A DNA stretch of 63,916 nucleotides, counting the filler, from Octopus bimaculoides (taxonomy: Eukaryota): NCBI RefSeq assembly GCF_001194135.2. It is 4 parts of 4 records of this genome, joined end to end, with 100 filler letters (N's around TTAATTAATTAA, not from the genome) between each part and the next. Parts side by side here need not be neighbours in the genome. Positions count along the whole stretch, not along the records: positions 53,578 to 62,765 come from NC_068984.1; 3 more parts are not named here. The stretch is one strand, 5' to 3'. Below are positions 1 through 63,916 of this stretch, piece by piece. Both the position numbers and the translations under genes were made by a program. The notes under the pieces are model-generated. The model was not told the origin of the DNA. It worked only from the letters and a program-made list of their open reading frames with translations, and did not search any database. Numbering within the stretch: position 1 is the first letter of the stretch; every line of letters starts with the position of its first letter.

Positions 1-120
1 GCGTTACTTTGGGATTTGCATGAACTTCTAACTTGTTGTCTCTTGTGGTCTCTGGGTGAGACTTGGATCCAACTTGTACAAATGCAAAACAAAAGTCAAA
101 CATAAAATAATAATAATAAT
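1..120 (+). mobile_element. Possible 3' end of a non-LTR retrotransposon ending in (AAT)n
   Basis: gtctctgggtgagacttgg..caaaagtcaaacataaaataataataataat; no clear coding motif. Confidence 0.3.
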
Positions 121-183
121 ATCTATATGAACATTCATTCGAATATTTACTCGTCGTATATATGTATGTATACATATATGCGT

Positions 184-236
<53 letters not shown>

Positions 237-409
237 TGTATGTATGTATGTATATAGTATAAAATAATATACATATAGTATTTTTTGTTTGCGCGTGCGA
301 GTATTGGTCTAGGTGTCCGTTTTTCTGTGTCTTTCAACATATAGACAGCACAACACAGACTTCAAAAGGTTATATGTGAATATATATAATATATATAGTT
401 GTATTTTTG

Positions 410-450
<41 letters not shown>

Positions 451-959
451 CGTGTATGTGTTTGTATCTGTGAACACACAGACATCGTAACACAAATTTT
501 AAAAAGAAGATTTTCACTTCGAACATTTAATGGAGGTGCGTGCATGATTAACTGATATTTTGCCGGCAGCGTAGCGACGGATGGTAGTGGGGGCTGGTGG
601 TTACTAAAGTACACATGATAATGATTATAATGAAATTTGTTATTAATATTAATAATTATTAATGAAAATTTTCTCATAATAACAATGATCATATGATGAT
701 GATAATGATGGTGAGACAGTAATAATGATAATTAAAATTACTGTAATAATATTAAAATTTTATAATGAAATGTAACAGTAAATTATAATTGAAATTAACT
801 TAACTAATATTCATAATACCGTTCATACTAATAGAATTTATTTTCATAATAATAATAACAATAATCTTATGAAAAACATTAATAATAAAAATAACATTAA
901 TTTTAAATAATAGAAATAATATTTACTCTTATGACAAATAGATTAATCTTAGAATCGTG

Positions 960-1300
960 ATACTCCGTCGGTTACGATGACGAGGGTTCCAGTTGATCCA
1001 ATCAACGGAACAGCCTCCTCGTGAAATTAACGTACAATTGACTGAGCACTCCACAGACACGTGTACTCTTAACGTAGTTCTCGGGGACAAGACTGGCCCT
1101 TTGAAATACAGGTACAACAGAAACAGGAAGAAAGAGTGAGAGAAAGTTGTGGTGAAAGAGTACAGCAGGGTTCGCCACCATCCCCTGCAAGAGCCTCGTG
1201 GAGCTTTAGGTGTTTTCGCTCAATAAACACTCACAACGCTCAATAAACACTCCTATAACCGCGAGTCCGCTGCCCAAACCACTGGGCCATTGCGCCTCTG
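960..1300 (-). mobile_element. SINE family C copy (others: 34567-34869 -, 54045-54335 -, 43415-43695 +, 23430-23690 +, 22880-22990 +)
   Basis: Shared gtgtctgtggagtgctcagccacttgcacgttaatttcacgag..gttccgttgatcggatcaactggaaccctc body. Confidence 0.85.
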
Positions 1301-1364
1301 CAATCATAGAATAGAATACGTTGAACTCGGTGAATCTAAGTAGGTTAGTAGAAGTGTATGCAGG

Positions 1365-1592
1365 GCGCCGAGCTGGCAGAATCGTTAGCACGCCGAGCGA
1401 AATGCTTAGCGGTATTTCGTCTACCGTTACGTTCTGAGTTCAAATTCCGCCGAGGTCGACTTACCCCTTCATCCTTTCGGGGTCGATTAAATAAGTACCA
1501 GTTACGCACTGGAGTCAAAGTAATCGACTTAATCTCTTTGCCTGTCTTTGTTTGTTCCCTCTATGTTTAGCTCCCTGTGAGCCATAAATAAA
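1365..1592 (+). mobile_element. tRNA-derived SINE family B (others: 3825-3990 -, 8225-8420 -, 8951-9165 -, 30965-31148 -, 33775-33970 -, 47045-47230 -, 58790-59003 +)
   Basis: ggcgccgagctggcagaatcgttagcacgcc..gttctgagttcaaattccgccgaggtcgac..catcctttcggggtcgat..aagtaccag body. Confidence 0.85.
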
Positions 1593-4142
1593 TATGTTAG
1601 ATGTTACTAGTTGGTGTAGTAAGAGAGATGTAAATGTAAGTTTTATAGTTTTTATGACTGCAAGGAATCTGTTCAGTGATTCTGTTTAAAGAATGCCTTT
1701 GGAGAATAAAATTTTAAGGTTTTTGGTATTTACAAGTTGCACGGTTTTCAGTTTCCAGTGTAAGACTTAGCCCTACTGGGAATAATTCAAGGGATACTGT
1801 AAGAATTGTACGAGTTTTTTTGGGTCGTACACTCGTTAGGTACCTCCACCAATCCCTATTAGTTATAATTTTGACAATTATATCTCAATTATATCTTTGT
1901 TAGTGTGTATGCACACTTGTTTGTTTACGTGACCGCGCGTTTATATCTGTGTGTAAGCGTGTATGTATGTGCACACACACACACTCACATAACTATATGA
2001 GAATCTGTAATCATATGCCCACACTTGTCTATGCATTTGTGCACGTGCGCTTTGTATTTTTGGCGTGTTTTGTAACTGGGTTTATGTGTGAGTGTACATG
2101 CTTTTGTATGTATTTCTGTTTGTCTGTCTGTATGTATACTGGTGTGTATGTAGGCTTTGGTGGGTATCTACACTTACTTTTACATTTTTATACACGTGGA
2201 CATGTGTATTTATATCGATATTTTTACGTGTGTATTTACCTTTAAATGTAAGCATCTGTCTGCGAGTATATATGCTTGTATATAATACACACATATACAC
2301 ACACACTCCCTCCGTCTCTCTCCCTCTCTGACATAAACACACACACACCATACACCACAGATACACGCCACACATACACACACACATTCCGTGTGCATGT
2401 TTATCTCCAAAGCCGATTTAGATATAAACAACACTTTTGACCGGGGCTAGCTTATTCGGGGTGCATTTATATAAATATAATTTATTATTAGATGTTTCTG
2501 TGTTATTCNNNNNNNNNNNNNNNNNNNNNNNNNNNNNNNNNNNNNNNNNNNNNNNNNNNNNNNNNNNNNNNNNNNNNNNNNNNNNNNNNNNNNNNNNNNN
2601 NNNNNNNNNNNNNNNNNNNNNNNNNNNNNNNNNNNNNNNNNNNNNNNNNNNNNNNNNNNNNNNNNNNNNNNNNNNNNNNNNNNNNNNNNNNNNNNNNNNN
2701 NNNNNNNNNNNNNNNNNNNNNNNNNNNNNNNNNNNNNNNNNNNNNNNNNNNNNNNNNNNNNNNNNNNNNNNNNNNNNNNNNNNNNNNNNNNNNNNNNNNN
2801 NNNNNNNNNNNNNNNNNNNNNNNNNNNNNNNNNNNNNNNNNNNNNNNNNNNNNNNNNNNNNNNNNNNNNNNNNNNNNNNNNNNNNNNNNNNNNNNNNNNN
2901 NNNNNNNNNNNNNNNNNNNNNNNNNNNNNNNNNNNNNNNNNNNNNNNNNNNNNNNNNNNNNNNNNNNNNNNNNNNNNNNNNNNNNNNNNNNNNNNNNNNN
3001 NNNNNNNNNNNNNNNNNNNNNNNNNNNNNNNNNNNNNNNNNNNNNNNNNNNNNNNNNNNNNNNNNNNNNNNNNNNNNNNNNNNNNNNNNNNNNNNNNNNN
3101 NNNNNNNNNNNNNNNNNNNNNNNNNNNNNNNNNGGTATGTGTTTGGGAGGAGGCGGAATCTGCCCTATTTTTCAAATCCTGGTTGCAACACTGAAGCTGG
3201 AAGCAAGATAATAATCTAATTCTACACTTTATCACATTCAAGAATATGAACACGTTTCTAAGCACAACACACGCGATGTCAAAAGCATCCAAGCACGAGA
3301 ATCAACAAGAGCATACCCTTTCCTGAGAGGATCGTACTTAGGAGGCAAATGAAAGGAAGAGAATGAAATATGCTGAGTTAAAGGGGATTATGATGAAACA
3401 ATGGGTGGCAAGAAAGGTGTGATTATACTGAAAGGGTTTTGCTGGCTAAACTCTTTGCAGAGTTTATCAACTGCTGAACATCAAAGGTGAAAGTTCATCA
3501 ATTTGATTTAGTTAAAGTGAGTGTGGATCAGAAGGTGTAATCGAGGGCAGTGTTAACTGGATACAAGCTGCGGCTTACTCAGTCCTGGCTGGAAAGCCTG
3601 GGTGACGGTGTTTGATTTCCGTGAAGCAGAGACGAAACATCTACAAACCACAGGAAATATCGTTTTAGGAAGAATGGAAAATTTCAATGAAAACCTACAT
3701 CAGTCAGACAAAGAAGTTTCTTGAACAGTAAATTCAAAGGAAAGGGTCCCAGACCTTTTGGAGGCAGAAGTTAGAAATGCTATAAAGGACATGATAAACA
3801 ATAAAACTGCAGGTCTCTAGACATAATCCTTTCTAAAGGCACAAGGCCTGAAATTTGGTGGGAGGGGACTAGTCGATTAAATCGACCCCAGTGTTTCACT
3901 GGTACTTAATTTATCGGTCCCCGAAAGAATGAAAGGCAAAGTCAATTTCGGCAGAATTTGAACTCAGAACGTAGCGACAGACGAAATACCATTGGACTAA
4001 GCTCAGAGAAGGAAGTAGCTAAACTATATACAAAATGTCTATATAAACATAAGATACCGGATATGTGGAAAAATTCCGAACTGATCCTTCTTTATAAAAA
4101 GAAGGACACCAAAAGTTTTAAGAACTACTAATTTATTATGAC

Positions 4143-6558
4143 TAGGGCAATTTTTTTAACCTTAAAAATTGCTTGATTTTAACCTTTTAACCTTATTTTC
4201 ATACTCTTTAACTTTATAGACAGATTTTAACCTAATTTTAAGCTTATTATTGTTAATAAGTCCTTAAACATTAACGAGTTCACACTTGTTTTGATTACTT
4301 TATGATGTACGAGGTTTATCAAAACAATTTTAAAAAATAACTATTGAGGAAATTTATTGTAGACAGAAAAAGTTCCTGTCTTTTGCAAGGATTTTTTCGG
4401 TATCAAAGAATTGTTCTCCAGCAGCTGATGTCACTTGGTATTGTCTCAGATCTGCGTATTTCGCGGGTGAAACTTTTGGGTTTTTATTGAATCTAAAATC
4501 AATGTAATTCCTGATGCAACTTAGGTCTTCGCTGAATTTCAACTCTTTGAGTATTCTGTCAGCATCACAGGTAGTGAATACTGTTGACTCAGCTTTCATA
4601 ATCAGCTCTTTCAACTGCAGATAGTTGTAAAAGACTTGAGTGTGGTTAGTCCTGATCTCGGGATTTAGCACAACGTCTTTCGCATTTTGCACTAAAATGC
4701 CTTCGTCTTCAAAGCTCTCTAAAATTTTTGTAACTTCTGTAAGGTTCTTAGCATAGTAATTTCAGGCATCCAATCAGCTACCCCACCTGGTCATGGTTGA
4801 GTGGGGTATCCAATTGTTTTGAATTGCTTTCGATGGTGTTTATTTTTTACAGTAACAGCCTTGACGGCGGCAATCAGACAATCGACAGCAGGATAGAAAG
4901 CCATTATTTTTTTAAACACAGTTGTGCAGCAGCTGAGAGAAGCAGGTTATGGAAGAGCTTAAAGTACATAACTTGCAAGGATTCTTCAGCACCTACCATA
5001 TACTGAGCAGCATCAGTCAATAATAGCGGGGGGGGGGGGAAATTCTTTGGAATCACCACACTTTTTAACGAATAATCAATGATCTGATCAATGAACTGCG
5101 GTAGTTAGAATTGGTTCGAATAGCAAATATTCAATTAAGAACATTAGAGGAAGGTGTGTGTGTATGGTGGGAGGGGGGGGGAGATTTTAAATTCAATCAA
5201 TAAGTACATAAACATTTTTTTTTGTTATTGATCTCGTTCATCATTGAATAAAAAAAAATTATCATCCAGGTAGCTTTTACAATTTTCAACCGTGTTCGCA
5301 CTTAGCATATCAATATATTTTCGCCACGTAGTTTGAAATAGTTTATTGCTAGAATCAGTGAGACAAAGAGCTTGTGCAAAGGAATGTCGCCGTCAAGAAA
5401 CGCTTTGATCATCATTGCAGACCAAAATTTAACGTTTTCGGTAAATTAAAACGATCTGATAGGTGGTTGTTCAATTTTAATAGTCTTTTAAAGTTTTTTT
5501 TCTTTTTTTTTGCTCATTTTGTGCGACTCAACAATATACCTTTTATTGCATTTGACATCAACAAGTCATAGTTTGCTATTGTGAATCAATACAATTTCTG
5601 TTAAGAATTTTTCTGTAAATTCAGGGGTTTTGCCTTCTCACTTGCTTTGACTTTGGCATCTTAATTATGAATAAGAAATTGATAATAGTCAAAACTGAAA
5701 TTACTTGAAACAGGAAATAAGGCAATGACAGATGAATTCCAGAATCAATTTCAAAAAGATCCTGCAACGCAACAGCGAAAGAAAATTATTCAGTTCATTT
5801 AACCTCATACAAAAACTTTACATAATCGTTGACAACAAATTTAATCGAAAGATGAAAACATACTAATTGAAATATTATTGAGAAACAGCTAGCATACTGT
5901 ACATTTACGTATAGTGAAGAGAATAGCAAGTACTTACTTTCGATGGTAAATTTTAAATTCCCAAATAGCAGGTGCAAAGAATTAAAACTGTAAGTATATA
6001 TACTTACAAAAGGATCGTAATAAACAATTGTATTCTCAAAGAGGCCTGTCTCATGAATCGAAAAAAAAAAAAAACAAGATGCAAATAATATTAGCAGTTG
6101 GCGTTGATCACCAATAATTAATATTGGTAAAAGTACCTTGAAGTAGGAAATTTGTCTTACAGAAAAAAATATTCAGACATGCAAAAAATGTTCAAATGTC
6201 AGGACGCACATAGTGCCCAATAATTTCCACATCGAAGGATAGGATAGACCATAGGTAGAGTTTAAAATAGTTCCTAAGAGGTAGTCTAATACAACAGCTC
6301 TACTAAAAACTAGAAGAAATATATATCAAATTTAAGTTTAATCAATACATAAAAGTATATATTAATGAATTTATTCTTTTTAGTATTTAATAAAAAAATA
6401 TTTTTAGTGAAATTTCACTTTTTAACCTTATTTTAACTTTATTGCATGAGTTTAACTGAACTTTAAAAAGTGATTAATTACGATGATTACCCGTAAAAAA
6501 GTTTTTCATCTTTGATTTTAACCTTGCAATTAACGTTTTGGCAAAAAAAATTGCCTTA
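4143..6558 (-). mobile_element. hAT DNA transposon with decayed transposase (CGGBP/hAT19-like by eye)
   Basis: 15-bp TIR TA(G/A)GGCAATTTTTTT; 8-bp TSD ATTATGAC/ATTATCAC. Minus-strand remnants MPKSK.., AFLDGDIPLHKL, LLLTDAAQYMVGA, YQVTSAAGEQFF. Subterminal TTTTAACCTT repeats at both ends. Confidence 0.85.
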
Positions 6559-7228
6559 ATTATCACATACCTACAAAATTTTAAAATTCGTATCAAAAAG
6601 AACTGTGTGAAAGCTGGCTGAGGACACAACAGCAGGACAGGCGGCCTCCAAGAAAAGCTACAGCGCAACGGACCACATATATGACACAAACCAACTGAAG
6701 AAAATATGCTAAACTTACAACATATTATGCTAAATATTTGTAGATTTTGAAAAAAAGCTTTTGATTCCGTGGAATCTAAGAGCATGAGAGGGAAAAGGAT
6801 TCGAAGAAGACTACGGGAAGTTATAAGAGAATGTGAACACTAACTTTAGAACTACAAAAACTATAAACAACAAAGCAATTGATATCAAAATTGGTAAAGG
6901 AACCAGACAAGGAGACACGGTGTCACCCAAATTATTCTCGTCTGTATAAGAAAAAGATTTTTAAAACTTGTTATGGTCAGATGAAGGATAAATATAAACG
7001 GATGCATACTAATCATCTCAAATTCGCTGAAAATATTGAACTCACTTTCAGGAGCAGTAAAGAATCAACAGAAATACTCAGAAAACTAAAAGAAGACAGC
7101 AAAAGATGTGAACTTAGAATTAACATTTGTAAAACGAAGATAGTCTCCAAACATCTTATCACAGCTGGGAGTGTAGTAAAAGATGATAAAATAGTTGAAC
7201 ATTTAAACTATTACACCTATTGTGGACA

Positions 7229-7512
7229 AATAATCTGCTTAAAGGATAAAAATCAGACCGAAGTAATTGAACGACGAATACAGTTAGGATGGGCATCCTT
7301 TGGTAAACTGAATCACATCTTCTACCAATAATCTGCTTAAAGGATAAAAATCAGACCGAAATAATTGAACGACGAATACAGTTANNNNNNNNNNACTGAA
7401 TCACATCTTCTACCAATAATCTGCTTAAAGGATAAAAATCAGACCGAAATAATTGAACGACGAATACAGTTAGGATGGGCATCCTTTGGTAAACTGAATC
7501 ACATCTTCTACC
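7229..7512 (+). repeat. 98-bp unit in three tandem copies inside the RTE LINE (middle copy spans a 10-N gap)
   Basis: aataatctgcttaaaggataaaaatcagaccgaa..cacatcttctacc starts at 7229, 7327 and 7415. Confidence 0.9.
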
Positions 7513-7996
7513 AATGTGTTCTGCCTACCGTTACGTATACACCAGAAACATGGACTACCAACAAGATCACTGAAAATAAATTAAGATCAGCACAAAGAGC
7601 CATGGAAAGGAAAATGCAGAAGACCAGCAAAACAGATAAGTGAGGGAACAACAAGATAAGAGTGGTAACAGGCTTAATGGGTATTGCCTGATAAATAAAA
7701 ATCCTGTAATGGTCTTTCGCGGGACATGTGTTTATAAGAAAGGATAATAGATGGAATAGCAAATTGACAGAGTGGACACTACGTCCAGCGAAAAGAAGCA
7801 GCGGAAGACTATGCAGAAGCTGGAACGAAGACTTTGTTAAATTCTTCGTCATCGAAAGATGGATGAGGAAAATATCAGACAGTGGTTAGTGGAGAGAAAA
7901 TGCTGAGACCTGCGTCTAGCAGTGGACTGAACATGTGAAGGCATTATGTATGTATGTACACTGTGCTGTTATAAATAATATTATTATTAATACTAA

Positions 7997-8160
<164 letters not shown>

Positions 8161-9177
8161 GGCGAGAAATAGAATAAAATTTGAAGAAAGAAGAAAAAAA
8201 ACAACATAATAATAATAATAATATTTTCTACTATAGGCACAAGGCCTGAAATTTCGTGGGAAGGAACCAGTCGATTACATCGACCCCAGTGATCAACTGG
8301 TGCTTATTTAATCGACTTCGAAAGGATAAAAGACAAAATCGACCATCTCGGCGGAATTTGAACTCACAGACGGGCGAAATGCCGCTAAGTATTTTGACGG
8401 CGTGTTAACGATTCTTCAAACTTGCTTTCTTAATTATAATAATAATCCTTTTTACTAAAGGAACAAAGCTTCAAATTTGGGAGGAAGGGACTAGTNNNNN
8501 NNNNNNNNNNNNNNNNNNNNNNNNNNNNNNNNNNNNNNNNNNNNNNNNNNNNNNNNNNNNNNNNNNNNNNNNNNNNNNNNNNNNNNNNNNNNNNNNNNNN
8601 NNNNNNNNNNNNNNNNNNNNNNNNNNNNNNNNNNNNNNNNNNNNNNNNNNNNNNNNNNNNNNNNNNNNNNNNNNNNNNNNNNNNNNNNNNNNNNNNNNNN
8701 NNNNNNNNNNNNNNNNNNNNNNNNNNNNNNNNNNNNNNNNNNNNNNNNNNNNNNNNNNNNNNNNNNNNNNNNNNNNNNNNNNNNNNNNNNNNNNNNNNNN
8801 NNNNNNNNNNNNNNNNNNNNNNNNNNNNNNNNNNNNNNNNNNNNNNNNNNNNNNNNNNNNNNNNNNNNNNNNNNNNNNNNNNNNNNNNNNNNNNNNNNNN
8901 NNNNNNNNNNNNNNNNNNNNNNNNNNNNNNNNNNNNNNNNNNNNNNNNNCAGACGAAATACCGCCAAGCATTTCGCCCGGCGTGCTAACGTTTCTTATTT
9001 CTTTATTGCCCACGAGGGGCTAAACATAGAGGGGACAAACAAGGACAGGCAAAGGGATTAAGTCGATTACATCGACCCCAGTGCGTAACTGGTACTTAAT
9101 TTATCGACCCCGAAAGGATGAAAGGCAAAGTCGACATCAGCGGAATTTGAATTCACAACGAAAGGACGGACCAAACG

Positions 9178-9227
<50 letters not shown>

Positions 9228-9689
9228 TTACGTGTGTTAGTCATTCGACTGTACCCCTACTGGGGAACTTCTGAGAGGCTCTAGCCAAATAAATCAACCG
9301 CAGTATAAAATTTTTAAAGCCTGGCACTTATTTTAGCAATCTCTATCGTCGAACTGCTATGTTATGGAGACGTAAACAAGTGAACACCGTTTGCTATGTA
9401 GTGTGTGCATACATGCAAACATATAGTGTACTATATATATATATATGTGTATATATAATCATGTAGGTGTATAATACATATGTATATTTGTATATATATA
9501 TATATATACTCTTTACTCTTTTACTTGTTTCAGTCATTNNNNNNNNNNNNNNNNNNNNNNNNNNNNNNNNNNNNNNNNNNNNNNNNNNNNNNNNNNNNNN
9601 NNNNNNNNNNNNNNNNNNNNNNNNNNNNNNNNNNNNNNGTGATAGTGGATTTTCATCGATGAGTTCATGAACCTTGGTTCTTTTCCCTC

Positions 9690-10238
9690 TGAGCGAAATG
9701 TAAACAGTAGCACTACGGAATCGTAACAGATAATTGCCAACCAAGTGTAGCATCCTATACGGGACAGTGCTACTGACGTGTATAGCTTCAGCTGGCTAAC
9801 GACACACATTCTGTGTCTGATAAGTATTTGCGAGGGGAGGTCATCGCTCCCATTCCTAGCCTTACGTGATACACACGGACTCTACCCGCAAAATACCATA
9901 TGCTGTTCCCAGCGACAAACCGTCGCTGATCTCGAAGAAGGAGAAATAAGCTATATCAAATCTCTGAGCAAGATGTAACAATAGTAATACGGAATCGTAA
10001 CATATAATTTCCAACCAAGTGTGACGTCCTATACGGGACAGTGCTACTGACGTTTATAGCCCCAGGAAAACATCTCTTCCAACTGACTAACGACACATAT
10101 TCTGTGTCTGATTAATATTTGCGAGGGGAGGTCATCGCTTCCATCCCTAACCATACGTGATACACACGGACTCGAGTTTCTGGCTGGTTACCCGTCCTCA
10201 GCGTGTGTAGCACTGTCCCGAATAGGACGCCACACTTA
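9690..10238. mobile_element. Non-autonomous inverted-repeat element family, two partial tandem copies; third copy at 23127-23292
   Basis: Shared gatgtaaacagtagcaatacggaatcgtaac..cctatacgggacagtgctactg. A 31-bp inverted repeat links about 10017 and 10208-10238. Confidence 0.6.
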
Positions 10239-10432
10239 TATATATATATATATATATATGAGTGAAGGTAAGATACAAGGAGTCCGTAGAATGTATAAAA
10301 AACAACTTTCAGGAACAATAGTGGTTTATTGACAAATTTGTAAATTTTTCCCGTATCGAATTTCAATAAATTGAAAAAATTGTCTTATAGCTTACGGTTA
10401 GCAGCAGAGGTTGTTATATAATCGAATAGAAA

Positions 10433-10691
10433 TCCAAAATTAGGGAATAGAGTAGATAAAGTCCAGGCTACATATGTTTCATAGCTAGCAGAACCTCGGA
10501 TGTACTAATTATTCAAACGAGGGGTAATACACTTACCTTTGACAACAATGTTAACTTACTTTGATTAAGGTATCTTTGGCTCGATGAGTAGCTAGCCGAC
10601 TACTCCTCGTTTGGATAGTCACTACTTCTGAGGTTCTGCTAGTTATGAGACGTATGTAGCCTGGACTTTATCTTCTCCATTCCCTATTTTT

Positions 10692-10694
<3 letters not shown>
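10433..10694. mobile_element. MITE with about 90-bp terminal inverted repeats
   Basis: tccaaaattagggaatagagtagataaagtccaggctacata...agcagaacctc pairs with gaggttctgct...tatgtagcctggactttatc...ccctatttttgga. Confidence 0.8.
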
Positions 10695-10755
<61 letters not shown>

Positions 10756-10907
10756 ATATCTATATTTCTATGGGCACCCTATTCCAAACGTCTGCCAAAG
10801 CATTCTAATGGGAGAACTGCCCAGCAATGACGGGATACTCAGGTAGTGTACACGTGTGTGCGTGCGAGCGCGTATGTGAGTGCGTTTGTCTGTGTATGTA
10901 TGTATGC

Positions 10908-10982
<75 letters not shown>

Positions 10983-11936
10983 GAGTAAAAAGGATTAATA
11001 AATCCAGGCAGATATAAAGCGCACAGTGTTAAATGAAATTCGTTAACTATATCCAACAATCATATACCAAGAAATGCAAGTGGAATAACCATCCAAGGTA
11101 AATTCTTCATGTATGACAAGAAAATCCAAATATCGCTTAGAAGGATTTCAGGAAATTCGGAGTATAAGACAAGAGTAAGAATGGAGAAAAACACACCATT
11201 AATTGGTGATTACATCATAGATTACCAACGACCATTTCTATATATAATACAACATTTTATTGTCTTTGCACAAAGAAAAATAAGAATAATGTTCTGATTT
11301 GCTTTATGGCTGATTGGTCATTCGTCAATCAAAAATTTACTGTCATCCTTCTTTCGACGATAAGAAATTGATTGCAATGGCTGCTTAAATCAGATAATAG
11401 AATCTAGCTTGAATGCTTTGACTAATTTGCATTTGTGTATCAGTCGCTGGAATGATCGAATTATATTTTATGCACAAAATATTTATTAAGTATATAAAAA
11501 TAAAGATTACCTGTAGGTGAGTTCTAATTTACTTTATAATTTAATGTGACTTTCAATAGAATTCATAAGCTTATTTAAATAACGAGCAAGTAAAATACAA
11601 AAGTAATCTCGTAAAATAGTGTATAACCTATTGTTTGTTACTCAAATGGTAATTTTGCATGTAAGATACAAACATTGTAATTGAAGCAGGTCAAGAATTG
11701 TTGGGGCGTGACAGAGTTCATTTTGTTCGTTCCTACTAAGGTCACAGTCAGAGCCTATAGGCGTACAACCAATTTGGGAACAGTAATGTGTGAACCGACA
11801 TAATAGAAATAACAGCAATCTCTCTCTCTCTCTCTTCCCCTCTGTCTCAGTCTGTCTGTCTGTCTCTTTCTCTCTCTCTCTGTCTCTCTCTCTGTCTCTC
11901 TCTCTCTCTTCCCCTCTGTCTCAGTCTGTCTGTCTG

Positions 11937-12000
<64 letters not shown>

Positions 12001-12029
12001 TCCTACTGTCATATATTTGTAATTTTATC

Positions 12030-12430
12030 TTTTATCTTTCATTTGTTTCAGTCATTAAACTGCGGCCATGCTGGGGCAGGGCACTGATTTGAAGAACTAA
12101 ACAGTCGAAAGAATTGACCCCCAACACTTTTTATCTAAACCTAGTTCTTACTCTATCAGCCTCTTTTGCTGAACCACTATGTTACTGGGATGTAAACAAC
12201 ACAGTTTTTCCAGCAGTGCGGATAGACATACATACATACAGACAGACAGACACACACACACACACACTCACGACGTGCTTCTTTCAGTTTCCGTCTACCA
12301 AATCCACTCACAAGGCTTTGGTTGGCTCGAGGTTATAGCAGAAGACACTTGTGTAAAGTGCCATGTTGTGGGATCGAACCCGGAACCATGTGGTTGGGAA
12401 GCAAGCTTCTTACTACACATCTGCGCCTAT
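12030..12430 (-). mobile_element. SINE family A copy (others: 14845-15258 -, 18444-18614 -, 18825-18985 +, 28075-28230 -, 32020-32280 +, 32830-33095 -, 37135-37535 -, 44450-44690 -, 44740-44900 +, 61045-61617 -)
   Basis: Repeated ttcagtttccgtctaccaaatccactcacaaggctttggtcggcccgaggctatag..gacacttgcccaaggtgcc body. Confidence 0.85.
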
Positions 12431-13430
12431 GTATCAAACAACAAGACATCTAAAGTAAATGGATTCCAATGGGTTTCGACGTCACGTATTCAGTCATTCG
12501 ATCAACTGAACTTCCAACTCATTGAACTAGGGTGTAAGTGGCTGAGTATACCAAAGACAGGGAACTCTTACCTCCTTGAATCAATATGCACAGCGTGTAA
12601 CAAAGCTAATTTTTTGAACTACAGTTACAATCCATCTGACGAGCTTCTCCATTTCCACAATTTCACTCACAAAGCTTGGGGCAACACAAGAATGTAGTAA
12701 AAGACACAGGCCAACATGATAGGCTGTGGAATCGAACCCGGAATTTCGTGATTGAAGAGCGAAATTCTTAGTCATTCAGCCAAGCTGCGTCCAAAGAGAG
12801 TTCTATATGTACAAGAATTAGCAGTCAGCCCTGAAATCAGACACTACTCTTCCGTGCATGTACAAATCTGTGGACCAACGATCGAGTCTCTATATAGTTG
12901 CTAGACATGCTAGAAATAGCAGCTAAATAAATCATAAATCATGATTGTACAAGTAAAAAAAGAGAAGGCATATTCAAAATACATTATTCTTCATATATGT
13001 ATATATATATATATNNNNNNNNNNNNNNNNNNNNNNNNNNNNNNNNNNNNNNNNNNNNNNNNNNNNNNNNNNNNNNNNNNNNNNNNNNNNNNNNNNNNNN
13101 NNNNNNNNNNNNNNNNNNNNNNNNNNNNNNNNNNNNNNNNNNNNNNNNNNNNNNNNNNNNNNNNNNNNNNNNNNNNNNNNNNNNNNNNNNNNNNNNNNNN
13201 NNNNNNNNNNNNNNNNNNNNNNNNNNNNNNNNNNNNNNNNNNNNNNNNNNNNNNNNNNNNNNNNNNNNNNNNNNNNNNNNNNNNNNNNNNNNNNNNNNNN
13301 NNNNNNNNNNNNNNNNNNNNNNNNNNNNNNNNNNNNNNNNNNNNNNNNNNNNNNNNNNNNNNNNNNNNNNNNNNNNNNNNNNNNNNNNNNNNNNNNCTCT
13401 CTGTCTCCTCCTCTGTCTCTTTTAGTCTGC

Positions 13431-13469
<39 letters not shown>

Positions 13470-13585
13470 TCTTTCTGTTTGTCCTTTTCTCCATTATTTA
13501 TTTTGTAGTACAACCTCCGCATCTTCTGTTTCTTCTTTCATCCTTCTCTCCCCCTTCACCCTCCCTCTCTCATAAATTTTTCGTC

Positions 13586-13626
<41 letters not shown>

Positions 13627-38326: not shown

Positions 38327-38674
38327 TTAACTCTTCTCCAATATTCAGATGGCTTCTAGTCCTCTGTGTCAGCTAAATTTTTTCTCAACTACTACTTCAT
38401 TCTTTATGTGTTCCAATGCAGTTGACTTCACCAATACATCAAGGTGTTCCTGTAAAAAGGCGACATACAAGAAATCGTTAAATTTAGCCCAAACATCTCG
38501 TATCCCTATAAGTTCTTGCTTTTACTCTTGTTCTTTTTTTTATCATTCAAACAAAATGTGTAGCCTGGTGCCCATATTAGTTATCCTTTTTACAAGGTTT
38601 GCAGCATCTCATGTCTTTCTCTTTTCAATTTTATTTTAAGTAATTAATTTATGTTACTGTATGTTTCAAAACAG

Positions 38675-38782
38675 GTATGAAATGCTTTCTAGAAAACCCA
38701 ATTTAGCAATATCAGCCAATGAAACAGAAACTGATGCTATTTCCTGGGAGACAGAATTACCAGAAACATGCAAACTTTCAAG
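38675..38782 (+). CDS. TBK1: TBK1/IKKe-like exon (YEMLSRKPNLAISANETETDAISWETELPETCKLS)
   Basis: aaacag/gtaaat boundaries; 108 nt, phase 2 to 2. Matches TBK1 YKIITGKPSGAISG...IDWSGDMPVSCSLS. Confidence 0.88.
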
Positions 38783-38829
38783 GTAAATTTCAATTGTAAT
38801 TTTTTTATTTTTAATCTTTGTCCCTTCCA

Positions 38830-39210
38830 CACAGTTTGCTTTCTCATTGAGCAGCAAGATGTCTATAAACATCTCAGCTTTGAGCATAGATGCGTGTGTC
38901 ATGTGGCATACCATGACTTCTTCTTCCCTCTCTTTCTTCGTCCCTTTGGTGGAACCAATTGTATAGCTGTCTGGGGTATTCATTCTTCTGGCAGATGGAA
39001 ACCATGATCAGTAAGTCTCGTTTTTCTTTCTACCACAGCCTCCTCATACAGGTTGCTCATATTGGTGCTTCTTGTGACTTCAGAGTGTGCGATTCTGTCT
39101 TTGTAGTTGATCTTGAATATTCTGCAGAGACACCTCTAGTAGAATGCATTTAACTGCTCAGTGATCTTGGAAGTCATTTTTTTCAGGTTTTTGCTGTTAG
39201 GAAGACAATA
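38830..39210 (-). mobile_element. RTE LINE 3' fragment
   Basis: QLNAFY*RCLCRIFKINYKDRI..EV..; RKTRLTDHGFHLPEE. Confidence 0.6.
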
Positions 39211-39354
39211 CTCTCTTCTGTACTTTTTTGGGGTTTTTTTTAATATATTTTCCTTGTATCCAACCCATTTTAGTACAGAACATGATCATTAAATAATAAT
39301 GCTGGTGGTGGGGTGGTACTGGTGGTCTGGTGGTGGTGGTGGTGGTGGTGGTGG

Positions 39355-39389
<35 letters not shown>

Positions 39390-40214
39390 GTGATGATGAT
39401 TTTCTCTTAACTGTGAACCACAAAAAGTAGAGAAGAGGTAAGATCTCAACGAACTGCAACTTGGGTGGGTGACTAAGATCATTGCCCACCTTAACACTAC
39501 CATCTAACCTTTAGGTGCTTGTAGCAGAGTCTAATCTGTGGCAAACATTCATAACAGATCTCCACACTAATGTTGACTCATAATTTAGGAATTAAAAAAA
39601 TTTTTTTTTTTACCACTCTTCTCACTTCCAATTTCAGAAGTTCTACAAAATACGATCATGGGTATTATCCTTCCTCTTATGACTCGGTCTCAATTCTCAT
39701 TTGCAACAATTTCACATTTCTCTTATCAATAAATCCTCATGTGTACAATAAACAGTATGAATCAAATAGACGACTCACATGTTTATGCTTAATACAGCAA
39801 ATTGCTGTTGTGTTTTGTCACTGAAGAACAACTCATTTTATGATGAATGTGTGCTCATAACACTCAGTTCATTAGCACAAGGGACTCTGGGACAGTAAAC
39901 AGGTTGTTCAAGGAAGTTACAAACAAAAACTTTTGTTGATTCATTAGTCTGGGTGCCTTTGATTGAAGACTCATAATGATGTTGAAATCCCAGGTGTTCT
40001 AGAGACCCTTGAGCTAATAAATCAAGTATGTTCATAACACTTGATTAATATATTCACATTCAAATTTGCCAGAGTGTATTACAAATAAATATGCAAGTCA
40101 TCATTATTTTATTGATGTTCTTCAGAAATTGCATCAGATATATACTGTTATTTATCATTCTTTGATAAATTTGAGACTTTCTTATCTATGTACAAAATCA
40201 CTTTATATTTTCAG

Positions 40215-40391
40215 TATTATGAAGAGAAAATTTGAGAAGATTATCAGACATTTGTTTATAACATCCAATGACAGTGCCAGTATACAGGATTACCTTAACA
40301 AAATTGATAACATTTTGAATAAAAGAGATATATCTATATTCCAGCCATCCACTGGAAGATTGGTCACGTGTTACCTGGATAAGAATGCAAA
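40215..40391 (+). CDS. TBK1: TBK1/IKKe-like exon, end of kinase domain and start of ubiquitin-like domain (IMKRKFEKIIRHLF...IDNILNKRDISIFQPSTGRLVTCYLDKNA)
   Basis: tattttcag/gtaaat boundaries; 177 nt, phase 2 to 2. Open frame with positional similarity to TBK1 ...[25 protein letters not shown]. Confidence 0.82.
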
Positions 40392-40657
40392 GTAAATATC
40401 GATTTTCTTTTTCTGTTTATTGTTGTTTAGACTAGACTGGATCAATGCTGACTGAACAAACCTTTGACCAAACACATTCCAGATTTGGCCATTCCATATT
40501 TCTGCTTTTTTTTTCCAGCAGTAAAGTGATGGATTGCATTTTTTTGCTTTGATACAAACGTATAATTGGTATTTATTATTATCTCTTGTGATAATGATAA
40601 CCAAAAAGTAGAGTTCTAACTCAGACAGTGGTAATTATATACCTTACTGTATATACA

Positions 40658-40712
<55 letters not shown>

Positions 40713-40785
40713 CATACATACACACACACACATACATAGTATATAATATAACTTATTTTATAATGTATATAATTTTTGTTCACAG

Positions 40786-40985
40786 AATTCCATATCTGAA
40801 AGACAAAATTGCGAAAGAATTCAACATTAGATCAGATGAACAAATGTTATTTTTCAATTTTATTGAAGTGACTTCTGACTCCACTGCTATTTCATATTTT
40901 ACATCCAACAAAAAGAAAAAGCCTTTGCTTCTCATCGAAAAATGCCCCGTGTATATTGAACTAGACAATTCATCATATTTAAAGG
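40786..40985 (+). CDS. TBK1: TBK1/IKKe-like exon, ubiquitin-like domain (IPYLKDKIAKEFNIRSDEQMLFFNF...KPLLLIEK...)
   Basis: tttgttcacag/gtaaga boundaries; 200 nt, phase 2 to 1. Has the ubiquitin-like pattern L-x-x-x-I...Q-x-L. Confidence 0.8.
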
Positions 40986-43025
40986 GTAAGATTACGTTTT
41001 CCCCTTTCTGTTGATTGCATTTCACTGGGTGTACTTTTCATGTTTGTTTTTGAGGATCCACATATAGATCATGCGTTACTACATTTAAACAAGAATGAGT
41101 TTAGAGGAATAACTCGGAATGGCCTATGACATGTATTTGAACAATATAGACAAATACATCATCATCGTCTAACATCTGCTTTCCATGCTAGCATGGGTTG
41201 GACGATTTGACTGAGGACTGGTGAACCAGATGGCTACACCAAGCTCCAATCTGATTTGGTAGAATTTCTACAGCTGGATGCCCTTCCTAACGCCAACCAC
41301 TCCGAGAGTGTAGTGGGTGCTTTTATGTGCCACCGGCACGAAGGCCAGTCAGGAGGTACTGGCAATGGTCACACTTGAAATGGTGTATTTTATGTGCCAC
41401 CTGCACAGGGGCCAGTCCAGCGGTACTGGCAACGAACTCGCTCAAATGTCTTTTCACGTGCCAGGAAGGCGACATTGGTAATGGCCACACTCAAATGGTG
41501 CTATCTACATGCCACTGGCACGGAAGGCAGACAGCTGGTGCTCTGGCAACGATCACGCTCGGACGGTGCTCTTAGTAATTTACTGGTACAGGTGCCATCA
41601 CGATTTTGCTTTCGCCAAATACCTTACTTCAAATATTCTTGATTTATTAACACTCTACCTCTAGAGGATGTACCAAATGGTTTTCAAAATATCAGCTCCA
41701 CATGAGAAAGAGGGATAATCTCAACATTCAAGAATTCTCCAAAATCCAAAGTCCAAGAATGTCCTCTTATTTCAAGTTAATGAACTTGTTCTTTTATTTA
41801 ATAGCTTGTCAGCTTTGGAGATTTTTTAAAATTCTTGATTTTATCTCCATTTCTCATGTGGATCGAGTCTGGATTGTAATTTGGTAATTCGGTCACATCT
41901 CTTTGAGGCAGAAATAATTTCAATTATTCAAGAATTTGTTGTATGGTATTTGATATACCTGTATTCATTGTCCATGTTGTTCATTTACATGCCCCAAGGC
42001 CTCTCTCAGATAGTTCTTTTAGCATTTTTGTTTAATTCATACAAATTACCTCAGTCCTGATTGTGTTCCACTCTTTTAGAATATACATATATAGTTCTTT
42101 GGCTGCTGGGTAAATGATTGGATACTAAGCCTATCCTTTACCTTAATAGCTTGTCAACTTTGGAGATTTTGATTGTCAACTTTGGAGATTTTGATTGTCT
42201 CTCCCCCAATAGAGTTTGTTTCTACTGTCATTCCTCTATAGGTAAAGAGAATTTCAATAAATTGAGAATTTATGTTGTATGCTATTTCATATACCTTACT
42301 TATTCCCTAGTTTACTAACCACAGAAAGGTGACAGATGAAGTTAACCTGCATATGACTTATTCTTAGAACAAAGATGGATGATTCTAGAAACTGAAGTTT
42401 ACAGCAGGCACCAAAGAGATCAAAGCAACAACACCATCAATGAATAAAAATGACACTAAAAATACTCCAAGAACAAAACAGATACTACCAATTTTTCTTT
42501 TAATGTGCTGATGCCATATAAAAAGCACCCACGCCTGCTCGCATATAAAACTGGTGCCACATGAAAAGCAACTAGTACACTTGGTAAAGTGGCTGGCATT
42601 AGGAAAGGAATTCAGTTGTAGAAACCATACCAAAACAGACAGTTGGGGCCTGGCCAGCTCTTGTCAAACTGTCCTGCCCATGCCAGCATGGAAAACGGAC
42701 ATTAAATTATGATAATGATGATGGATCTTTTATGTAGGCCCAAGGGCTTAAATTTGTTCTTAGTGAACAGCCATTTCTATTGAATTAAGTATTTGACTTG
42801 GTTCTTTTTTTTGTTATCAACCCCAGAAAGATGAACTACAAAGATGACCTTGACGAGATTTGAATTTAAAACCAAAAAAACTGAAAGAAATTCTTCAAGG
42901 TATTCTTCAACACTAAATATTCTGCCAATCAGGCATGCCACACTCCTAAGAAAATTGAAGATGGTTTTATTTTTTCTGTTAAGTGTGTCAGTCAGAAAGT
43001 GCCATGGATCGCAGATTACCTGTGA

Positions 43026-44440
43026 CAGGACATAAACATGTGGTAATAATTACTGTTATTATTACTACTCACAGTTATCTCCATAATCTCAACAGCCAGT
43101 CGAAAACGAGGCTTTGGAATGATATCTAAACATGGCTGACTCCTGTTCAGCAAGGTTCATGACTAAAACAACTAATGATGGCTACCAAACCCTTGTTCTT
43201 AGAAGAGTAAAGCTGTGCTTTCCAATGTGCAGTGATGAATTGTATAAAGTGCAGTGTAATGATTAGGACTTGTTGCAGTCTCTCCATTGTCTGGTCTATT
43301 TCTGTAAACCCATAAATGCTGGTTGTCAACCTCATCAGAGACAACCAAGGTGAACTCAGCGAGAGGACGACAGTTGTTGTTCTTCAGCAATTATTGTTAT
43401 TAAAGATGTAGTGAAGGCACATGGCTCATTGGTTAGGGTATTTAGCTCTTGATTATAGCGTCATGAGTTTGATTCTCGATGGTGCATTGTGTCCTTAGGC
43501 AAGATAGTTTGTTTCACATTGTTCCAGTCCACTTTCAAAAGGCTAGCCTTGTCACACTGAATCTCGCGGAAAACTACATTAAGGATACACATGTCTCTGG
43601 AGTGCTCAGCCACTTGCACATTAATATCTAGAACAAACTGTTCCATTGATTGGATCAGCTGGACCTCTTGTCATCATAACCGATGGAGTGCCAGTATTGT
43701 TGAAGATGTGCATCCTAAGACATTTTTTTGTGTGTAAATGTTTTTTATATGTTTTATTTAAGTAAGAGAAATACGTTTTCATTCATAGAATATGCTTTTG
43801 TAGTAGTTGTTCTGAGGTATTGTCTATCTACCTTAGTGTTTTATTTCTGTTGTTGGGTCAAGAGTGAAGGCAGTGCTTATGAAACCCTTACTGGACCTCT
43901 GAACCTGGCAAGAAAGAGGAAAGAAAATCAAGTCATAAAACTGGCTTGAATACTTCCAACAGAGGGAACTCAGCTAAAGACAGCCAAGGTGCCAGGTTCC
44001 AGTGTTAAGCTGGGTAATGGGTTAAGTCTGTTTATTGGAGATGATTTTTTTTGTATTTTGAGGGAATTTGAAATTTGTTGTGGTAAGAAAAATATTTGGT
44101 CTTTTACTCATTTCAGTCTCTGGGTGGCATCCATGCTGGGGGTGGGGGTCTACCTTGAATCATTTTTGTCAAGCAAATTGATCCAAATACATTTTTTTTT
44201 TTTTCAAATTTGGTACTTATTCTATTCGTTTCTGTTTTGCAAACTGCTAAGTTACAGGACATAAACATGTGGTAGTAATTACTGTTATTATTACTACTCA
44301 CAGTTATTTCCATCATCTCAAAAGCCAGTCAAAACAAGGCTTTGGAATGATATTTAAACATGGCTGACTCCTGTTCAGCAAGGTTCATGCCTAAAATAAC
44401 TAACGATGGATACCATACCCTTGTTCTTAGAAGAGTAAAG
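43026..44440 (+). repeat. About 185-bp direct repeat pair (43026-43212, 44255-44440)
   Basis: acaggacataaacatgtggta..cttgttcttagaagagtaaagc, roughly 90% identical by eye. Confidence 0.85.
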
Positions 44441-44565
44441 CCTATTTATGGCCAATCATTTCCAGTCTTTTGTATTCGACATTCTCACCAGTTTGGTAAC
44501 CAGAATTACTACATAACAAACCAATACCAGTTGTCAAGCAGTGGTATGGTGTGACAAACACATAG

Positions 44566-44597
<32 letters not shown>

Positions 44598-45163
44598 CAG
44601 AGTTTCACACAGTTTCCCTCTGCCAATTTCACTCACAAAACATAATCGAAGATTCTTGCCCAAAGTGCTTCACAGCACCAGATGACTGCTTAGCGACCAC
44701 CATCCACCAGACTTGTACACCTATTGTCTTGTCCTACAGACACAGCTGTATGGATAAAAAGCTTTCTGCTTCACCATGTGACCTTGGTTTCAACCTCAAT
44801 GCTTAGCACCTTGGGCAAGTGTTTATGTAGCCACAGGCCAACTAAAGCCTTGTGAGTGGATTTGGTAGATGGAAACTGAAAGAAGCCAGTTATGTATATA
44901 TATATCATCATCATCATCGTTTAACATCCGCTTTCCGTGCTGGCATGGGTTGGATAATTTGACTGAGGACTGGTGAAGCAGATGGCTGCACCAGGCTCCA
45001 ATCTGATCTGGAAGAGTTTCTACAGCTGGATGCCCTTCCTAATGCCAACCACTCCGAGAATGTAGTGGGTGCTTTTACGTGCCACCTGCACAGGAGCCAG
45101 TCCAGTGGCACTGGCAACGACGTCACTTGAATATTTTTTCACGTGCCAGTAAGGTAACGCTGG

Positions 45164-45201
<38 letters not shown>

Positions 45202-45203
45202 CA

Positions 45204-45259
<56 letters not shown>

Positions 45260-46456
45260 CATGTGTGTGTATATGTAACTCTATGTATCTGTTTGTGTGT
45301 TTGGATGCATGTGTGAGTTTGTGTTTGTATTTATATTTGTCTTCGTCTTCACTGCTTGACATCCGGTGTTTGTTCATTTGCATTCCTGTGCCTTAGCAGT
45401 TCATCAAAACAGACTGGAAGAGTAAGTATGACACTTGGACAAAAAGTAACGGGTTTCATTTAAGCAACTAAACCCTTCAAAATGGTGACCCAGCATGGTT
45501 GCAGTTCAATAACTGAAACCAATAAAAATTAAAAGGAACAAGAAGACAAAGTTCTTAGTAACCCAGTTATATTCAACATCATGATAATCACCATCATCAT
45601 TTTAACATCCACTTTTCTCCACTTGCATGGATCAGATGGAATTCATTGAGGCAGATATTCTATGGCTGAATGCCCCTTCTTGTCTCCAGCCCCCACTTGT
45701 TTCCAGTTGAAATATTTCCTCTGAGTGAGCACAGGGTTACATAACCAAGCTGTTAATCCTGTTGAACCCCCCACCACCACCACCACCACCATGCAAAACA
45801 AATTGGTATGGTTGGCTGTAATGGATATATAATACTGTGCACTTCAATTAATACACACACACACACACACACACACCATGCACACAACTGACTTCTTTAG
45901 AAACAAGCAATATCACTCGTATGATGGCGTTGCTTGTTTACAAATATTGCATGATGTGAAAACAAAGAAACAGAAACTCAAAGCACATACATACACACAC
46001 ATGCACAACTACACACACACATACACTCACACACATTTATACACATGGCACTAAGAAGGACATCCAGTGGTAGAAATAAATCATGCCTTAACAGACAGCT
46101 GGAGTCTGGACAGCTCCTTGCTAGCCAGCTCCATGTCAAACTGTCCAACCCATGCCAGCGCTTGGAAGCAGACATTAAATGATGATGATAATGATGATGA
46201 TGATGATGATGATATAACTGTTTACTCTGAAGAGTGCAGGGTTACATCATTGGGCTGTAGTTATTAGCCAATAGTTATTAGATCTTACAGAATATAACAG
46301 TCAACTGATTACATACCTTTTGCAGTGATATTCTGTAAAGTATTACAAAAGGGAAAAAAGAAAAATTGCTAGGTTACTATTGAAGAGATACAGATTTTTT
46401 TCTCTCAATTATAGTTGAAATCTTTAGTTAAAATCTTATATATTTTACACTGGCAG

Positions 46457-46589
46457 AAATTGTACCAAGCAGTAGCACAATACTTTCTTATGCAAAAGAC
46501 GTATGTTCTATTCTACACAGAATTAAGAAAGAGTTTAAATGCAATGTCAGAACCTATGATCACATCTATCATGCAGTTTGTATACTGAA
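46457..46589 (+). CDS. TBK1: TBK1/IKKe-like exon, start of scaffold/dimerisation domain (IVPSSSTILSYAKDVCSILHRIKKEFKCNVRTYDHIYHAVCIL)
   Basis: tggcag/gtaagt boundaries; 133 nt, phase 1 to 2. SYAKDVCSIL resembles TBK1 SMAKAITGVV. Confidence 0.72.
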
Positions 46590-47240
46590 GTAAGTTTGTT
46601 TTATGATTGCTTATTGGATAACTCTTCCCTTCCTTTCCTTCATGTTTTTCCCTCCTTTGAAGAAACCATGTTGAGGAGCTGAAAACTCATAAATAACACA
46701 TCTTTCCTTTATAATATGATAGCTTGTTTTCTTAACTGTATTTTCCCCTCTAATTTCAAACTATAATCAGTTGGACAATTTTGTAAACTCATACATTTAG
46801 AACAATTATTAATATCAGAAACAAGGATTAAGTAGTAGGCCTGTTGTTGCTATGGAAGCCTATTCATGCAAAAGAATCTAAAGGAAGGCCTCACTTTGAT
46901 CAAAACACAAAGATATAGTTGAGAAATTTGCCTGCAGCTATGGAACATCGTACAAACTGCAAGTCAACTGTAAGGAGCATTTGAGTTGTCTTGAGGAAGA
47001 GGAAAGAAGATTAATGATACTTTTATTCATAATAATAATTTCCAAAATTGGTACAAGGCCTGAAATTTGAGAGGAGGTGTGTTACATAATAATCTTAAGC
47101 CCTGTATTTTACTGGTATTTTATTTTATTGATCTTGAAAAGAAGAAAGGCAAAGATCACTTTAGTCGGATTTGACCCCAGCAAGTAAACAACCTGAACAA
47201 ATATCAGAAGGCTTTTTGTCTCACACTCTAATGGTTGTGC

Positions 47241-48269
47241 TGTAGGCGTGTGTGAACACTGGTGACATCATTAATGTGATAAAGTTTATTTACAGGGTGA
47301 CTCTGAGCACATCAGCCATCCCTACAACTAGAAATACTCTGCATCATGCATTTTTTGTTAAGGATATCAACTTTTCCAAATATTTCATGGTTGACACAGG
47401 AGCCAGTGTCAGTATTTGGCCTTTATGGTTTACTTCTTCTAAACCCCAACTGTCTGACGTGTCTTTATATGCAGTTAACCATTCTACTATCCGCACCTAT
47501 GGACAGGTCTCTCTAACTTTGGATTTGTCTCTTCGTAGAGATTTCAGATGGATTTTCATTGTAGCAGATCTACTGTATCCAATACCGGGAGTGGATTTCC
47601 TGCACCACTATTCCTTGTTGGTGGATATGAAATCTGCAATTCATAAGGACACTTCTACATGGACCCATGTGTTCATCTGCAATGATGCGGTGACGCGTCC
47701 TCTCACAGCTCCATACTCTGGACCTTACTGGATTCTTAATCGCACAGACAAAGTGTTTATAGTAGACCTTAATGGAAAAAAAATACAACTATATCTGGGA
47801 ATAGACTCAAGAAGGCATATACTGACGCTCATACACCTGAGCTTTACCCCTCCCCACATTTACAATACCTTCGCAAACACCTTCCACACCACCTTCCAAA
47901 CCTTACGTCACGTGTGCAGGTCGTACCACATGTTGGCCAAGCAAACTTTCTAAATCTCTTTATATTTGTTCCTGTAGGTACAACAATTCATGTACAAATC
48001 GCAAATTTTAACTGTTTTGTTGCATTTTTGTATTTGCTCTGTTGTATAACATGTTCTTTACATTTAATTTTATAAATATTGTGTTTGCATGCATTGCTTC
48101 TGCTTTGCCAGCTTCTGTAATCACTTTTTCCCATGATTTTGGTTTAACTCTTTCTTAGCCTACATTAACTCCTTCGCATATTGACCTTTCTTACTACCTA
48201 CGGTTTGGGGGAGGGTCATTTAGGTGTGTGAACACCAGTGACATCATTAATGTGATAAGTTTTATCTAC
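47241..48269 (+). mobile_element. Internally deleted Gypsy/Ty3 LTR element with about 54-bp LTRs
   Basis: Direct repeats 47241-47294 (TG..CA) and 48219-48269; PBS-like GGGTGACTCTG after the left repeat; PPT GGGGGAGGG before the right. Protease MVDTGASVS...VADLLYPIPGVDFL is fused to an integrase C-terminus RPLTAPYSGPY. Confidence 0.82.
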
Positions 48270-49291
48270 TTTGAGTTGGTAGCTAGGCGGCACTGAAACG
48301 CATAGCTATAAAGACAGTCATCTCCATGTTCAAACCAGTTGCATTTTTGCTCTATATGGATACACATGTCGACTCATGCAGAACATTTCTTTTATGACTG
48401 ATCTACTTTTGCAAGTCCAGCATGGCAGCTGAAACTAGCTAAACTAATTTCTTTGGGACTTGAAACTCTCTCTTGTTCTCACATTACGTACCAGTGGCAG
48501 ACAATACAAGCAGTCATTAGATAAGTACTTTCCTTTGACTTATTCTAGTGTCAATTTGTTATGTTGACTTTAAGTCTGGCAACACACACTCAACAAATTC
48601 TTAAGTGAATTGCAACCAGCATTCAACTGTTCTTAGTATTAACACGTTTCTTTGAATTGAGTTTCCACTTGTAAGAATACGTTTGAAGTGGACTTCCATT
48701 TGTATGTGTACATTTTCACTGTGTTACAATAAATCTTTTGTTGAAGACACTGTGAACTCTCTGTATCATCATAGTTATTCATTACTAATGAATTAACCAT
48801 ATAACATATTTTAGTTGTCCCCCAAAAGGACGTGCTAAATTGCCAATGTGCAACCATTTTATTGGGAAAAACACTTCATCAAGATACAAACACACATACA
48901 CACGAATGTGTATTGGAAAAGAAACCATTAAAGTGGTACTGCTTCACCAGTAATTAACCAAGATAGTTGCAATTTGTTGTAGTTGCAATTTGTTGTAGTT
49001 GTTAAGCTTCGCATCTACCCAGGTATAACAGGTATATATTAAGAGATGCTCCAGCTATGACCATGACATATCATTATATGTGTATGATTACATAATCCAT
49101 ACCTTTTCTTTCTTAAGACAGTAGGGCATGATTTAAGTTAGTTTTGCCTGCTACTTCTAGCATCTACTTGCGGCTTCCTCATGTGCTTTCATAGAATTTA
49201 TAATGTTTTGTAATTTCCATAAATTCTCACTTACCTCAAACAACAATATGTTATTTGAAGCTTGATCTTTTCAGTTTTGTTTCTTTTACAG

Positions 49292-49352
49292 CTCATTAAC
49301 ATTATCAGAAATGCTGACCTGTGAAGAACTAATAAAGAACTTTGAACTTTCA
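49292..49352 (+). CDS. Probable TBK1-like exon (SLTLSEMLTCEELIKNFELS)
   Basis: Strong tttcttttacag acceptor and gtaagt donor; 61 nt, phase 2 to 0, compatible with the previous exon. No recognisable homology. Confidence 0.55.
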
Positions 49353-49439
49353 GTAAGTTTATCTGTGTACACGTGTACACATTTGTATGTATATATATTT
49401 TATGCGTATATATAACTCTCTGTCTCACTCTGTGTGTGT

Positions 49440-49930
49440 GAGTGTGAGTGTGAGTACCAGTGCAAGGTATGGACACACAAGAAGTGCAGTAGAATCACGG
49501 GAAGATTAATAGAGATAGCAATGTTTGTATGTGGAAGATGTATTGGAGCAACAAATACTACAGACACACAGGAAATGGATTCTTTCAAATGCCATCGAGG
49601 CTCCCTAGAGGTAGTTGATAATGTCAGTTACCTGGGTGACCAAATTAGCAGTGGTAGATGTTCTGAAGTATCATTATTAGAATAAGAATAGGCTGGAGAA
49701 AGTTCAGAGAGCTATTAACTCTGTTGGTCATAAGATGTCTTTCTCTCAGAGACAAAGCAGATTGTATGATACTTTTGTACTGCGCTGATTTGGTCATGTG
49801 ATGTGTACAGATGAGAACAGCTGAATAAAGAAGTGTTGGTCACTTAAAATAGATGGAACTTGTTGAAGAGAGATGCCTAGGAAGACATGGGATAAAGTAG
49901 TGAAAGCGAACCTCAAAATGCTGATACAAT
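49440..49930 (+). mobile_element. RTE-like LINE fragment with Cys/His insert in the RT C-terminal region
   Basis: CKVWTHKKCSRITGRL..FVCGRC..SLEVVDNVSYLGDQISSG, followed by decay. Confidence 0.7.
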
Positions 49931-50165
49931 CAAAACCTGTTTGACAATTACCATGAATAAACCAAGCAGAAAGTCTGAATATTCAAATTCTTCATTTTCC
50001 TTAATATTAATATATATATATTATATATCTACATATATCTGCTACTAAATTAAAATTACCTTCTACATATTCAGTTAAAATAGCCAAGACATTAATAGGT
50101 AAATTACAACAATATTTATTCAGAGATACCATATCTTATATATCTTATGGACATGCTGTGTTTAA

Positions 50166-51138
50166 CCCTGTTATGCCAAGTTCCTGTGGAGGCGCAATGG
50201 CCCAGTGGTTAGGGCAGCGGACTCGCAGTCATAGGATCGCAGTTTCGATTCCCAGACCCGGTGTTGTGAGTGTTTATTGAGCGAAAACACCTAAAGCTTC
50301 ACGAGGCTCCGGCAGGGGATGGTGGCAAACCCTGCTTTACTCTTCCACCACAACTTTCTCTCACTCTAACTTCCTGTTTCTGTTGTGCCTATAATTCAAA
50401 GGGTCAGCCTTGTCATACTGTGTCATGCTGAATATCCCCAAGAACTACGTTAAGGGCACACGTGTCTGTGGAGTGCTCAGCCACTTGCACGTTAATTTCA
50501 CGAGCAGGCTGTTCCGTTGATCGGATCAACTGGAACCCTCAGCGTCGTAAGCGACGGAGTGCCAACAACAAGCCAAGTTCCTGCTACAGCAAGAAGAGCT
50601 TAAATGTCATCTCTGTTTGGCTTCTGCTAAAATGGTAATGAACAACGAATATAGGAAAAAAATTAGACAACTGATCACATTGCTGCTTTGTAGTCAAGTG
50701 TGTTTATGAATCATTGTTAATGGTGCCCCCCCCCCCCTAGCTGTTGCTTACTTTTGTTTTTACTCGAAAAACAAAGAATTTTTGCAATGAAATGTGCATG
50801 TTATGAACCCAGCATTTTGCTTTACAAATTAGCAATATCTTGACTCTTTGCATTGATATTTATTCTTTGGAAGAAGAGTTTACACTTACACCATCAATGA
50901 GAGTGAATCAGACAATGAAACTGGTGAAAGTGATGAAGAATGTAGTGATTTGGGTGAACTAATATGGTGGTTGAGAGATAGGCTTATTATAATTATTCTC
51001 CTGAATGTTATTTTGTGATTCTCTCAATTAGTTTGCCTGCAATCATTACTCTTGAGCTGTATATGCAACTATTTATTTTTTAGCTCAGGAGCCCAGGTGG
51101 AAGGTAAATTTATACTAAGAAGCCTTGGTCTGAGAGGG
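50166..51138. mobile_element. piggyBac-like non-autonomous element carrying a SINE insertion
   Basis: TTAA|CCCT...AGGG|TTAA ends; imperfect TIR (11/15); acidic ESESDNETGESDEE remnant. Confidence 0.5.
50187..50571 (+). mobile_element. tRNA-derived SINE family C, full length with 12-bp TSD
   Basis: A box TGGCCCAGTGG, B box GTTTCGATTCC, (ACA)n tail; TSD GCCAAGTTCCTG at 50175-50186 and 50572-50583. Confidence 0.9.
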
Positions 51139-51299
51139 TTAAAATAGCATGTCCAAAAAAGATTTTGTTTCTGGATGAATATTGCAGTAACAAGCCTTCA
51201 GTCCCTCACATTACTAACTTTAACTCTCATTTTCTGTTTATCATTAGATAACTTCTTATTTCAAAACTGTCATATTTGTATGACAGTGAAAAAGTAAAC

Positions 51300-51705
51300 T
51301 ATAGGCGTAGGAGTGGCTGTGTGGTAAGTAGCTTGCTTACCAACCACATGGTTCTGGGTTTAGCCCCACTGCGTGGCATCTTGGGCAAGTGTCTTCTACT
51401 ATAACCTCGGGCTGACCAAAGCCTTGTGAGTGGATTTGGTAGACGGAACCTGAAAGAAACCCGTCTTATATATGCATATATATATGTATGTGTGTATATG
51501 TTTGAGTGTCTGTTCCCCCCCCCCTTAACATCACTTGACAACCGATGCTGGTATGTTTACGTCCCTGTAACTTAGCAGTTCGGCAAAATAGACTGATAGA
51601 ATAAGTACAAGGCTTACAAAGAATAAGTCCTGTGGTCGATTAGCTCGGCTAAAGGCGATGCTCCAGCATGGCCACAGTCAAATGACTGAAACAAGCAAAA
51701 GAGTA
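51300..51705 (+). mobile_element. tRNA-derived SINE family A, full length with internal microsatellite
   Basis: ataggcgtaggagtggctgtgtggtaag (A box)..ggtttagccccactg (B box)..cttgggcaagtgtcttctac..; tail gactgaaacaagcaaaagag. Confidence 0.88.
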
Positions 51706-51772
51706 ATGATCATATATTGATTCCATTATACATTTATTTATCTTTGTTTTTGTTTTTTTTTTCTTTGTCAAG

Positions 51773-51846
51773 GAAATTGTAAAGGACAAGGCTCAGAATA
51801 TCCATAATTGTGAAAGCCTTTCATTTGATACCAATCCTAATCAGTT
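51773..51846 (+). CDS. Probable TBK1-like exon (EIVKDKAQNIHNCESLSFDTNPNQ)
   Basis: Long polypyrimidine tract plus aag acceptor, gtaagt donor; 74 nt, phase 0 to 2, open frame. Confidence 0.5.
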
Positions 51847-52898
51847 GTAAGTACTGTCTTGGAGAATTATATTTTCATTAAATATTGATTAACATGAATT
51901 AATAACATATCACTGGCACAAGTAGCCTTGTTTGTCACTTATTCACTTGTAACTGATCTGGGAGAACACAATACATTCAACTGTGTATCATGTTATGCTT
52001 ATCACAGATAGATCTGTGATAACATGAGTCGATGAGTCTGCTTGTGCTGTAAAAATATGCCCCACTGACTACCCACAATGCTTAGCTACCCAGACTGCAC
52101 TGACTATTGCTTGTGATGATATGGCTGGGCTGTAGAGTTGATCATTTTTCATACAGATTTACAGACTCGTACACAGCAACTTGCCACCAGTAAACAGAAA
52201 AAAATATAAAGGTAGAAAGGATCGAAAAGGTGCATGTTTGTGGAAGCTTCACTGCTATGGGATGTGAGTTTGTGGTCAATGAATCCACTATTCATTCCAT
52301 TTACAAAGAACATGGAGATGATTCATTATTCACTGATTCATTCATCACTGTTTTGTTTGTTTTTAATCCAAATGTCCCCCATAATAAACAATGATAGAGG
52401 TATGTTATTTTACCAGTGTACTTAATCACCTTTTTACTCTTTATCTTTTAGGGGTTCCTTCATAGCTGTTTTCATGGGATTAAATTAGTTGTGGTTAACT
52501 CCACCCTGACCACACTCCAGCCTAGCCCTGGCCATTCTCCAACCCCATCTTGGTTGCTCCCAACCTGTCTTCTATAATGTGAGTAACCACGTAGCTCCTT
52601 AATGACAAGAAATCTGTACTGTTCTGGACCCTTCTCTCACCCTCTAACCCCTCATTTTGTAGCATAAAATCACCTTCTTCTCTACTGTAATCCCACTCAG
52701 TCAAATACAATCTTAGTCTTACAAGCTTCATGGTAACCTCACAAATGCTGTTACCATGCAAAAAGCATCCAATGGCTGACATTAGAAAGGGCGTCCAACC
52801 ATAGAAACCATACTAAAGCAAGACACTGGAGCACAGTGTAGTCTTCTGCTCAATCAAATCCTGTCAAACTGATGAATCTATATCAACATGGAACAGGG

Positions 52899-52934
<36 letters not shown>

Positions 52935-52966
52935 ATGTGTGTGTGTGTATGTGTGTGTGTGTATAA

Positions 52967-53021
<55 letters not shown>

Positions 53022-53577
53022 TATATATCTATATATTTGTATATATATGTATACTCTGCCAAATTTAGATTGGAGCCTGGTGTTGCCATCCGGTTTCACC
53101 AGTCCTCAGTCAAATCGTCCAACCCATGCTAGCATGGAAAGCGGACGTTAAACGATGATGATGATGATGATGATGATATATGTATATATGCATGTATATA
53201 TATGTATATATATATATGCGAGTAAAAATAAATACAAAAAAGGTGTTTTTTTTTTGTATGATTGTGTATAGAGGAATATATTATTTTGTTTAAAAGAGTT
53301 CCAACACTGTCTGTTTTTTATGTTTTATTTATATTCCTGCAGAACCAATGTGGGGGTATAGAATATGGAATATACAATATATAAAATAAAATAAAATAAA
53401 ATAAAAATGGATGGCACCATGAAAGAAAGTATTGAATGTAGATGAAATATTGAGTGTTCAATATAAAGGATCAAATANNNNNNNNNNNNNNNNNNNNNNN
53501 NNNNNNNNNNNNNNNNNNNNNTTAATTAATTAANNNNNNNNNNNNNNNNNNNNNNNNNNNNNNNNNNNNNNNNNNNN

Positions 53578-53763
53578 CCAGAAAGGAGAAAGCTAATTCG
53601 AAGGTTACAGATCCAATCCATCACTGGAACTGTAAAAATCTGTAAAACTTTCCAGAAGTTTATCAGTTAACTATATATGAGCATGTCTAGATATGCAACT
53701 ATATGCATGAGAATACATACATAAAGCAAAACATACAAATCTGCACATACATACATACATACA

Positions 53764-53795
<32 letters not shown>

Positions 53796-53945
53796 CATAC
53801 ATACATACATACATACATACATACATACAAAAATACCCTGTGTTGGTGTGGAAATTCCAATGAAGGAACATTGGATCTAGGTTAGAAATCGGTTCTTTTT
53901 CTATTGGCAAGAAATCTTGAAATAAATTGAATAATGGCATACATA
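53578..53945 (+). mobile_element. 3' end of the same RLE LINE with internal and terminal (CATA)n
   Basis: ccagaaaggagaaagctaattcgaagg...catgagaatacatacataaagcaaaacatacaaatctgc-(CATA)n-...ttggatctaggttagaaatcggttc...-(CATA)n. Confidence 0.75.
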
Positions 53946-54813
53946 CATACATACATACATACATAGTACATACATAGTACATACATACGTACATACATAC
54001 ATATATAAGCATGCATTTATACTTGCGTATGTACAAACATGGCCAGGCGTTCCGTCGGTTACGATGCCGAGTGTTCCAGTTGATCCGATCAATGGCACAA
54101 CCGACTCATGAAATTAACGTGTAAATGGCTGAGCACTCCACAGACACACGTAGCCTTAACGCAGTTCTCAGAGATATTCAGCGTGACACAGAATGTGACA
54201 AGGCTGGCCCTTTTGAATTTACAGGTACTACTCACTTTTGCCAGTTGAGTGCACCGTAGCAACATGAAATAAAGTGTCTTGCTCAAAGACACAACGCGCC
54301 GCCGGGAATCGAACTCACGACCTTGCCGTGAGTCCGATACTTAATGTACATACATCGATGACAGTCAAATTACTGCGGTATTCATAGGAGATAACGTCTC
54401 TGATGGACGTGCTGTGTTTAGAAGCACTGTATTTAGCGGAGGGAGACGAAAAATCGTTCCAGCAGCAGCAGCAGCATCTCTCTCGAACGAAAACCTCTGT
54501 AACTTGCCTTTCAATGATATATAAGCATTAAGGATGATACGTAGATGGCTATTTTTATTTAATACTGCTTCATATATATATATATGAAGCTCGTCGAAAC
54601 GCCGGTGTTAAAACGTGGGTAGCTGATGAAGTAGAATGTTCTCTATGTGGCTCGTGTGTTCTCGTCTACGTTTGTTTGCAATGTCCTGTACCCAGATATG
54701 CACCTATACATACAGGTGGATGTCGGTATGCACATACCTGTACGTATATATGCATATACTCATTTACTTTTATATATATATATATATATATATATAAGTA
54801 TTAAGCAGTATTA

Positions 54814-54847
<34 letters not shown>

Positions 54848-55219
54848 ATTAAACTAAATTAAACAATAGGGTAAAAAATTGGATATTAATTAATATCAAT
54901 TTAATACCAGGTAACAAGCCCATTAAAAGAATCAGGGAGATTCAGAAAAAATATCTGAGATCTCAAACGATTATTGTATATGTATATATAAGACTATATA
55001 AAAATATATATAAAGGAGGCCACTTGGTGGACTGCTAATATATATACAAGTTAAATTTAAATTTTAAAAAACTAAGGTTTAGCAAGGAGGTGTTTGGATG
55101 CGTTGCATCTGATGTCATTACATCGTCCTCTGCCCACGAGGGAACAGTACAGAATGAAGCCGAAACAATTGCTATGCTAATAAAGCTTCTAGTTATACTC
55201 CTTCCGTATCAATCATTTA

Positions 55220-55271
<52 letters not shown>

Positions 55272-55287
55272 ACACATACATACTTAC

Positions 55288-56745
55288 CACAAATATAAAC
55301 AAATAAAAACAATTCTACGCAAGACAGGTTCTTTGATGATGTACAGCATGCCGGGAAGTTGGCAACGTGATCTCACTGCCGTATCTGTTAGCTGTTTGTG
55401 AGCACGTAAAGGTCTCTCCTGATGCTGTTCGGATAAAATTGTGTTTACTGGCATCAATTCAGTGATTACAGCAATTTCTGACACCTCGGCTTCAATTTCT
55501 GGTAGACGGCCATTACATTTAACAGAGTTGTTTTCGTTATAAATATTGCGATCGACTTGTAACGCTTTTTGAGATATTGACGAATCGTTGTAAGTTCCTA
55601 GATACTTATCTGTTTCATTACTAGCATTTATATGTCGATCATTGTCATGGATATTATTAGGCAATGGTTTATTAATGCAAGGCATACTTTCAGTACGTAT
55701 TCCAAGGTCTTCGTTCTGAATATGTATATGAGAAGTCATTACTGCACTTAATGTTCTTTTTAAAACCATGTCATTCTTATCCGGTATCTGTTGGAATGCA
55801 TCTAGGTCGGCGTTTATACATTCTGCTTTTGTTGAATACATTTCATCAAAGTTTACACTTGTACTTATTATGTCTGTTAGTATGTTATTAGTTTGTTGTA
55901 ATTCGGCCTTTCCAATGTCTTCATTGATGTCATGTATGTCTTGGAGACTAGTGTTCTTGGCAATATTCGCTTTTGTTGGGTTTGTCCGTTTGGAAAAAAT
56001 ATTCATGGCGTCAGTATTGAGTTTTTGTGTTTGTTGGGAGACAGTGTCTTCGGTTTTGATGTCAAAATTTGTGTCTTGTACATGCTGTGAGGAGCGGGAA
56101 CTATCGTTTACAACGGCGTCTGTGTCTTCTGTCTGTTCGTGACAATTGTTTTCGATGTTAACATTTACATACACTGTCTGGTGGCAGGAAGTAGATTCTG
56201 TCAGTTGGAAGTCTCTCTGTAGATGTTTGTCTGTATTTACAACCAAGCCTTCAAGACAAACATTTGAACTGTCGACATTTCTGATTTCAGAGTCATCGAT
56301 TTTCGCTGTATCGATATTTCTGTCTTCTGTTTGTGCAGAATTAATTTTCGAAGAGTTGACATTTATCTGTTTTGCATGCTGACCAGAAACACTTGTTATG
56401 TGGACATCTTTGTCTTGTATTCTTGGAGAAAAGCTGTTCGATGATTTGTGAGCATTGTCGACATATTTAGTGTCATTCGTGATTTGGGTAGGTATTTCTC
56501 CTGTATTGACACTTAGAGAAGGTTGAATGGAATTCAGTTTTGCAGAATCTACGACAATATCTCCAATTACATGAGACGAGGTGTCTGAATGGGAGGCTTC
56601 TGATCCCAACGGATCAAAATGGCGATAAACATACGCCACTTGGTCATAGTCAACATCGTTCTTTTTTGCAGCTTTCCTAATCAGACGTTTTGCTTCTGTC
56701 CATCTGTCTTTGGCAATTAACCAACGTATAGACTCATCTATAGAC
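55288..56745 (-). CDS. SLC22-family transporter, giant exon encoding the TM6-TM7 loop and TM7 start
   Basis: ctgttttag acceptor, gtaagt donor; 1458 nt with no stop, phase 2 to 2. Begins (W)SIDESIRWLIAKDRWTEAKRLIRKAAKKN (E-S-x-RWL motif) and ends IIKEPVLRRIVFICLYLW. Confidence 0.85.
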
Positions 56746-57823
56746 CTAAAACAGTGAGAGGCAAGGGATTATTCTGCAAAAGAATCAAACCGAAGAAGTA
56801 GTTTCATGGTGAAGTAACATACTAAAGGTCACTTTAAAAAGATGTCGTTGGAATTAGTAAGAAAGAAATGCGACAAGTGATAAAAAGTATCACCAAGATA
56901 AAATAAACAAAAAGCTTAAAAACAGTCACCGCTGCTACCACCATCATTATCACCGCCACCAACGTCGCGATTAACAACAACAGGAACAGGAAACAAAATA
57001 ATAATTAGCTATAATAAAGCTTACTCATTGCATATAATATTGTCAACATGCATTGTGTTTTCCATGTAAAATGTCTATACTGGGTGGGTGGAAAGGCAGT
57101 GTTAAACTGAGAGAAGGATTAAGTATGTCACTCAATGTTAAGTCCCACTGCTTTTCATTAACGAAATATTAATCAACTTGCATTAATTAAAAACACTACT
57201 GTTAATTACATGCTTGATGAACAATAATAACACATAATATCTAAATACATGATCTAGTGAAAGTCATTATTATTGTTTTCGTAGAATCCCGTATCAGAGC
57301 TGATTAGACAGACGATGACTGAAGATATTCTGGTCATGACCACCATGTCTTTTCAGGCTTGTTTTGTCCCGAGCTACGTTACCCAGAATATCCCCCGCTC
57401 GATACTTTTCTGAAAGGTGGCGGAATGCGTGATTTGAGAGAGATTTGGTTGCTATGTCTAACAGGTTGAGCGACCATGCACGGAGCAAAATGTAGGACTC
57501 ATCTTTGATTTGAGCAAAGAGAATGTTAAGCGTTCTGGTTCATGCCGATGACGAGCGATATACAGTAATAACATGTAAACTATTTAATAACGAACGCCAA
57601 TCATAAGCACCGCGGCTCCATTAAGTCTGGACTACCATCAGACAACGTGCTATATCAACAACAAGGATTATATAACAAAACAACAGCAACAGCAACAAAA
57701 CAAAATACGAATGTAGCGTGAGCAAAATTAATTTACAAACATTTGGGGGAATCTTTATGTAATAATTAACGAACATACACGAATAAATAAAAGACAATAT
57801 ATTTTTTTCTGGAGAGAACTTAC

Positions 57824-58026
57824 CATATCTCAAATAAGGAAGGACAGAAGAACAAGGCGAAAACAGCATGTAATATTCGCCAATTGAAATTTCGGAAAAT
57901 GTAAGCTATTGGCGCCATCATCATCACGCCAGAAACCCACATCACTCCACCAAGTAGTAGAACATGGGTTCGATTTTCTGTAGGGAAAAGCTCGGCTATC
58001 ATTATAGTTCCTGGCACATTCATACC
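57824..58026 (-). CDS. SLC22-family (organic cation/anion transporter-like) MFS transporter, TM4-TM6 exon
   Basis: ttttctcctag/gtaagt boundaries; 203 nt. GMNVPGTIMIAELFPTENRTHV...YIFRNFNWRILH...LFEIW carries the SLC22 motifs ELFPTxxR and WRxL. Confidence 0.88.
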
Positions 58027-60309
58027 CTAGGAGAAAAGTGTAAAGGAACAAAAAAAAAAAGATAAGTGACGTATCATATTTGCCGGCGTAAGATGCACTC
58101 ACACGTAAGATGTACCTCCATTTTACAAGTATATTTTGTAGAAAAAATAAAGTATGTTTTATCATACATACATCCATTGAAAAATATTTTGAAACGTTTT
58201 TTTTAGGGGATGCTGTATGATTCGTGCTTGTAAATATAATGCTATAAACAGAGTATTGGAATAAAGTATGGAACCATAAATTTCTCATATATAAACTGTT
58301 ATGCGGATAGCGTATTTCAAATTAACCTTCTTTGTGATAAACTGTGTAGTAGATTATATTTTAGCCAAGAGAATTTCCAAGCAGGACATAAAACTCTCAT
58401 TTTTAGCTATGATGTCTTGTTATTGCAATCGTTCACCAGGTTGGTGCACTACCGCTATGATTTTGTCATCCACTCATTGTAAATAGTTGATAAGCGAACG
58501 AAACTTTAACGGACCTTTTATCTTTCTGGGAGAATTTGCATTTAGTTAATTGGAAAAAAATGTTTCTTAAATGTAGCACAATCACTTATAATCACTTATA
58601 ATAACTTATAATAACTTATAATAGCTTATAATACAAATCAAGTGTGAGCAATGTATACTGGGGAAGAGATATAATGAAATGATATGACTTCTCAACGTAA
58701 CTGCCGGCGTACAATTAGCAATTTTTCGTTAGGTTGTGGTACCAGACTACAATATTTTGGATTGTTTTCAATATCTTATGATTAGTTAAGGTGGCGAGCA
58801 GGTAGAATCGTTAGCACGCCGGGCAAAATGCTTAGCGGCATTTCGTTCGTCTTTACGTTCTAAGTTCAAATTCCACCGAGGTCGACTTTACCTTTCATCG
58901 TTTCCGGATCGATGAAAATAAGAACCACCTGTGTATTAGGGTCAATGTAAGCGACTTAGCCCCTCCCCCGAAGTTACTGGCCTTGTACCAAAATTTGAGA
59001 CCAAAATTTTATGATCAGTAACAATTATTGTGCCTAGAGGACTTATGCTTATCCGCTTCCGTAGCCAATGACACTCGGCTTCCGTCTGCAATACAGCCAT
59101 ATTAGACGCTGGGCACTTATTACGTCTTATACGTCGGCAAGCACATTATGTTAAACTATTTTGTATATTAGGCCAACCAGAATCTCATTTTTAGTCTGAA
59201 ATCAGTATTGGTTGAACATTATTAAAGTCTTTCTAGTTATAACCATACTGTCTTTTATTCATGGGAGAATTCACGAAAAAACAACAGACGAAGACAGGTG
59301 ATGTTAACAATAAACAGATATATTAGTATAACGCTCGGGAATAGAGAAAGTTTTTAACGTTTCGAGCCTACGCTCTTCAACGGAAAGGAGCACACAAAAA
59401 AAAACAAGGAGAGAAAAAAATATATAGAAAGAAAGTCTCTACTCATCACACACTAACTTATGACTCTCTACCTTTTTTCATTCTGGACTATTTATTGTGG
59501 ACTTTTTTATTCTGAACTTTGCACTCTCCGGCTGCACCTCTCCTGCCTACGGATTACGCTGTACCTATCTACTGTCTTTTATGCAGTTTATCAAAGACTA
59601 TATCATCTAACATTTCTAGACAAGAGTATTGAAGACATAACTACTATTTCTAGCAAACGGAGTGATCATAGAGAAGTTTCCTCATTGTTTCATGTTGCGG
59701 GGAAATATTTTTATTCTTAACTAAATTACTAATAAGAAGTAGCTGTCTTTTAACACCAGGTCAGCCTGATCGGGCATACTTTTGATTAAATGCATTCACG
59801 CCATGATATTACTGTCTTTTTCTTTTCAAGCATAGAGTACACTGGACTATATTATCGAATGCATTCTTTTAAGTAGGCCATGGTGCGTCATGGATTTGGG
59901 TGCTATTTCTACCAGCTCGAAAAACCACGTGGAGGGTCTCGCGCTGTCTCATAAATTATTCAGTTTATCATAAATAGGTCACTATTTTATTCGGTGTACT
60001 ATAAATAAATCACAACTATTAGCTGGTGAGCCATTAGTAGGTCAGTCTTCTAATCAGGGTACCAGAATTAGGACAATATTGTAAACAGTGTACAATAAGT
60101 AGGTTAGTACTTTTAAACAGCCAACTATAACTGCCTTTAGTGTTTTTGTTTCCTTTGTGGTATATTCCCAAGAAGAGCAACATCTTTTGTCCGAGTATCT
60201 ACCACTCTATCTTCCAACATCTGAAAAATGATGGAAACATATGTAAAGAATTACACCCTTTACCACCTTCACTATTTTTCTCTCTTCATTAGTTGGTCAT
60301 CAGAACGAA

Positions 60310-60490
60310 ACAGCGATTTCTCTCTTACATCACACCCCAGTGATTTATCTCTTACGTCACACACACAAGCGATCTTTCACCTATGTCACACACCAACAAT
60401 TTCTCTCCCACGTCACACACCAGCGATTCCTCTTCTACGACATTTATCAGTGATTACACTTCAGTGTTACACACCAGTTATTTTTCTTCC
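60310..60490 (+). repeat. About 27-bp minisatellite, about 7 diverged units
   Basis: Unit approximately cagcgatttctctcttacgtcacacac. Confidence 0.7.
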
Positions 60491-60494
60491 TTGA

Positions 60495-60860
60495 GAACTT
60501 TGTCGGAAACAATTTTGCTGCCTTTGACGTCGTCAGCAAAGCTTTCAACTCGGTTTAACATGAAAATCTTTTAGCTAAGTTGCTTGGCTAAAGTGCTTAT
60601 CCATTTAATCATCTCTAGAATCGAAAGTATCCTACCAATGTACACCATCTCAGTGTACGGTCTCTTTCATTTTTCTCTCTCCTTCTCTCTCTCCCCTCTC
60701 TCTCTTCCTATCAACTTTAGTGTACTTCAGGGTTCGGTTACGTCTCATATTTTTCTGCTGTATATCAATGACCTATTGCCTGTCACTACCAACAAAATGC
60801 ACACATTCTCTTCCACAAATCATACAACTTTTCCATTTCTCATCAAACTTCTGTCGAAAG
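60495..60860 (+). mobile_element. Jockey/CR1-type LINE RT remnant
   Basis: SETILLPLTSSAKLSTR (~DISKAFDRV); SVLQGSVTSHIFLLYINDLL (~GVPQGSVLSPTLFLLYINDL). Confidence 0.65.
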
Positions 60861-61397
60861 GCTCCATCTACATGCAGCCTACACAAGCTTGCACAGTTTC
60901 CATGAAGGGAGTCTTTGAAAACATCCACATATAAGGACATATCAATACTAAAACAGTTAACAATGCCAAAGAGTAATCGCTACATATACCGATATGAATA
61001 TACACATATCAAAGAAAAAGCTTATGTTACATTCCTCTCTATACTCTTTTACTCTTTTACTTGTTTCAGTCATTTGACTCCGGCCATGCTGGAGCACCGC
61101 CTTTAGTCGAGCAAATCGATCCTAGGACTTATTCTTTGTAAGCCTAGTACTTATTCTATCGGTCTCTTTTTACCGAACTGCTAAGTTACGGGGACGTAAA
61201 CACACTAGCATCGGTTGTCAAGCGAAGGTGGGGGGACAAACAGACACACAAACATATACACACACATATATATATATATANNNNNNNNNNNNNNNNNNNN
61301 NNNNNNNNNNNNNNNNNNNNNNNNNNNNNNNNNNNNNNNNNNNNNNNNNNNNNNNNNNNNNNNNNNNNNNNNNNNNNNNNNNNNNNNNNNNNNNNNN

Positions 61398-61456
<59 letters not shown>

Positions 61457-62146
61457 CATATATACGACGGGCTTCTTTCAGTTTCCGTCTACCAAATCCA
61501 CTCACAAGGCTTTGGTCGGCTCGAGGCTACAGTAGAAGACACTTGCCCAAGGTGCCACGCAGTGGGACTGAAACCAGAACCATGTGGTTGGTAAGCAAGC
61601 TACTTACCACACAGCCAAGAACTAAAACTTTACGATCGTTGCAATTGTCCAGAATCTCTGATGACTCACAGCAGTTTATCACATAAAACATAGGCAAAGC
61701 TGTATTAAAAGGCTAAGTTTCGTCTTTAAAGCTCAACAACAATTTAGCCTCGATCATTTTCAGATTAGTTTTTAAAGCTCAAATAATATTCCTATATAGA
61801 ATCAAATATTTAGTATAAGTTTAAGGGAACCGAGAAGAGGAAACACAGTTAACTAGTCCGGAGGGTAATACGATTGTTGAAGTATTACTGATAGAATATT
61901 CAGAGAGGACATTGCACGTCTAAGTACCAATGGTTATAGTGTGCTCATATACGTAGGACAACTCTACTGCTACCCTAATAAAATCTGTAGAACAGTTGTT
62001 TGCAAACAGTGCAGCGCAGCATTTCATCTAATTTAAGGCTTTTGAAAATTCATGCTGACCCTTGAGCTTCCTGTAAAACATTATCAAAAATTTTGTTGTA
62101 CAGAAATAGGAGTATTTAAACGAAGTAAGCAATAGTTTTCCGTGTA

Positions 62147-62346
62147 CGAGGGATGCTGAAAAGTTCCTGGTGTTAAGGGTATCGTGAAAGGCCTGGTTGA
62201 GGCCCAACCTTCTGAGTTCTTTTACAAAGCATCGAAAAACTGAAGGACCGTTGTAATAAATGTTTGAATCTGAGAGGGGAATATGTTGAATAAAATCCTC
62301 CTGTATTTTCTGTTACTCAAAGCCAGGAAGTTTTCAGCATCCTTCG
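62147..62346 (+). mobile_element. 200-bp mariner deletion derivative (MITE)
   Basis: TIRs CGAGGGATGCTGAAAAGTTCCTGG / CCAGGAAGTTTTCAGCATCCTTCG; left TA; encodes the mariner C-terminus IEKLKDRCNKCLNLRGEYVE*. Confidence 0.85.
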
Positions 62347-62352
62347 TGTATG

Positions 62353-62388
<36 letters not shown>

Positions 62389-62389
62389 G

Positions 62390-62735
62390 GCAAAGGTGGG
62401 CACCGCTAATCAAAAAGTTAACGTCGTTAACCGTTAATCCGTTAACCAAAAAGTTAACTTCGATGACCGTTAACGTTAATCGTTGTAGAAAAACAATAAA
62501 AAATCAGTTTTTGCTTTAAAACCACCTAAAAACACCTTTAAAAAGTGCCAAAACTATAAAATACGTTAACTTCAATTCAATTGAAGTTAACGGAAGTTAA
62601 TTTAATTGACTTGAGTTAACGGAAGTTAATCAGTCTGATAATGATTTCCAAAGTTAACTTAAAAGTTAAATCGTTAACGAAAATGTTAACTTCGTTAATT
62701 GACAATTAACGAATTAACAGTTTGGTGGCCAGGTT
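62390..62735. mobile_element. GTTAAC-rich hAT-like non-autonomous element
   Basis: About 11 GTTAAC palindromes in about 330 bp; left end caaaggtgggcacc; right end only partly complementary. Confidence 0.5.
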
Positions 62736-62865
62736 TTTATATAGCCCGAACACTTTGTATATATANNNNNNNNNNNNNNNNNNNNNNNNNNNNNNNNNNN
62801 NNNNNNNNNTTAATTAATTAANNNNNNNNNNNNNNNNNNNNNNNNNNNNNNNNNNNNNNNNNNNN

Positions 62866-62897
<32 letters not shown>

Positions 62898-63916
62898 ACG
62901 CAGAGTAGATGGAACAGGGACAACTGACGAAGGGATATACTCTTTATGTTGCATGTCTCGTTTCTCTGTTTGTTTTTTCGTTGTTCGAATAAAGTTCGTT
63001 TTCTGTTTTCGTCTTTATGTTTTCGTTTCTCATTGTGTTTAACGTTTTTTTTTTGTGATGTCCTGTACCCATATATGCATATATGTATATATATATATAT
63101 AGATGTAGGTATGTACAAATATGTATGGATATATGCATATATCTATATATTATTTGAATTATATATGTATGTATGTATGCATGCATGCATGCATGTATGT
63201 AAATGTACGCATGTATGTATATGTTTGTTTAACCCTGGGCTTATCCTGATCGACCAGAGCAATAATCAAAGGTATTCCACCATTGTCCAACGCATCTTGT
63301 TTCTTTCTTTCATTCATAATGTCTTTCCATTATTTATGTCGTCAGCTAAGGACGTAGTAGGCAATTGGAATGGCATTTGACTGCTATTTTTAGGAGATTA
63401 AAACCAACCACGAAGAGATTCCACGCTGCCTTATCAAATATATATCAAAGAGGAGGAACTGTCAATCAAACTGTTGTGTAATTAAACATAATAATTATAC
63501 AACACAAAATATTGTTAATTAACGAGGCCACTAATTGTTTCTTGATGTGTTTACTATTGTTGGTTTCGCTGTCGATATTACCGTTGTTGTTGTTGTCATT
63601 GTTGTTGATGAGTTTGTTGCTGTTGTTGTTGTTGTTGTTGGGGCAGTTGTGTCATTAACTGTTCTAGCGTTATTGTTTTTGTTATTGCTGTTGTTGATGT
63701 TGGTAATGGTGGAGGTGATACTCTAGTTATTGTTATTGTTAGTAGTGGTGGTGGTGGTGGTGACACCTGGATCAATGAAGCAGAAGGGAAAAAAGTGAAA
63801 CCGGTGTGTTATAATATATTTTGAATATGTAATAATGATTCTTGAAATAAATTTGGTTCTAATAATATATTTTGGAATAATTTAATGAAAGTCTACATTT
63901 TCTGGGTTTAATATAT

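What the first reader, a model, noticed from the sequence alone, without database searches (positions are those of the whole stretch)
55288..56745. SLC22-type transporter with a ~465-aa central cytoplasmic loop in one 1458-nt exon
Seen: between the post-TM6 motif ESIRWL..EAKRLIRKAAKKN and TM7 (EPVLRRIVFICLYLW) lies a stop-free, hydrophilic D/N/T/S/Q/E-rich stretch of over 400 aa with no TM segment. Established: SLC22 central loops are about 60-70 aa and hold regulatory phosphosites. Inference: 485 open codons in such AT-rich DNA imply selection. The protein may be a lineage-specific transporter or transceptor with a large disordered scaffold, or a loop that uncouples the two MFS halves.
Basis: partly seen in the sequence, partly recalled or inferred. 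Interest (0 to 1): 0.72.

Follow-up and report, generated by a model that had tools for sequence, protein, structure and literature searches.

The report
Octopus SLC22 transporter with giant disordered loop
This is one real coding exon of an already annotated but unstudied Octopus bimaculoides organic-ion-transporter (SLC22) gene, in which the cytoplasmic linker between the two halves of the transporter has grown to about 470 residues of fast-evolving, probably unstructured protein; it is unusual in size but probably not a new mechanism.

Summary
On the minus strand, 56745..55288 is one exon with good splice sites. It has 485 codons and no stop, against 41 and 31 stops in the other two frames, and no transmembrane segment. 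Its translation is identical to RefSeq "uncharacterized protein LOC106876873" of Octopus bimaculoides.

The conserved ends of the exon are the canonical SLC22 post-TM6 helices and the pre-TM7/TM7 start. Between them lie about 410 extra residues relative to human-type OCT2.

The ESIRWL-to-EPVLRR distance varies widely:
- 468 in three Octopus species
- 610 in Argonauta
- 238-240 in two other cephalopod transcripts
- median 60 in general SLC22 homologues
- median 85 in the nearest, mostly lophotrochozoan, relatives, with independent expansions up to 267 (Physella) and 360 (Owenia)

The insert evolves almost neutrally: dN/dS is 0.65-0.83, and in-frame indels occur at about the intron rate. Stops and frameshifts are excluded. 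AlphaFold gives pLDDT below 50 throughout the insert, while the orthologue's core folds confidently as SLC22.

The best reading is a translated, weakly constrained disordered linker expansion with a few conserved islands. Direct Octopus transcript evidence is lacking. Interest is modest.

The parts
57824..58026 (-). Upstream coding exon (exon A). It encodes GMNVPGTIMIAELFPTENRTH...CPSLFEI plus the first 2 nt of a Trp codon, covering TM5-TM6 of the N-terminal MFS half.
   Evidence: AG|GGTATG acceptor and ATG|GTAAGT donor read. tblastn of P0007, P0126 and P0004. Identical in the O. sinensis protein.
55288..56745 (-). The 1458-nt exon of the finding: 1 nt, 485 codons and 2 nt, with no stop.
   Evidence: It is 100% identical over 484-485 aa to O. 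bimaculoides XP_014781136.1 and XP_052823624.1.
56746..56747 (-). Splice acceptor AG, preceded by a 20-nt tract that is 85% pyrimidine.
   Evidence: The same acceptor is present in O. vulgaris (L002) and a third octopod (L003).
55286..55287 (-). Splice donor GT (GTG|GTAAGT).
   Evidence: It is conserved in L002 and L003. The short-loop cephalopod genomic contig L007 has TG|GTGAGC at the same protein position.
56607..56744 (-). Conserved head of the loop, exon aa 1-46: SIDESIRWLIAKDRWTEAKRLIRKAAKKNDVDYDQVAYVYRHFDP. These are the canonical post-TM6 intracellular helices.
   Evidence: Identity is 41/46 to Argonauta and 34-36/46 to the short-loop cephalopods. dN/dS is 0.09-0.25. AF2 gives helices at 2-11, 15-29 and 33-41 with block pLDDT 69-79 over residues 1-30. 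The segment aligns to OCT2 (8et9) up to residue 311.
55380..56606 (-). Lineage-specific insert, exon aa 47-455 (409 aa): hydrophilic, with no repeats, no known domain and no TM segment.
   Evidence: pLDDT is below 50 for residues 43-468. dN/dS is 0.65-0.83. Identity to Argonauta is 29%, against 91% for the core. No significant Pfam hit. No tandem repeat or self-similarity. The OCT2 alignment jumps from chain residue 311 to 315 while the O. sinensis query goes from 296 to 711.
56145..56192 (-). Conserved island 1 inside the insert, aa 185-200: TSCHQTVYVNVNIENN. It contains a Y-x-x-hydrophobic / Y-x-N motif.
   Evidence: At least 50% identity to Argonauta (QQTAYINLNMEN) in 15-aa windows. The motif reading is inference only.
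55719..55763 (-). Conserved island 2, aa 328-342: LKRTLSAVMTSHIHI. It contains R-x-x-S, a consensus for basophilic kinases.
   Evidence: Conserved as LKRTFSTVLSSNAYI in Argonauta. The kinase-site reading is inference only.
55494..55592 (-). Conserved island 3, aa 385-417: ...LQVDRNIYNENNSVKCNGRLPEI.
55288..55379 (-). Conserved tail, aa 456-485: ...RSRCQLPGMLYIIKEPVLRRIVFICLYL(W). This is the pre-TM7 helix and the start of TM7.
   Evidence: Residues 461-485 are nearly all invariant across 7 cephalopod sequences. dN/dS is 0.0-0.09. The segment aligns to OCT2 residues 315 onward.

Best explanation
The exon is a constitutive coding exon of a cephalopod-specific member of the SLC22 (OCT/OAT, TC 2.A.1.19) transporter family. 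In O. bimaculoides the gene is LOC106876873.

The protein is expected to work as an ordinary rocker-switch MFS carrier. Its two six-helix halves are very well conserved and, in the orthologue, fold like OAT1, OCT and URAT1. What differs is the cytoplasmic TM6-TM7 linker. The canonical intracellular helices right after TM6 and the short helix before TM7 are kept. Between them, about 410 residues of hydrophilic and probably intrinsically disordered sequence have accumulated.

The insert is translated and must stay in frame, because TM7-TM12 lie downstream. Otherwise it drifts almost neutrally in sequence and, over longer times, in length: about 240 residues (ESIRWL-to-EPVLRR distance) in two other cephalopod lineages, 468 in Octopus and 610 in Argonauta. 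In relatives the loop grew partly by tandem duplication.

Most likely it acts as a long flexible tether that the MFS fold tolerates. It carries a few short conserved islands that could be phosphorylation or sorting signals.

Shown: the exon structure, identity, family, insert position, its evolutionary pattern and the lack of predicted structure. Inferred: that it is disordered in vivo, that it is present in the mature Octopus protein, and any role of the islands.
For: Identity and annotation:
- The translation is 100% identical to XP_014781136.1 and XP_052823624.1.

Family:
- All 25 PDB sequence hits at E <= 1e-20 are SLC22 proteins. The best is OCT2 (8et9) at 6.7e-47, and both halves align.
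- TIGR00898 is the top NCBIfam hit at 4e-98.
- The AF2 model of the Argonauta orthologue has block pLDDT of about 80-97 across both halves. Its top 44 Foldseek hits are all SLC22 structures, and the full-length alignments have TM-score about 0.8-0.87 relative to the target.

Insert position:
- O. sinensis residues 296 to 711 correspond to OCT2 residues 311 to 315.

Translated and frame-protected:
- There are 0 stops, against 6-7 expected across three octopods (P about 1e-3).
- There are 0 frameshifting indels, against about 10 expected at the intron rate (P about 5e-5).
- All indels are multiples of 3.
- Base composition differs strongly by codon position.
- All six public Octopus models keep the whole exon.
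- A 2689-nt transcript contig (L001) with an uninterrupted 771-aa ORF keeps the homologous loop. Its protein maps to at least 10 separate genomic blocks in O. vulgaris, so it is a spliced transcript.
- A second transcript-length contig encodes the 758-aa P0134, which also keeps the loop.

Weak constraint on the insert:
- dN/dS is 0.65-0.83, against 0-0.25 for the head and tail.
- Loop nucleotide divergence is 4.7%, against about 6% for flanking introns.
- In-frame indels: 2 observed against 2.3 expected at the neutral rate.
- The loop is 29% identical between Octopus and Argonauta, against 91% for the core.

No predicted structure:
- pLDDT is below 50 for residues 43-468 of the exon and residues 340-854 of Argonauta.
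- The charge-hydropathy point falls on the disordered side: H 0.417 against a boundary of 0.437.

The site is expansion-prone:
- Loop lengths in relatives run up to 267 and 360, some with obvious tandem peptide repeats.
Against: - No Octopus RNA or peptide evidence was available here, so inclusion of the whole exon in the mature mRNA rests on conservation and on gene models.
- Low pLDDT with only 4-7 informative sequences over the loop is weak evidence for disorder. The composition is not extreme: I+V+L is about 22%, and the charge-hydropathy result is marginal.
- Three islands conserved between Octopus and Argonauta, and near-constant length among three Octopus-like species (482-484 aa), leave room for function.
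- One pairwise dN/dS is significantly below 1 (p = 0.04).
- The O. bimaculoides RefSeq models are broken downstream of this exon, so it is not shown that this species makes a full transporter.
Confidence: 0.62

Rival explanations
1. The insert is a selected, lineage-specific regulatory or scaffolding module. It would be a long disordered platform whose conserved islands and phosphosites recruit kinases, adaptors or trafficking machinery. That would make the protein a regulated transporter or transceptor.
For: - Three islands of at least 50% identity persist between Octopus and Argonauta despite 29% overall loop identity.
- These islands include a Y-x-x-hydrophobic motif (YVNV / YINL) and an R-x-x-S motif (RTLS / RTFS).
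- A long loop of at least 238 residues is retained in every cephalopod orthologue seen.
- Length is nearly constant among three Octopus-like species.
- The Ovul-Oct3 dN/dS of 0.67 is below 1 at p = 0.04.
Against: - Most of the insert evolves at close to the neutral rate, and in-frame indels occur at the neutral rate.
- Length varies 2.5-fold among cephalopods.
- The islands are not conserved in the short-loop cephalopods.
- The motif matches are short and would occur by chance.
- No domain or partner-binding module was detected.
Confidence: 0.2
2. Part of the exon behaves as an exitron or alternative intron in Octopus, so that the main mRNA encodes a much shorter loop.
For: - There is no direct Octopus transcript in the data searched. 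The 90% clusters holding the Octopus proteins contain only genome-derived models.
- Other cephalopods manage with about 240 residues.
Against: - The frame has been kept open, without stops or frameshifts, through three octopods and Argonauta.
- There is no internal GTAAGT or GTGAGT. The best internal donor-like site scores 7/9 and lacks the +5 G.
- The internal acceptor-like sites have at most 75% pyrimidine, against 85% at the real acceptors.
- All public models keep the exon.
- The transcripts of two relatives keep their whole loops.
Confidence: 0.07
3. In O. bimaculoides specifically the gene is decaying or mis-assembled, so the long ORF is a remnant and not part of a working transporter.
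For: - Both RefSeq models of O. bimaculoides lose homology right after this exon.
- XP_052823624.1 reads a non-homologous exon and then the TM8 exon out of frame. It lacks TM7-TM10.
- XP_014781136.1 contains a junk exon matching the opposite strand of the upstream intron.
- An N-gap lies in the piece at 61281-61397.
Against: - Within the piece both exons are intact with good splice sites.
- Exon A is identical in protein to O. sinensis. Of the conserved ends, the tail is identical to O. vulgaris, and the single head difference (R/K at aa 23) maps to the O. vulgaris branch.
- O. sinensis has a complete 968-aa model.
- Assembly or annotation error is the simpler cause.
- The region concerned lies outside the piece and could not be read.
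Confidence: 0.08
4. The open frame is a chance feature of an intron between two short exons (ESIRWL...KKN and ...EPVLRR).
For: None beyond the A-rich, T-poor sense-strand composition, which lowers stop frequency somewhat.
Against: - P is about 4e-15 from composition.
- The maximum of 2000 shuffles was 206 codons.
- The same open frame occurs in four octopod species with only in-frame indels.
- Base composition differs by codon position.
Confidence: 0.01

Closest known systems
Vertebrate SLC22 transporters with solved structures (OCT1-3, OCTN2, OAT1, OAT4, URAT1)
   Same: - These are the best sequence and fold matches.
- They share the 12-TM MFS core, the large TM1-TM2 extracellular domain and the ES(x)RWL post-TM6 helix.
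- They share the pre-TM7 helix and the ELFPT and LPET...LP motifs.
- The TM6-TM7 region carries the intracellular helices.
   Different: - The vertebrate ESxRWL-to-pre-TM7 distance is about 55-70 residues (median 60), against 468 here.
- About 410 residues are inserted exactly between OCT2 positions 311 and 315.
- Core identity to the vertebrate members sampled (an OAT3 and an SLC22A6) is only about 24-25%.
- The substrate is unknown.
Cephalopod orthologues: O. sinensis LOC115210859 (XP_029635475.1, 968 aa), O. vulgaris hypothetical protein, Argonauta hians GAB1606797.1 (1110 aa), and two unnamed cephalopod transcripts (771 and 758 aa)
   Same: - It is the same gene: the core is 77-91% identical.
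- The loop sits in the same single exon with the same conserved head and tail.
   Different: - The ESIRWL-to-EPVLRR distance is 468 in Octopus, 610 in Argonauta and 238-240 in the other two.
- Argonauta has tandem GDPQH.TGG... repeats.
- Mid-loop identity is only 19-29% outside Octopus.
Other lophotrochozoan SLC22-like proteins with expanded central loops: Owenia fusiformis CAH1797859.1 (about 360), Physella acuta XP_059168761.1 (about 267), Babylonia, Liolophura, Gigantopelta, Lymnaea (165-197)
   Same: - They have the same insertion site in the same family.
- The sequence is hydrophilic and low in complexity, and some carry tandem peptide repeats.
   Different: - They are not orthologous: core identity is 28-38%, and they sit on separate branches of the NJ tree.
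- Their loops are unrelated in sequence and shorter than in Octopoda.
SV2 / SVOP branch of the MFS (synaptic vesicle protein 2)
   Same: These are MFS relatives of SLC22 with an enlarged TM6-TM7 cytoplasmic loop (my own knowledge). They appear as weak N-half HMM hits and lower-ranked fold hits.
   Different: - TIGR01299 matches only the N-half, at about 1e-8 to 1e-10.
- There is no large luminal TM7-TM8 domain.
- SLC22 hits are far stronger.
- It is not a member of this branch.
Central cytoplasmic loop of MFS carriers in general (LacY, GLUT1, hPEPT1, RFC1)
   Same: The loop tethers the two six-helix bundles. A review (PMC4148622, citing Weinglass & Kaback 2000 and others) states that it is needed for efficient insertion, maturation or function.
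   Different: Those loops are tens of residues long, up to about 100. Nothing of 470-610 residues has been characterised in the papers I could search.

Membership tests
SLC22 / organic ion transporter family (TC 2.A.1.19) of the MFS | Twelve transmembrane helices in two six-helix MFS bundles (definition as in PMC7084758). | tested here: met
   This was tested on orthologues, because the piece holds only TM5-TM6 and the start of TM7. The Argonauta AF2 model has confident helices in both halves. Its top 44 Foldseek hits are all SLC22 structures, and the full-length alignments have TM-score about 0.8-0.87 normalised to the target. Both halves of the O. sinensis protein align to OCT2. A complete C-half is not shown for O. 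bimaculoides itself.
SLC22 / organic ion transporter family (TC 2.A.1.19) of the MFS | Large extracellular domain between TM1 and TM2 with conserved cysteines. | tested here: met
   In orthologues, outside the window, about 70 residues with beta strands at 58-110 lie between helices 39-52 and 126-157. C60, C86 and C126 are invariant or nearly invariant in a 40-sequence alignment.
SLC22 / organic ion transporter family (TC 2.A.1.19) of the MFS | Intracellular domain between TM6 and TM7 that begins with the ES(x)RWL helix. | tested here: met
   ESIRWL and the following helices are encoded at 56735-56607 of the window. E270, S271, R273 and W274 are invariant or nearly invariant across 40 homologues. 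The domain is present but about 7-8 times the usual length.
SLC22 / organic ion transporter family (TC 2.A.1.19) of the MFS | Scores as a member with the curated family model (TIGR00898, 2A0119). | tested here: inconclusive
   It is the top hit by a wide margin (E = 4.4e-98, 329 bits), split into two stretches by the insert. It falls below the curated cut-off of 550.75 bits. Pfam Sugar_tr and MFS_1 hits are precomputed for the orthologues.
SLC22 / organic ion transporter family (TC 2.A.1.19) of the MFS | Family sequence signatures: the (S/T)xVxEW(D/N)LVC motif before TM2, D-[RK]-x-G-R-[RK] between TM2 and TM3, ELFPT, and LPET..LPxT after TM12. The motif definitions come from my own knowledge of the family. 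| tested here: met
   These were read in the orthologues and the O. bimaculoides models: SFISEWDLVC, LADKYGRKP, PELFPTGLRN, LPETGHRQLPQSV. The corresponding columns are conserved in the 40-sequence alignment. Only ESIRWL lies inside the window.
SLC22 / organic ion transporter family (TC 2.A.1.19) of the MFS | Transport of organic cations, anions or zwitterions. | not testable with these tools
   No functional data exist. No paper mentions the gene or protein accessions.
SV2 / SVOP synaptic-vesicle MFS proteins | Full-length match to the SV2 model and a large luminal TM7-TM8 domain. | tested here: not met
   TIGR01299 matches only residues of about 121-259 (N-half) at 7e-9, 34 bits against a cut-off of 637. 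SV2A structures rank below all SLC22 structures, with TM-score 0.34-0.73.
Intrinsically disordered region (as a structural class for the insert) | No stable predicted fold, polar-biased composition, and rapid sequence and length evolution. | tested here: met
   pLDDT is below 50 across the insert in two models. The charge-hydropathy point is marginally on the disordered side. dN/dS is 0.65-0.83 and length differs 2.5-fold among orthologues. One caveat is that the alignments are shallow. Experimental disorder was not tested.

The most novel reading that the evidence does not exclude
The octopod insert is not mere drift. It would be a cephalopod innovation that turns an SLC22 carrier into a regulated hub. 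The islands conserved across Octopus and Argonauta (YVNV/YINL, KRTLS/KRTFS, LQVDR...KCNG) would act as sorting, phosphorylation or docking motifs on a very long disordered arm. These would couple transport to trafficking or signalling in a tissue-specific way.
Probability: 0.12. Interest if true: 0.55.

Novelty: new variant of a known kind. Interest (0 to 1): 0.3.

Why it matters
If the loop is present in the mature protein, this cephalopod gene carries the longest TM6-TM7 linker I could find in the SLC22 neighbourhood: 468-610 residues against a typical 60.

It is a natural experiment on how much unstructured tether an MFS rocker-switch transporter tolerates between its two halves. It also shows how such linkers grow, by tandem duplication and drift at a single permissive site that has expanded repeatedly in molluscs and annelids.

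For annotation, the conserved single-exon structure helps to repair the broken O. bimaculoides and O. vulgaris gene models.

It does not point to a new mechanism. The evolutionary pattern is what is expected for a tolerated disordered insert.

Tried and rejected
- **Pfam scan of the exon translation.** There were only sub-threshold hits (Cro, DUF3287, and the Sugar_tr edge), so the insert holds no known domain.
- **Tandem repeats and protein self-similarity.** Tandem Repeats Finder and protein self-BLAST found no repeats in the O. bimaculoides insert, although Argonauta by eye has peptide repeats.
- **Transposon or repeat origin.** The loop protein search found only orthologues. The exon DNA matches the 59-kb O. 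vulgaris locus only at the orthologous place. A transposon origin is therefore rejected as far as it could be tested.
- **Rfam and tRNA scans of the piece.** Nothing was found.
- **Literature.** No paper holds the gene or protein accessions. SLC22+octopus gave nothing relevant.
- **Naming the species behind the Logan runs.** A text search for SRR27666080, ERR12370320 and SRR11869384 gave no hits. The two short-loop cephalopods and the third octopod therefore remain unnamed, and the expansion cannot be dated precisely.
- **Neighbouring exons.** tblastn found only the two exons in the piece; the next exon downstream lies beyond 53578.
- **Long 'loops' that are artefacts.** P0022, P0184, P0258 and P0211 are fused or duplicated gene models (duplication seen directly in P0184 and P0258) and were discounted.
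- **Fold search of the exon-only model.** It was not attempted, because a mean pLDDT of 34.7 would give meaningless matches.
- **Weinglass & Kaback 2000.** The paper could not be read, so it is cited only through a review.
Full report
**1. The observation**

The piece is 53578-62765 and the gene is on the minus strand. Reading the reverse complement shows an acceptor ...cactgttttAG|G with the first exon base at 56745. The donor is ...TTTGTG|GTAAGT with the last exon base at 55288.

The exon is 1458 nt. One base completes a split Trp codon, then come 485 codons and two further bases. The coding frame has no stop, whereas the other two sense frames have 41 and 31.

- From base composition the chance of 485 open codons is about 4e-15.
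- 2000 shuffles of the exon gave a mean longest open stretch of 73 codons and a maximum of 206.
- The next longest open stretch in the whole piece is 186 codons.
- No 19-residue hydropathy window inside the loop reaches the TM threshold.
- The upstream exon is 58026..57824. It ends in ...SLFEI + TG, which joins in phase to the G at 56745.

**2. Identity**

The exon translation is 100% identical to two O. bimaculoides RefSeq proteins. These are XP_014781136.1 and XP_052823624.1, "uncharacterized protein LOC106876873". It is also identical to UniProt A0A0L8IHD5 and A0A0L8IHF4. The window is therefore Octopus bimaculoides, and the exon is already annotated as coding.

Orthologues found:

- O. sinensis LOC115210859 (isoform X1, 968 aa, complete)
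- an O. vulgaris hypothetical protein (91% identical over the exon)
- Argonauta hians GAB1606797.1 (1110 aa)
- a third octopod known only from genomic Logan contigs (75% identity)
- two other cephalopod lineages known from Logan contigs

No paper in the searchable library mentions any of the accessions.

**3. Family**

- All 25 PDB sequences matched at E <= 1e-20 are SLC22 proteins (OCT2, OCTN2, OAT1, OCT1, OCT3, URAT1, OAT4), and both halves align.
- TIGR00898, the TC 2.A.1.19 model, is the top NCBIfam hit at 4e-98. It is below its curated cut-off, partly because the insert splits the match.
- An AlphaFold2 model of the full-length Argonauta orthologue, built from a 40-sequence alignment, has block pLDDT of about 80-97 across both six-helix halves and the TM1-TM2 extracellular domain.
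- Foldseek returns only SLC22 structures in its top 44 hits; the full-length alignments among them have TM-score 0.78-0.87 normalised to the target.
- The family features listed in PMC7084758 are all present in the orthologues. They are 12 TMDs, a large extracellular domain between TMD1 and TMD2, and an intracellular domain between TMD6 and TMD7.
- In an NJ tree of the core, the long-loop cephalopod gene forms a tight clade. It lies next to a normal-loop cephalopod paralogue pair and inside a mollusc/annelid SLC22 group. It is only about 24-25% identical to the vertebrate OAT3 and SLC22A6 sequences sampled.

**4. Where the extra sequence sits**

In the HMMER alignment to OCT2 (8et9), O. sinensis residue 296 (...AKKND) pairs with chain residue 311. 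Residue 711 pairs with chain residue 315. About 410 residues are therefore inserted at a single point.

The first 46 exon residues are conserved: SIDESIRWL...RHFDP, with AF2 helices at 2-11, 15-29 and 33-41. The last roughly 30 are also conserved...CQLPGMLYIIKEPVLRRIVFICLYL. Identity to Argonauta is 41/46 for the head and 26/29 for the tail, and dN/dS is 0-0.25. These two ends are the canonical intracellular helices and the pre-TM7/TM7 start.

**5. How unusual the length is**

I measured the distance from ESIRWL to EPVLRR-equivalent positions.

| Sequence set | Distance (residues) |
|---|---|
| Octopus spp. | 468 |
| Argonauta | 610 |
| Two other cephalopod transcripts | 238-240 |
| 125 homologues from the word-based search, these cephalopod sequences included (the rest vertebrates, insects, plants, environmental sequences) | median 60; 52-125 outside the cephalopod clade and one fused model |
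| 121 nearest 50%-identity cluster representatives | median 85, with a tail |

The tail of the last set includes Physella acuta 267, Babylonia 197, Liolophura 183, Gigantopelta 176, Lymnaea 165 and the annelid Owenia fusiformis 360. Several of these carry obvious tandem peptide repeats. Four larger values came from fused or duplicated gene models and were discounted.

In lophotrochozoans, however, this site has expanded repeatedly. The octopod loop is the extreme of a trend and not a singular event. It is not met for this length, but it is partly met in spirit.

**6. Is it translated, and is it selected?**

I aligned the exon of O. bimaculoides with O. vulgaris (L002) and the third octopod (L003). 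All three are open from acceptor to donor, and their three indel events are 3, 6 and 3 nt.

- About 178 substitutions lie on the three-taxon tree, and 3.4-3.8% of possible single-base changes create stops. That predicts 6-7 stop-creating events. None is seen (P about 1e-3).
- Flanking introns between O. bimaculoides and O. vulgaris have 16 indel events in 1617 aligned bp, of which only 3 are multiples of three.
- At that rate the insert should have about 12 events, of which about 10 would shift the frame. It has 2, both of 3 nt (P(0 frameshifts) about 5e-5).
- Base composition differs strongly by codon position.

The frame is therefore protected. But amino-acid constraint is weak.

- dN/dS in the insert is 0.65, 0.83 and 0.67 for the three pairs. 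Only one is nominally below 1 (p = 0.04).
- The head and tail give 0-0.25.
- Nucleotide divergence of the insert (4.7%) is close to that of the introns (about 6%).
- The number of in-frame indels matches the neutral expectation, 2 against 2.3.
- Over longer distances the insert is 29% identical between Octopus and Argonauta, where the core is 91%. It is 19-23% identical to the short-loop cephalopods, where the core is 77-78%.

That much is expected for anything lying upstream of TM7-TM12. It does not show that the loop sequence itself does something.

**7. Transcript evidence**

No Octopus transcript was found in the collections. The clusters holding the Octopus proteins contain only genome-derived models.

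The indirect evidence is as follows.

- All six public Octopus models keep the whole exon.
- L001 is a 2689-nt contig with an uninterrupted 771-aa ORF. Its protein maps to at least 10 separate blocks over 41 kb of the O. vulgaris locus, so it is a spliced mRNA, and it retains its 240-residue loop.
- P0134 (758 aa, on a 2926-nt contig) does the same in a second lineage.
- The corresponding genomic contig L007 shows the loop as one exon with the same boundaries.
- Inside the O. bimaculoides exon there is no GTAAGT or GTGAGT, and there is no acceptor with a pyrimidine tract as good as the real ones.

An exitron-type isoform cannot be excluded but is unlikely to be the main product.

**8. Structure of the insert**

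- AlphaFold2 on the exon with a 7-sequence alignment gives mean pLDDT 34.7, with residues 43-468 below 50.
- In the full-length Argonauta model, residues 340-854 are below 50 while the core is above 90.
- The charge-hydropathy point (H 0.417, net charge 0.066) falls just on the disordered side of the boundary at 0.437.
- There is no Pfam domain, no tandem repeat and no internal similarity.
- There is no sign of a repeat or transposon origin.
- The alignments are shallow over the loop, so this evidence is suggestive and not proof.

Three islands keep at least 50% identity between Octopus and Argonauta:

- aa 185-200, TSCHQTVYVNVNIENN
- aa 328-342, LKRTLSAVMTSHIHI
- aa 385-417, ...LQVDRNIYNENNSVKCNG...

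They contain Y-x-x-hydrophobic and R-x-x-S patterns. Reading these as sorting or kinase sites is my inference only.

**9. Mechanism and verdict**

The most likely account (about 0.6) is an ordinary SLC22 carrier whose inter-domain tether has been inflated by a tolerated, disordered, nearly neutral insert at a site that is permissive across lophotrochozoans. A few short motifs may be under selection.

The rivals are a selected regulatory scaffold (about 0.2), partial removal by splicing (about 0.07), a decaying or mis-assembled gene in O. bimaculoides (about 0.08) and a chance ORF (about 0).

It is a new variant of a known kind. The gene is annotated but unstudied. Interest is modest (0.3).

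Noticed in passing
Outside the piece (downstream of window 53578); seen in proteins P0123, P0007 and P0001: The public gene models are broken after or around this exon. O. bimaculoides XP_052823624.1 continues with a non-homologous exon. It then reads the TM8 exon out of frame: 'NWTEENVYSFPEYRRWES' is the frameshifted 'IGRKKTCILFQSIAGGS'. It lacks TM7-TM10. The O. vulgaris model skips exon A (TM5-6) and carries an unrelated N-terminus. O. sinensis X1 (968 aa) is intact and could serve as a template to repair them.
   Followed up: partly
window 58842-58907 (+ strand): Residues 746-768 of the old model XP_014781136.1 ('ICLYHVLNSNATEVDFAFHPF') match the opposite strand of the intron upstream of exon A at 70% over 23 aa. 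This is probably a repeat-derived junk exon in that model.
   Followed up: no
window 61028-61617, around the N-gap at 61281-61397: An interspersed repeat. This stretch matches at least four dispersed places in the 59-kb O. vulgaris locus L002 at 73-91% identity. An assembly gap of 117 N sits in its middle, flanked by (AC)n and (AT)n.
   Followed up: no
window 55221-55269: A perfect (TG)24.5 microsatellite, (CA)n on the coding strand, starts 19 nt after the donor site of the big exon. O. vulgaris and the third octopod also have CA-rich sequence there.
   Followed up: no
window 60311-60439; 53745-53829 and 53938-54007; 62403-62473: A 27-nt tandem repeat (4.7 copies), (ACAT)n / (CATA)n arrays and a 36-nt repeat lie in the introns. 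They produce the spurious C/M/Y-rich and H/T-rich 'ORFs' in the ORF list.
   Followed up: no
P0005 (Argonauta hians) residues ~340-500; P0218 (Physella); P0182 (Lymnaea): The central loops of relatives contain clear tandem peptide repeats: GDPQH.TGG.TR..I in Argonauta, SQKNNDQTKTL about 7 times in Physella, and IKPDEALDILSKAQT 3 times in Lymnaea. This points to replication slippage or tandem duplication as the way these loops grow. The O. bimaculoides insert shows no such repeats any more.
   Followed up: partly
P0003 versus P0134 (short-loop cephalopod, genomic versus transcript-length contig): The genomic-contig protein and the transcript-length protein of the same 90% cluster differ at scattered positions in the loop (by eye a few per cent of loop residues, not computed). 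These could be species or allele differences or, in a cephalopod, RNA editing. I did not examine the nucleotide changes.
   Followed up: no
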